Assembly: GCA_007120305.1 (NCBI GenBank)
Contig: SKNW01000029.1
Location: 1,706 to 65,705, forward strand
Source of the DNA: Gemmatimonadota bacterium
GTDB taxonomy: Bacteria; Gemmatimonadota; Gemmatimonadetes; Longimicrobiales; Gaopeijiaceae
DNA: 64,000 nucleotides
Direction of reading: 5' to 3'
Positions 1 to 64,000 of this stretch are shown one piece after another. Positions within the stretch are counted from its first letter, which is position 1. Every line of letters starts with the position of its first letter. The notes under the pieces are model-generated. The model was not told the origin of the DNA and made no database searches. It saw only the letters and a program-made list of their open reading frames with translations. The position numbers and the translations under genes were made by a program.

Positions 1-1150
1 CGCGGGCCGCGATGCGCCGGGCCGCGCGCTCGGCGGCCTCGCCGTTGTCGGGAGCAACAAAGCTGACCTCGCGGCGGCAGATCTCCACCACCCACTCCTG
101 AAGGGGGCGAAGCGCGGCCCGGGCATGGGACGCGGCCACCCATTCGTGGAAGTCGGAGGCTTCGTCCTCGATGATCCGCTCGGCCCGGGGGATGGCATCC
201 TGGCGAGCCTCCTCGATGGCGGCCGTCTCGGGGTGCACGTCGTCCAGGTCCGACAGATCGATTCCCGGAAGGAGCGCCACGTCCGGTGCCACGTTCCGGG
301 GCATGGAGAGGTCCACCACCGGAAGGGTCCGAGCCGGCGCACGGGCGGCCAGGACGCGGTGGTCCACCCACGCACCCGGTGCGCCGGTGGCCACGAGAAC
401 TCCGCCGGCCCCGGGGAGGTGCTGGGACAGTTCCTCCAGCCCTCCGGCCTCTCCGCCCCACTCGGCGGCCAGGTCGACGGCACGATCGCGTGTGCGGTTC
501 AGGAGCACCACCTCGACCCCCGGCGTTGCCGCCAGGGCCCGGGCCGCATGGCTCCCGATCTTTCCGGCGCCCAGGACCACGATCCGGCGGGGAGCGCCAT
601 CGGGCAGCTGCTCCAGAAGATGGCGCGCCGCCTCGGATCCGACGGATCGGTGCCCGGCCATGAGCTCGGTCTCGCGGCGGACGCGCTTTCCGGCCCGGAT
701 GGCCGCGTCCAGAAGGCGATGCAGGTGGGGGCCCACTGACCCGGAGGCCTGGGCCTCCCGGTAGGCGCGCCGTACCTGGCCCAGGATGTGAATGTCGCCC
801 AGGATCTGGGACTCGAGCCCTGCGGCGATGCGGAGGAGGTGGCGGGTTCCGGAAAACCCCTGGAGCAGATGCAGCGGGGGCGTGGCGTCCCTCGAATCCT
901 CTCCCACGGCGAGGGCCCAGGCCCGGCCCAGCGCGTCCAGGTGGGACTCGGGGTCCGACGACCAGGTCACGAGGTCGGTTCGGTTGCAGGTGCGGATGAC
1001 GACCAGTTCCGGGACGAGGCGAAGGGCCGACGCTCGGAGTGCCGCCAGGGCCTGGTCGTCGAGGGCCCAGCGCTCCCGCACTTCGACCCGGGCGGTCCGG
1101 AAGTCGAGGCCGATGACGGCCAGCCGGCCGTGCTCGTGGCTCATGCCCAT
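1..1150 (-). CDS. hemA: Glutamyl-tRNA reductase; its C-terminus runs off the left edge of the window
   Basis: My own reverse-strand translation from ATG 1150 (or 1144) gives VVIRTCNRTDLV, GLESQILGDIHILGQVRRAY and RIVVLGAGKIG, all HemA hallmarks. It is absent from the ORF track because no stop lies in the window. The start overlaps the crtE stop (ATGA). Confidence 0.85.
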   Translation of the reverse strand, partial: MGMSHEHGRLAVIGLDFRTARVEVRERWALDDQALAALRASALRLVPELVVIRTCNRTDLVTWSSDPESHLDALGRAWALAVGEDSRDATPPLHLLQGFSGTRHLLRIAAGLESQILGDIHILGQVRRAYREAQASGSVGPHLHRLLDAAIRAGKRVRRETELMAGHRSVGSEAARHLLEQLPDGAPRRIVVLGAGKIGSHAARALAATPGVEVVLLNRTRDRAVDLAAEWGGEAGGLEELSQHLPGAGGVLVATGAPGAWVDHRVLAARAPARTLPVVDLSMPRNVAPDVALLPGIDLSDLDDVHPETAAIEEARQDAIPRAERIIEDEASDFHEWVAASHARAALRPLQEWVVEICRREVSFVAPDNGEAAERAARRIAAR

Positions 1151-2073
1151 TGGCGGGCCTCGCCGGCCAGTGGGAATCCTGCGGCCTTCCGCGCCAGCGC
1201 CTCCAGGAGGAGACGTCCCTCGGCATCGAGCCCGGGCGCCGTCTCGAGATGCCGGATGGCCCGGCCCAGAAGCCGTTCGCTCTGGGCCCGGGGGGACCGG
1301 CCCCCGGCGCCCTTCCCCAGGCGGCCGTCTTCCTTCCAGTCCTGCACGTCGTCGGCCAGCTGATAGGCCCAGCCCAGGTCCCGGCCGAAGCGGACCAGGG
1401 CGTCGCGGGTTTCGACTTCGGCCCCGGCGCACCGGGCGCCAGCCTCCAGGGCCAGCGAGGAGAGGGACGTGGTCTTCTTCCGGTGGAGTCGGCGGGGGGC
1501 CCCGCCCTGCATGAAGGCCCCCGTCAGGTCCACCGCCTGGCCACCTGACATGCCGGCGAGACCGAAGGCTTCGCCCCATGACGACGCAAGGGCGCCGCCT
1601 TCGCCGGGGACCCGGCCCAGGAGCTCCGCCGCCCGACCCAGAAGGGCGAGGGCCACCAGGATCGCCCCTCCGGTTCCGACCTGGAGGTGGGTCGAGGGGA
1701 CGCCCCGGCGATCCGCGGCGTCATCCATGCACGGAAGGTCGTCCAGGACCAGCGACGCCGTGTGGGTGAGCTCCACCGCGACGGCCGCCGGAATCGCGGC
1801 CTCCACGGTTCCTCCGGCGGCCCGGGCGGCGGCCAGGGTCAGGAGGGGACGCCAGCGGCTTCCGGGTGCGCCCTCCACCCCGACGGCGCGCCGAAGGGCC
1901 ATCTCCACCACGGGGGTGAGCCCCGCAGGCGCGGTCACCGAGGCGGCGAGGGCGGCCTCGAACGCCGGCAGGACCTCTCCGGTGAAGCGGGTGAGGGGGC
2001 CCTCCGGCACGGAACTCCGGAGCGGACCGCCCCCGGGTTTCGGGCGGGAGGGGGAGGGCATCCGCTCGTTCAT
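1141..2073 (-). CDS. crtE: Geranylgeranyl diphosphate synthase (polyprenyl synthetase)
   Basis: 310-aa ORF with both Asp-rich motifs (LVLDDLPCMDDAADRRG and YQLADDVQD). ATGA overlap with the bchP stop. Confidence 0.85.
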   Translation of the reverse strand: MNERMPSPSRPKPGGGPLRSSVPEGPLTRFTGEVLPAFEAALAASVTAPAGLTPVVEMALRRAVGVEGAPGSRWRPLLTLAAARAAGGTVEAAIPAAVAVELTHTASLVLDDLPCMDDAADRRGVPSTHLQVGTGGAILVALALLGRAAELLGRVPGEGGALASSWGEAFGLAGMSGGQAVDLTGAFMQGGAPRRLHRKKTTSLSSLALEAGARCAGAEVETRDALVRFGRDLGWAYQLADDVQDWKEDGRLGKGAGGRSPRAQSERLLGRAIRHLETAPGLDAEGRLLLEALARKAAGFPLAGEARQWA

Positions 2074-3257
2074 GGCGATACCAGTCCCGTCAGATGGCCG
2101 ATGTTCTTGAAGAAGATCCGGGCGTGGGCCAGGGGGCGGGCCTTGACCAGTTCCTTCTGCATGTAGCCCTCGAAGGTGAGCTCCTGGACGTCCCGGTCCC
2201 GGCAGATGGCGACGAAGCGCTCCCGCCGGTTGTCGGTGGTATACCAGAAGTCCTGCATGATCCCCAGGACCCGGAAGACCATGCCGTGGGTGCGGAGAAA
2301 CCGCTTCCGGGCCCGCGCCAGCGCCTTCGGGTTCCCGGTTTCGAACATCTCGTGGACGGCCCGGGCTGCCACGCGTCCCCCCGTCATGGCGTAGAAGATG
2401 CCCTCGCCCGAGGACGGGGCCACGACCCCGGCGGCATCACCGGCAAGGATCACGTCCCGTCCGTTGTCCCAGCGCGGGAGGGGCTTGAGGGGGATCGGGG
2501 CCCCTTCCTTCTTGATGGTCCGGAGCTTGTCGAGGCCGGTGTCGCGCCGGAGGTCGGCAATGGCACCCCGCATGTCGAAGCCCTTCTGCTCCGTGCCCGT
2601 GCCGATGCTCGTGGTCCCGCCATGGGGAAAGACCCAGGAGTAGAAATCCGGGGAGAACCGCCCGTCGTAGTAGACGTCGCACCGGGCTGGGCCAAAGACC
2701 TCCGACGGCTCGCTGGGCGACTCGACGATTTCGTGGTAGGCGAAGACGTAGCGGGCCTTGTCGGCGCGCCGGATCGTCTGGCGAGCCACCTGGGAGAGGG
2801 CGCCGTCCGCCCCTATCACCACCCTGGCCCGCACCCTGCGCTCCTCGCCGGACCGGGATCCACCCTCGTTGTAGCGCACGATGGGGGCACCCGTGCCCGC
2901 GTCGTCCACGGCCACGAAGTTCCCCCGGACCCGGTGCGCCCCCCGGGCCTCTGCCCGTGTCCTCAGCCACTCGTCGAAGGGGCCCCGGTCCACCATCCCC
3001 ACGAAGCCGTCCCCCACCGGAATGTCCACGCGCTTGCCCGTGGGCGAGAGGATCCGGGCGGTGTCCACCCGGGCCACCAGCATTTCCTCCGGGACCTCGA
3101 ACTCCTCCAGGAGGCGGGGTGGGACGGCGCCGCCGCAGGGTTTCACCCGACCCTGCCGGTCCAGGAGCATCACCTTGTACCCCAGCGTGGCCAGGTCACA
3201 GGCGGCCGTGGCCCCCGAGGGGCCTCCTCCTACGACAACGGCGTCATACGTCTCCAT
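2070..3257 (-). CDS. bchP: Geranylgeranyl diphosphate/bacteriochlorophyll reductase
   Basis: 395 aa with an N-terminal FAD fold (YDAVVVGGGPSGATAA) and family-typical length. Sits in the bchG-pucC-bchP context. Confidence 0.9.
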   Translation of the reverse strand: METYDAVVVGGGPSGATAACDLATLGYKVMLLDRQGRVKPCGGAVPPRLLEEFEVPEEMLVARVDTARILSPTGKRVDIPVGDGFVGMVDRGPFDEWLRTRAEARGAHRVRGNFVAVDDAGTGAPIVRYNEGGSRSGEERRVRARVVIGADGALSQVARQTIRRADKARYVFAYHEIVESPSEPSEVFGPARCDVYYDGRFSPDFYSWVFPHGGTTSIGTGTEQKGFDMRGAIADLRRDTGLDKLRTIKKEGAPIPLKPLPRWDNGRDVILAGDAAGVVAPSSGEGIFYAMTGGRVAARAVHEMFETGNPKALARARKRFLRTHGMVFRVLGIMQDFWYTTDNRRERFVAICRDRDVQELTFEGYMQKELVKARPLAHARIFFKNIGHLTGLVSP

Positions 3258-3309
3258 CAGGTGTCTCCAGCTGTTCGGGGATGCAGGGCAGGGGGAGCGA
3301 AGGTGAGGC

Positions 3310-4647
3310 TCATGCGGGCTCCGAGAGGGCCATGCCCTGGCGAATGGGTTCGATTCCCCGGGCGCGGCTCGCGGCCCGGACGCTCAGGACGATGCCGGCG
3401 GCCGCCACGAAGAGGACCGCCTCCAGGAGGAAGACCAGGATGTACCCGGCGGCCGGCGAGCCCAGGAAGGCCCGGGCCAGGTCCGAAAGGGCCGCGCCCA
3501 GGAAGCCTCCGAGGCCGTAGGCCATGGCCTGGGCCGCTCCCCAGAAGCCCATGCGAAGCCCTGCCCCTCCGGCCTTCCCCTTGACCGTGAGGCCCATCAT
3601 GGCCCCGATGGCGGACACGGCGAAGACCCCGTTGGCGATGCCGAGGGCGAAGACCGAGGCCTTCATCCCCTCCACGGAACCCAGCGCCGGCATCATGGCC
3701 AGGGCCACGAGCGCGGCGGCCGAGCCCAGGCAGCCGGCGGCAGCCCAGCGGGGAAGGGTGCTGAAGCGGGCGGCGCCGAGGGCGCCGAGGAGCATCCCCA
3801 GCAGGGCCCCGCCGTGCTGCATTCCCGCCACCCGCGTCGACTCTCCGGGGGTCATCCCGAAAATCGCTCCGGCGAAGGGCTCCAGGATGATCTCCTGGGC
3901 CGAATAGGCCAGCATGGACACGAAAATGAAGATGGCAAACCGGCGGGACTGGGGGTCGTCCCACATGGCCCGGAAGGTCTCGCCGAAGGTGGCGTCACGG
4001 CCGTCCGACCGTGCCGTGCCCCGAAAGGCGTTGACCACGATGCCGTCGGCCCGTCCCCAGACGGCCACGACGGACGCCAGGAAGGCGAGGCCGCAGACAC
4101 CGCCGGTGACGGCCAGCATCCGGGTGTAGGAGAAGGGGTCCAGAAGGGTGCCGGCCACGCCCGCGGTGAGGATCATCCCCGCGATCATGAGGATCCAGAA
4201 GAGCGCGGCGGCGCCGGCCATCCGGGTCTCCTCCACCCGTTCCGCCAGGAAGGCGAGGAGAGGGGTCGAGGCGGCGCTGATCCCGACGCCGAGACCCAGG
4301 AAGGAGAAGACGGCGAGGGTGATTCCCCACCCGGTGTGAACGCTGATGAGGGCCGTGGCGCCGGCGGCGCCGAAGCCCGACACGGCCACCACCGCCATGC
4401 CGCCCAGCATCCAGTTGATGCGCCGCCCCCCGGCATCCGAGAGGAATCCCATCCGGGGACGGAGGAGCTGGATCGCGAAGTGAAGGGCCACCAGGGCCCC
4501 CGGGATCGAAGCGGCGAGTCCGAGCTCCACCACCATGACCCGGTTCAGCGTCGAGGTCATGATGACCATGACCGACCCGATGGCGACCTGCACCAGCGCC
4601 AGGCGGGCGATGCTGAGCCAGGTGAGGGGAGTGGCACCCGTGGTCAT
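3310..4647 (-). CDS. PucC/LhaA-family MFS protein (the 'bch2/orf428' position between bchG and bchP)
   Basis: 445-aa polytopic membrane protein. Its N-terminus (LARLALVQVAIGSVMVIMTSTLNRVMVVELG) resembles the lhaA paralogue in this window. Confidence 0.8.
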   Translation of the reverse strand: MTTGATPLTWLSIARLALVQVAIGSVMVIMTSTLNRVMVVELGLAASIPGALVALHFAIQLLRPRMGFLSDAGGRRINWMLGGMAVVAVSGFGAAGATALISVHTGWGITLAVFSFLGLGVGISAASTPLLAFLAERVEETRMAGAAALFWILMIAGMILTAGVAGTLLDPFSYTRMLAVTGGVCGLAFLASVVAVWGRADGIVVNAFRGTARSDGRDATFGETFRAMWDDPQSRRFAIFIFVSMLAYSAQEIILEPFAGAIFGMTPGESTRVAGMQHGGALLGMLLGALGAARFSTLPRWAAAGCLGSAAALVALAMMPALGSVEGMKASVFALGIANGVFAVSAIGAMMGLTVKGKAGGAGLRMGFWGAAQAMAYGLGGFLGAALSDLARAFLGSPAAGYILVFLLEAVLFVAAAGIVLSVRAASRARGIEPIRQGMALSEPA

Positions 4648-4649
4648 GG

Positions 4650-5573
4650 TCAGGCCCCCATTCCGCGAAGGGCGAAGGCCGCGAACATCATGCCGAGGAC
4701 GAAGAGGGGAACGCCGAATCCCGAGTACCAGAGGGCCCGCTCCTGCGGGGCCTGGAGGAACCGGTGGAGCATGGGGATCTGGATGAGGAGGAGAATCCCG
4801 ATGCCCAGGGCATGAACCGGGCGCCCCCAGGGGGCCATCAGGAGGAGCACGGCCATCTGGGCGGCCACCATGACGCCCGCTGCGACCCAGGCGGCCCGCT
4901 CCGCCCCGAGCGAGGCAGGGAGAGACCGGATGCCCATCCGGCGGTCGCCCTCGATGGCCTTGAAGTCATTCAGGGTCATGATCCCGTGCGCTCCGAGAGA
5001 GTACATCAGTGCCACCACCAGGATCGGGACACCGGGGAGCTGCCCGCCCAGGAGGACGGCGGCACCGGTGACCCAGGCCAGCCCTTCATAGGAGACGCCC
5101 ACGGCCAGGTTGCCGATCCACCCGTTCTGCTTGAACCGGAGGGGAGGGGCCGAGTACGCCCACGCCAGGACCAGGGCCACGAGCGTGGCGATGAACCCCC
5201 AGGTGCCGAGGAACCATCCCGCCGCCGCGGAGACGGCCGTCCATCCCAGCGCCAGTCCCAGTCCCCACCGACCGGGGATTCGCCCCGAGGGGATCGGTCG
5301 CTTCGGCTCATTGATCGCATCCACCTCTCGGTCGTACCAGTCATTGACCGCCTGGCTCGTCGCGCAGACCAGCGGTCCCGCCACCATCATTCCCAGGAGC
5401 ACCACCGGCCATCGCTCGCCGGGCGCCGCTCCCGAGGACACCGCCCCGCAGAGGAAGGCCCACATGGGTGGAAACCACGTGACCGGCTTGAAGAGCTCCA
5501 GCACGGCACCCGGATCTGGAAGGGTGCGGGCCTCGGCGGGTCCTTCAGAGTGTAATCTTTGGTGGACGGTCAT
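4650..5573 (-). CDS. bchG: Bacteriochlorophyll a synthase (UbiA prenyltransferase family)
   Basis: UbiA-type motifs (NDWYDREVDAINEPKRPIPSG). The track start at 5582 is TTG; an ATG at 5573 gives MTVHQRL. The stop lies 2 nt before the pucC-like start. Confidence 0.9.
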   Translation of the reverse strand: MTVHQRLHSEGPAEARTLPDPGAVLELFKPVTWFPPMWAFLCGAVSSGAAPGERWPVVLLGMMVAGPLVCATSQAVNDWYDREVDAINEPKRPIPSGRIPGRWGLGLALGWTAVSAAAGWFLGTWGFIATLVALVLAWAYSAPPLRFKQNGWIGNLAVGVSYEGLAWVTGAAVLLGGQLPGVPILVVALMYSLGAHGIMTLNDFKAIEGDRRMGIRSLPASLGAERAAWVAAGVMVAAQMAVLLLMAPWGRPVHALGIGILLLIQIPMLHRFLQAPQERALWYSGFGVPLFVLGMMFAAFALRGMGA

Positions 5574-5576
5574 GTT

Positions 5577-5594
5577 CGTCAAGAAAAATTGACA
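5577..5594. promoter_or_regulatory. PpsR-like 18-mer CGTCAAGAAAAATTGACA (CGT-N12-ACA) in the ppsR-bchG spacer
   Basis: Near-palindrome GTCAA-N6-TTGAC. It shares the TGTCAA...TT(G/A)ACA pattern with the bchC operators and has one mismatch to TGT-N12-ACA. Confidence 0.4.
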
Positions 5595-5646
5595 ATCGGT
5601 CGGAAAAAAAGGGAGGGGCGGCCCGGAGACACCGACGGAAGGGAGG

Positions 5647-7062
5647 TCAGGTGTCGCCTCCGTCCACGTCGTAGCGCCGAAGTTTGGTGTAGAGCGATTG
5701 TCGACTTACCCCCAGGATCTCTGCGGCGGCGGTGCGGTTGCCATCGGTCAGCTTGAGGGCGGACTCGATGAAGTGCGCCTCGACGATTCCCACGGTGTCC
5801 TGGACGAGCTGCTTCAGCGAAACCTTTCCCACCTGGTCGGTGAGCTGCTCCACCGCCCGGGAGAGGTCCCGGTGCCCGGAAAGGGCGCCCTCGGTCCAGA
5901 TGCGTCGGCTCACATTCCGGATCGTGACGCCGATGCAGGGGGGATCGGCGCCCTCGATTCCGGTGGCCGACAGCTCCACCTCCGACTCCATGTCCAGCGC
6001 CGAATTCAGCGTGGTGGGGAAGAGCCGGACCTCGCCGAACTTCTCCAGGTTGGTCAGGAGCACCGTCATGTCGGCTCCCGGACGACCGAGCCAGCGTCCG
6101 AGACTGAGGCCCGTCAGGTCCTCCTCGGCCGGCACCTGCACCAGGGTCCGGAAGGCACGGTTGGCCATGAGAACCCGGGCATCCCGGTCCGTGACCACGA
6201 AGGGGTCGGGACCGTACTCGAGGAGCCGGGTGGGGTTCAGGCCGGCCGGCGCCGGGGTTACATCCTGTGTGAGGCCCCGGATCTCCTGGAGGTGGACGAG
6301 CAGGATGCCGTCCCTCTCCTCGCGGATTACCGCGGCCTCGAGTCGCCAGCCGTCGCCGCTTCCCAGGTCCAGCCCCACCGTCTCGGCGCGGCCCCGATCC
6401 CGGACCCCCTCCAGGTGGCGGCGGACATCCTCGTGGGTGCGCTCGCTCATGGTGAGGTCATCGGGGAAGACCCGGCCGGTCAGCTTCCTGGGGGGGACAC
6501 CAAAAGCCTGTCCCGCGGCCCGATTCGCGTCGAGGATGCGGCGGGAGGGGGCATCCAGAACCAGGAGAGCCTCGGAGGAGCGCTGGAAGAGCAGGCGGTA
6601 CCGGGTCTCCATCTGCCGAAGGCGCCAGTAGTCCCGCTCCAGCGCCTGCTGGGCCTCCACGAGGCGGCGCTGCAGGTCGGAAAGGGACTGGAGATTCCGC
6701 CCGAGAATGAGAAATCCGGCGTTGTCATCCAGCAGGATCCCCGTGTACCCGATGGGGAAGTCGGCGCCTCCGGGGAGTGTCTGGTTGAGCTGGCGCGTTC
6801 GGGAGAGCCCGTGCTCGCGCGCATCATCCAGGAGCATCCCCACCTTGCTTCGGGTGTCGGGGAGGACCGTGTCGGCCCACATCTTTCCGACCCACTCCCG
6901 CAGGTTCTCCTCGATCAGCGAGGAATCCCTGTACACGTCCACGACCCGCCCGGACGGATCCAGGCGAAGGACCAGGTCGGCCGAGGCTCGCACGACGCGG
7001 TCGAGGACCGGCGCAGTGGTCCCCGTCAGGGGGGCTGTCGGGCTTTGAGAATTCCCGGTCAC
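5647..7062 (-). CDS. ppsR: Photosynthesis gene repressor PpsR/CrtJ (PAS domains plus C-terminal Fis-type HTH)
   Basis: 471 aa with a C-terminal HTH (NRTAAAEILGVSRQSLYTKLRRY). Sits between ppaA and bchG as in other PGCs. GTG start. Confidence 0.9.
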   Translation of the reverse strand: MTGNSQSPTAPLTGTTAPVLDRVVRASADLVLRLDPSGRVVDVYRDSSLIEENLREWVGKMWADTVLPDTRSKVGMLLDDAREHGLSRTRQLNQTLPGGADFPIGYTGILLDDNAGFLILGRNLQSLSDLQRRLVEAQQALERDYWRLRQMETRYRLLFQRSSEALLVLDAPSRRILDANRAAGQAFGVPPRKLTGRVFPDDLTMSERTHEDVRRHLEGVRDRGRAETVGLDLGSGDGWRLEAAVIREERDGILLVHLQEIRGLTQDVTPAPAGLNPTRLLEYGPDPFVVTDRDARVLMANRAFRTLVQVPAEEDLTGLSLGRWLGRPGADMTVLLTNLEKFGEVRLFPTTLNSALDMESEVELSATGIEGADPPCIGVTIRNVSRRIWTEGALSGHRDLSRAVEQLTDQVGKVSLKQLVQDTVGIVEAHFIESALKLTDGNRTAAAEILGVSRQSLYTKLRRYDVDGGDT

Positions 7063-7134
7063 TGTAAACCTGATCCGGTCATCGAGGCGGGAGGTCGGCC
7101 GGCAGAAGCGCCGGGTCGACCCAATCCGCGACCT

Positions 7135-7929
7135 CTAGAAAAAGGCCCGCGCCACCTCGGGCGCGAGACGGGCATCCACGGAGGCGGCATCGGCCCCCAC
7201 GGCATCCACGAGATCCGGCTGAAACAGAAGAGCCGGACCCCCAACGATCACGCCCACCGCCGGGTTCCGGGACCGGCGGCGGATCCGGCGGATCTCCTCC
7301 TTGACCTGCCCGACACCGTCGGTCAGCGAAAGGGAGAGCCCGACCACGTGCACGAACCGGGAGGCCACGAGGTCGGGGGTGGGTGTGAGTTCAAACGGAG
7401 CTCCGAAGCAGACGGACCAGGAAGCGGCCTGGAAGAATTCGGCCACCATGAGCATCCCCAGTGTGTGGCTCTGCCCCGACGGGGAGGCCAGCAGGAGCAC
7501 GGGCCTTCCTCCCTCGGCGATGGGCTCTTCCGAAGGGATCTGACCGCCGAGGGATCGAACGATTCTCTGGAGGCGTCCGGTGGCCAGCGTCACATCCACG
7601 AAGTCGCATCGGTCGTCGGCCCAGTCCTCGCCGATCTCCCGGGCTGCCGGGGCGGCCAGCTCCACCAGGAACCGGTCGGCGGTAATCCCCTTCCGGAGCA
7701 TGCTGGAGACGTAGGCGTCCAGCGCCGTTTCGTCGAAACCCCTGAGAACGGTGACAAAACGGCGAATCTCGGCGTCGTCGAGTTCCTGGCCGAGGCGCGG
7801 GCCACGGCTTCCCGCCGGATCCCCCGGCTCGAATCGCGCAGAACAGACGTCATGCGCGAAGGAGTCCCGGCTCAGCCTGGGGTTTTTCCCTCGGGCTCCG
7901 CCTTTTTCGCGGCTTTCTTGAGGTTCCAT
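7135..7929 (-). CDS. ppaA: Cobalamin-binding antirepressor PpaA/AerR
   Basis: B12-binding domain with an SxHxxG variant (SGQSHTLGMLMV). Located immediately upstream of ppsR. Start is uncertain: ATG 7929 (MEPQES...) or TTG 8034. Confidence 0.75.
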   Translation of the reverse strand: MEPQESREKGGARGKNPRLSRDSFAHDVCSARFEPGDPAGSRGPRLGQELDDAEIRRFVTVLRGFDETALDAYVSSMLRKGITADRFLVELAAPAAREIGEDWADDRCDFVDVTLATGRLQRIVRSLGGQIPSEEPIAEGGRPVLLLASPSGQSHTLGMLMVAEFFQAASWSVCFGAPFELTPTPDLVASRFVHVVGLSLSLTDGVGQVKEEIRRIRRRSRNPAVGVIVGGPALLFQPDLVDAVGADAASVDARLAPEVARAFF

Positions 7930-8028
7930 GGTCCGTTCCAGCGCCGGCAGGTTGCGCGGTGACGAGACGATCCAGCCCTCCCGTCCGTCCTCCGATTCTC
8001 CCCCTTCAATAATGTCCTCTGAGCTGGA

Positions 8029-8046
8029 CGTCAATATTTCTTGACA
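8029..8046. promoter_or_regulatory. PpsR-like 18-mer CGTCAATATTTCTTGACA overlapping the bchF -35 box
   Basis: CGT-N12-ACA; inverted GTCAA-N6-TTGAC. Lies in the ppaA/bchF divergent region. Confidence 0.45.
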
Positions 8047-8070
8047 CAGCGATTCAACCCGCCCTATACT
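8041..8070 (+). promoter_or_regulatory. Sigma70-like promoter for the bchF superoperon
   Basis: TTGACA (8041-8046), an 18-nt spacer, then TATACT (8065-8070), about 60 nt upstream of the bchF ATG. Confidence 0.55.
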
Positions 8071-8072
8071 GA

Positions 8073-10202
<2,130 letters not shown>

Positions 10203-10204
10203 CC

Positions 10205-11947
10205 GTGCAGCTCACGATCTGGACCTACGAGGGCCCGCCGCACGTTGGGGCCATGCGGGTGGCCACGGGGATGAAGGACGTGCATTACGTCCTTCACGCC
10301 CCCCAGGGCGATACCTACGCCGACCTCCTCTTCACCATGATCGAGCGGCGGGATCACCGCCCACCGGTGACCTACACCACCTTCCAGGCCCAGGACCTGG
10401 GGGGGGACACGGCGGGGATGGTGAAGCAGTCGGTGCGCGATGCCTACGAGCGCTTTCGCCCCCAGGCCCTCCTGGTGGGGGCCTCGTGCACGGCGGAACT
10501 CATCCAGGACGATCCGGGGGGGCTGGCCGAGACGCTGAACCTCCCGGTTCCCGTGGTCCCCCTGGAGCTCCCCTCCTACCAGCGCAAGGAGAACTGGGGG
10601 GCGTCCGAGACGTTCTACCAGCTGCTCCGGGCCATGGCCCTGCCGCATGCACCTCCTCCGGGGACGGAGCGTCTCCCGGTGGTCGAGCGCTGGCAGACGG
10701 AAGGCCGCCGCCCCAGCTGCAACCTCCTGGGTCCAACGGCGCTGGGGTTCCGGCACCGGGACGACGTGATCGAGGTCACGCGCCTGCTGGACGCCATCGG
10801 CGTGGATGTGAGCGTCGTGGCCCCCATGACCTCCTCGCCCGCCGACCTGGCCCGCCTGGGTGACGCCGACGTCAACGTGGTCCTCTACCCCGAGGTCGGA
10901 GGGCAGGCCGCGACGTGGCTCGAACGCACCTTCCGGCAACCCGTGGTGCGCACGGTCCCCATCGGCGTGGGAGCCACCCGGGACTTTGTCCGGGAGATGG
11001 CGGAGGTGACCGGGCTCGACGTGGACGAGGCGCTGCGGATCGTGGAGACCAGGCTCCCGAGCCGGATGCCGTGGTGGTCCCGCTCGGTGGACTCCACGTA
11101 CCTCACCGACAAGCGGGTCTTCATCTTCGGGGATGCCACCCACGCCGTGGCCGCGGCCCGGGTGGCCTCGGAGGAGCTGGGCTTCCAGGTGGTGGGACTC
11201 GGATGCTACAACCGGGAGTTCGCCCGGGAGGTCCGAACCGCGGCCAAGGCGCTGGGGATCGAACCCCTCATCACCGACGACTACCTGGAGGTGGAGGACG
11301 CCATCCGCGAGGCGGCGCCGGAGCTCGTGCTGGGCACCCAGATGGAGCGGCACATCGCGAAGCGCCTGGGGCTCTTCTGCACCGTGATCTCGGCTCCTGT
11401 CCACGTCCAGGACTTCCCGGCCCGCTACTCCCCGCAGATGGGACCGGAAGGGGCCAACGTCATCTTCGACAGCTGGGTCCACCCGCTCATGATGGGGCTC
11501 GAGGAGCACCTCCTGGGGATGTTCCAGGACGACTTCGAGTTCGCCAATGACCGGGGGCCGTCCCACCTTCACGCCGAGGCCCCGGCGGCCCCGGTGCTCT
11601 CCATGGCCACCGAGCCGGAGGGGGCCAACGCGGGGGAGGGTGCGCTTCGAGCGGCAGCGGTTCCGGCCGCTGCCGGGGCTGGCCCTCATGCCAGCAACCA
11701 GGCCCCCGATCCGGCCGGAGCCCAGGCCGCCGCGGCGTCGTCGGCCGAAGCGCCCGGCGTCGGGACAGCCGCGTCCGCCGGAGCACCGTCGTGGACGGCT
11801 GACGCCGAGCAGGAACTGAAGAAGATTCCCTTCTTCGTCCGTGGGAAGGTGCGCCGGAACACCGAGTCCTTCGCCGCCGAGCGAGGGATTCCCACCATCA
11901 CGGTCGACACCATGTACGACGCCAAGGCCCACTTCGGGAATCGCTGA
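10205..11947 (+). CDS. bchB: Light-independent protochlorophyllide reductase subunit B
   Basis: N-terminus [20 protein letters not shown] (GTG start) and C-terminus [16 protein letters not shown]. An Ala/Pro-rich linker precedes the C-terminal domain. Confidence 0.9.
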
Positions 11948-11955
11948 ACCGACCC

Positions 11956-16504
<4,549 letters not shown>

Positions 16505-16505
<1 letters not shown>

Positions 16506-17359
16506 TGGCCGAACTCGCGTCCCCCGCCCCGGCCGATCGGCCGGAGCGCATTCGCACCTACTTCGAGGGTCGGGCGGAGAACTGGATCCGTCTGACCTCG
16601 GACGCCCCGGTAAGCGGCGTTCGGGCCAGGGTGCGGGCGGGGCGCGAGACCATGGCCGGAACCCTGCTCGGGTGGCTGGAGTCACCGCCCGCGGCGGATT
16701 CTCTGGGTGCGGGTGCGGGTGCGGGTGTCGGTGCCGGTGTCGGTCTCGGCGCCGACCTCGACTCCGACGCCGGGGGGGGGATCCCCGGGGGGGAGCGCCG
16801 GGTGCTGGATGCCGGATGCGGACCGGGGGAGATCAGCCTGCGGCTCGCGGCCCGGGGATTCCGGGTGACGGGGATCGAGCTGGCGCCGTCGCTGGCCGAG
16901 GCGGCACGGGACCGCGTGCAGGCGGCGGGGATGGCGGATCGGGTGGAGATCCTCGAGGGCGATGCCACCCGCCCCGGTGACGGACCCTGGGACCACGTGG
17001 TCCTCATGGACGTCCTCTTCCACTATCCCCTGGCCGAGGCCGTGGAGGCCCTGGCCCGGCTGGCTCCGGTGGCCCGGCGGAGCGTGGTGTTCACGCTGGC
17101 CCCGCGGACCCCGCTTCTGGGAGCCCTGCGCACCGTGGGGGGGCTCTTCCCGCGACGGGACCGGGCGCCCACCCTCCACCCCGTACCCGTGCGCGCCTTC
17201 GTGAACCGGGTCCTGGCTCACCCCGGGTTCTCGGAGTGGGCCCGGGGCCGGGATCGCTTCGTGCGTTCCGGCGTCTACTTTTCCCACGCCGTGGAGCTGG
17301 TCCGGAACCCCGAGGCACGCGGGGATGCGGATGCGGAGCGGGGAGGCCCCCGCCCATGA
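16505..17359 (+). CDS. bchM: Mg-protoporphyrin IX O-methyltransferase
   Basis: SAM-binding motif (VLDAGCGPGE) at the bchL-bchM-lhaA position. Carries a Gly/Ala/Val insertion from hexanucleotide repeats. Confidence 0.85.
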
Positions 17360-18930
17360 CGGTGGATCTGAAGCGCGTGGTGAGGAACGACGCCGGCAGG
17401 GACGACGCGAAGGACGTCGCGGAGGACCACGTGAAGAGAGTCGCGGATCACGGCCCGGCGCAACGCGCGGCTCAACCTGCGGCTGCGCCCCCGAAGAGGT
17501 CGCTGGCGTCCCGTACGGCCGACATGCTGAACAGCCTGGGTACCCGGTACCTCCCGTTCGCCGACGCCGCTTCCGCTGAACTTCCCCTGGGGCGCCTGCT
17601 TCGCCTGGCCCTCTTTCAGGTCTCGGTGGGGATGGCGCTCACCCTCCTCGTGGGCACGCTCAACCGGGTCATGATTGTGGAACTGGGAGTGGCGGCGCTG
17701 GTTGTGTCGGCCATGATCGCCCTCCCCCTGCTCTTTGCCCCCTTCCGTGCGCTCATCGGGTTCCGGTCGGACGTCCACCGGTCGGCCTTCGGCTGGCGCC
17801 GGGTGCCCTATCTCTGGTTCGGCACGCTTCTGCAGTTCGGGGGATTCGCCATCATGCCCTTCGCCCTCCTCCTGCTGGGAGGTGACCACTCCGCGCCCAT
17901 GTGGGTCGGGACGGCGGGGGCGGCCCTGGCCTTCCTCCTGGTGGGGGCGGGGGCCCACACGGTGCAGACGGCAGGTCTCGCGCTGGCCACGGACCTGGCC
18001 AACCCGGAGCAGCGTCCCCGGGTCGTGGCCCTCCTCTACCTCTTTCTTCTGGCAGGAATGATCATCGGGGGCGTGGCCTATGCCGTCGTCCTGGCCAACT
18101 TCTCGCCCCTCCGCCTGATCCAGGTCATCCAGGGGGCGGCGGTGATCACCATCGTGCTCAACGGCGTGGCCCTCTGGAAGCAGGAGGCCCGGGATCGGAC
18201 CCGGGCGACCCGGCCGCCGGAAACCCTGCGGTTTCGGGACGCGTGGAGGGCCTTCACCCAGGGAGGCCGGGCGACCCGACTCCTGGTGGCCGTGGGTCTC
18301 GGGGCCGCCGGCTTCTCCATGCAGGACGTGCTCCTCGAGCCGTTCGGCGGGGAGGTCCTGGGGATGGGCGTGGGGGGCACGTCGCTCCTTACGGCCCTGA
18401 CCGCCGGCGGGGCGGTGGTGGCCTTTGCCCTGGCGGCCCGGATGCTCGAGCGGGGCGCCGATGCCTGCCGCCTGGCGGCCATGGGTGCCCTTGTGGGGGT
18501 GGGCGCGTTCGTGGCCGTGATCCTCTCCGGTGTCATGGGCTCGCCCCTGGCGCTCCAGATCGGCGCCGTCCTCATCGGGATCGGTGGCGGGTTCTTCCTG
18601 GTGGGGACCCTGACCGCGGCCATGGACCTGCACCAGGCCGAGAGCAACGGGCTCGCCATGGGCGCCTGGGGCGCCGTGCAGGCCACCTCCATGGGGGTGG
18701 CCGTCATCATCGGCGGGGTGATCCGCGATGGAGCGGCCATTCTCGCCGCGACGGGACGCCTGGGCCCTGGGTTCGAGGGGCCCACAGCTGGATACATGCT
18801 GGTGTTTCAACTGGAAATCGTGGCCCTCTTCCTGGCCATGGCCGTGCTGGGCCCCCTGGTGGCCTCCGGCCGGACGATTCCCGCAGGCCCCGAGCGACGC
18901 CGGTTCGGACTGGCGGAGCTTCCGGGGTGA
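17356..18930 (+). CDS. lhaA: LH1 assembly protein LhaA (PucC-family MFS)
   Basis: Contains RYLPFADAASAELPLGRLLRLALFQVSVGMA and is a polytopic protein. The ATGA-coupled start at 17356 is supported by a high-GC3 frame; an alternative ATG at 17524 would remove a roughly 56-aa charged N-terminal extension. Confidence 0.85.
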   Translation: MTVDLKRVVRNDAGRDDAKDVAEDHVKRVADHGPAQRAAQPAAAPPKRSLASRTADMLNSLGTRYLPFADAASAELPLGRLLRLALFQVSVGMALTLLVGTLNRVMIVELGVAALVVSAMIALPLLFAPFRALIGFRSDVHRSAFGWRRVPYLWFGTLLQFGGFAIMPFALLLLGGDHSAPMWVGTAGAALAFLLVGAGAHTVQTAGLALATDLANPEQRPRVVALLYLFLLAGMIIGGVAYAVVLANFSPLRLIQVIQGAAVITIVLNGVALWKQEARDRTRATRPPETLRFRDAWRAFTQGGRATRLLVAVGLGAAGFSMQDVLLEPFGGEVLGMGVGGTSLLTALTAGGAVVAFALAARMLERGADACRLAAMGALVGVGAFVAVILSGVMGSPLALQIGAVLIGIGGGFFLVGTLTAAMDLHQAESNGLAMGAWGAVQATSMGVAVIIGGVIRDGAAILAATGRLGPGFEGPTAGYMLVFQLEIVALFLAMAVLGPLVASGRTIPAGPERRRFGLAELPG

Positions 18931-18948
18931 GGCCATTCTCACCCCACC

Positions 18949-19239
18949 GTGATTCCCTCTGAAGGAGACCGTACCGTGGGATACTTCGACTTTGCCCAGA
19001 TCACCGTCTACCTGTTCTGGTTCTTCTTTGCCGGGCTGGTGATCTACCTCCGCCGGGAGGACAAGCGGGAGGGCTACCCCCTGGAGTCCGATCGGGCCAA
19101 CGTGACCGTGCAGGGATGGCCCGTCGTGCCCACCGAACCATCGGCACGCTCGACCCGCCTCAAGCATGCGAGTCTTGACGCCTCCGACCCCGCCAACTAT
19201 ATGCCTGAATCCCAGACCGACCAGAAGGAGGTTCGATGA
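18949..19239 (+). CDS. puhA: Reaction-centre H subunit, N-terminal transmembrane piece (separate ORF)
   Basis: Contains [35 protein letters not shown], the canonical PuhA TM helix and REGYPL motif. Likely start is GTG 18976, preceded by AAGGAG. The TGA stop at 19237-19239 overlaps the next ATG. Confidence 0.8.
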
Positions 19240-19766
19240 GCATCCCTGCCCGGCCCACCGCATCCCATCCCGGAGCGGCCCTGGAACCCACCGGCAACCC
19301 GATGAAGGACGGCATGGGCGCCGCCGCCTGGGCCACCGACCGGGCGGATCGTCCGGACCTGACCCACGACGGGCGCCCCCGGATCCAGCCCATGAGCAGG
19401 CTGAGCGGGTTCACCATCGAATCCCGGGATCCGGATCCCCGGGGAATGAAGGTGGTGGGCGCCGACGGCGGGGTGGCCGGGGTGGTCACCGACCTCTGGA
19501 TCGACCTGGCCGAGCCCCAGGTGCGCTTCATGACCATGGAGCTCCCCGACGGGACCGGATCGGTGCTGATCCCCAATGGGTTCGTGAAGATCAAGCGCGC
19601 CGCGGGGGAGGTCCGGGTGCAGGCGCTCTACGCGGAGCACTTCGCCGACATCCCGCGCCCGAAGGCGGCCGACCAGATCACACTCCTGGAAGAGGATCGG
19701 ATCTACGGCTACTTCGCCGGCGGCTATCGCTACGCGGATCCGTCTCGACTCGACCCCCTGTTCTGA
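19236..19766 (+). CDS. puhA: Reaction-centre H subunit, C-terminal cytoplasmic (PRC-barrel) piece (separate ORF)
   Basis: Contains [42 protein letters not shown] and [17 protein letters not shown]. This frame is closed by a TGA at 19206, so ATG 19236 is the only start. The SD sequence GAAGGAGG sits 5 nt upstream. Confidence 0.8.
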
Positions 19767-19767
19767 T

Positions 19768-20421
19768 ATGAGTACCCCGTCCGCACCGGGGACCCATTCG
19801 GACGAAGTTCGGGCTCGCATCACCGGAGTGGAGGAAGCCCTCCCCCCCGGGGAATCCCTCGTATGGGAGGGACAACCGGATGTGAAGACCCTGGCGTTCC
19901 GGGTCCTGTATCTCCGTGCCATTCTCGTCTACTGGGCGCTCGTCGCCGTCGGCTTCCTGGCCGCGGGTGCCCTGGGCGGTCGTGGGTCCGGCAGCCTTGC
20001 CGCCGACCTGGTCTGGCTCATGGTCGTGGCGGCTGCCGGTTCGGCCCTGATCTTCGGGTTGGCGGCAGCCATCCGTTCCAGCACCACCTACGCCCTGACG
20101 GACCGCCGCGTGGTGATCCGGATGGGGGTGGCCTTCCCCTCGGTGCTCAATCTTCCCCTTCACCAGATCGACGCCGTGGACGTCCGCGCGACGGGAAAAG
20201 ATCGGGAGGGCCGCGAGGTCGGTGACCTCGTGCTCACCCCCATCGGCGGCGAGCAGGTGGGATGGCTCTACCTCTGGCCCCACGTGAAACCCTGGTCCTG
20301 GCGCACCCCTGCGCCGGCACTTCGGGCCATCCCCGAGGCGGCGTACGTGGGGAAGCTGGTGGCCCGGCACGCGAAGGCACGTCTTGATCAGCTTCAGGGC
20401 GAACGCGAGGATACGGCATGA
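19768..20421 (+). CDS. puhB: Photosynthetic complex assembly protein PuhB
   Basis: 217 aa with two TM hairpins and a bPH-like C-terminus. Immediately follows puhA. Confidence 0.75.
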   Translation: MSTPSAPGTHSDEVRARITGVEEALPPGESLVWEGQPDVKTLAFRVLYLRAILVYWALVAVGFLAAGALGGRGSGSLAADLVWLMVVAAAGSALIFGLAAAIRSSTTYALTDRRVVIRMGVAFPSVLNLPLHQIDAVDVRATGKDREGREVGDLVLTPIGGEQVGWLYLWPHVKPWSWRTPAPALRAIPEAAYVGKLVARHAKARLDQLQGEREDTA

Positions 20422-20434
20422 TGGAGAATCCGAC

Positions 20435-20968
20435 ATGAGTGTCGTTCGCTTCGAGGGCGGGGATCTCGAGAAGGAGCTGATTCCGCCGGTTGCCATCAAG
20501 GCCACGGCTGCCTTCCTCGTCCTGGTGCTGATCCTGGCGGCGGTAGCCCGCCTGACCGGGGTCGGGGCGCTGGAGGACCTGTCCGACCGGACCCCGCTGG
20601 TGGAACGAACCCTGGCGTTCGTGGCCGCACCAGGCGATGGTCCCGTGGAACTCCGGGACGGGGACACGGGTGAACTGATCCAGCTTCTGGCCCCTGGCGA
20701 AGGTGGATTCCTGCGCGGAGCCGTCCGTCCCCTCTACCGGGAGCGGGAGCGGGCCGGGGGTGATCCGGCGGCACCGTGGCGTCTGACGCTCTGGTCCGAC
20801 GGGGCTCTGACCCTCACCGATCCCATGACCGGGATGGTGGTGGACCTCCATGCGTTCGGGCCCACGAACGCCGGAGCCTTTGCCGAGTTGCTTCCCCCTC
20901 CCCCTGCGCCTGCCGCGCCCCTTGCGGCTGACCTGCGATCCGTCTTCGAAGGAGTCGATTCCCCATGA
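20435..20968 (+). CDS. puhC: Photosynthetic complex assembly protein PuhC
   Basis: 177 aa from ATG 20435, with a single N-terminal TM helix (PVAIKATAAFLVLVLILAAVA) and a periplasmic domain. Positional match. Confidence 0.7.
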   Translation: MSVVRFEGGDLEKELIPPVAIKATAAFLVLVLILAAVARLTGVGALEDLSDRTPLVERTLAFVAAPGDGPVELRDGDTGELIQLLAPGEGGFLRGAVRPLYRERERAGGDPAAPWRLTLWSDGALTLTDPMTGMVVDLHAFGPTNAGAFAELLPPPPAPAAPLAADLRSVFEGVDSP

Positions 20969-21294
20969 CCCTGACCACATGGGCTGCCCTGGCGGCCCTG
21001 TTCGTCATCCTCGCGATCTGGTTCTTCTGGAAGCGCACCGAGCGGGTGCCCTGCCGGCTGGAGCTGGAGCGGACCCACGAGCACCTGCATGCCCACGTGG
21101 AACTCATGGGCTTCTTCCCCGAGCCCGGCGATTCGGTCCGGGTGGAGGACGACATCGTGACCATCGAGTATGGAACGACCGAGACCCGGGAAGCCGAGGC
21201 CGTGGTGACCCGGGCGAGCGCCCTCCGGCGGGCGTGGACGCGCTTCACCGGCCGCTTCGAATTCTACGAACTCTACGACGTGGGGTTCGAGTAA
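20965..21294 (+). CDS. Small conserved PGC membrane protein (the 'hyp' of the puhABC-hyp-acsF module)
   Basis: 109 aa with one N-terminal TM helix. ATGA-coupled to puhC and located directly upstream of acsF. Confidence 0.6.
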
Positions 21295-21385
21295 CGGGTC
21301 CGCCACCCGGGCCGCCTCGGCATCCCACCACCCCTCCGGATCCCCTCCCCGACGTCCGCTTCGATCCCGCAGGAGAACAGCCCCG

Positions 21386-22444
21386 ATGTATCCAGCCACC
21401 ACGAACGCCCCCGTCAACGAGCCCACCATCAAGGCACAGAAGGACGCCACCCTGGCGCCGCGCTTCTACACCACCGACTTCGAGAAGATGGACCGGATGA
21501 GTGTGGAGGGAGTCAGGGAGGAGTGGGACAAGCTCGTGCAGGAGTTCCGCGATGACCCGAACAAGGGTCACTTCAAGCGGACCGAGGCCTTCGAGGGGGA
21601 CTGGTCCCACCTGGAGGTGCGCGACGAGTTCATCGACTTCCTGGTGAGCTCCATCACCGCCGAGTTCTCGGGGTGCATCCTCTACGCCGAGATCAAGAAG
21701 CGGGTGAAGAACCCGGAGCTGGCCGAGCTTTTCGGTCACATGAGCCGGGACGAGGGTCGACACGCCGGGTTCATCAACGGGACCCTCAAGGACCTTGGGA
21801 TGGGGGTGGACCTCTCCTTCCTCACCAAGACGAAGAAGTACACCTTCTTCCAGCCGAAATTCATCTTCTACGCCACCTATCTCTCCGAGAAGATCGGCTA
21901 CGCCCGGTACATCACCATCTACCGGGCCTTCGAGAAGAACCCGGAACTCCGGTTCCATCCCATCTTCGAATGGTTCAAGGACTGGTGCAACGACGAGTTC
22001 CGCCACGGTGAGGCCTTTGCCGCCCTGATGCATGCCAACCCGGAGCTGATCCGGGGGCGGAACAAGCTCTGGATCCGGTTCTTCCTGCTGGCGGTCTTCT
22101 GCACGATGTGGGTCCGGGACCACCTCCGGAGCACCTTCTACGAGGCCATGGGGATGGATACCACGGAGTACGACCTGCGCGTCTTCGAGATCACGTCGGA
22201 GATCTCGAAGCAGTGCTTCCCCGTGGTCCTGGACTTCCGGAACCCGAAGTTCATTGCTCGCATGAACCGGATGGTGGAGAACACGAAGAAGATGGCCGTG
22301 GCCCAGGAAGAGGGCGGGTTCCTGGCCAAGCTCCGCTACAACTCGCTGGCCCTGGCCAACGCCTACCAGTTCGGACGGCTCTACGTCATGAAGGCGCACG
22401 CGAACGAGGTCCCCGCCGACTTCCGCCTCGCGCCGGCCTACTGA
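21386..22444 (+). CDS. acsF: Aerobic Mg-protoporphyrin IX monomethyl ester oxidative cyclase
   Basis: 352 aa with di-iron ExxH motifs ([10 protein letters not shown] and [10 protein letters not shown]). N-terminus contains [11 protein letters not shown]. Confidence 0.92.
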
Positions 22445-22562
22445 CGCCGGGCCCCAGCCAGCCGCCGCCTCGCGCCGGCCTACGGACGCCGGGCGTCGAC
22501 CATCCGCCGCGCCCGGTGCCGCTCCGCTGCGCCCGCGTTCTCCGCGGACCTGCCGGACGGGC

Positions 22563-24179
22563 CTAGCGGCGGAGGACCCGGCCCGCCCGCGCGTCCACGA
22601 AAACGCCGTCCTCGACGGTGACCACGCCGTTCACCACCACCCAGAGGATGCCCTCCGGGTACTGGTGGGGCTCGACGAAGGTGGCGCGGTCGGTGACGGT
22701 GGCCGGATCGAAGACGACCAGGTCGGCATGGGCACCCTCCACGATCCGGCCGCGGTCGGTGAGGCCCAGGCGGTCCGCGGGGAAGGAGGTCATCTTCCGG
22801 ATGGCCTCCGGGAGGGTAAGGACGCCGCGCTCCCGGACATACTCGCCGAGCACGCGAGGGAAGGTCCCGTACCAGCGGGGGTGGGGGTGGCCGTCTCCGG
22901 GCTCCACCAGCCGCCCGTCGGAGGCAATGGCCGTCATGGGATGGACCATGATCCGCTCCACGTCGTCTTCGTGGAGGGCATGGTAGATGGCGCTGACCCC
23001 GCCGCGCCGCACGGCCTCCACCACCAGCTCGGCACCGGTCTCCATGGTAAGGGCGAGTCCCTCCCGGTCGGCCCAGTCGCCCAGGGAGCCTCCTTCCAGC
23101 GACGGATCCCACGTCACCCGGGCGAGCTGAACGCGGTCCAGGTCGTTTCCTCCCCGGTCATTGATCAGGTTGTCGCGGATGCCGGCCAGAATGGAGTCGG
23201 CGAGCACCGGGTCCTCCATCCGGGCCAGGAGCCCGGCGTTCCCCCCGCCCATGGCCCATTCCGGGATGAGGATGGTGATGCCGGTGTAGGTGGCCGTGTA
23301 GGGGTACTGGTCGAGGATGACATCGGTCCCGGCGGCCCGGGCCGAGTCCACCATGGCCAGCGTTCGCTCGGACGAGCCCCACATGGGGTAGCCAACCACC
23401 TTGTGGTGGGTGAGGACCACGGGAATCCCGGCCCGGCGGCCGATTTCCAGGGCCTCTCCGACCCCTTCCATCAGCTCCCGCCCCTCGTCCCGGAGGTGGG
23501 AGGTGTAGATCCCCCCCCGGGCTGCTGCCACCTCCGACAGGGCCACCACCTCGTCGATGTCGGAGAAGGCGCCCGGGATGTAGCGCAGCCCGGTGGAGAG
23601 GCCGAAGGCGCCGTCGTCCATGGCTTCGGCCACGTGGGCTTTCATGGCTTCGAGCTCGGCTGCGGTGGGGGCGCGGTCGTCGAGCCCGATGACCTCCCGG
23701 CGGATGGAGTTGTGCCCGGCCAGGAAGGCCACGTTCATTCCCACGCCCAGGACCTCGGCCGAATCCAGGTAGGGACCGAGCGGAAGGGGTGCGCTTCCGT
23801 CGGGCCCGCCCAGGGCGGTGGTCACTCCCTGGCGCACGTGGCTTTCGGAGTGGGGAAGGCGAAGAAGGGGGTCCAGGTGCGCATGAAGGTCAATGAACCC
23901 CGGTGCGACGACGAGCCCCGAGGCCACGATTTCCCGTTCCCCCGCACCCGGCGCGATCCCCTCCCGGGCGATGCGGATGATGCGGTCCCCGGTGACGCCC
24001 AGGTCGGCCCGGAAGGCCTCGCCGCCGGTGCCGTCCAGGATCTCGGCCCCCCGGATCACCAGGTCGAAGGGGCCCGGGTCCGTTTCTGCCTGACCTGAAC
24101 ATCCGGCGACGCCAGCGAGCAGCAGGAGGGCAACGCCCAGGAGCGCACGCCCGGGCGTCGGGGCCTGTTGGTTCGTCAA
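22563..24179 (-). CDS. D-aminoacylase / amidohydrolase-family lipoprotein
   Basis: Contains DLVIRGAEILDG and GFIDLHAHLD, the metal-dependent hydrolase signature. A probable TTG start at 24179 gives a signal peptide with lipobox VAGC. The maximal ORF extends to 24341. Confidence 0.75.
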   Translation of the reverse strand: MTNQQAPTPGRALLGVALLLLAGVAGCSGQAETDPGPFDLVIRGAEILDGTGGEAFRADLGVTGDRIIRIAREGIAPGAGEREIVASGLVVAPGFIDLHAHLDPLLRLPHSESHVRQGVTTALGGPDGSAPLPLGPYLDSAEVLGVGMNVAFLAGHNSIRREVIGLDDRAPTAAELEAMKAHVAEAMDDGAFGLSTGLRYIPGAFSDIDEVVALSEVAAARGGIYTSHLRDEGRELMEGVGEALEIGRRAGIPVVLTHHKVVGYPMWGSSERTLAMVDSARAAGTDVILDQYPYTATYTGITILIPEWAMGGGNAGLLARMEDPVLADSILAGIRDNLINDRGGNDLDRVQLARVTWDPSLEGGSLGDWADREGLALTMETGAELVVEAVRRGGVSAIYHALHEDDVERIMVHPMTAIASDGRLVEPGDGHPHPRWYGTFPRVLGEYVRERGVLTLPEAIRKMTSFPADRLGLTDRGRIVEGAHADLVVFDPATVTDRATFVEPHQYPEGILWVVVNGVVTVEDGVFVDARAGRVLRR

Positions 24180-24344
24180 GCGGGTCAGGCGGTCGGGGCG
24201 ATCGGGGTGGGCGCTGCAGGCGGGGGACGGTGATTCGGGCACGGCTGACTCCTGGGTCGGGGAAGGTGGACAGTCTGCCCTTCCCCGGAGCATCCCGCAA
24301 GTGGATTTCAGCCCTCCAGCAAGTGCTCGGCGAACAGGCACCGT

Positions 24345-24588
24345 TTCTGCCGGTTCCCTGCAGCATCACCTGGCCCGGCGTGGCTCCCCCTCGCCGGAGC
24401 GCGGTGCTGCCTCGCTGTCGCGAATCTGCCAATCGAACCTCTGGATTCATTCCATTGCCAGAGAAGGTGCCAAAGAGGGCATCCATTCTGCCAATCGTCG
24501 GCGAGCTGCACACACTAGTGGCAGAAACAGCCCCGAAAAGCGCCTGCTTTCTGCCACTGGAGTTCCGGGGACACCTCGAATGGCAGAA
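24345..24588. repeat. Cluster of GGCAGAA/TTCTGCCA 7-mers (5 exact plus 1 variant), including an 11-bp perfect inverted repeat
   Basis: Exact copies at 24345, 24486, 24520, 24549 and 24582; variant at 24424. Inverted-repeat arms are 24517-24527 (AGTGGCAGAAA) and 24548-24558 (TTTCTGCCACT), with a 20-nt loop. Confidence 0.8.
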
Positions 24589-25858
24589 TCAGCGCAGGGC
24601 GCGGCCGTATCGCACAGGCTGCGGCCGTATCGCACAGGCTGCGGCCGTATCGCACAGGCTGCGGCCGGATCGGCGCACGATGTGGCCGATTCAGCGCACC
24701 CGGGCCACCCCTGCACTCGTGCATGATGCGTATGCGCAGCCCAACGGCTTCCGGGTTCGCCCCGGCCCGGCCCGAAGGTACCCACGGATTCACCGAGAGG
24801 GTGGGCCCGCTGGCCATGTCTGCCAGGATGGGCTGCCCGCCGGACCCCGCCATCTCCTGACCGCGTGCCCGATGGAAGGTCCAGGCGCCGCTGCCCACGC
24901 CCAGCACACCGAAGGCCACGTTGACCCATCCGGCTCGCCGGGCATCGCCCCCGTCGAGGATGCCGGCGGCGCCCAGCCCGACCCCGGCGGCACCCACTCC
25001 CATTCCCAGGAGACCCCGGCCTGCGGACGGCTGACCGGCGGACAGGTCGAGGAGGTTGACTGCGGCGAGGGCCGCCCCCAGCGTGGAGGTGCCGACGGTG
25101 AGCCCCAGGTACTCGCGAGAGAGCTCCTCCCGCCCCGGATTCGGCCAGAGGTTGCACCAGGAGGGCTGGTGTGCGGCATCCCCCTCCATGTTGCAGTACA
25201 TCGGCTGGATCCACGCGGCCTCCACCGGCGACAGGCCGGAGCCTTCGAGCCATGCGACGAGGGCGGGCTCGTCCAGGAGTTCGAAGATTCTCGCATGATT
25301 CCGCGCCCCGGCGACCGCGGCTACCAGCTCGTCCCCTCCGGAGCGGTGGATCAGGTATCCGACGGCGCAGTGCACGCCGTCGTTGTCGACGAAGACCGGG
25401 CTGCGGCCTGGGACATCGACGTTTCTGGGGAAGATTCCCGCCAGGCGGTAGGCGCGAAGCTCGTCGAGGAGGGTCGCGCGGTTCGCCCGCTTGCCCGCGT
25501 CGAGGTGATCGGTGGGAGCGGCTCGAAGCGCCGCCTCGACCTCCGCGAGGTGCGCCCGCACCAGGGCGCGCTCGGCGTCGGGGGAGGGTGCGAATCCGAC
25601 GGCATGGATCGCGGGAAGCTCGGGATCCTCGGGGGCCGCGGCGTTCGCGGCGTCCGTGACGTCGGGAGCGTCATCGGGACTCGCGGAATCGGCGGGTGGG
25701 AGAGCAACGGCGGCGATCACCAGAGCCGTCGCGAGGAGCGAAGCCCCTGCCACGCGAAACGCGAAGGAAGGTCGCCCCCGCCGCCCGGGTGGCGTCACCG
25801 GGGATGGATGGCGAGGAGGTTCGGGAAGGAATGGGTTGCCGCGATCGGCGAAGGACAT
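24515..25858 (-). CDS. Hypothetical secreted/membrane protein with no recognisable family
   Basis: High-GC3 frame from ATG 25858, with a signal-anchor (FAFRVAGASLLATALVIAAVALPP) and Gly-rich C-terminal TM segments. The last roughly 75 codons run through the 20-bp repeats and look non-protein-like, so the true 3' end is doubtful. Confidence 0.45.
   Translation of the reverse strand: MSFADRGNPFLPEPPRHPSPVTPPGRRGRPSFAFRVAGASLLATALVIAAVALPPADSASPDDAPDVTDAANAAAPEDPELPAIHAVGFAPSPDAERALVRAHLAEVEAALRAAPTDHLDAGKRANRATLLDELRAYRLAGIFPRNVDVPGRSPVFVDNDGVHCAVGYLIHRSGGDELVAAVAGARNHARIFELLDEPALVAWLEGSGLSPVEAAWIQPMYCNMEGDAAHQPSWCNLWPNPGREELSREYLGLTVGTSTLGAALAAVNLLDLSAGQPSAGRGLLGMGVGAAGVGLGAAGILDGGDARRAGWVNVAFGVLGVGSGAWTFHRARGQEMAGSGGQPILADMASGPTLSVNPWVPSGRAGANPEAVGLRIRIMHECRGGPGALNRPHRAPIRPQPVRYGRSLCDTAAACAIRPRPALILPFEVSPELQWQKAGAFRGCFCH
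24601..24660. repeat. Three perfect tandem copies of the 20-mer GCGGCCGTATCGCACAGGCT, plus a degenerate fourth copy
   Basis: Read directly from the sequence. Flanked by a 14/16-identical direct repeat, TGGCAGAATCAGCGCA (24581) and TGGCCGATTCAGCGCA (24683). Confidence 0.95.
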
Positions 25859-26275
25859 GGCGGGCTCTCGGGGCAGGGATGGACCCGTCCCAGGAGAACG
25901 AGCAGCACCGGGCAATCATGACAGCGCTCGGTCCGCCGGACATGAACGGCCAGGACGCCCGAAACCGGCGCTCCTGTCGCGAGGTGCTCGCGGAGCGTGT
26001 CCAGCGGAACGATGCGGGAGGGATCGTGGGCTCGACGGCCCGCGGTTCCTCCGGTGATGGGCGAGTGCAAGGTGCTTCTCCTCGGCCGCCATCACTGAAT
26101 CGAGCACTTCGGTGGCAGGGTGGAGGTCCAGAGGGGCCAGCGTGTCGGGAGACGCGCCGGCGGCAGGAACCGGCGCCTCCGAGGTGGCCGCACCTCCGCA
26201 TCCCGAAACGAGAAGAATGGCCGCGGGCAAGGGAACCGAACGTAGCGCTGTCAGGGGGGCGAGCCTTCCGGCCAC
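25795..26275 (-). pseudogene. Small lipoprotein gene with an apparent frame switch near 26070
   Basis: The GTG 26275 frame gives a lipoprotein signal (LPAAILLVSGC), then degenerates to Arg-rich low-GC3 sequence after about 26065. The adjacent frame (TTG 26070) has high GC3 from that point on. Confidence 0.35.
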
Positions 26276-26490
26276 GGAGCCAGCCGCTGGAACCAGGCGC
26301 TCGAGACGACGTCAGTCCTCCCTCCCGAGATCCACCCGATGGTGTCGGACGACACCGGCCATTCCTCGAGTGGCGAGGAGCAGTGCCGCCTTGCTGAAAC
26401 GTCTCCTCGTGGCTCCTGGCCCGTCACGGGTGCCTGGACCTGCCACACTCGGTCCGAGCGGCGCCTTCGCCCATTCCGGCGAAAATCCGC

Positions 26491-27261
26491 CTACCCGACC
26501 TGTCCGGTGGACTCCTCTCCCTCCAGTCCCCAGAGCCCCTCGAGACGCAGGGGGATCACCATGGCCAGATGCTCCAGTACCGCCAGCGCGGCCAGCGTGC
26601 CGGCGAGGAGGAAGGTGACCCGGTCGGCCCCGGTGCCGGCGCTGGCGGCGGCCATGAAGAGGGCGACCGTGGCGGTGGTGATGGCCACCATGGAGCCCCA
26701 GTAGAAGGATCCGGGACGACGCTGGGGCACAAGGGCGGAAAGGTGCTGGAGGCGCGGAGGAAAGAGATGTCGATTGGGAAAGGGAACCCCGAAGAAGAGG
26801 TTCAGCTTGGCGCTGATGCGCATGGCCCACAGGACGGTGAACGCAAGAAAGGCGGAGGGATTCGCGGCCCCCCACGAGGCGACACCGAGGATCGCGACGG
26901 TGGCGGCCAGGGCGAGCTCGTGGTGCGAGACCGAGGCGAAGCCGAACCGGAACCTGGCCCATCCCTGGAGCTGGGGCGGACAGGGCCTCCGCTCGGGCCC
27001 CGTGACCACGCCCGAAAGAAAGGCGAACTCGTGCCATCCCCACAGGAGCACGGCCATGGCAAACCCGGTGGCCGCACCCACCGGGGTGTCCACGGGGCGG
27101 AGCGCCAGGACGGCCACGCCGGCCGCAAGGGCCACCACGGTGGCCCCGGCCATGAGGGCGCTGGGATCGGACCGATTGGACGCCCGGGCCAGCACGAAGA
27201 GGAGCCCCGTGCCGAACCACCAGGCAAAGAGACCGCCCACGACGGGAATCACGACATCCAT
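26491..27261 (-). CDS. puhE: Photosynthetic complex assembly protein PuhE
   Basis: 256-aa polytopic protein with WGWHEFAFLSGVVTGP and WAMRISAKLNLFFGVP signatures. Confidence 0.8.
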   Translation of the reverse strand: MDVVIPVVGGLFAWWFGTGLLFVLARASNRSDPSALMAGATVVALAAGVAVLALRPVDTPVGAATGFAMAVLLWGWHEFAFLSGVVTGPERRPCPPQLQGWARFRFGFASVSHHELALAATVAILGVASWGAANPSAFLAFTVLWAMRISAKLNLFFGVPFPNRHLFPPRLQHLSALVPQRRPGSFYWGSMVAITTATVALFMAAASAGTGADRVTFLLAGTLAALAVLEHLAMVIPLRLEGLWGLEGEESTGQVG

Positions 27262-27315
27262 GCCGACACGATCATCAGGGGGGACATGGCGAAGGGGGAC
27301 TCGGAGCGGGAGGGG

Positions 27316-28137
27316 TCAGAGCGTGGCGAAGAACGGGTTCGTTCCCTGCTCGTGGGCGGTGACATCCTCCACGCCCCGGAGCTCGGGGACCGCCTTCCGG
27401 AGAATGCGGGCCACCACCTCCTGCAGGGTACCGGAGGCAGCGGCGCATCCCTGGCACCCCCCGGCCATGCCCACCTCGGCCACGGCATCGGGACGCAGAC
27501 GAACGAGGTGAACGGCGCCACCATGGCTCTCCACCAGGGGGTTCACCCGGTTGTGGATCTCGGTGCGGATGCGCGAAGCCAGGTGGGAGAGGGTTGCGGC
27601 ATCGAGTGGAGCGGCCGCGGGCCCTTCGCCCCTGGCCGTGAACGCGCCCCCGGTCTCGGTCTCGACGTCGAGCGCGGGCCGCGTCGGGCCCGCCGTGGCG
27701 GCAGGCCGGCGGCGCTGGATCTGGACGAGCTTTGCAGAAGGGGCTGGAGCAGGGTGTGCGGAGGCGGCCGGAGAGGGGGCCGGAGAAGAGGGAGGGCCCG
27801 GCGCACGCGAACCCGAGGGTTCGGCTGTCCGCACCAGAAAGCCCGGGGCACCTCCCTCCGGCTCTCCGTCCAGGAAATCGATGACGAGCCCCGCCAGTCG
27901 CTGACCCACCTCGGGGTCGAAGCGGATCGGGATCGGGTCGTCGTCCTGCTGCGCCTGCCCGGCCATCCGGGGCGTCGCCCCGGGGATCAGCTGCAGGTGC
28001 ACATCGGGGAGGTCCCCTCCGGTGGGCTCCAGATTTACAAGGAGCACCGGATCGGGGGCCTCGAAGGCCCGGACGAAGCCTGCGAGCGCCGTCCGGGCCG
28101 TGAGGGTAAATACGGGACGAGGGGTCGGGCGAATCAC
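27316..28137 (-). CDS. NfuA-like Fe-S cluster carrier (degenerate A-type N-domain, Pro/Ala linker, NifU C-terminal domain)
   Basis: C-terminal Nfu domain (VNPLVESHGGAVHLVRL...GMAGGCQGCAAASGTLQ, CxxC). GTG start 1 nt after the pufC TGA. Confidence 0.7.
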   Translation of the reverse strand: MIRPTPRPVFTLTARTALAGFVRAFEAPDPVLLVNLEPTGGDLPDVHLQLIPGATPRMAGQAQQDDDPIPIRFDPEVGQRLAGLVIDFLDGEPEGGAPGFLVRTAEPSGSRAPGPPSSPAPSPAASAHPAPAPSAKLVQIQRRRPAATAGPTRPALDVETETGGAFTARGEGPAAAPLDAATLSHLASRIRTEIHNRVNPLVESHGGAVHLVRLRPDAVAEVGMAGGCQGCAAASGTLQEVVARILRKAVPELRGVEDVTAHEQGTNPFFATL

Positions 28138-28138
28138 G

Positions 28139-29206
28139 TCAGGGCATCCCCTGGGTCCCTTCCAGGCCCATGGTCATCATGGCATCGGACGATCCCCCGT
28201 GGGGAACGCCGATCCGGGTAAGGGCCGGATGGCCGGCGCCGTAGGATGCCGGGTTGCTGAACTGGGGCTTGTACGCCCCGATGTGACAGGTCGCGCACTG
28301 CATCTTCGGGCCATCGCCCAGCGGTCCCAGGCGGTTCTCCGGCCATGTGGTCTGCAGCGGGAGCATGTAGCTCTCGTTCATGGCCCGCACCATCCGCACA
28401 CCCCGGAGCGCGTGGACCCGCGCCGGTGGGCTCTCCTCCCAGTCACTGAACCGGGCGGAGGTGTGGCAGTAGGTGCAGTTCACGCCCAGGGCTTCGGACA
28501 TCTGCAGCATCACCCAGTAGGCGTGCCGGGTGTCGTTGGTCGAAATCCGGTTGTCCGAATCCCCCCGGAGAGGCACCTGCGAGATGACCCGCACGCCGGT
28601 CTCGTCCAGGTTGTAGCGTTCGATCTGACGGTCCTGCTCGTTCACGAAGTAGCGCTGGATGTCCCGGCGGCCGTCCTCTGCGAAGAACCAGTAGTTGGTC
28701 GGGAGTGCCTCGCCCTGGTGGCAGGTCCAGCAGTTCACGCCCACATCTCCCACGTGGGAGGACCAGTTGGTGTTGATGTCCTGTGTCATGCGGATCATGT
28801 CGCGCGACACCACCTTCGTGTAGATGTCGTCGGACACGAAGTTCACCTGGCCCTGGTCGTCAACCACGTGGCAGTAGTTGCATCCCTGCCCCGTGTTCTG
28901 CGCCACCCAGATGGTCATGTTGAGCATGAAGCGGTTGAACTCCGCCTCGCTCAGGTGGCCCAGCACCTGGACGTTCTCCCAGGTCCCCTCGGGGGCCGGC
29001 ACCATGTCCGCCGGGGCCTCTCCCGAGATGGTAGGGGCGCGGGCCGCGATGGCCTGCACCGAGTCCTGGAGGGTGCCGGGGTTGACCACATGCTGCATTC
29101 CCACGCCCCGGAAGCCCATGTCCACCGCGTCCACCGGGGGAAGCTCGCACCCCGCGGCGAAGAGAAGGGCGCCGCTTGCCATCAGGCTCAGTCCACGCGT
29201 CTTCAT
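28139..29206 (-). CDS. pufC: Reaction-centre tetrahaem cytochrome c subunit (lipoprotein)
   Basis: Four CxxCH motifs (CNYCH, CWTCH, CTYCH, CATCH) and an N-terminal lipobox (LFAAGC). ATGA overlap with pufM. Confidence 0.92.
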
Positions 29207-30306
29207 CGGACGATCTCCTGCGAAAGGGTCACCTCGGCGAAGCTGACCTGAACATCGGTCCCGGGGACCACGAACACCTCGTGCATCGACGTGTCGAGGC
29301 CCGGGCGGCCCTGCGCCGGCGGTGCCAGCATGGGCGCATCGAGCTCGCCCGGCTGCACCGGTACCGCCGGGTCACCCCAGACCTGCGGGTAGTCCGGCAC
29401 GAGGCCGTGTTTCTGGCCCCAGAGGTACCAGTTGTCCACGGCCGTTCCGGTGAGCACGATGCCGATCCCGCCCGTGATCACCGTGAGTGCGGCGAACCAC
29501 CAGGCCCACCGGTGAATGGACTCCATGGTGGCATTGAAGCCCATGGTCCAGCGCCAGAAGAGCTGGCTGCGTTCCGCTGCCGTTCCCCGATCGGTGATCT
29601 GATCGATCTCCCGCTCGCCCCCCATCTTGGCCACCGCGAGAATCGTGGCGGCGTGCATGGCAAAGAGCAGGGCCGATCCGTAGAGGAAGGCGATGGAAAG
29701 CATGTGGAACGGGTTGTAGAACAGGTTCCCGTACCGGATGGAGAAGGCGGCGGTCCAGTCCAGGTGCGGGAAGATTCCGAAGGGCACCGCTTCCGACCAG
29801 CTCCCCATGAGGATCGGGCGAATGAAGCCCAGGACCAGGTAGAGCCAGATCGCCGCGGCGAAGGACCAGGCCACGTGGGTGCCCATGCCGAGCTGACGGG
29901 CCCGGCTGTACATGCGGTACCACCAGGCGAAGATGGAAACGGTGAGGAGGAAGCCACACCAGATCCACCAGCCGCCCTGGCTCAGGGGGGGGATGCGAAG
30001 TCCCCACTCCGGGCCCGGCGGTTCCACCGAGAGCCAGGGGAGAAGTCGCACGAACTGCACCGGGTCCCACGACACCGACGCGAGCATGACCATCCCCATG
30101 AGGAAGATGGAAAGACCGCCGGTGACCAGCGCGAGAACGCCGGCCCATCCCAGGTAGACGGGACCCAGCTGGGCATCCCCGATCTTCCCTAGCCAGTAGG
30201 AGAACCCGGCATCGGGGATCCGCCGGTCGCCGCCACTGGCCGGGACGCCCGGATCGGGCGTGTGCCGGACCTGCACCTGGGTGAAGAGATTCTGATACTC
30301 GGCCAT
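29203..30306 (-). CDS. pufM: Reaction-centre M subunit
   Basis: Conserved motifs [31 protein letters not shown] and [12 protein letters not shown]. At 367 aa it carries a long C-terminal extension. Confidence 0.95.
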
Positions 30307-30316
30307 TGCCTGCTCC

Positions 30317-31156
30317 TCAGCTCCAGATGGGAAGGTTCAGCCACCATGCCCACCACTCGGGCCACCCGCGGGTCCAGAAGGGCCCGCTGATGACGATGCA
30401 GATGGCGCTCCAGATCCCGGCATTCAGGGCCAGGAACAGCCCCAGGCGGTGGATGCCGATGGCGCCGATGGAGTACCCGATGGTGTCACGGAAGTAGGTG
30501 TTCTCGTGCTCGCTGGACCGGACCGGATCCCCCTTCTTCGGGTTGGTCACGGAGAGGATGAGCGAGCCGTGGAGGCCAAGCGCGAAGGTCGTGGTGAAGA
30601 AGAAGCTCACCGCGATCATGTGCGCCGGGTTGTAGTGGAAGTGGAGGTACTGGTACCCGACGTTCGAGACCCAGTCCAGGTGGGAGATGATGCCGTACGG
30701 GAACCCGTGGCCCCAGGCGCCCATGAGGACGGGGCGGACCACGACGAGCGTCACGTAGGCCAGGATGGCCACGCCGTACGCTACGGGCACGTGGTAACCC
30801 ATCCCCAGCTTGCGCGAGATCTCCGCCTGCCGGAGCGCCCACGCCACGAAGGCTCCGATGGCGCAGATGGTGATGGCCTGCCAGAGCCCTCCCTCGGTCA
30901 TGGGCGCGAAGCCCAGGCCGTATTCCAGGGGGGGCGGGGCAATGTTGATCTGCCAGAGGTTCCACGTCTGGCCCGCAAGCCCCTCGCCGATGGCAGCACC
31001 ATAGACGCAGAGAGCCGTCCCCAGCGTGGCAAAGAAGATCGTCGCCACCCCGAAGAAGCCTACGTAGAAGGGTCCGATCCAGAAATCGAAGAGGTCCCCC
31101 CCAATGAGCGTACCGCCACGGGTACGGTATTTTTTTTCAAAACTCAGCATGGCCAT
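30317..31156 (-). CDS. pufL: Reaction-centre L subunit
   Basis: N-terminus [36 protein letters not shown], plus [22 protein letters not shown]. Confidence 0.95.
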
Positions 31157-31195
31157 CGTGTGTCACTCCCGGTGGGGGCGGTCAGGCGCCGCGTG

Positions 31196-31228
31196 CGGTC
31201 CCGGGAGGCGGGGTGCCCCCCGGGACCG
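31196..31228 (-). other. Intercistronic GC-rich stem-loop between pufA and pufL
   Basis: CGGTCCCGGG (31196-31205) pairs with CCCGGGACCG (31219-31228), leaving a 13-nt loop. Confidence 0.6.
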
Positions 31229-31244
31229 TGCCGCCACGCTCGGG

Positions 31245-31433
31245 TCAGAACCCGGGGGGAAGCGGTGTCATGTCGACGACCGCGCCGGCTGTAGCTCCGT
31301 CTCCACCGTCAATCCAGTTGTACTTGTCGGTCGAGAGGAGGATGAAGTGGATGGTGAACGCCAGAACGCCCAGGAATGCGAAGAGGGCGATGAGGGTCCG
31401 CCTGGGATCAAAGATCATCCATATCCGATGCAT
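31245..31433 (-). CDS. pufA: Light-harvesting LH1 alpha polypeptide
   Basis: 62 aa from ATG 31433 (GGAG SD): [40 protein letters not shown]..., including the BChl-ligand His. The track ORF is an upstream-extended version. Confidence 0.88.
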
Positions 31434-31458
31434 GGTATTCTCCAGGTTACGTGGGGCT

Positions 31459-31611
31459 TCAGCCCCAGGGACGCCACATCCAGGCGAGCACATGAGCGAC
31501 GACGGCGACGACCGTGAAGCCGATGAACGACATGAGGAAAACCCCATGGAATTCCTTGGCCTCGTTCTCGGTCAGCCCCGACATGCTCCCCGATCTTTCA
31601 TGTTGTGACAT
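31459..31611 (-). CDS. pufB: Light-harvesting LH1 beta polypeptide
   Basis: Hand-translated; below the track's size cut-off. Sequence [50 protein letters not shown] (50 aa). AGGAGG SD 5 nt upstream. Confidence 0.88.
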
Positions 31612-31931
31612 GATTTCCTCCTAGCTGAGGGTCAGGTGACGTTCTCGGGCGCTTCCACGGCATCCCATCGGGGAACGCGATGCCGCTTGGGCCCTGCCAC
31701 CGGGTGCGGGTTTCGGATGGTGCGGGACCTCCGGCGTACGCACGGACTCCCACGCCCGGGAGGGGCGCCTGAACGCCGTCTCCCGACCCGAACCGGCGCG
31801 ACCGATTTCGGCCGCGTCCGGAGGCGAGTCGGTCCAGCGGGCGACCGGCGCGCAGCTGCGCGACCTCGTCACCCCAGAATCCAACCCGCCCCTTCGGAGT
31901 GTCTGCCAGTTCGTCGCGGCACATCCATCCG

Positions 31932-33380
31932 TCATGCCGCTTCATGAAGCCCCCTTCGGGCCGCCTTGACCCGGTCGAGGGTGACGCAGGGCTCGGAAGC
32001 CCCCCGGGCGGCGGCCTCGGCCGCATCCCGGATCCTCTTGGCCACCGAGATGCGCACCAGGGGTGCGAAGTCGGCGAGCATCACTTCCAGCGCCTCCAGC
32101 GCGTCGTCCTCCCAGGGGAGCGTCTCGGCCGACCCCCGGGTCAGTGTCGTCGCCGCGCCTTCGTCCAGCTTCGTCCCCAGGGGGAGGATGTGGAACAGGG
32201 CGTCGAAGAGGGCGTTGCAGATCTCCTGCACCAGGTAGACTGCCCCCGAGTAGCCCATGAAGGGGGTTCCGATGTGCCGGCGTACCACGGCCCCCGGGAA
32301 GGATGACGGGATGTACGAACAGCGCAGTCCTGCCTCCGCCGCGTACATGCGCTCGTTGTAGCTCCCGAAGAGGAGGAGCGGCGGCTTGGCCTGCAGTTCG
32401 GTCCGGATCTCGTCGTGGTCCGTCTTCTCGCCGGCCAGGCGCGAACGGGCCAGAGTACAGGGCATCCCCAGGTCCTCGTCGAAGAAGTTCCGGAGCCCCC
32501 GGGTGTAGGTGTCGTTCGCCACCACCGCGTAGGAGGAGGTGGCGAAGAAGTCCTGGGTCACGCTCCGGAAGAGATCCCAGATGGGCTTGAGCGTGGTGTG
32601 CTTCTCTCGCTCGATGAAGGGCTGAGGGTCGATCCCCACCGCCTCGCCCAGGGCCTCCAGGAACCGGGTGGTGGAGGACATGCCGATGGGGGCCTGCAGG
32701 TACGGGATGTCCATGTTCTCGCAGAGCTTCCGCCCGAACTCCCGGTACATGCAGATGTTCAGGTCCGCGTCCCCGAGGGCGGCCACGTCATCCAGGTGGC
32801 TTCCCAGGGGGAAGACCATGTTGATCTCGCACCCCACGCCCTCCACCAGCCGCCGGATCTCGTGGAGATCCGAGGGCATGTTGAAGGTGCCGTAGATGGG
32901 GCCGATGATGTTGACCAGGGGCTTCTCCGATTCCCGCTTCTTCCGGGTCCGGGCCTTCTTGAGCCCGAACTCGGTCCAGAGCCAGTAGATGGCCCGGTCG
33001 GCGCTCTGCCACTGGTCCTCGTCGATGGTCCGGGGAAGGAAGCGGAGGAGGTTCGTGCCTTCGGGGACCACGCCGCCCCCGATCATCTCGGCGATGCTCC
33101 CCGTGACCACCACGGCGGGCAGCTCGGGGTCCAGCGCTTCCCGGGCCCGGCGGAGGGCATCCTCGGTGCCGGTCATGGAGAGCTCGTCCTCGCCCAGCCC
33201 CGTTACCGTGATGGGGAGCTCGTGCGGGGGGAGGGCGTCGGTGTAGTGGAGGACCGAGGTGACCGGGAGGTTCTCGCACCCCACCGGCCCGTCGATCACC
33301 ACCTGCAGCCCCTTGATGGCGGTGAAGGCGTAGACCGACCCCCAGTAGCCGCCGGCGCGGTCGTGGTCCAGGACAAGCAT
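31932..33380 (-). CDS. bchZ: Chlorophyllide a reductase subunit Z
   Basis: 482-aa nitrogenase-like subunit at the bchXYZ position. TGATG overlap with bchY. Confidence 0.9.
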
Positions 33381-35071
33381 CAGGCCACCTCCGCCGCTTC
33401 GCTGGCCGCCACGGAGTCCGGCACCTTGTCCTCGCCACCGGAGCTGCGTCCCGACGCGAGGCCGGTGGACTTCTTCGCATCCCCGGTCACGGCCTTTCCG
33501 CCCCGGGCCTTTGCGTTACGCTCCTTGGCGTTCAGGCGCTTCTCGGGCACGCCGTCATGGCCGTACCCGGCGGTGTGACCCACACCCACGCCATCGAAGA
33601 AGTCGCGCATCCGGTTGAGGCGATCCCGGCCGGCCATGGCGCCGCCAATGACCTCGGCGATCCCTCCCGCCCCGGCCGGCCCGAAAATGGGACGAGCCGA
33701 GATGAGGTTGGTGAAGTAGAGCGCGGGCGTGCCCTCTTCCTTGGCCGACTGCACCGAGGGCGTCGTGCCGAGCACCAGGTCGGGGTTCACGTCGCGAGCG
33801 GCGGCCCGGTCCTGCTCCAGGGAAGCGCGGTACTGGACATGGGTTCCCCGGGCCTCGAGCCACTCCCGGTCAGGGTCACTCCACTTCGAACGAGGAAGCG
33901 CGGTTCCCACGTAGGGGATCTCCGCCCCGGCCTCGGAGAGGAGCCGCGCCACGAGAAGTTCGGAGCCCTCGTAGCCCGAGACCAGGATCCGCCCCTTGAT
34001 CCGCTGCTTCGACAGGGCGCCCCGGGTGGCGGCCACGGCCCGGTCCACCGCCGCACCGGTGGCGTCGGCGGCGATGCCCAGGGTCTCGCCGATGGACTGG
34101 AGCCAGGCGGCCGTGCCATCGACGCCCACCGGTCCGGATCCGACAATGGGACGCCCGGCGAACTCGAACTCCCGCACGGAGCGCACGTAGAAGGGGTGCA
34201 CAGCCGCCACCACCGAGGAATCCAGGGCCTTGTAGAGCTCCCGCCACTCCCGGGGGGGGATGACGGTGCCGACCACCACGCCCATGGGCTCCAGGAGGGA
34301 GCCGATGACCATGGGGTCGGCGGGGAAGAGCTCGCCCAGCAGGGTGACGGTGGGGCGGTCCTTGACCAGCCCCTCGGGGCGGGCCACCGGCCCGGCCTCC
34401 GCCTCGGTCCGGGCATACTTGAGGAGAGCCCCTGCCAGGACGTCCTTGGCCTCGGCGTGCGTCGGCACTCCGAAGCCGGGGACGTCGATCCCCACGATCC
34501 GGACCCCGTTGATCTCCTTCGGCAGGAGGTCCAGAGGGACGCCCGACGCCGTGGGGATGCACAGGTTCGTCATGACGATGGTGTCGTACCGCTCCGGGTC
34601 GGCCAGGTCCTCCATGGCCTTCTTGATGTCCTCGAAGAGGGCCCCGGTGACCAGCGACTCGGAGTTGAACGGCACGTAGCCCACCGTGCGGCGGGCCCCG
34701 TAGAAGTGGGAGGTGAAGGTGAGGCCGTAGACGCAGCAGGCCGATCCCGAGAGCACGGTGGCGGTGCGCCGCATGCGGAGGCCGACGCGAAGGGAGCCGA
34801 AGGCCGGACACATCCCCTGGGGCTGGTCGTGGGGTCCGAGGGGGTAGTCGTCCACGAGCTCGCGGAGGACCGACGACTTCCCGTCGGCGTTCTCGGCGGC
34901 CAGAAGGCGTTCGCGGCCGCCATGGCAGGAGGCGCCGGCAGCGGCGTCTCCTGCCACGGCGGTGGCCGTGGGATCCGGCTCGCCCGACGGTGCTTCGACG
35001 GGTGGTGCGTCGACCGGCGGGGCCGCCGGTCCGACCACGGGGAGGTGAAGGGGGGTGCGGGATGAACTCAT
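33380..35071 (-). CDS. bchY: Chlorophyllide a reductase subunit Y
   Basis: 563 aa; contains [34 protein letters not shown]. Lys/Gly-rich C-terminal tail. Confidence 0.9.
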
Positions 35072-35073
35072 GG

Positions 35074-36027
35074 TCAGACCGCCTCGTACACGATCTCGAG
35101 GGACTCGCGCTCGATGATCACCCCGCCGCGCATGTCGGTGGGCGTGGCCGGCGTGAGAACCACGTTGCGGCCCACGTCCTCGCCCTTGAACAGGTCCAGG
35201 AGTCCGTCATGGGTGAGGGGGAGGGGGCGAACCGGGGGGGCCTCCTCCACACCCAGCGCCAGCTCCTCGAAGAGGGAGGCCCACACGCCACCGGGCCGGC
35301 CCACGATCTCGTAGTTGGCCGACTTCCGACGGATGTCGTCGTCCTGGGGGATGGCGGCCAGAACCGGGATGCCCACCTTCTCGGCAAAGGCCGCGGCCTC
35401 GCCCGTGCCGTCGTCCTTGTTGATGACAAGGCCGGCCACGCCCACGTTCCCCCCCATCTTCCTGAAGTATTCCACCGCCGAGCAGACGTTGTTGGCGACG
35501 TAGAGGGACTGCAGGTCGTTGGAGCCCACCACGATGACCTTCTGGCACATGTCGCGGGCAATGGGGAGGCCGAAGCCCCCGCACACCACGTCGCCCAGGA
35601 AGTCCAGGAGGACGTAGTCGAAGCCCCACTCGTGGAAGCCCAGCTTCTCGAGGAGCTCGAACCCGTGGATGATGCCCCGCCCTCCGCATCCTCGTCCGAC
35701 CTCGGGTCCCCCCAGCTCCATGGCGAAGACGCCGTCGCGAATGAAGCAGACATCGCCGATGGCCACTTCCTCGCCGGCGAGCCGCTTCTCCGAGGAGGTC
35801 TGGATGATGGTGGGAACCGCCCGGCCTCCGAACAGGAGCGACGTCGTGTCGGATTTCGGATCACATCCGATGAGGAGAACCCGTTTGCCCTGCTGCGCCA
35901 TCATGTACGACAGGTTGGCCAGGGTGAAGCTCTTCCCGATCCCGCCCTTTCCGTAGATGGCGATGATCTGGGTTTCCTTCGTCTCGGGGGTCTCGGCAGA
36001 TACGGGGGTGTCCGTGGGCGCGATCAT
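35074..36027 (-). CDS. bchX: Chlorophyllide a reductase iron protein subunit X
   Basis: 317 aa from ATG 36027 (ATGA overlap with the bchC stop). P-loop [16 protein letters not shown]. The upstream part of the track ORF is Arg-rich shadow sequence. Confidence 0.92.
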   Translation of the reverse strand: MIAPTDTPVSAETPETKETQIIAIYGKGGIGKSFTLANLSYMMAQQGKRVLLIGCDPKSDTTSLLFGGRAVPTIIQTSSEKRLAGEEVAIGDVCFIRDGVFAMELGGPEVGRGCGGRGIIHGFELLEKLGFHEWGFDYVLLDFLGDVVCGGFGLPIARDMCQKVIVVGSNDLQSLYVANNVCSAVEYFRKMGGNVGVAGLVINKDDGTGEAAAFAEKVGIPVLAAIPQDDDIRRKSANYEIVGRPGGVWASLFEELALGVEEAPPVRPLPLTHDGLLDLFKGEDVGRNVVLTPATPTDMRGGVIIERESLEIVYEAV

Positions 36028-36959
36028 GCAGTGCCTCTCCAGTCGAGGATCATCTTGACGCAGGTCGGGTCGTCGAATGCGGTGCGGTAGGCCTCCGGGG
36101 CTCCGGCGGCCTGAAAACGATGGGTAACCAGTCCCTCCAGCGAGAGTCTTCCTTCGCCCATGAGGGACAGGACTTCGCGCAGGTCGTCGGGGTGCCACTC
36201 GGCGGCCACGCGGATGCGCGCCTCCCGCAGGAAGGCGGGCGGGAAGGTGAACTGGACGGGCTTCGTGTAGAAGCCGGCCATCACCACTTCGCCCCCGTGG
36301 GAGAGACGGGGGAGAAGGACGTCGAGGATGTTGGGATCCCCGCTGACGTCGTAGATCGTACCATACTGTCCGTCGGTGTCGTCGTCGGGGGCCACGACCT
36401 CGTAGCCGTCGGCTCCCGACATGCGAATGGGGTTCGTTTCCCACACCACCGGGGGCGGCGCGTCCTCCCGGGTAGCGAGGTAGCGCGCGGTGAGGCGGCC
36501 CAGCGCGCCGTGTCCCACCACGAGGGTGCGCTCGGCGGCGATGCCGTCCCGCACGGCGTGGGCCGCGGTGGCGGCCAGGGCGAGCAGGCAGGCTTCCTCG
36601 CCCATCCGCTCCGAGACCGGAACCACCCGCTGGCCGGGGGCCACCAGGCGCCGGGCGGCTGCGCCGAAAAGCCCGCGAGCTCCGTCAAATCCACGGGACC
36701 CCGGAACGAAGACCCACTCCCCCTCGGTCCGGCCGGACCGAGGGCCGGCCCAGCGCACCTGGCCCATGGCTTCATACCCCGGGACCAGGGGGTATCCCAG
36801 CCCCGGGAAGGGGGGCATGGTGCCCGAGTAGAGGAGTCGCTCCGTGCCGGTGCTGACCCCGGTCCAGGCGACGTCGACCACGACGTCCTCCGGTTCCGGT
36901 GACGCCAGGCCCAGACGCCGAAGGACGAGTCGTCCAGGCTCTTCCAGGACTACCGCCAT
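36024..36959 (-). CDS. bchC: Bacteriochlorophyllide a dehydrogenase
   Basis: Zn-ADH/MDR fold. ATG 36959 (MAVVLEEPGRLVLRRL) gives about 311 aa, a typical length. The track start at 37106 lies inside the promoter/operator. Confidence 0.88.
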   Translation of the reverse strand: MAVVLEEPGRLVLRRLGLASPEPEDVVVDVAWTGVSTGTERLLYSGTMPPFPGLGYPLVPGYEAMGQVRWAGPRSGRTEGEWVFVPGSRGFDGARGLFGAAARRLVAPGQRVVPVSERMGEEACLLALAATAAHAVRDGIAAERTLVVGHGALGRLTARYLATREDAPPPVVWETNPIRMSGADGYEVVAPDDDTDGQYGTIYDVSGDPNILDVLLPRLSHGGEVVMAGFYTKPVQFTFPPAFLREARIRVAAEWHPDDLREVLSLMGEGRLSLEGLVTHRFQAAGAPEAYRTAFDDPTCVKMILDWRGTA

Positions 36960-37077
36960 TGTGTCCACGCACACTCCCGATCCACAGGTCCCTGCTCCAG
37001 TTCCGGGGGGCCGCCGTGCGGAAGAAGTCCCGCAGACCACGCCGGCCGAAGTGAGCCGTCGGCCCACGTTGTCGAAC

Positions 37078-37106
37078 AGAATGGGGAACCCCCTCCCGCA
37101 TGTCAA
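37078..37106 (-). promoter_or_regulatory. Sigma70-like bchC promoter (-35 TTGACA, 17-nt spacer, -10 CATTCT)
   Basis: On the reverse strand, TTGACA is the complement of 37101-37106 and CATTCT is the complement of 37078-37083. The -35 box lies within the proximal PpsR palindrome. Confidence 0.45.
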
Positions 37107-37144
37107 GCAAAAATTACAACCCTACGTGTACAGGTTTGTTTACA
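37101..37144. promoter_or_regulatory. Two tandem PpsR/CrtJ operators (TGT-N12-ACA) separated by 8 bp
   Basis: TGTCAAGCAAAAATTACA (37101-37118), spacer accctacg, then TGTACAGGTTTGTTTACA (37127-37144). Located between the crtF stop and the bchC start. Confidence 0.8.
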
Positions 37145-37184
37145 CATCGAGACGAGCGAGTCCTGGTGGGGCGTTTCCACCCCC

Positions 37185-38597
37185 TCAGGCCACGCCGGTG
37201 ACCACGCTCGTCAGCACCGGGGAACGGGGTCGCGGGCTCCGGATCTTCCGGAACCCGGCTTCCCGGAGGAGTGCCCGGTACTCGGCGGGGGAGCGGGGCC
37301 TGCCCTGCCCCATGGCCAGGAGGTAGAGCGAGAAGTAGGCGGCGCCCACCGTCTCGGCTCCACGCGTTCCGGCCATGGGCTCGGCCACCACCACGGTGCC
37401 GCCAGGGGGGAGGGCCTCCCTGACCGAGCCAAGCAGGGCCCGGGTCTCGTGGTCGTCGTGATCGTGGAGGATCCGGACCAGGGTGATCACGTCGGCCCCT
37501 CGGGGGAGGGGATCCCGGAAGAAGTCTCCTCCGTTCAGGTGGAGGCGCGAAGGCGAAAAACGCTCGCTGAGCCGCTCCCGGGCGCGCGCGGCGACCGCCG
37601 GGAGGTCGAACAGACCGAGCTCCAGGCGGTGGTGGCGCAGCCCGACCTGTTCGAGGAAGGCGCCCTCCCCTCCCCCCACATCCAGGATCCGCCGATGCCG
37701 CTGGAAGGGGTAGGCATCGAGGATCTCGCGGGAGACCAGGGGCTGCGAGGCGGCCATGAGCGCCGAGTAGGGGCCGACCTGCTCCGAGGTGAGGTCCTTG
37801 GCCTCTGACGAGCGGGTGTACGCCCAGTATCCGTGAAGGAGACCCTTGTCCCCGGGGCCGTCGCGGAGCAGGGCCACCGGATCGGCCAGGTCGTGGTAGA
37901 AGAGGACGTTGTGCTCCACCATCCGGGCCAGCGCCTCGTTCCCCACGAGGGGCGCTCCCATGGCGCCGAGGGCGATCCGGCCGCTTCGGGTCCGACGCAC
38001 CAGCCCCAGGGCCGTGGCCGATCCCAGGAGCCGCTCCAGACGGTCAAGGGGTAGCCCGCAGGCGTCGGCCAGCTCCGCCGGGGCCATGGGGCCCCGTGAG
38101 AGCCGGGTGAAGAGGTCCAGGCGAACGGCGGCCAGTACGGTCTGGGAATACACGAACCCCGCGCACAGATCGAACACCCGGCGGGACCGCGAGAGGGCAA
38201 TGGGCCGCGTGAGTGGAAAGGCCGAGGCCCAGCGCTGAAAGCCCGGAGAGGCCAGGATGCGGTCCCGGAGGGCCAGGAGCCGCTCTCCCACCGAGAGGGG
38301 GGGGACGGGATGCCCTGGCTCGGCGGAGGTCGTGGCGGGGGCGTCGGATGCCGGCGCCTTCGAGGCCTCCGAATTCGAGGCCGCAAAATTCGCGGTCGTG
38401 CCATGCGGGGCCGTGCCATGCGGGGCCGTGCCATTCGGGGCCGCGCCATTCGAGGCCGTGCCATTCGAGGCCGCCGCGTTGGACGATGCCGCCGCGTTGG
38501 ACGAGGCCGCCGCCTTGGGCGAGGCCGCCGCCTTGGGCAGGGAGGACGAGGTGGATTCGGGTGAAGAGGTCCCGAAGCTCGAAGACGGATCAGCCAT
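37185..38597 (-). CDS. crtF: Hydroxyneurosporene/demethylspheroidene O-methyltransferase with a low-complexity N-terminal extension
   Basis: O-MT dimerisation and SAM domains (ILDVGGGEGAFL) at the crtF-bchC position. ATG 38597 overlaps the bchD stop by 8 nt. Confidence 0.85.
   Translation of the reverse strand: MADPSSSFGTSSPESTSSSLPKAAASPKAAASSNAAASSNAAASNGTASNGAAPNGTAPHGTAPHGTTANFAASNSEASKAPASDAPATTSAEPGHPVPPLSVGERLLALRDRILASPGFQRWASAFPLTRPIALSRSRRVFDLCAGFVYSQTVLAAVRLDLFTRLSRGPMAPAELADACGLPLDRLERLLGSATALGLVRRTRSGRIALGAMGAPLVGNEALARMVEHNVLFYHDLADPVALLRDGPGDKGLLHGYWAYTRSSEAKDLTSEQVGPYSALMAASQPLVSREILDAYPFQRHRRILDVGGGEGAFLEQVGLRHHRLELGLFDLPAVAARARERLSERFSPSRLHLNGGDFFRDPLPRGADVITLVRILHDHDDHETRALLGSVREALPPGGTVVVAEPMAGTRGAETVGAAYFSLYLLAMGQGRPRSPAEYRALLREAGFRKIRSPRPRSPVLTSVVTGVA
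38396..38537. repeat. In-frame 15-bp and 18-bp tandem repeats inside the crtF 5' region
   Basis: Units such as GCCGTGCCATGCGGG / GCCGTGCCATTCGAG (five copies), then GAGGCCGCCGCCTTGGGC-type 18-mers. They encode ASN/GTAP-rich pentapeptide repeats. Confidence 0.9.
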
Positions 38598-40590
38598 GAC
38601 GTCGCCTCGCGGGAGACGGAGGTGCGGAGTCGCCCGACGGCGAGTCGGCGAGGGCACGCCGGATCCGTCGGGCATCGGCAAAGGGGAGGTGGCGGGCTTC
38701 GGCGCCCATCCGCCGGGCCAGCTCCTCCAGGAAAGGTTCGGGGCGAAGCCCGGTGTCCAGCACGCGGACGTCCACCGCGCGAAGGCCGATGGCGGTACCC
38801 ACCGCCAGCGCGTCCTCCCGGGCACGCGGGCGTCCCCCTCGCCCGGCGGCATCCACGTTGGGACGCCCGTCGGTCAGGAGGACCACGCGCGGGGCCACGC
38901 CCTCCCGGAGGGCCTGTTCGGCCAGGCGGAGTGCTTCGGCGAGTCCCAGCGCCAGCGGCGTGCCGCCCCCCCCGGGGAGTCCGCGCAGGAGTCGCTTGGC
39001 CCGGGTCAACGACCGGGTCGGCGGGAGAAGGAGACGGGCTTCCCGGTCCCGGAAGACCACGAGGCACACCTCCTCCCGGGCGCGGTAGCTCTCGGCGAGG
39101 AGGAGCTCCACGGCGCCCTTCACCTCGCCCAGTCGGCGGAGCGCCTGGGAGCCGGAGGCATCCACGGCGAAGATGGTTCGCCGGGCCGCCGGCCGGACCC
39201 GGCGCTGGATGTGCAGGTCGCCGGGGACCACGTGGAGGCGGGATCGATCCGTGGTCGGCTCCTCGGCCGAGGGGGGGACCTCGGCCGAGGGGGGGACGTC
39301 GGCGCGGGGTGTGTCCTCGGTCCGGGCCTTCTCTGCCTCTCGCGCTGCCTCTCGCCGGCGAAGCGCCTGCCACGGGGCCGCCGCCCGAAGGGTGGCCGGA
39401 AGATCGACGCGCCGACCTCGGCCGGGGGCGCCCCGATCGGCCCCGACCCTTCGGCCTCGTTCGTGAGCTTCCACCGGGGTGCCCCCCTGTCCCCGTCCCG
39501 CGCCCCGGACGCCGGCCCCCTTTCCTCGACGACGCAGCGCCGAGGCATCGTCGTCCGGGAGGAGCGCGAGGGTGGCCGCCACGAGGCGATCCGGGAGGGC
39601 GGAGGACGTCGGAGGCTCGGATGAGGAGGGCTTCCCTTCGCCCAGGTCATCGGGATCAGAGGCGGACTCCGGGGCCGGCGCCGGGTTGGCGTCCGGGGGC
39701 GTTTCCGTGGATGCTGCGGGATCCGGAGGTGGTGGGGGCGCCGCCTCATCGTCGGGGGAGACCGCGTCCTCGTCGACATCCGGGGGATTCGCCTCCGCCT
39801 CGTCCGTTTCGCCGTCGGCTTCGCCCGGCGGAGCCGGAAGCGGAACGCCCCGGGGCGCGAGCACCAGGGCCGCCGCAAGCCAGACATCTTCCGCCTCCAC
39901 CTGGGGGCTGTCCCGGAGGGCGGCGATCCCCCGAGCCGCCCGCAGGGCAAAGGCCATCGGGCGCAGGGAGTCCGGCCCCCCCCGAAGGCTCATCTCGGCC
40001 AGGGCGCGCACGGCGGAGGCGGGAACCTGGACGTGGGCGATCCGGGCCCTGGCCTCTGCCACCTCTTCGGGGTCCGGGAGGCGGTCGGGCGTCCAGCGCG
40101 CAGGGAGGGTCAGGAGAAAGGCCACCCGGTCGCGGAGGGCCTCCGGGGATCCGGGCTCGTCCTCCCTGGCCTCGTCCAGCGCCACCACCCCCACCCGGGC
40201 CGCCAGGTCGGCCGACAGCCCCTCCCGCTCGACGCGGAGGCGCCCCCGATCCAGCACCTCCAGCAGGACCGCCGTGACTTCCGGGTGGATCCGCTCCGCC
40301 GACGGGAGGATGAGGATCCCGCCGTCGGCTTCGGCGGGGATCCCCGGCTGAAGGACGCGGCGACCGGTCCGAAGCGTTCCGGCCAGGTCGATCCCGCCGG
40401 AGAGGCGGTCCGGCGTGACCCCCACGGGGACCCGGCGCCACGGGGATCCCGGTGGCAGACTCCCCCGAAGCAATCGGCACCAGCCCTCCACGGCGGGACC
40501 CCCGGGACCCAGCAGGACGGCGCCCCCGAGCCCCTCCGGGTCGGCCGCCACCAGAAGGGCGGCCAGGGTATGAGGATCCGACGGGAGCAC
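38590..40590 (-). CDS. bchD: Magnesium chelatase D subunit
   Basis: AAA-like N-domain, acidic Pro-rich linker and C-terminal vWA domain (IFAVDASGS...LLTDGRPN). GTG 40590 lies 1 nt after the bchI stop; the longer track ORF overlaps bchI. Confidence 0.88.
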   Translation of the reverse strand: MLPSDPHTLAALLVAADPEGLGGAVLLGPGGPAVEGWCRLLRGSLPPGSPWRRVPVGVTPDRLSGGIDLAGTLRTGRRVLQPGIPAEADGGILILPSAERIHPEVTAVLLEVLDRGRLRVEREGLSADLAARVGVVALDEAREDEPGSPEALRDRVAFLLTLPARWTPDRLPDPEEVAEARARIAHVQVPASAVRALAEMSLRGGPDSLRPMAFALRAARGIAALRDSPQVEAEDVWLAAALVLAPRGVPLPAPPGEADGETDEAEANPPDVDEDAVSPDDEAAPPPPPDPAASTETPPDANPAPAPESASDPDDLGEGKPSSSEPPTSSALPDRLVAATLALLPDDDASALRRRGKGAGVRGAGRGQGGTPVEAHERGRRVGADRGAPGRGRRVDLPATLRAAAPWQALRRREAAREAEKARTEDTPRADVPPSAEVPPSAEEPTTDRSRLHVVPGDLHIQRRVRPAARRTIFAVDASGSQALRRLGEVKGAVELLLAESYRAREEVCLVVFRDREARLLLPPTRSLTRAKRLLRGLPGGGGTPLALGLAEALRLAEQALREGVAPRVVLLTDGRPNVDAAGRGGRPRAREDALAVGTAIGLRAVDVRVLDTGLRPEPFLEELARRMGAEARHLPFADARRIRRALADSPSGDSAPPSPARRRHG

Positions 40591-40591
40591 G

Positions 40592-41815
40592 TCAGGCCCG
40601 CGTCGTGGGGTGAGCGGCGGACGACGGTTCGTCTTCGACCAGGCCCATCTCCCGGAGCGCACGGTCGATGCGCTCTGTGGATCCACTTTCGTCCAGGGGA
40701 TCCCGGCGCAGCCGGTGCCGAAGAGAGGGCGGTGCCACGGCGGCCAGGTGTTCGGGCGTCACCTCGCTCGCCTCCTCCAGCGCCGCCAGGGCCCGGGCCG
40801 CCCTCAGGAGGGTGAGTTCGCCTCGGAGACCGTCCACGCCCAGGGCCACGCAGAGACCGGAGGCGCGTCGGAGAAAGGCATCGCTCACCTCCACCTCCCC
40901 CAGCCGGGCCCGGGCCCGCTCCAGACCCTTGCGGACCCGGCCATCCTGCGAGGCCCAGCGACGCTGGAAGCTGTCGGCATCCCGGTCGTAGGCGTCCCGG
41001 CGGCGGAGGACCTCGATACGGTCGTCGATGTTCCTCGGGGTCCCCACCTCCACCGAGAGCCCGAAGCGGTCCAGGAGCTGGGGCCTCAGGTCCCCCTCCT
41101 CGGGATTTCCGCTTCCCACGAGAACGAATCGGGCCGGATGGCGAATGGAGATGCCTTCGCGCTCCACCACGTTCTCGCCCGAGGCGGCCACGTCCAGGAG
41201 GAGGTCCACCAGGTGGTCGTCCAGGAGGTTGACCTCGTCGATGTAGAGGAATCCGCGGTTCGCCCGGGCCAGGAGCCCCGGTTCAAAGGACCGGGTGCCG
41301 TCGAGGAGGGCCCGCTCCAGGTCCAGGGTTCCCACGACCCGGTCCTCGGTCGCCCCCAGGGGGAGGTCCACCATGGGAACCGGCCGCCGCAGCACAGGAA
41401 GCGATCCGGACCCCGCGGCATTCCCCGGGGCCCCCGTGCAGCTGCGGCAGAGCCCCGCCGGACCTGCCCCCTCGGACGAGCGGGCAGGAGCGCATCCGTA
41501 GGGGCATCCGTCCACCACGTCGATGGGGGGGAGGAGGGCAGCCAGCGCACGCACGGCGGTGGACTTCCCGGTGCCCCGGTCGCCGAAGACCAGGACCCCC
41601 CCGAGGGTGGGGTCCACGGCCGCCAGGCGGAGGGCGAGCTTCATTTCTTCCTGTCCCACGATGGCCGAAAACGGAAACGGAGGAGTCACGACGGGGAGGC
41701 TCGAAAAGGGAGTGGGGAGATGGAGCGGCGGCGGGGGGTGGAACGGGGGATTCGGCCCGGGAGGGTACTGCTCCCGAGCGCTGTCCAGAATAGGGAGGGA
41801 CCGGTGCGCGGGCAA
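40592..41815 (-). CDS. bchI: Magnesium chelatase I subunit (AAA+ ATPase)
   Basis: Contains FPFSAIVGQEEMKLALRLAAVDPTLGGVLVFGDRGTGKST. The start is uncertain: TTG 41815 gives a 40-aa Pro-rich leader with high GC3; GTG 41689 is the short alternative. Confidence 0.9.
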   Translation of the reverse strand: MPAHRSLPILDSAREQYPPGPNPPFHPPPPLHLPTPFSSLPVVTPPFPFSAIVGQEEMKLALRLAAVDPTLGGVLVFGDRGTGKSTAVRALAALLPPIDVVDGCPYGCAPARSSEGAGPAGLCRSCTGAPGNAAGSGSLPVLRRPVPMVDLPLGATEDRVVGTLDLERALLDGTRSFEPGLLARANRGFLYIDEVNLLDDHLVDLLLDVAASGENVVEREGISIRHPARFVLVGSGNPEEGDLRPQLLDRFGLSVEVGTPRNIDDRIEVLRRRDAYDRDADSFQRRWASQDGRVRKGLERARARLGEVEVSDAFLRRASGLCVALGVDGLRGELTLLRAARALAALEEASEVTPEHLAAVAPPSLRHRLRRDPLDESGSTERIDRALREMGLVEDEPSSAAHPTTRA

Positions 41816-41944
41816 CGTGGCTCTGGGGCGGAACCCCCTGCGCGGAGGGAGGTACTTTCCCGCCCCCGCCTGATCCTCCCCCAGATCCCCTCCTGCAACT
41901 TCCCCTTCCGCATCCTCGATTCCACCAGCGAGAGTCCTGTCATC

Positions 41945-43540
41945 ATGTCGTCCAGCGCAAAGGTCAACGGTACGAATCCCAAGCGGGCCGTCATCGTCGG
42001 AAGCGGGTTCGGCGGTCTGGCCCTGGCCATCCGTCTTCAGGCGGCCGGCCTCCAGGTCACCCTCCTCGAGAAGCGGGAGAAGATCGGAGGGCGCGCCTAC
42101 CAGCTCAAGGATCAGGGCTACACCTTCGACATGGGGCCGTCACTGATCACGGCTCCCCACATCATCGAATCGGTGTTCCAGGCGGCGGGCCGGAAACTCT
42201 CGGACTACGTGGAGCTCATGCCGCTGGACCCCTACTACCGGATCTACTTCCACGACGGGACGCAGATCGACTATGTGGGGGATCCGGACCGGATGAAGGC
42301 CCAGATGGCGACCTTCAACGCCGGGGATGCCGAGCGTTTCGACGACTTCATGAAGAAGGCCCGGCCCATCTATGATTCCGTCATCGGAGACCGGCTGGGG
42401 TCCAAGTCGTTCGGGGATCTGAAGACCATGCTGGGCTTCATTCCCGACCTGATCCGGCTGGAGGCGTTCCTTCCGGTGACCATGCTGGTGAATCGGTACT
42501 TCAAGGACTTCCGGCACCGCTTCCTCTATTCCTTCCACCCCCTCTTCGTGGGAGGCAACCCCTTCTACACGCCGGCGGTCTACCTCATGATCCCCTACCT
42601 GGAGCGCAGGGGTGGGGTCTGGTTCTCTCGTGGAGGGATGTACAGCCTGGTGGAGGCCATGGGGACGCTCTTCACCGAGCTTGGAGGGGAGATCCGGACC
42701 GAGCACGAGGTGACCCGCATCGGGACCGACGCCCAGCGCCGGGTGACCCACGTGGAAGCCGGGGGGAGCCGGTTCGAGGCCGATCTCGTGGTCTCCAACG
42801 GCGATGTGGGCCATACCTACCGGGACCTGGTGGATGCCTCGGCCCGGAAGAAGTGGACGGACCGGAAGGTGGAGAAGCTGGACTATGCCATGTCCTGCCT
42901 CCTTCTCTACCTGGGCACGAAGAAGCAGTACCCGGCGCTGGAGCACCACACGCTGATCCTCACCGAGCGCTACAAGGAGCTCATCGCCGACATCTTCGAC
43001 CGCAAGATCGTCCCCGACGACTTCTCCATGTACCTCCACGTCCCCACCCGCTCGGACCCGTCCATGGCACCGGAAGGGTGCGAGAGCATGTACGTGCTGG
43101 TGCCGGTGGCGAACCTCCGGGGCGGGCAGGACTGGGAGAAGCTCCGGGAGCCCTTTGCCCACAAGGTCATCGACTTCCTGGAGGAATGGGGGATGGAGGG
43201 TCTTCGCGAGAACCTGGAGGTGCTCCACATCATGGACCCCACCGATTTCCGGGACGACCTCAACTCCCTGCATGGAAACGCCTTCGCCATCGTTCCCAAG
43301 TTCATGCAGACCGCGTATTTCCGGCCCCACAACCGGAGCGAGGACGTGAAGGGACTCTACCTGGTGGGAGCGGGAACCCACCCGGGCGCCGGCGTCCCCG
43401 GTGTGTTCCTCTCCGCCGAGACCACCTACGGGTGCATCGCGAAGGACCTGGGGCTCCCCGACCAGTGGAACTGGGACGAGCCCGGCCGGGTGGAGTGGGA
43501 CGAGCTGGAGGGGGTCCACCAGGCGGCGGCCCGGATCTGA
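41945..43540 (+). CDS. crtI: Phytoene desaturase
   Basis: ATG 41945; contains KRAVIVGSGFGGLALAIRLQAAGLQVTLLEKREKIGGRAY and the C-terminal motif GAGTHPGAGVPGV. The upstream 445 codons of the 976-aa track ORF are antisense to bchI. Confidence 0.92.
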   Translation: MSSSAKVNGTNPKRAVIVGSGFGGLALAIRLQAAGLQVTLLEKREKIGGRAYQLKDQGYTFDMGPSLITAPHIIESVFQAAGRKLSDYVELMPLDPYYRIYFHDGTQIDYVGDPDRMKAQMATFNAGDAERFDDFMKKARPIYDSVIGDRLGSKSFGDLKTMLGFIPDLIRLEAFLPVTMLVNRYFKDFRHRFLYSFHPLFVGGNPFYTPAVYLMIPYLERRGGVWFSRGGMYSLVEAMGTLFTELGGEIRTEHEVTRIGTDAQRRVTHVEAGGSRFEADLVVSNGDVGHTYRDLVDASARKKWTDRKVEKLDYAMSCLLLYLGTKKQYPALEHHTLILTERYKELIADIFDRKIVPDDFSMYLHVPTRSDPSMAPEGCESMYVLVPVANLRGGQDWEKLREPFAHKVIDFLEEWGMEGLRENLEVLHIMDPTDFRDDLNSLHGNAFAIVPKFMQTAYFRPHNRSEDVKGLYLVGAGTHPGAGVPGVFLSAETTYGCIAKDLGLPDQWNWDEPGRVEWDELEGVHQAAARI

Positions 43541-43638
43541 CATCAGGATCGGGCCCGGCGGGCGGAAAGGGGTCGGTGCAGCCTCCGGAGAGCCGAACCC
43601 GGCTTCAGGAGCGTGCCTGCCTCAGGGGAGTGCCTCCC

Positions 43639-44907
43639 TCAGGAGAGCGCCCGGTGGACCTCCCGGGCCGCCCGCTTGCCCGACGACAGGGCACCGTTCA
43701 GCGAAGCGTGGTCCCGGTGGTCGCCGCAGACGAAGAGGCCGTTGTCGAGGCGCACGGGGCGGCGGGGCGACGTCATGAGGGCCGGGGTCTGGAGGGGCTG
43801 GGCGTGGGCGATACGGTACTGCCGGATGGCTTTCCACCCTGATACCTGGTCGCCGTACCACCCCGTGAGCTGGCGCCGGACGTCCTGCTCCAGCTCCAGC
43901 TCGCTGCCGTTCGGCTCCCCCACCACGGTCACCGAGATCAGGGCCCGGCCGGAAGGGGCATAGCCCCTGGCCACGTCGGAGAGAACGGCCAGGTTGTTCA
44001 CGGGACCATCCGAGGGGCCGTTGCCGTTCAGGACGAGAATTTCCTCGTTCACCGGGGATTCGGGGGCGTCGAAGTACAGGCAGGTGACGCTCCGGGAGCC
44101 GGGGTCGGCCACGCGGTCTCCCAGCAGCCGGGCGGCTTCGGGCCCCTCCACGGCCACCACCACGGCCTCGGCCTCCAGGCTTCCTCCTCCTTCGAACTCC
44201 ACCCGGGAAGCCGTGACCTTCCGGACCGGGTGATCGAGCTGGAGGGTGCCTTCGGGGAGGCGGCCTGCCAGCTGGCGCGGAAGGGCCTCCATTCCGGTGG
44301 CCGGCAGGGAGGAGGTGCCCTCGGCGAACATGCGGAAGTAGTAGCGGAAGAGACGTCCGGAGACGCCCAGTGTCGGATCCAGAAGAACCCCGCCGAAGAA
44401 GGGGCGGAAGAACCGGTCTATCATCCCCTCCGAGAACCCTGCCTCACGAAGTACCTCCTCGGTGGTTCCGGCCGGGGCCTCGAGAAGCCGCTCCGCGTCC
44501 CCGCCCACCACCTCCTGGCGAAGTCGGGCCACGCGGAGCTTGTCGGCGAAGGTCCCCACGGGCGCGGTGATGGACCGAAGGGCGTCAGCCATTTCGAGTC
44601 CCGGGTCGGCCATGCGATGGACCTCGTTCCCGATGCGCACCAGGGCACCGGGGTAGAAGGCCTTGAGGTCCAGCGCCTTCAGGTCCACGCGGCGGCGAAG
44701 CTCGGGGTAGGCCTCCAGGATGACCTGGAACCCCCGATCCAGGAGAAACCCGTCGACGGCGTCGGTGCGGACGCGACCTCCGACCCCGTCCGAGGCTTCG
44801 ACGAGGCGGACATCGCGCCCCAGGGCCACCAGATCCAGTGCGCAGGCCAGCCCGGCCAGCCCCGCGCCCACCACCACCACTTCCGCCCTGTCCTGCGCTT
44901 CGGACAT
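43639..44907 (-). CDS. FAD-dependent oxidoreductase (amine oxidase / phytoene desaturase superfamily)
   Basis: Dinucleotide fold (VVVVGAGLAGLACALDL...VEASDGVGGRV). Probable start at ATG 44907 (MSEAQDR). Confidence 0.7.
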   Translation of the reverse strand: MSEAQDRAEVVVVGAGLAGLACALDLVALGRDVRLVEASDGVGGRVRTDAVDGFLLDRGFQVILEAYPELRRRVDLKALDLKAFYPGALVRIGNEVHRMADPGLEMADALRSITAPVGTFADKLRVARLRQEVVGGDAERLLEAPAGTTEEVLREAGFSEGMIDRFFRPFFGGVLLDPTLGVSGRLFRYYFRMFAEGTSSLPATGMEALPRQLAGRLPEGTLQLDHPVRKVTASRVEFEGGGSLEAEAVVVAVEGPEAARLLGDRVADPGSRSVTCLYFDAPESPVNEEILVLNGNGPSDGPVNNLAVLSDVARGYAPSGRALISVTVVGEPNGSELELEQDVRRQLTGWYGDQVSGWKAIRQYRIAHAQPLQTPALMTSPRRPVRLDNGLFVCGDHRDHASLNGALSSGKRAAREVHRALS

Positions 44908-45019
44908 GATCACTCGTTGGTTGAAGTTCTCACGTTCCATCCTCGATCCTTCCTCCCGTGCGGCCACCGGCCGTCCTTCCCGGACTCCGGGTTCAGCCCT
45001 CGCAGCTCACGCCCTGCGC

Positions 45020-45805
45020 TCAGCCTCCGCGGCTCCGAACCGAGCCCAGTCCTCCGTCCACCCCGATCACCTGTCCCGTGATCCAGTCGTGCGCCGGATC
45101 CAGGAGGAATTCGGCCATGGCCGCCGGATCCTCCGGCGACCCGAGTCGCCCGAGCGCGTGGAGCGAGAGCGAAGCCTTTCGTCCAGCCTCGTTCCCCACG
45201 ATCCGCGCCGCCAGCGGGGTGTCCACCAGGCCGGGAGCCACGGCGTTGAATCGCAGCCTGCGGGGAGCGTAGGTGGCGGCGGCCGATCGGACCAGCCCCT
45301 CCACCCCCCCCTTGGCCGCGGCCACCGCCTCGTGGGCGGCGAGGCCCATCCGGACCGCTGCCGTGGAGAAGAGGACGGTGGAGCCGCCGTCGTCCAGGTG
45401 GCGACCGGCGGCCCGGACCACCGAGAAGGCCGTCACCAGGTTCTGACGGAGGGTCTCTTCAAGGTCGCTCACCGAGGTCAGGTGCGCCGGACGTAGCAGG
45501 ATCGATCCGGCACAGTTGACCACGCCGGCAAGCCGTCCATCCTCCTCCGAAGCAAGGTCGCGCACCAGCGTGTCCACCGCGTCAAACTCCGCCGCATCGG
45601 CCAGAACACGGAATTCCACCCCCTCCATGGGCTCCAGACGTCCCAGGCGCTCGGCGTCGCGTCCCGTGGCCACCACCCGGGCGCCGCGGGCTCCCAGGCG
45701 ACGGGAAAGTGCTCGGCCGATCCCCGAGGACCCTCCTACCACGAGGTAGGTCAGGCCGGTCAGCGAGGAGGCTGGAATAGTGTCGCGGGGCGGGGAAGCC
45801 GTCAT
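45020..45805 (-). CDS. Short-chain dehydrogenase/reductase (SDR)
   Basis: Contains VVGGSSGIGRAL (TGxxxGxG-type motif); 261 aa. Confidence 0.8.
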   Translation of the reverse strand: MTASPPRDTIPASSLTGLTYLVVGGSSGIGRALSRRLGARGARVVATGRDAERLGRLEPMEGVEFRVLADAAEFDAVDTLVRDLASEEDGRLAGVVNCAGSILLRPAHLTSVSDLEETLRQNLVTAFSVVRAAGRHLDDGGSTVLFSTAAVRMGLAAHEAVAAAKGGVEGLVRSAAATYAPRRLRFNAVAPGLVDTPLAARIVGNEAGRKASLSLHALGRLGSPEDPAAMAEFLLDPAHDWITGQVIGVDGGLGSVRSRGG

Positions 45806-45888
45806 GAGGGGCGCGGGAGAGGAAGGGGGGATGGATAGGGAGTCGGTACGGACGTCGATGCAAAGGGGGGGGCAGAGCGATTCGGGAC

Positions 45889-45945
45889 GGATCAGGGCGG
45901 ATCAGGGCGGATCAGGGACCCGCCTCGGGGTTTCCGGAAACCCCG
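45889..45945. repeat. Three 10-bp tandem units (GGATCAGGGC) followed by a perfect 20-bp palindrome, CGGGGTTTCCGGAAACCCCG
   Basis: Tandem units at 45889-45918; palindrome at 45926-45945. The whole element lies about 90 nt downstream of the photolyase-like gene stop. Confidence 0.85.
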
Positions 45946-46032
45946 CACCTGCCCAGGGGATCCCTTTCCCAGCCCTCCGTCCGGCCCCGCGCCGCGCTGC
46001 CGACCCACGCCCCAAGTTCCCCCGCTGTCCGG

Positions 46033-47784
46033 TCATGCCTCCTCCCGCGCTGCCCGGACCCGGTCGGCCGTTACCGGCTCTCCGGCGGCCAGGGCCGCCT
46101 GCACCTCCCGGGCAACCCGGGCATCCGCGGACCGCCGTGCCTCGCTCCTCCGGGCGGCGGAGGCCAGGGGGAGGGCCATCCGCCGATTTCCCTTCAGTCG
46201 CTCCCGGTGACGCGCCAGGAAGGCCCAGTAGAGCTCCGACACCGGACAGGTCCGGTCGGGGTCCAGGGCGCACCCGTCGCAGTAGTCGCTCATTTTCCGG
46301 ATGTAGGGGGTCCCCGAAACGTAGGGTTTGGTGGTCATGAGCTCGCCCACCGCGAAGGTGCCCATCCCCAGGACGTTGGGTTCCACCACCCAGTCGTAGG
46401 CGTCGATGTAGCCTGCCCAGAACCAGTCGGTGAGTTCCCGGGGATCCACGTCCAGCAGGGTCCCCAGGTTGGAGAGGATCATGAGCCGGGTGATGTGATG
46501 GCTGTATCCCTCCTCCCAGACGCTCTCCACCACCTGGTCCAGGCAGTTCAGCCCCGATGGTGCCCCGCCCCAGAAGGTGGGGGGGAGGGGATGTCTAGCG
46601 CCGAGAAAGGACGGGGCGGCGTGGCCGTTCCGCTGGGGAACGCCCCCATCCGGATCCCGGCCATCCGGATCCCGGTCGTCCGGATTCCCTCCGTCTGCAC
46701 CCGGCCCGTCCGGGGCTCCCTCGCCCGGACCGGGGTCAGCCCCCCGGGCAGCCTCTCCCGAGAGGTCCCGGAGGCCGTCGGTGGCCCGGTGCACGTGGCG
46801 CACGAACTCCCGCCACCCAAGGATCTGCCGAACGAAGCCCTCCTTCCCGGCCAGGGGCACTTCCAGGGCCAGCGCGTCCTTCAGAACCCGGGCCGGCGTC
46901 AGGCGATGAAGGTTCACCACCCCCGAGATCCGGGTATGAAACAGGGTTCGGGAGACCGTGGACATGGCGTCCTCGTGCGGCCCGAAGTGAGGAAGGCACG
47001 CTTCCCGGGCCCAGGCCCAGAGGGCTTCCGCATCGGCCAGGGTGGAAGGGAGGGCCTCCGGAACCAGCTTCCCCGGGTGATCCGGGAACACCTGGGCCAC
47101 GAGGTCCAGAACCTCCGCCGTGACCGGGTCCGCCCTGAAGGTCGGCGGGACGGCGGCGGGCGGGTCGCCGGCCCACGGTTCCCGGTTCTCGGCATCAAAG
47201 GAAAACTTGCCGCCCACGGGGCTTCCCTCCGCCATGAGCACCCCGGTTCGACGGCGCACGCGCCGGTAGAAGGCGTCCATCCGCCAGGGGGGACGGCGCC
47301 CGGCCCCTTCCTCGAAGTCCTCCACGGTGGTGAGCCAGCCCTCGTGGGGAAGGACGTCGAGGACGCCTTCCCGGACCAGGGGGGCCAGGTCCTCCCGGAG
47401 CTCCCGTTCCGCAGGCTCCATGACCCGGAGGGGTGCGCCCGAAGCGCCCCGTCGAAACTCGGGCGGGGGCTCTGCCAGGAAGATGCGAAGGGCCTCGGCG
47501 TAGTCCCCCGGGCTCACCACGTGGCGGACGGCCACACCCCGGGATGCCTGTTCCAGTGCAAAGTGGCGGAGGTTGGCCAGGACCAGCGCCAGCTTCTGGC
47601 GGTGGTAGGGCCGCTCACGGCCCTTGGCCGGGGACTCCACCACCACGATCCCCACGTCGTCCGGGGCCTCGCGGGCAAGGGGGCCCAGCTGGTCGGTGAG
47701 CTGATCATAGGGGACGAAGATCCAGCGCCGTCCGGCCGGGTCGACGGCGCGGGCCTGGAGCTCGGTGCGGAAGGGCGAGGGCAT
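46033..47784 (-). CDS. Fe-S bacterial cryptochrome/photolyase family protein (CryB / (6-4) photolyase-like, COG3046 type)
   Basis: N-terminus RWIFVPYDQLT...RPYHRQKLALVLANLRHFA. C-terminal Cys cluster (YCDGCALDPDRTCPV) consistent with a 4Fe-4S site. Contains an Asp/Pro/Gly-rich insertion built from 15-bp repeats. Confidence 0.75.
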   Translation of the reverse strand: MPSPFRTELQARAVDPAGRRWIFVPYDQLTDQLGPLAREAPDDVGIVVVESPAKGRERPYHRQKLALVLANLRHFALEQASRGVAVRHVVSPGDYAEALRIFLAEPPPEFRRGASGAPLRVMEPAERELREDLAPLVREGVLDVLPHEGWLTTVEDFEEGAGRRPPWRMDAFYRRVRRRTGVLMAEGSPVGGKFSFDAENREPWAGDPPAAVPPTFRADPVTAEVLDLVAQVFPDHPGKLVPEALPSTLADAEALWAWAREACLPHFGPHEDAMSTVSRTLFHTRISGVVNLHRLTPARVLKDALALEVPLAGKEGFVRQILGWREFVRHVHRATDGLRDLSGEAARGADPGPGEGAPDGPGADGGNPDDRDPDGRDPDGGVPQRNGHAAPSFLGARHPLPPTFWGGAPSGLNCLDQVVESVWEEGYSHHITRLMILSNLGTLLDVDPRELTDWFWAGYIDAYDWVVEPNVLGMGTFAVGELMTTKPYVSGTPYIRKMSDYCDGCALDPDRTCPVSELYWAFLARHRERLKGNRRMALPLASAARRSEARRSADARVAREVQAALAAGEPVTADRVRAAREEA

Positions 47785-47913
47785 GGCGGGTCCAGGTGAA
47801 CGAACGCCGGTCGCAGAACGAAGGCGGCAGGCAGAATGCAGGCGGCAGAACGGTAGGCGCCCCGTTACCCGTCGGTCGGTCCGGGGTTCAGTCCGGCGCC
47901 TCCACCGTCCTTC

Positions 47914-47966
47914 GCTTCTACCGGGGCTTCTACCGGGGCTTCCACCGGGGCTTCCACCGGGGCTTC
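47914..47966. repeat. 12-bp tandem repeat, about 4.4 copies (GCTTCTACCGGG / GCTTCCACCGGG)
   Basis: Read directly from the sequence. Lies between the cryB-like start (47784) and the ATG 48006 of the kinase. Confidence 0.9.
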
Positions 47967-48005
47967 GCGGTGGCCGTCGGGCCGCGTCGGCGGTACGTTC
48001 GGGGC

Positions 48006-51000
48006 ATGACGCCGGTGCCTCCTTCGATCCGCGGTCGACTCCTCGCCCTGGGGCTCATGTCCCTGGTCGGGGGCGTCGCCTTCATTGGACTCCAGGTCGG
48101 CCTGGAGTACCGCGAGCGGGCGGACGATGTCCGCGCCGCCGTGACCGCGCTCGCCAGCGGAGTGGGGACGGAAGCGGGCCGGGTCCTCCGCGAGGCCGAG
48201 AACGTGGCCTACCGGGTGTCAGCGCATCCCACCGTGCTGAGCCGGGATGCGGAGGCGTGCGCCGCATGGCTTCGCGAGCTCGCCGGATTCCTCCCGAACG
48301 TGGCATCCCTCCGCATCGAAACCGATGACGGGGCCTTCCGCTGTGCGGCCGGGGATGCGGTGGGCCCGCCCGAAACCGCGCCCGGAGCCGCGCCCGAAAC
48401 CGCGCCCGGAGCCGCGCCCGAAACCGCGCCCGGAACCGCGCCCGGGCTCTCCGGGAACGCAGCGGGCCAGGCCGGTTCCCCCGGACGGCTCTCCCGGCGC
48501 GAAGGGCCGGGGGTGGACGTGCCCGTCCGATGGGAGCGGCCGGCAGGAGGATCCGAGTGGGCCGTTCCGGTCCGCCTGGAAATCCCCGGCGGCCAGGTGG
48601 AGATCCTGCTCCGAACCCGAACCCTGGACGCCCTCCTCGCCTCCACCATCACGGGCGCCGGACAGGTCCTGGTGCTTCTGGATTCCACGGGGATCGACGT
48701 GGCGCGCTCCGCCGACCCCGAGAGCTGGGCAGGACGCAACGTCTGGGCGGCCGGGGCCACCCGACCCCCCGAAGGCGAGTCCGGTGTCTTCCGCGGTCAG
48801 GGGGCCGACGGGGTCGATCGAATCTGGGGCTACGCGTGGATTCCGGAGACTCCGTGGATCATCATGGCGGGCGAGCCGTCGGACGCGGTATGGGGACCTG
48901 TCCGGGCGATGGCGGCCCGGCAGGGACTCCTGACCCTGGGGCTGCTCGCGCTTTTCGGTGTCCTCCTGCTGGGGGCCGGTCAAGTCCTGGCCCGGTCCCT
49001 GGGCCAGCTGACGTCGGAGGCCGCCGAGGCGCGCCTTCACCCCGGAAGCCGCGTCATGGAGGAGGGTCCCCTTGAGGTGGTGGCCATGGCCCGCGCGCTG
49101 AACCAGACGCTGGAGGCCCGGGACGAGGCCCGGGTGGAGCTGGCCGGAACTCTGGAGCGGCACGAACTCGTTCTCCGGGCTTCGCGGGACATGATCTGGG
49201 ACTGGGACATGGTCCGCGGCGAGCTCCACGCGAACAATGCCCTCCTGAGCTTTCTCGGGGGGGATGTGGAAGCTCTCACGAGCCCCTACCGGTGGTTCGA
49301 GCGCATTCCGGAACCGGATCGCTCCCGGGTCCGGGAAAGCCTGGAACAGGCGCTCGCCCGGGGGAGCTCCCTCTGGGTCCAGGAATACCCCATGGCCGAT
49401 GCGCGGGGTGGACGGGCCCAGATCCTGGACCGGGGGTACGTGGTTCGGGCGGAGGATGGGCGCCCCGTGCGCGTCGTGGGGGTCATGTCGGACGTCACCG
49501 AGGCCCGGCGTCGCTCCGACGAGGTGCAGCGCTCCAAGGAGCGGTACGAGTCCATCGTGCGGAATGCCCCCTTCGCCGTGTTCCTCTGCTCCGAGGACGG
49601 ACGACTCCTGGAATCGAACCCCGCCCTTCTGGCCATTCTGGGGGCCGAGGAATCCGCATCTCCGTCCCTCGAGAGCATCCCGGAGGTGTTCGTGGACCCG
49701 GGCCATTTCCAGTCCCTGGAAAAGGAGGCCCGGGAGAAGGGCGTCGTCATTGGCCGGGAGGCCCTCTGGAGGCGGGTGGACGGCAACGAGATCTTCGTGC
49801 GCCTCACTCTCACCACCTTCGAGGAAAAGGGTGCTCCCCGGCTCGAGGGCCTGGTGGAGGACATCACCGACCGGCGTCGCCTGGGGGAGCAGCTCCGCCA
49901 CGCCCAGAAGATGGAAGCCGTCGGGCGACTCGCCGGTGGCGTAGCCCACGACTTCAACAACCTTCTGACCGTGATCACGGGAGAATCCCGCATTCTCCTG
50001 GGGTCGGAGGGCCTGAACCCCGACGGCAGGGAGAGTGTGGAGGCCATCCAGGAGGCCGGAGAGCGGGGGTCGGCGCTGACCCGGCAGCTTCTGGCATTCT
50101 CCCGCCGGCAGGTGCTGGACCTGGTTCCCCTCGATGTGAACGACGTGATGACCCGGGTGGAGCGGATGCTCTCCCGGCTCCTGGGGGAGGTGGTGACCCT
50201 GCGGCTGGAACCCGCCCCTGCCCTTCCCCCCGTGGTGGCGGACGCCGGGGAACTGGAGCAGGTCATCCTGAACCTCGCCGTGAATGCCCGGGATGCCATG
50301 CCCGACGGGGGGGAGGTCGTGCTCCGGACCGGCCACCGGATCCTGACCGAGGCGGAACTCGACCAGCATCCGGGGCTCCAGGCCGGCCCCTACGTGACGC
50401 TCTCGGTGTCCGATACGGGGTCGGGGATCGACCACGCCATCGTCTCCAGGATCTTCGAACCCTTCTTCACCACGAAGGCCGTGGGGAAGGGAACGGGGCT
50501 GGGGCTCTCCATGGTCTACGGAATCATTTCCCGCCTGGGCGGGAAGGTGGAGGTGGAGACCGAACCAGGCGAGGGGACCACCTTCCGCCTCTTCCTGCCC
50601 GTGGCCCGGGAGGGAGCGGCCGCTCCGGCCCCACGCCCACTCTCCTCCCCCCGAGCCCTGGGGGGGGACGGCCGGATCGTGGTGGTGGAGGACGAGGCCA
50701 CGGTTCGGCGGATGGCGCTGAGGATCCTGGAGCGGGCCGGCTACGACGTGGTGACCTTCGGGCATCCCGAAGAGGCCCTGAAGGCCTTTGGGGAGGCCGA
50801 CTGGGAGGTGCACCTCCTCCTCACGGACGTGCGGATGCCCGGGATGCACGGGAGCGACCTGGCCGACCGGGTGCACGAAGCCAGACCCCGTCTCCCGGTG
50901 ATCTACATGTCGGGGTACCCTGAGGAAGCGGCCATCGCCGAGCGGATCCTGAGCCCGAACGCGGCCTTCCTGGCCAAGCCCTTCACGCCGGAGGCCCTGC

Positions 51001-51083
51001 TCAACGCCATCCGGCGCATGCTGAACATCAACTCCACGGCCTCCCCGGGGAGTCCCACGGATCGAGCCTCCCGGACCCGGTAA
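48006..51083 (+). CDS. Hybrid sensor histidine kinase (periplasmic sensor, PAS domains, HisKA/HATPase, C-terminal receiver)
   Basis: H-box (VAHDFNNLLTVITG), G-box (GTGLGLSMVYG) and receiver (VVVEDEATVRRM...LLLTDVRMPGMHG). A GTG at 47796 is an alternative upstream start. Confidence 0.85.
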   Translation: MTPVPPSIRGRLLALGLMSLVGGVAFIGLQVGLEYRERADDVRAAVTALASGVGTEAGRVLREAENVAYRVSAHPTVLSRDAEACAAWLRELAGFLPNVASLRIETDDGAFRCAAGDAVGPPETAPGAAPETAPGAAPETAPGTAPGLSGNAAGQAGSPGRLSRREGPGVDVPVRWERPAGGSEWAVPVRLEIPGGQVEILLRTRTLDALLASTITGAGQVLVLLDSTGIDVARSADPESWAGRNVWAAGATRPPEGESGVFRGQGADGVDRIWGYAWIPETPWIIMAGEPSDAVWGPVRAMAARQGLLTLGLLALFGVLLLGAGQVLARSLGQLTSEAAEARLHPGSRVMEEGPLEVVAMARALNQTLEARDEARVELAGTLERHELVLRASRDMIWDWDMVRGELHANNALLSFLGGDVEALTSPYRWFERIPEPDRSRVRESLEQALARGSSLWVQEYPMADARGGRAQILDRGYVVRAEDGRPVRVVGVMSDVTEARRRSDEVQRSKERYESIVRNAPFAVFLCSEDGRLLESNPALLAILGAEESASPSLESIPEVFVDPGHFQSLEKEAREKGVVIGREALWRRVDGNEIFVRLTLTTFEEKGAPRLEGLVEDITDRRRLGEQLRHAQKMEAVGRLAGGVAHDFNNLLTVITGESRILLGSEGLNPDGRESVEAIQEAGERGSALTRQLLAFSRRQVLDLVPLDVNDVMTRVERMLSRLLGEVVTLRLEPAPALPPVVADAGELEQVILNLAVNARDAMPDGGEVVLRTGHRILTEAELDQHPGLQAGPYVTLSVSDTGSGIDHAIVSRIFEPFFTTKAVGKGTGLGLSMVYGIISRLGGKVEVETEPGEGTTFRLFLPVAREGAAAPAPRPLSSPRALGGDGRIVVVEDEATVRRMALRILERAGYDVVTFGHPEEALKAFGEADWEVHLLLTDVRMPGMHGSDLADRVHEARPRLPVIYMSGYPEEAAIAERILSPNAAFLAKPFTPEALLNAIRRMLNINSTASPGSPTDRASRTR

Positions 51084-51274
51084 CCGGGGCCAGCCTCTCC
51101 CGGTTGCATGCCAGCGCGGAGGAGGTTGCCCCGGCCCATGTGCCGCGCCAGCTTCAGGGGGAATCCGGGGCCGTCGAATCGACCTCGACGGCCTCGGACC
51201 TCCCGACCGCATCGGACCTCTCCACCGGAGCGAACTCCTCGCTCCTTTCGCCCACCCCGTCTTCCCCGTCGCCC

Positions 51275-53647
51275 ATGCCTCCCCGTCCGCGCCTTGCCCT
51301 GGTGGCCACCCTTCCCGCGCTCGCATTTTTCGCGGGTGCGCTCCCCTTCGCCCCTCTGGGTCCCACGTGGGCGGCGGCACAGTCCGGTCCGGATCCCCTC
51401 ACGGCGGCGGATTACCAGCGGGCCGAGGCCTTCATGGCTCAGAACCTGGCCACCCGGTTGTACCGGGCCGACGTGAGCCCCACCTGGACCGGCGAGGACC
51501 GGTTCTGGTACCGGACCCGGATTGCCGGGGGGTTCGAGTTCGTGGCGGTGGATGCAGCGCGGGGAACCCGGGCTCGGGCCTTCGATCACGAGGCCGTCTC
51601 CGCGGCCCTCTCGAGGGCCACCGGGGGAAGCTTCGAGGCCCTTCGCCTCCCCTTCACCTCCTTCACGTGGGCCGACGGGGGTTCGGCCATCGACGTCCAG
51701 GTCCAGGGCGGCCACTGGCGGTGCGACATCGACGGAACCCGGTGCACGGTCCAGGATCGCCCGCAGGCGGGCCCGTCGGGGATCACCTCGCCCGATGGCC
51801 GCTTCGTGGCCTTTCGGCGTGACCACAACCTGTGGATCCACGACCGGGACACGGGCGAGGAGCGGGCCCTTACCACCGACGGGGTGGACCGCCACGGGTA
51901 TGCCACGAACTCCCAGGGGTGGAGCCGGAGCAACCAGCCCATCCTCCTCTGGTCGCCCGACTCCCGGATGATCGCCACCTTCCGGCTCGACGAGCGGGGC
52001 GTGGAGGAGATGCACCTCCTGCGTACGGCCGAGCCCCGTCCCGAACTCGAGTCATGGCCCTATGCGCTCCCCTCCGACTCCATCGTCCCCATGGTGGAAC
52101 GGGTGGTCATTCACATCCAGGACGCCGCCGGTGCTCCGACCGCACGGGTCGTTCCCCTCGCCACGCCGCCGGACCATCAGCGCAGTTCTTCCTGCTGCGG
52201 GATGACCCGGGGCCAGGTGTGGGCTGACGTGGAATGGAGCCCTGATGGGGGAATGCTGGCCTTCGTCTCCGTGTCGCGGGACTACCGCACGGCCACCTTC
52301 CGGGTGGCCGATCCCGCGTCGGGTCAGGTCCGGACCGTGCTCTCCGAGTCCCATCCGAAGTTCTTCGAATCCCATGCCGGAGAACGCGGTCTCCCCAACT
52401 GGCGCCTCCTGGCCGAAACCGGGGAGTTCCTCTGGTTCTCGCAGCGGGATGGATGGGGGCATCTCTTCCTCTACGACCTGGCTTCCGGAGAGATGAAGGG
52501 CCGGGTGACCGGAGGGGACTGGAACGTCCTGGATGTGCAGCGGGTGGACGCAGGCGAGCGGACGATCCTCTTCACAGGGGTGGGACGGGAAGGCGGGCGG
52601 GATCCCTACCTGGCGCACCTCTACCGTGTCCGCTTCGACGGGTCGGGGCTCACCCTGCTGACCCCCGAGGAGGCGAACCACGAGATTTCCCTTTCCCCGT
52701 CGGGCGCCTGGTTCGTGGACCGGGCCTCCACCTTCCAGGACCCCCCGGTCACGACCCTGCGTCGCACCCGGGACGGGAGCGTCGTCCGGGTCCTGGAAGA
52801 GGCGGACGCCTCGGAGCTCGAGGCCCTGGGCTGGCGGGCTCCCGAGCCCTTCCGGGCCAAGGCCCGGGACGGTGTCACCGACGTCTACGGGATCCTGATC
52901 CTGCCCTCGACCTTCGACCCCGAGAAGCGCTACCCCATCATCAACGCCATCTATCCCGGTCCCCAGTCGGGGAGCGTGGGGACCCGGTCCTTCTCGGTGA
53001 GTCGCCGGGGGCAGGCCCACGCCCTGGCGGAGCTGGGTTTCGTGGTGGTCCTCGTCGATGCCATGGGAACCCCGTTCCGGTCCAAGTCCTTCCACACCGC
53101 CTACTACGGCGACATGGGAGACAACGGGCTTCCGGACCACATTTCGGCCATGCGGGAGCTGGCCACGCGCCACGCGTGGATCGACCTGGACCGGGTCGGG
53201 ATCTTCGGCCACTCCGGAGGCGGCTATGCCACGGCGGCGGCGCTTCTCCGTCACCCCGACTTCTTCCACGTGGGGGTGGCCGGGGCCGGGAACCATGACA
53301 ATGCGGGCTACACCTTCTACTGGGGGGAGAAGTACCACGGCCCCTTCGAACGCTTCGAGGAGGGCGGCCATTCCTACGAGGTGCAGGCCAACCACCTCCA
53401 GGCCGAGAACCTCGCGGGGAAGCTGCTCCTCTCCTACGGCACGATGGACGCCAACGTGCACCCGAACACCACACTTCTCCTCATCGACCGGCTCATCGCC
53501 GCGAACCGGGATTTCGACGTCCTGGTCATGCCCAACCGGGGGCATGGCTACGCCGGCGAAAGCTACGCCGTGCGCCGGACGTGGGACTACTTCGTCCGTC
53601 ACCTCCTCCACCGGGAACCCCCGTCGGGCTACCGGATCGGGGGATGA
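51275..53647 (+). CDS. S9 family peptidase (DPP-IV-like N-domain plus prolyl oligopeptidase catalytic domain)
   Basis: Signal peptide from ATG 51275. Catalytic Ser motif GIFGHSGGGY and C-terminal ...MPNRGHG. Confidence 0.8.
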   Translation: MPPRPRLALVATLPALAFFAGALPFAPLGPTWAAAQSGPDPLTAADYQRAEAFMAQNLATRLYRADVSPTWTGEDRFWYRTRIAGGFEFVAVDAARGTRARAFDHEAVSAALSRATGGSFEALRLPFTSFTWADGGSAIDVQVQGGHWRCDIDGTRCTVQDRPQAGPSGITSPDGRFVAFRRDHNLWIHDRDTGEERALTTDGVDRHGYATNSQGWSRSNQPILLWSPDSRMIATFRLDERGVEEMHLLRTAEPRPELESWPYALPSDSIVPMVERVVIHIQDAAGAPTARVVPLATPPDHQRSSSCCGMTRGQVWADVEWSPDGGMLAFVSVSRDYRTATFRVADPASGQVRTVLSESHPKFFESHAGERGLPNWRLLAETGEFLWFSQRDGWGHLFLYDLASGEMKGRVTGGDWNVLDVQRVDAGERTILFTGVGREGGRDPYLAHLYRVRFDGSGLTLLTPEEANHEISLSPSGAWFVDRASTFQDPPVTTLRRTRDGSVVRVLEEADASELEALGWRAPEPFRAKARDGVTDVYGILILPSTFDPEKRYPIINAIYPGPQSGSVGTRSFSVSRRGQAHALAELGFVVVLVDAMGTPFRSKSFHTAYYGDMGDNGLPDHISAMRELATRHAWIDLDRVGIFGHSGGGYATAAALLRHPDFFHVGVAGAGNHDNAGYTFYWGEKYHGPFERFEEGGHSYEVQANHLQAENLAGKLLLSYGTMDANVHPNTTLLLIDRLIAANRDFDVLVMPNRGHGYAGESYAVRRTWDYFVRHLLHREPPSGYRIGG

Positions 53648-53825
53648 TCTATCTTCCGGGATGTCGGTTCCCTTTCCACCGGAGTCGCGGCTCATGACCC
53701 CGTCCCCCGTTCTCGGGACCCATGTCCGCCCTCGCCCGCGCCTCTGCTTCGCGGTCCCAGGGCTCCGCTTCCCGGGTCCGGCCGCCGAGGCGTGGGCCGT
53801 GAGCCGCTGATGCCGTGCCCCTGTC

Positions 53826-54686
53826 GTGGCCACTGAGCACGGTCTTCCCCCTCTCGTTCCCGGAACGCTCCTTCTCCTCACGGCGGAGCTCGATCCGGAC
53901 CCCGGGATCGTGGCGTTCCTCGAGGGCCTGCTCTCGCCCGAGGAGCGGGACCGGGTCGCCCGGCTTCGCCTCCCTCACATCCGTCGGCGCACCCTCGCCA
54001 CCCGGGGGTGGATTCGGTGGGTGCTTGGTCTCGCCACGGCGTCCGATCCCCACCGTCTGATTTTTCGGACCCGTCCCCGCGGAAAGCCCTTTCTCCAGGG
54101 CGGGCCCGCCTTCAACCTGGCCCATACCGGGGACCATCTGGTGCTGGCCCTTGCCACGGAAGGGGAGGTGGGAGTGGATGCGGAGGAGCCCCGTTCTCTT
54201 CCGGACCTGGAGGCCCTGGCCCGACGGGTCTTCACCTCGACGGAACGGGACGAACTTGGGGCACTCCCGCCGGGTCCCGAGCGGACCGGGGCCTTCCTCC
54301 GCGGGTGGACGCGGAAGGAGGCGCTCCTGAAGGCCATGGGCGTGGGGCTCGCGCTCTCCCCCCGCCACTTCTCGGTGGACCTGATCGGGTCCGAGGGTCA
54401 GCTTCTCCGGTGGATCGATCCCGACGTCAACCACACCCCTGACCTCGATCCCGGGCGTGAGCTCGGTCCCGCGGCGGGGGGGGCTGAAGAAGGGAGACGG
54501 ATTTCCGGGTCACGCCCTTGGTTTCTCATGGATGCCCTGGTTGCCGCGCCCCCGGGAGGCGCTGCTGCCGTGGCGTGGGACCAACAGCCGCGGCAGGTCG
54601 ACGTCATCCGTCTCCCCTCCGATCCCTCGGCGCTCCATGGCTTCGGGAGGGAGGGAGGCCCGAACGGGGGGGGCATGGTGGAGTAA
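53826..54686 (+). CDS. 4'-phosphopantetheinyl transferase (Sfp type)
   Basis: Contains GKPFL...FNLAHTGDHLV, GVDAEE and WTRKEALLKAMG. Confidence 0.7.
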   Translation: MATEHGLPPLVPGTLLLLTAELDPDPGIVAFLEGLLSPEERDRVARLRLPHIRRRTLATRGWIRWVLGLATASDPHRLIFRTRPRGKPFLQGGPAFNLAHTGDHLVLALATEGEVGVDAEEPRSLPDLEALARRVFTSTERDELGALPPGPERTGAFLRGWTRKEALLKAMGVGLALSPRHFSVDLIGSEGQLLRWIDPDVNHTPDLDPGRELGPAAGGAEEGRRISGSRPWFLMDALVAAPPGGAAAVAWDQQPRQVDVIRLPSDPSALHGFGREGGPNGGGMVE

Positions 54687-55130
54687 GGGATTTACTGCAA
54701 CATGCGGGATCCGTACAGCTACTCCGCATTCGTCGGACGGACCCCTTGCCCCGCAGGTGGGCCCACTCCCCATGGGCGTCTCTCCACACACCTTCGCATC
54801 GCATCATGGGCCTGATTCAGGCATGGCTCTTGCTTGTCTTTTCCTTGACAGCCGCACCCACGATGACTCCAGTCCGACCCCAAGAGATCCTTCCACACGC
54901 ACCGCCCTGTCCGCATGTCGCAACCCGCCCCCAAGACGAACCGCCCCTTCAGTGGCCAGGTCAGTGGCCAGGGCTCGCCCCTCCCCCACGGTGGGGGGCA
55001 GGGATCCTCCGGTTCATCCCGGGGGCGTAGCTACGCCTCCTCGCTTCGTCGTCGTCAGCTAGTGCTCCGCCCCCAGGCCCCTCCTCCCTCCGGGCCCGAG
55101 GTGGCCGAGGAATCCGCAAGGGAGGAGCGG

Positions 55131-55763
55131 ATGCGTCGAGGCATCAACGTGGTGGCGTCGCTGGTCCTCATCGTTGTGACCTCGCCGCTCATGCTCCTCG
55201 CGGCCATCGCGGTCAAGCTCTCGTCCCCGGGGCCGGTGCTCTACCGCCAGAAGCGGGTCGGGCTGGACCGTCGGCAGGACCAGCCCGGCGTCCCCCCCCA
55301 TCCTCGCCGCAAGCGTGACATGGGAGGACGGATCTTCGAGATCCTCAAGTTCCGCACCATGACCCACCGGCCCGAGGAGCAGGACCGACAGGTGTGGGCC
55401 GAGGTCAATGACCCCCGTGTCACGCGGGTGGGTCGGGTTCTCCGGAACTACCGGCTGGACGAACTCCCCCAGCTCTTCAACGTGCTCAAGGGCGACATGA
55501 ACCTGGTGGGTCCTCGGCCAGAGCAGCCGGAAATCTTCCAGAAGCTCCGGGGCGAAATCGACGGCTACCAGGTGCGGCAGCGGGTCCTTCCTGGCATCAC
55601 GGGGCTCGCCCAGGTGCACCTTCGCTACGACCAGTGCCTGGACGACGTCCGGGAGAAGGTCTGCCTGGATTTGAAGTACGTGGAGCAATCCTCGCCGCTG
55701 GAGGATCTGCGAATCATGGCCCGGACCGTTCCGGTGGTCATTTTCGGACAGGGCTCGCAGTAG
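55131..55763 (+). CDS. Undecaprenyl-phosphate sugar phosphotransferase (bacterial sugar transferase family)
   Basis: Contains SPLMLLAAIAVKLSSPGPVLYRQKRVG, KFRTM and LDELPQLFNVLKGDMNLVGPRP. GGGAGGAG SD precedes ATG 55131. Confidence 0.8.
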   Translation: MRRGINVVASLVLIVVTSPLMLLAAIAVKLSSPGPVLYRQKRVGLDRRQDQPGVPPHPRRKRDMGGRIFEILKFRTMTHRPEEQDRQVWAEVNDPRVTRVGRVLRNYRLDELPQLFNVLKGDMNLVGPRPEQPEIFQKLRGEIDGYQVRQRVLPGITGLAQVHLRYDQCLDDVREKVCLDLKYVEQSSPLEDLRIMARTVPVVIFGQGSQ

Positions 55764-55782
55764 CGGCAGACCCCGCGGCGTC

Positions 55783-57408
55783 TCACCCCATGTGGGGGTA
55801 GCGCCAGGCCTTCGGGGGCACGAAGGTCTCCTTCAGCGAGCGGGGGGAGAGCCAGCGGAGCAGGTTCAGGGCCGAGCCCGCCTTGTCGTTGGTCCCCGAG
55901 GCGCGGGCGCCACCAAAGGGTTGCTGCCCCACCACCGCCCCCGTGGGCTTGTCGTTGATGTAGAAGTTCCCCGCGGCGTCCCGCAGGGCGGCCACGGCCT
56001 CTCCGGTGGCCTTCCGGTCCCGCGAGAAAACGGCGCCGGTGAGGGCATAGGGGCTCGTCTGGTCCACGAGGCGAAGCGTCTCGGCCCACTTCGCATCCTC
56101 GTAAACATACACCGTGAGGATGGGCCCGAAGAGTTCCCGCTCCATGGTGTCGTATGAGGGGTTGTCGGTGACGATCACCGTGGGCTCCACGAACCATCCC
56201 TCGGCGTCGTCGGTGCCGCCTCCCACCAGGATCTCCACCCCGTTCGCCCCCCGGGCCGCTTCGATGGCATCCCGGTGCTTGGCGAAGGCCCGGGCATCGA
56301 TGACCGCCCCCATGAAGGTGGAAAGGTCTCCCACGTCGCCCATGGTGATGTCCTCGGCGATCCCTGCCAGCTGGTCGCGCACGCGGGGCCAGAGGGAGCG
56401 CGGGATGTAGGCGCGGGATGCGGCGGAACACTTCTGCCCCTGATACTCGAAGGCCCCGCGCCCCATGGCCACGGCCAGGGCATCGGGATCGGCCGACGGA
56501 TGGGCCACGATGAAGTCCTTGCCGCCGGCCTCCCCCACGATCCGCGGGTAGCCCCGGTAGGCGTCCAGGTTGGTGGCGGCCTTCTTCCAGAGGAGTTTGA
56601 AGACCTCGGCGGATCCGGTGAAGTGGAGCCCGGCGAACTCCCGGCGGGCCATGGCCACGTCGGTGACCAGGGCCCCGTCGCCGTGCACCAGGTTGATGAC
56701 CCCGTCCGGAAGGCCTGCTTCCCGGAAGATCTCCATGGTGACGTGGGCCGAAAGGGCCTGCTTCTCGGAAGGCTTCCAGACCACCACGTTCCCCAGCATG
56801 GCCGGCGCCGACCCCAGATTTCCGCCGATGGCGGTGAAGTTGAAGGGGGATACCGCGAGGACGAAGCCCTCCAGGGGGCGGTAGTCGGTGCGGTTCCAGA
56901 TCCCGTCGCTGGAGATGGGCTGGCCCGAGTAGATCTCCTCGGCAAAGGCCACATTGAAGCGGAGAAAGTCGATGAGCTCGCATGCCGCATCGATTTCGGA
57001 CTGGTAGACCGACTTGGACTGACCCAGGATCGTGGAGCCGTTCAGCGCGTCGCGGTAGGGCCCGGCCATGAGCTCGGCGGCCTTCAGGAAGATGGCGGCC
57101 CGCTCTTCCCACGGCATGGCCGCCCAGGCGGGACGGGCTTTGAGCGCCGCCTCGACGGCCGCCTCCACCTGGTCGGACCCGGCGGACTGCACCCGGGCCA
57201 GAATCCGACTGTGGCGATGGGGCGACACCTGTTCGAAGGTTCCCTCACCTGAACGGTCCTTTCCCCCGATGACCAGGGGGAGGTCCATGGTCTGATCCTC
57301 GTGGTCACGGATCCACGCCGCCAGAGATTCGCGCTCGGGGGAACCGGGCTCATAGTCGAGGATGGGCTCGTTGCCGGGGAGGGGGATCTGGAAGATGCCG
57401 TCGGTCAT
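55783..57408 (-). CDS. pruA: L-glutamate gamma-semialdehyde (1-pyrroline-5-carboxylate) dehydrogenase
   Basis: 541-aa aldehyde dehydrogenase with YEYQGQKCSAASR catalytic Cys context. ATGA overlap with the upstream GNAT gene. Confidence 0.8.
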   Translation of the reverse strand: MTDGIFQIPLPGNEPILDYEPGSPERESLAAWIRDHEDQTMDLPLVIGGKDRSGEGTFEQVSPHRHSRILARVQSAGSDQVEAAVEAALKARPAWAAMPWEERAAIFLKAAELMAGPYRDALNGSTILGQSKSVYQSEIDAACELIDFLRFNVAFAEEIYSGQPISSDGIWNRTDYRPLEGFVLAVSPFNFTAIGGNLGSAPAMLGNVVVWKPSEKQALSAHVTMEIFREAGLPDGVINLVHGDGALVTDVAMARREFAGLHFTGSAEVFKLLWKKAATNLDAYRGYPRIVGEAGGKDFIVAHPSADPDALAVAMGRGAFEYQGQKCSAASRAYIPRSLWPRVRDQLAGIAEDITMGDVGDLSTFMGAVIDARAFAKHRDAIEAARGANGVEILVGGGTDDAEGWFVEPTVIVTDNPSYDTMERELFGPILTVYVYEDAKWAETLRLVDQTSPYALTGAVFSRDRKATGEAVAALRDAAGNFYINDKPTGAVVGQQPFGGARASGTNDKAGSALNLLRWLSPRSLKETFVPPKAWRYPHMG

Positions 57409-57953
57409 GACGTGGGCTCCGGGGGTTCCGGTTCGTGGGTGGGGTTCGATGTCCCAATCTGGGATGCGGGGCGCTCCGCGAGAAGCCCCAGCTGTTCCTG
57501 GTCGATTCGATAGGTATGCCACTCGGAGAGCTGAATCGCTCCCCGCCGTTCGTAGAAACGGATCGCCCCCTCGTTCCAGTCCTGGACCATCCACTCCATG
57601 CGGCCGCACTCGAGCCGCACCGCCTCCTGCACCAGGTAGTCGAACATGGCACCCCCGAATCCCCGGCCCCGGTACTCGGAAAAGACGAAGATGTCCTCGA
57701 GGAAGAAGGTGGGGCGGGCCAGGAACGACGAGTAGGCAAGGTAGGTGATGCTGTAGCCCACGTCGCGTCCGTCGATGGTGGCCAGGTAGGCCCGGTAGCG
57801 CGGAGGGCTGGCGAGGGCGTCACGAAGGAGCCGCTCCCGGGCCTCGGGGGTGGGGCGGTCCATGTTCTCGAAGTTGGCGTGGGCGTCCACCAGGGCGAGG
57901 TAGACGTCAGCGTCCTCGGCCGTGAGGGGGCGGATGCGGACGGAAGAGGTCAC
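57405..57953 (-). CDS. GNAT family N-acetyltransferase
   Basis: 182 aa with acetyl-CoA motif (VFSEYRGRGFGGAMFDYL). Confidence 0.75.
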   Translation of the reverse strand: MTSSVRIRPLTAEDADVYLALVDAHANFENMDRPTPEARERLLRDALASPPRYRAYLATIDGRDVGYSITYLAYSSFLARPTFFLEDIFVFSEYRGRGFGGAMFDYLVQEAVRLECGRMEWMVQDWNEGAIRFYERRGAIQLSEWHTYRIDQEQLGLLAERPASQIGTSNPTHEPEPPEPTS

Positions 57954-59038
57954 CGGTCACCCCGAGCTTCGAGGATCCGCTCGCCGCCCTGGTCCAGGAG
58001 GAGGAAGACGTCGAGGATGGTCTCCATGGCTTCCACGTAGAAGGCGGGGGTGATGTTCTCGAAGGTGTCGGACGGGTTGTGGTACCCGGGGTGATCCTCC
58101 ACTCCGAAGTACAGGAAGGGGATGCCCGCCTGGTGGAAGGGCCCGTGGTCCGATGACAGGGTCCAGTCGTCGCCGGGGGGCAGGTCGGGACGGTCATGCC
58201 CCATCAGGAGGGAGATCCGGCTCCGCTCCGCCGCTGCCTCCACCATGGGGGCGAGGAACGGGTAGTGGTACGTTCCCGCCGCGTAGAGTTCGCCGACTTC
58301 GCTGCGGCTCACCATGTCCAGGTTCACGTTCATCAGGACCCGGTCGAGGGGAACGGGCGGGTTGGCGATGAAGGCGCGGGCCCCCTGGAGTCCCTTCTCC
58401 TCCGCATCCAGGGCGGCGAGCACCACGGAGTGGCGGGGGCGGTTGGACTGAAGCCAGCGTCCCAGGGCCAGGAGGCCCGAGGTGCCGGAGGCGTTGTCGT
58501 CGGCCCCGTTGAAGATCTCCTCGCCCCGGATCCCCAGGTGATCGTAATGGGCCGTGATGACGATGTAGCGCTCCGGGTGAACCGTCCCCGGAATGAGGCC
58601 CAGAACGTTCACGCCCTCCAGCGGCTCCGTCCCCCCCCGTGGGGTAAAGGTGAAGCTCCAGGTGCGAAGGCCGTCCGGAGCCTCGAATCCCAGGGCATCA
58701 AAGCGTGCCACGAGGACCCGGCGGGCGCGCTCGTTCCCCGGGGTCCCGGTCTCCCTCCCTTCCATGGAGTCGTGGGCCAGCGTCCGGATGCCCTCGAGGA
58801 GCGCCGGGGCATCGATCCGGTCCCGGGTCCCGACGGTATCCGAAACCGAGGCGATGGCGAAATCGGGGGAGAGGGCGGCCTTGTGGGTGGTGGGCGTCGC
58901 GTGCGCCCTGAGGAGACCGGCGGGATGAGCGAGTCCCGAGAGGGCCAGGATCCCCAGCGCGCCGGCCAGCGGGAGGGCCGGGAGGCAGCGCCGGGCATGG
59001 CGGAGGAGCGGGAAGTGGGCGCGTGGCGTCATGGACAT
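57950..59038 (-). CDS. M28 family metallopeptidase (secreted aminopeptidase)
   Basis: Contains ITAHYDHLG and GADDNASGTSGLLAL. Signal peptide from ATG 59038; the maximal ORF extends to 59170. Confidence 0.75.
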   Translation of the reverse strand: MSMTPRAHFPLLRHARRCLPALPLAGALGILALSGLAHPAGLLRAHATPTTHKAALSPDFAIASVSDTVGTRDRIDAPALLEGIRTLAHDSMEGRETGTPGNERARRVLVARFDALGFEAPDGLRTWSFTFTPRGGTEPLEGVNVLGLIPGTVHPERYIVITAHYDHLGIRGEEIFNGADDNASGTSGLLALGRWLQSNRPRHSVVLAALDAEEKGLQGARAFIANPPVPLDRVLMNVNLDMVSRSEVGELYAAGTYHYPFLAPMVEAAAERSRISLLMGHDRPDLPPGDDWTLSSDHGPFHQAGIPFLYFGVEDHPGYHNPSDTFENITPAFYVEAMETILDVFLLLDQGGERILEARGDR

Positions 59039-59330
59039 GAAGTCGGAGCTCGCGGTCGATGGTGGGGAGACGGGAGAGGTCACCACGGGGACGGGGATGA
59101 CTCGGGGGCAGCGAGAGCACCCGAACGGCCCCGAAACGGATGCGGAACGCGTCTGCGGCAGGCACGGCACCCCCGCAGCCGGGGTACGAGCGTTCGGACC
59201 TTGACGAGAAAAACCTCGCGGATTGTGTCATCTTTGGAAGGTGGAGGCTACACCCTCGCCCGGACCGGGGTCCGGACACCCCCATCTCCTCCGCCGGCCC
59301 CCGTCGAGGCCTGCGCCCATTCCCTTGCCC

Positions 59331-60887
59331 ATGACCTCGCCCATGCCGCTTCCCTCCCGACGCCTGCGCTCCCTGCTCTTCCGGCCTCTTCGGACCCTCC
59401 CACGCCGACCCGGCCGCGTTCCGACCGGCGGAAGACGGGCCGGCTTCGCGGGCCTCTTCGCCCTCCTGGTTCTCGTGGGCCCGGGGCAGGGGGTGGCCCA
59501 GGTCTCGGCTGCGGAGCATGCCGAGCGGCGGACGGCGCTGGCGGCGGACCTGGGGGACGGGCTCCTCCTGGCCCTGGGGAGTGCCGCGCCTCCCCAGGAC
59601 TACATCCCCTTCCACCAGAACAGTCTCTTCCGCTACCTCACGGGGTTCACCGAGCCGGATGCGGCGCTGGTCATGGTGGTGGAGGGGGCGGAGCACCACG
59701 CGTTCCTCTTCGTGAACCCCAGGGATCCCGGCCGGGAGACCTGGGAGGGTATCCGGATGGGGCCGGAGCGGTCCCTGGACGTTACGGGGATCCCCGGCCG
59801 GAGCGTGGCAGAGCTTCCCGGCGTCGTGGATTCGCTCCTGGCCCGCCATGCTGAACTCCGGGTCGTGGGTCCCTACCAGCCGGCGGCCTCCGTGCAGAAT
59901 GACGTGACCCAGCGGGTCCTTCAGCTCACCCACAACCACCCGGATGTTTCGGTGCGCACGGTGAATGCCCGGGTGAACGAGCTGCGGGCCATCAAGTCGG
60001 CGGCCGAGCTGGAACTCATCCGCCGGTCGGTGGCCCTCACGGTGGAGGCGCACCGGGAGGTGGCGGCGCACCTGGCGCCCGGACGCAACGAGTTCGAGAT
60101 CCAGGCGGTTCTGGAGGGGACCTTCCGCCGCTACGGGGCGGAACGCCCGGCCTTTGCCTCCATTGTCGGGTCCGGTCCCAACGCCACCATTCTCCATTAC
60201 AACGCCAACGACCGCTTCATGGAGGACGGGGACATGGTGGTGGTGGACATCGGCGCCTCCTACGGCGGCTACGCCGCCGACGTCACCCGGAGCTACCCGG
60301 TGAACGGCCAGTTCTCGCCGGAGCAGCGCGCCATCTACCAGCTGGTCCGGGATGCCCAGGCGGCCGCCGAGGCCATGGCCGGTCCCGGGGTTTCCATGGG
60401 GGCCATGAACGCCGAGGCCTCCCGTGTGCTGGCCGAGGGGCTGGCGGCCCTGGGGCTCATGGAGGCGGCAGACGCCACCTTCGAGACGGCGGCAGGGACC
60501 CGGGCTCCCCAGCTTCAGCTCTACTACATGCACGGGCTCGGTCACGGCATCGGGCTGGACGTCCACGATCCCGCGCCGAACCCGCTGGCCCCGGGCGCTG
60601 TCATCAGCATCGAACCGGGCCTCTACGTGCGACCGAATCTCCTCACCGAGGTGGTGGCCGACACCCCGGCGAACCGAGCCATGATCGAGGCCATCCGCCC
60701 CGCTTTTCAGCGCTTCGTCGGGATCGGGGTCCGGATCGAGGATGACTACGTGGTCACCGTCGGGGGCGTGGAGTGGATTTCGCCGGCGCCCCGGGAAATC
60801 CACGAGATCGAGGAGGCCCTGGCCCGGCCGCGGGCCGGTACGGATCGAAACAGCGAGTGGGTGGAGTGGTACCGGCGGATGCGGTAG
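59331..60887 (+). CDS. pepP: Xaa-Pro aminopeptidase (M24B, with AMP_N domain)
   Basis: Contains ASIVGSGPNATILHY, VVDIGASYGGYAADVTRS and HGLGHGIGLDVHD. Confidence 0.8.
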   Translation: MTSPMPLPSRRLRSLLFRPLRTLPRRPGRVPTGGRRAGFAGLFALLVLVGPGQGVAQVSAAEHAERRTALAADLGDGLLLALGSAAPPQDYIPFHQNSLFRYLTGFTEPDAALVMVVEGAEHHAFLFVNPRDPGRETWEGIRMGPERSLDVTGIPGRSVAELPGVVDSLLARHAELRVVGPYQPAASVQNDVTQRVLQLTHNHPDVSVRTVNARVNELRAIKSAAELELIRRSVALTVEAHREVAAHLAPGRNEFEIQAVLEGTFRRYGAERPAFASIVGSGPNATILHYNANDRFMEDGDMVVVDIGASYGGYAADVTRSYPVNGQFSPEQRAIYQLVRDAQAAAEAMAGPGVSMGAMNAEASRVLAEGLAALGLMEAADATFETAAGTRAPQLQLYYMHGLGHGIGLDVHDPAPNPLAPGAVISIEPGLYVRPNLLTEVVADTPANRAMIEAIRPAFQRFVGIGVRIEDDYVVTVGGVEWISPAPREIHEIEEALARPRAGTDRNSEWVEWYRRMR

Positions 60888-60892
60888 AGAGG

Positions 60893-62200
60893 GTGGCCTC
60901 GAGCTCTCCAGCCGGGCCGTCTCCAGCCGGCTCCGGTGGTGCCGACCGCCTCCCCTGGCGGAGCACGCTGGCCACCGGGTTGATGGCGGCGGGAGGCTGG
61001 GGATGCTGGCGCTTCCTGGCCGGGCGCCCCGAGCTGGCTGAGGCCCTGCTCGGAGCCGGGTGGCACCCCGAGGCGATCCTCGGTCTGACCCGGATCTCCG
61101 GCGCGTCCCCCCTCCCGGTGGCTGCGGCGGAGCTGATTCTCGTGGCCCTTCTCGTCTGGCTGGTTTCTCTCCCGGTACGGGCGGTGCGGGAGGCTCGGGC
61201 CGCCAGGGCGTCGAAGGCGGACGTCACGGAGGTGACCGCCAGGGGAGGACGCCGATGGGCCCGCGCGGAGTCCCGGGCGGCGTCCCGACCGGCGTCCAGG
61301 GCGGGACTTCGGGCGGGGCTCCGGCTGGTCCGGGGAATCGCGGTCCTGGTGGCCACCTTCTACCTCCTCTGGGGGTGGCAGTACGCCCGCCCCGGACTCG
61401 ACGCTCGCCTGGGGATCCCGCCGGCCGGCCTCGTGGGGGATGCCGAGCTGCGTGTCCTCGGCGAGGCCCTGGTGAACCGGGCGAACCGCCTCTACCTGGA
61501 GGTGCACGGGGTGGAGGATGCGGGGAGCCCCACCCCGGCCCCGGCGGGCTGGCGGTGGACGGAGGAGGCCCGGGTGGAGCTGGATGCGGCCTGGGATCGG
61601 GCCATCGTGCGATGGGAGCTCCCTCCCGTCATGGCCCGCCCCCGACCGGGCCCGCGGATGCTTCGAACCACGCCGCTGGTCCGGCGCCTTGGGATCACCG
61701 GGGTCTTTGCCCCCTGGACCGGAGAGGCGCTCCTCATGGCGGACCTTCCGGGGGCTGGCGCCCATTTCACCGCAGGGCATGAGTCGGCCCATCAGCGGGG
61801 CATTGCCCGGGAGTCGGATGCCAACGCCATGGCGTACCTCCTGGCGCTGGAGTCGACGAGCGCCGAGTCCCGGTACGCCGCCGCCCTCTTTCTCCAGCGG
61901 CAGGTCCTGGCCGCGCTCGCCCGGCGCGATCCCGAGACCACCTTCTCGCTGGTCCAGGGCAGGCTCCCCGGGGTGCAGCGGGACGTGGAGGCGCTGGCGG
62001 CCTGGGCCCGCTCGGTGGCCGGTCCCACCCAGGACATGGCGCGGCAGGCCAACGACGCCATGCTGCGCCGGCACGGCATTGCCGACGGCGTGGCCAGCTA
62101 CGGGGGGAGTCTCTGGATCGTGGTGGCACTGGCTCGCGACCACGGGTTAGACGCCCTCCTCCCTCCGGCATCCGGCCTCGCTGGCCCGGCCCTTCCTTGA
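60893..62200 (+). CDS. DUF3810-like membrane protein with a putative metalloprotease-like HExxH motif
   Basis: N-terminal TM helices and GHESAHQRGIARESDANAMAYLL. Start is uncertain: GTG 60893 or ATG 60983. Confidence 0.5.
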   Translation: MASSSPAGPSPAGSGGADRLPWRSTLATGLMAAGGWGCWRFLAGRPELAEALLGAGWHPEAILGLTRISGASPLPVAAAELILVALLVWLVSLPVRAVREARAARASKADVTEVTARGGRRWARAESRAASRPASRAGLRAGLRLVRGIAVLVATFYLLWGWQYARPGLDARLGIPPAGLVGDAELRVLGEALVNRANRLYLEVHGVEDAGSPTPAPAGWRWTEEARVELDAAWDRAIVRWELPPVMARPRPGPRMLRTTPLVRRLGITGVFAPWTGEALLMADLPGAGAHFTAGHESAHQRGIARESDANAMAYLLALESTSAESRYAAALFLQRQVLAALARRDPETTFSLVQGRLPGVQRDVEALAAWARSVAGPTQDMARQANDAMLRRHGIADGVASYGGSLWIVVALARDHGLDALLPPASGLAGPALP

Positions 62201-62351
62201 AAATTTCCTCGAAGTTGGGGACATTTATGTGCTGGACCTCGAGGCGGGCGATGGCATCCGCTTCTCCGGGCTCGACGCCGGCGCCCCGGGAGGGTTTGCT
62301 TCCGGCGAACCTCTTTCCGACGCTCCCCTCGCCCCCAGCTTCCCCGACACC

Positions 62352-63677
62352 ATGATCGGCATTGTCGGCGCCGGCATCTCCGGCCTTTCGCTTGGCGTCT
62401 TTCTGGAGGCGCGGGGCGTGGAGCACGAGATCCTGGAGGCCTCGGATCGAACTGGGGGCGTGATCTGGAGTTCGCTCCACGATGGACGGGTCCTGGATCA
62501 CGGGCCCCAGCGCACCAGGGTCACGCCGCCGGTGGCCGAGATGATCCGCATCCTGGGGCTGGGCGACCGAATGGTGCAGGTCCCGCCGGACATCCCCCTG
62601 TTCGTCTACCGCCGGGGCAAGCTGCGGCAGGTGCCCTTTCGCCCGGGGGACCTTCTTCGCACGGACCTCCTCACGGCCCGAGGCAAGCTCCGTCTGCTTC
62701 TGGAGCCCTTCACCGGACCCTACCTCAGGGGCGAGACCGTGGGGGCCTTCCTGACCCGGAAGTTCGGTCGCGAGGCCTACGAAGGCGTCATGGGTCCCCT
62801 CTTCGGCGGACTCTACGGCTCCGATCCGGGCGAGATGTATGTCCGCCACTCCCTGGCCGAGACCATGGGAAGCTTCGGGGTGTCGAAGAGCATCATGGGT
62901 GGGTTCCTGCTGGGGCGCTTCAACCGCACCGCCACGCCGCCGGCTACCTCCTTCGTCGACGGGATGCAGGAATTCACCGACGCCATGGAGGCCCGGGTTC
63001 GTTCCCGTCTGCACCTCCGGACCGGATCCGTGGGACTCCGCCCGGAGGAATCAGCCCCCGCCGGGGAGTCGACGGGCGCCCCCGGTGCCGGGTGGATCGT
63101 GACCACCGAAGGCGGACAGGAGCGCCGCTACGATCAGGTGGTCCTCACCATTCCGGCCGAACCCGCCGCCGATCTCCTGGAGGCGGTGGCGCCCGAGGCG
63201 GCAGCCCGGCTCCGGCATCTCCGGTACAACCGTCTGGCCATGGTCCACATGGTGGGGGACGACTGTGGCCTCCACGGGCTGGGCTACCAGGTCGGATACG
63301 GGGAGGGGCTTCGCACCCGGGGGGTGACCTGGAACGCCTCCGCGCTCGGACGCCCCGGGGTCTACACCGCCTTCCTGGGCGGGGCCCGCGATCCCGCGAT
63401 GCTGGAGCGCACCGACGAGGAGATCGGCGAGGTGGCGCGCACCGAGTTCGAGGCGATCACCGGATGTCGGACCCGGGTGGTGGCCGTGACCCGCACCCGG
63501 GTACCTTCCTGGGACCGGACGTGGGAAGCCCTGGAGGGGCTGGAACTCCCCGCGGGGCTTCACCTCTGCACCAACTACGAGTCCCGGGTGGGGATCCCGG
63601 GCCGACTGGCTCGGGCCCGGGGGATGGCGGCGACGCTGGCGGCTTCCGCCGGCGCCGCCGCCGGTGCTTCGTCCTGA
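62352..63677 (+). CDS. hemY: Protoporphyrinogen/coproporphyrinogen oxidase (HemY type, FAD)
   Basis: N-terminus MIGIVGAGISGLSLGVFLEARG...EASDRTGGVI; about 441 aa from ATG 62352. Adjacent to a ferrochelatase fragment. Confidence 0.7.
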   Translation: MIGIVGAGISGLSLGVFLEARGVEHEILEASDRTGGVIWSSLHDGRVLDHGPQRTRVTPPVAEMIRILGLGDRMVQVPPDIPLFVYRRGKLRQVPFRPGDLLRTDLLTARGKLRLLLEPFTGPYLRGETVGAFLTRKFGREAYEGVMGPLFGGLYGSDPGEMYVRHSLAETMGSFGVSKSIMGGFLLGRFNRTATPPATSFVDGMQEFTDAMEARVRSRLHLRTGSVGLRPEESAPAGESTGAPGAGWIVTTEGGQERRYDQVVLTIPAEPAADLLEAVAPEAAARLRHLRYNRLAMVHMVGDDCGLHGLGYQVGYGEGLRTRGVTWNASALGRPGVYTAFLGGARDPAMLERTDEEIGEVARTEFEAITGCRTRVVAVTRTRVPSWDRTWEALEGLELPAGLHLCTNYESRVGIPGRLARARGMAATLAASAGAAAGASS

Positions 63678-63724
63678 TCCTGACGCGATCCCGGGCGCGA
63701 TCCTGATTCCGGGCGCGCCACCGC

Positions 63725-64000
63725 CTACCCGCTGACGGCCGCGAGCCCCGCGGGCCGGGGGGCCGCCTCTTCCCGGGTCACCGAGTTCAGGCAGTACGTT
63801 CCGGATACCGGGCGGCATCGGCAGGCGCCAAAGCGGAGCCCTGCCGGGTTCCCTGGCGCCGCATCTCCACCCCCCTGGGAGGCGGCTCCCGTCAGGAAGG
63901 GCTCCATCAGGTCCGCCAGGACCTTCGGATACCGGGGGTCGGCATGGGGGATGGGAACGCGGTGGAAGGCCAGACCCCGGGCCTCCGCTTCCTCTCGCAG
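63725..64000 (-). CDS. hemH: Ferrochelatase, C-terminal fragment; the gene continues beyond the right edge
   Basis: Hand translation gives LREEAEARGLAFHRVPIPHADPRYPKVLADLMEPFL...GACRCRPVSGTYCLN. The first part is ferrochelatase-like and the Cys-rich tail resembles [2Fe-2S]-type enzymes. Confidence 0.5.
   Translation of the reverse strand: MREEAEARGLAFHRVPIPHADPRYPKVLADLMEPFLTGAASQGGGDAAPGNPAGLRFGACRCRPVSGTYCLNSVTREEAAPRPAGLAAVSG

Follow-up and report, generated by a model that had tools for sequence, protein, structure and literature searches.

The locus considered here raises the question of whether a reaction center (RC) H subunit is made as two separate polypeptides in this organism, or whether the two ORFs found in place of the usual single puhA gene reflect an erroneous, decaying or recoded version of it. 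The initial annotation of the 64-kb window (the whole stretch of DNA that was analyzed) had described two ORFs in different frames, one of 87-96 aa bearing the transmembrane (TM) helix and the REGYPL motif and one of 176 aa bearing the PRC barrel, a description with which both the ORF listing and the Pfam domain assignments agree. As detailed below, these ORFs, puhA1 and puhA2, very probably make RC H as two polypeptides in an uncultured Gemmatimonadales phototroph, in the manner of the RC-dLH complex of Gemmatimonas.

The first gene, puhA1 (18976..19239, plus strand), encodes an 87-aa RC-Ht protein that comprises the TM helix, the REGYPL motif and a tail of about 40 residues. The ORF ends in a TGA at 19237-19239 and can be read as 96 aa from a GTG at 18949 or as 87 aa from a GTG at 18976. 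The latter is the likely start, because a Shine-Dalgarno-like GAAGGAG, read from the sequence (18961..18967, plus strand), lies 8 nt 5' of it, because its product (MGYFDFAQI...) aligns with the solved Ht chains from residue 1, and because gene callers settled on 87 aa in six related assemblies; the alternative GTG at 18949 was rejected for want of a suitably spaced Shine-Dalgarno sequence. The second gene, puhA2 (19236..19766, plus strand; stop codon TGA 19764-19766), encodes a 176-aa RC-Hc protein with the end of the PRCH domain (PTGNPM) and the PRC-barrel cytoplasmic domain. Its frame is -1 relative to that of puhA1 and is closed upstream by a TGA (19206..19208, plus strand), which leaves the ATG at 19236 as its sole possible start. 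The two genes meet in an ATGA (19236..19239, plus strand), in which the ATG of puhA2 (19236-19238) overlaps the TGA of puhA1, and a Shine-Dalgarno sequence for puhA2, GAAGGAGG (19224..19231, plus strand), lies within the final puhA1 codons (..K-E-V-R). This is the arrangement expected of a coupled gene pair, with the stop of the first gene overlapping the start of the second and the Shine-Dalgarno sequence of the second contained in the first. Both the stop-start overlap and the closing TGA at 19206 had been noted in the initial annotation and are read directly in the sequence; the Shine-Dalgarno sequence that it placed 5 nt before the second ATG is likewise present, although the spacer is of 4 nt (ttcg). 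Codon-position GC content indicates that puhA1 (GC3 0.82, GC2 0.43) and puhA2 (GC3 0.89, GC2 0.51) are both coding. Overlapping alternative-frame and antisense ORFs at 19166-19771 (plus strand), 19197-19922 (minus strand) and 17275-19263 (minus strand) are without a coding GC3/GC2 pattern and were set aside as artefacts of base composition at 70% GC.

Profile searches show a single domain model cut between both ORFs, as the Pfam PRCH model (134 positions) is matched from position 5 to 72 by puhA1 (E 1e-20) and from 83 to 133 by puhA2 (E 4e-15), the latter also containing the PRC barrel (E 2e-8). Among structures in the PDB, the puhA1 product matches the 'reaction centre Ht' chains of 60-67 aa (9H19_H, the best, E 1.7e-17; 9H22_H; 7O0U_H1, E 4e-16) and aligns with residues 8-47 of full-length H (E 2e-17). 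The puhA2 product matches the stand-alone 'RC-Hc' chain 7O0U_H2 (181 aa; entries 7O0U-7O0X) with E 2e-44 and the Hc chains of 9H19 and 9H22, as well as residues 86-258 of the full-length H proteins of Allochromatium and Thermochromatium (259 aa; E 5e-49 to 4e-45); matches of this strength to solved chains are enough to establish the fold. The comparison with Gemmatimonas and proteobacterial H subunits that had been proposed as a check thus pairs each ORF with an Ht or Hc chain and places the two in line along full-length PuhA. The boundary itself is also shared: residues 7-175 of the window Hc align with 8-180 of 7O0U_H2, such that the N-termini fall within one residue of each other, residues 3-175 align with 3-178 of 9H19_K, and 27 stand-alone Hc proteins line up with one another at their N-termini. 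When concatenated, Ht and Hc amount to 263 aa and are colinear from end to end with full-length PuhA (252-261 aa). Nothing is missing at the junction in this alignment, and the linker is instead longer by 3 + 6 + 4 residues; the earlier statement that the summed length and the motif spacing match an unsplit PuhA therefore stands as regards colinearity and is approximate as regards length, given these 13 residues. The locus hence has the PRCH domain and PRC barrel homologous to those of canonical RC-H, but instead of an uninterrupted reading frame of some 250-260 aa it has stops in both frames and a change of frame at 19236.

The two genes are embedded in the series bchNBHLM-lhaA-puhA1-puhA2-puhB-puhC (PF27124)-orf109-acsF, whose order is identical in relatives. 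Immediately 5' of puhA1 lies lhaA (17236..18930, plus strand), which encodes a PucC-family LH1 assembly protein (Pfam PUCC, E 2e-131); its true start is probably downstream of 17236, because the ORF overlaps bchM, and in relatives the gene is called at 487-521 aa. On the other side, the ATG of a puhB-like gene with a bPH_2 domain identified by Pfam (19768..20421, plus strand) lies 1 nt past the puhA2 stop. The 109-aa ORF between puhC and acsF (20965-21294, plus strand) has an N-terminal TM helix and no Pfam match, and its length and position are kept in all six related contigs (L081-L086). The first part of the window carries a polyprenyl synthase (crtE-like) gene, bchP, a pucC-like gene, bchG, ppsR, bchN, bchB, bchH, bchL, bchM and lhaA, and further on the minus strand carries puhE (DUF3623), pufC, pufM, pufL, pufA, pufB, bchZ, bchY, bchC and crtF, with carotenoid desaturases on both strands beyond crtF and ordinary chromosomal genes from about 45 kb onward. 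The photosynthesis cluster is complete in the window, with pufBALMC, bchCXYZ, bchNBHLM, puhBC, acsF and the crt genes all intact. Two ORFs of the window are longer than their recognizable domains: in a 976-aa ORF (40610-43540, plus strand) the amine-oxidase/desaturase domain is confined to residues 457-938, and in the crtF-like 555-aa ORF (37185-38852, minus strand) the O-methyltransferase domain is confined to residues 224-535. Either both ORFs have been called too long in a genome of high GC content, or the proteins have extended N-termini or are fusions.

As judged by similarity, the host is a member of the Gemmatimonadota, namely an uncultured Gemmatimonadales phototroph. The best genome matches for the locus are Gemmatimonadales MAGs (76-80%), and the only named close matches of a DPP-IV peptidase encoded at 51104-53647 are proteins from Gemmatimonadales MAGs, one of them 79% identical, which suggests that the host backbone is Gemmatimonadales-like too, besides the cluster.

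To place this arrangement in a phyletic context, a profile of stand-alone Hc proteins was run against one genome per GTDB species, which yielded 538 confirmed puhA loci, and the best 80 of these were examined. Among these 80, puhA is split in all 26 loci labelled as Gemmatimonadota and in one unclassified MAG (L078), whereas it is an unsplit single-frame gene in each of the 53 loci assigned to other phyla, which come from Pseudomonadota, a Myxococcota MAG and a 'Spirochaetales' MAG. The Gemmatimonadota loci include representatives of Gemmatimonadales, Gemmatimonadaceae, Longimicrobiales, Longimicrobium and Roseisolibacter sp. H3M3-2, and metagenomes contain about 80 clusters of stand-alone Hc proteins of 170-184 aa. 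The suggestion in the initial annotation that the split is a lineage marker is borne out by this distribution (26/26 Gemmatimonadota loci versus 0/53 from other phyla among the best 80 of 538), and agrees with the literature (PMC12817894). Two of the full-length unsplit genes lie on contigs binned outside Pseudomonadota, in a Myxococcota MAG (L048, JANQSB010000623) and a 'Spirochaetales' MAG (L064, CAZYOL010000295); the former case may be genuine, and the latter may be a binning error.

The junction between the two genes takes several forms. With the window counted as one of 28 loci, a 4-nt ATGA/GTGA overlap is seen in 15, a 1-nt TGATG overlap in seven, an in-frame TGA-nnn-ATG in three and a spacer of 19-24 nt in three, making a stop/start overlap the commonest type (22/28). 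A GGAG/GAGG-type motif occurs just 5' of the second start in most of the 27 related loci and is weakest in L009; because in the overlapping types it sits in the last puhA1 codons (GAGGAG = Glu-Glu), Ht often ends in an acidic stretch (..EEAR, ..KEEN, ..EEDR, ..KEVR). Across the phylum Ht ranges from 64 to 162 aa and Hc is constant at 169-188 aa, the extra length of Ht being a low-complexity Pro/Ala/acidic tail that, where long, looks disordered. In the three in-frame loci, all from Gemmatimonadota MAGs (L046 5965-5973, L069 5965-5973 and L080 5191-5199), puhA1 and puhA2 are separated by a TGA, one codon and the ATG, and stop-codon readthrough would yield full-length H; their Hc N-terminus (MKxVKDIS.PIRPxGDGMGENIGPGAW) is unlike that of other loci. 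One of the spacer-type loci (L028, NZ_JARGEK010000014.1, 5745-6495) comes from a cultured isolate, Roseisolibacter sp. H3M3-2, with a puhA1 of 66 aa, a puhA2 of 176 aa and a 19-nt spacer, and this organism may be a further cultivable phototroph of the phylum. One JGI contig of 32.6 kb encodes a 215-aa 'hypothetical protein' (P0036) that shares 91% identity with the window Hc across only 69% of Hc, and that may represent a variant junction or a frameshifted relative.

Could the two ORFs of the window nevertheless derive from a normal single puhA through a 1-nt sequencing or assembly indel? The only argument for this is a general one, namely how often frameshift errors are to be expected in assemblies of high GC content (about 70% GC in the window), and we regard such an artefact as extremely improbable. 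Metagenome proteins of exactly 176 aa are 91-93% identical to the puhA2 product, and on six contigs of 91-92% relatives, drawn from six samples and three sources (ENA ERZ23498388; Logan SRR16631312 and SRR16631310; JGI 3300078543, 3300078352 and 3300078496), an 87-aa PRCH ORF overlaps a 176-aa ORF by 4 nt in every instance, with the junction aaggaggttcgATGA. The same pair of ORFs has therefore come out of six independent assemblies made from different samples with different pipelines; moreover, split genes are present in 27 further species-level genomes, and start codon, Shine-Dalgarno sequence and stop all fall exactly at the junction. Nor does the locus have the look of a pseudogene that is decaying as its lineage gives up phototrophy: genes in decay usually betray themselves by frameshifts, but there is nothing more specific in favor of this account, whose probability we likewise consider negligible. 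Nei-Gojobori comparisons of the window with eleven relatives give dN/dS values of 0-0.25 for the TM part of Ht, 0.09-0.27 for the Ht tail and 0.13-0.32 for Hc; purifying selection acts on both ORFs, the tail that directly precedes the junction included. Against decay also speak the intactness of the remaining cluster, lhaA included, and the fact that the homologous split subunit works in Gemmatimonas (PMC8849296). The identical junction in six assemblies, the dN/dS range on both of its sides and a split point that is the same as in the solved Hc chains bear out the earlier proposal of a clean split in the linker as opposed to decay. A different possibility is that the ORFs are real but are joined in translation by programmed -1 ribosomal frameshifting within 19209-19236, which would produce full-length H, alone or alongside Ht. 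The geometry is permissive, in that the Hc frame is -1 to that of Ht and stays open over the 27 nt ahead of the Ht stop, and a ribosome slipping by -1 in this stretch would make a colinear fusion of 263 aa. However, the overlap contains no slippery heptamer of the form X XXY YYZ, and the junctions of other lineages, where the genes overlap by 1 nt, have an in-frame stop and a 3-nt spacer, or lie 19-24 nt apart in other frames, share no common recoding signal. In every lineage the second ORF has its own ATG or GTG, mostly with a clear Shine-Dalgarno-like motif, and two separate chains have been found in Gemmatimonas by mass spectrometry and cryo-EM (PMC8849296, PMC12817894). Frameshifting is hence very unlikely, and separate translation of the two genes is the reading that we adopt.

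How often the split arose is a question on which individual genes differ. In a neighbor-joining tree of LhaA (436 columns, 69 taxa) all split loci are set apart from all unsplit ones with a bootstrap of 94/100. BchM gives the same separation in its best tree, though weakly supported (31/100), and the monophyly of the split loci is recovered in 19/100 replicates with Hc alone and in 4/100 with PuhB alone; in a neighbor-joining tree of Hc with BLOSUM distances the split loci do not form one group. Multiple origins within Gemmatimonadota, for example one each in the ATGA/TGATG, the spacer (L028, L078 and L051) and the in-frame-stop (L046, L069 and L080) clades under host-specific selection for a two-piece H, would be in keeping with the low support from Hc, BchM and PuhB, with the way in which three structurally distinct junction classes track sequence clades, and with the placement of L046, L069 and L080 among full-length sequences in one run of the Hc-only tree. 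Yet LhaA unites all split loci, all of them are split at the same position in the linker, and a single split followed by remodelling of the junction is the simpler account, so that we hold repeated origins to be unlikely, if less remote than the possibilities considered above. The most likely scenario appears to be that the split arose once, after the photosynthesis gene cluster had entered Gemmatimonadota, and that the junction was later remodelled by lineage; as the Hc-alone and PuhB-alone trees are without support, it is mainly LhaA together with taxonomy that argues for this single origin.

These observations suggest how the two genes might work. puhA1 and puhA2 would be expressed from one operon, lhaA-puhA1-puhA2-puhB-puhC, and a ribosome ending puhA1 at its TGA would sit on the puhA2 ATG, with the strong Shine-Dalgarno sequence in the puhA1 codons that it has just read. 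Given the ATGA overlap and this Shine-Dalgarno sequence inside the end of puhA1, the two genes are probably translationally coupled, with Hc being made by termination-reinitiation at about 1:1 with Ht. Ht (87 aa) would supply the single membrane-spanning helix beside the L/M core along with an extended tail, and Hc (176 aa) the PRC barrel that caps this core on its cytoplasmic side. By analogy with the Gemmatimonas structures, we infer that Ht and Hc assemble non-covalently in the position that one-piece PuhA occupies in purple bacteria.

The antenna genes of the window bear on the wider architecture of the complex. pufB (31459-31611, minus strand) and pufA (31245-31433, minus strand) are both present, the latter with LH1-alpha/PufA1 chains as its best PDB matches, and a gap of 88 nt separates pufA from pufL. 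There is no membrane-like ORF between bchZ and pufB, and a second alpha gene, pufA2, was not detected in the 64-kb window with phmmer searches using PufA/PufB or with a screen for hydrophobic small ORFs. An ORF at 26254-26490 (minus strand) with a weak phmmer match (E 2.1) was rejected as a PufA candidate, its translation being Arg/Ser-rich and non-membrane. PufA2, which the Gemmatimonas and Pseudogemmatithrix clusters carry for the outer ring, is only 20-27% identical to proteobacterial PufA (PMC12817894). This lineage may accordingly possess a single-ring RC-LH1, or its pufA2 may be located elsewhere. The window clade keeps the whole linker as an Ht tail of about 40 residues, which is conserved and under selection. 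We tentatively entertain, as a possibility that we would not favor at present, a split H that operates in a single-ring RC-LH1 with the full linker retained as this selected tail. If this were true, the split of H would predate, and be independent of, the double-ring architecture; it would not have come from loss of a joining segment; and the ATGA-coupled long-tail form would be nearer to the ancestral state than the truncated form of Gemmatimonas known from structures.

That Gemmatimonadota make a two-piece H was already settled, and the understanding of how the reaction center works is unchanged by this locus. What is mildly new is that the split extends to all Gemmatimonadota loci retrieved among the best 80 of 538, including those of Longimicrobiales-labelled MAGs; also mildly new are the predominance of the overlapping junction, the occurrence of the spacer type in the Gemmatimonas-like L028 and L078, the retention of the linker, and the single pufA in the window. 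Its presence in every Gemmatimonadota puhA locus of that set makes the split a dependable marker for assigning metagenomic fragments of photosynthesis clusters to this phylum. For annotation, puhA of Gemmatimonadota should be entered as two genes, and should be neither labelled a frameshifted pseudogene nor missed.

The precedent for this organization is the H subunit of Gemmatimonas phototrophica, which Qian et al. 2022 (PMC8849296) described as consisting of two polypeptides, Ht of 7.7 kDa and Hc of 19.9 kDa; their ORFs, of 204 and 546 bp, adjoin lhaA and were named puhA1 and puhA2. Both polypeptides were detected by mass spectrometry and have cryo-EM density, and the gene had been missed by the NCBI pipeline in that species (PMC8849296). 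Gardiner et al. 2025 (PMC12817894) confirmed the split in the cryo-EM structure of G. groenlandica, noted it in Pseudogemmatithrix spongiicola and called it 'another modification specific to Gemmatimonadota'. Separate Ht and Hc chains are correspondingly deposited in the PDB for G. phototrophica (7O0U-7O0X; in 7O0U, H1 has 67 aa and H2 181 aa) and G. groenlandica (9H19/9H22), and a full-text literature search for puhA1/puhA2 returned nothing relevant beyond these two papers. The Ht/Hc pair that the initial annotation named from the G. phototrophica RC-dLH structure is thus the one seen in the 7O0U chains and in PMC8849296, and its fallback, a new RC architecture, is needless given what cryo-EM and mass spectrometry had already established in Gemmatimonas. 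The window locus is a further example of the known split H of Gemmatimonadota, from an uncultured Gemmatimonadales relative, and no new architecture.

The resemblance to G. phototrophica encompasses the two ORFs adjoining lhaA in a photosynthesis cluster, an Ht with the TM helix and the REGYPL motif, an Hc with the PRC barrel, membership in the same phylum, and an Hc that begins at the same linker position (residue 7 in the window corresponds to residue 8 of 7O0U H2). In contrast, the window Hc is only about half identical to its counterpart (154 bits over 169 residues), the window Ht exceeds that of G. phototrophica by 20 aa and has a tail conserved in its clade, and the summed length is 263 aa versus 248 aa; further, the Gemmatimonas-like loci L028 and L078 have a 19-nt spacer in place of the ATGA overlap of the window. 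The authors of the G. phototrophica study suggested that a missing six-residue joining region may explain the split (PMC8849296). This does not apply to the window, where Ht and Hc together give 263 aa and the linker is full, and loss of the joining segment as a general cause of the split appears weakened, since this lineage has kept the entire linker and even lengthened it. G. groenlandica and P. spongiicola have the same two-piece H, and the G. groenlandica Ht (9H19) is the best PDB match of the first window ORF, but both species also carry pufA2 for an outer LHh ring, whereas the window shows one pufA only. Finally, the PuhA proteins of purple bacteria such as Allochromatium tepidum (7VRJ_H) and Thermochromatium tepidum (3WMM_H), each of 259 aa, are colinear with Ht plus Hc of the window, and differ from them in being encoded by one ORF and forming one chain where the window has two ORFs.
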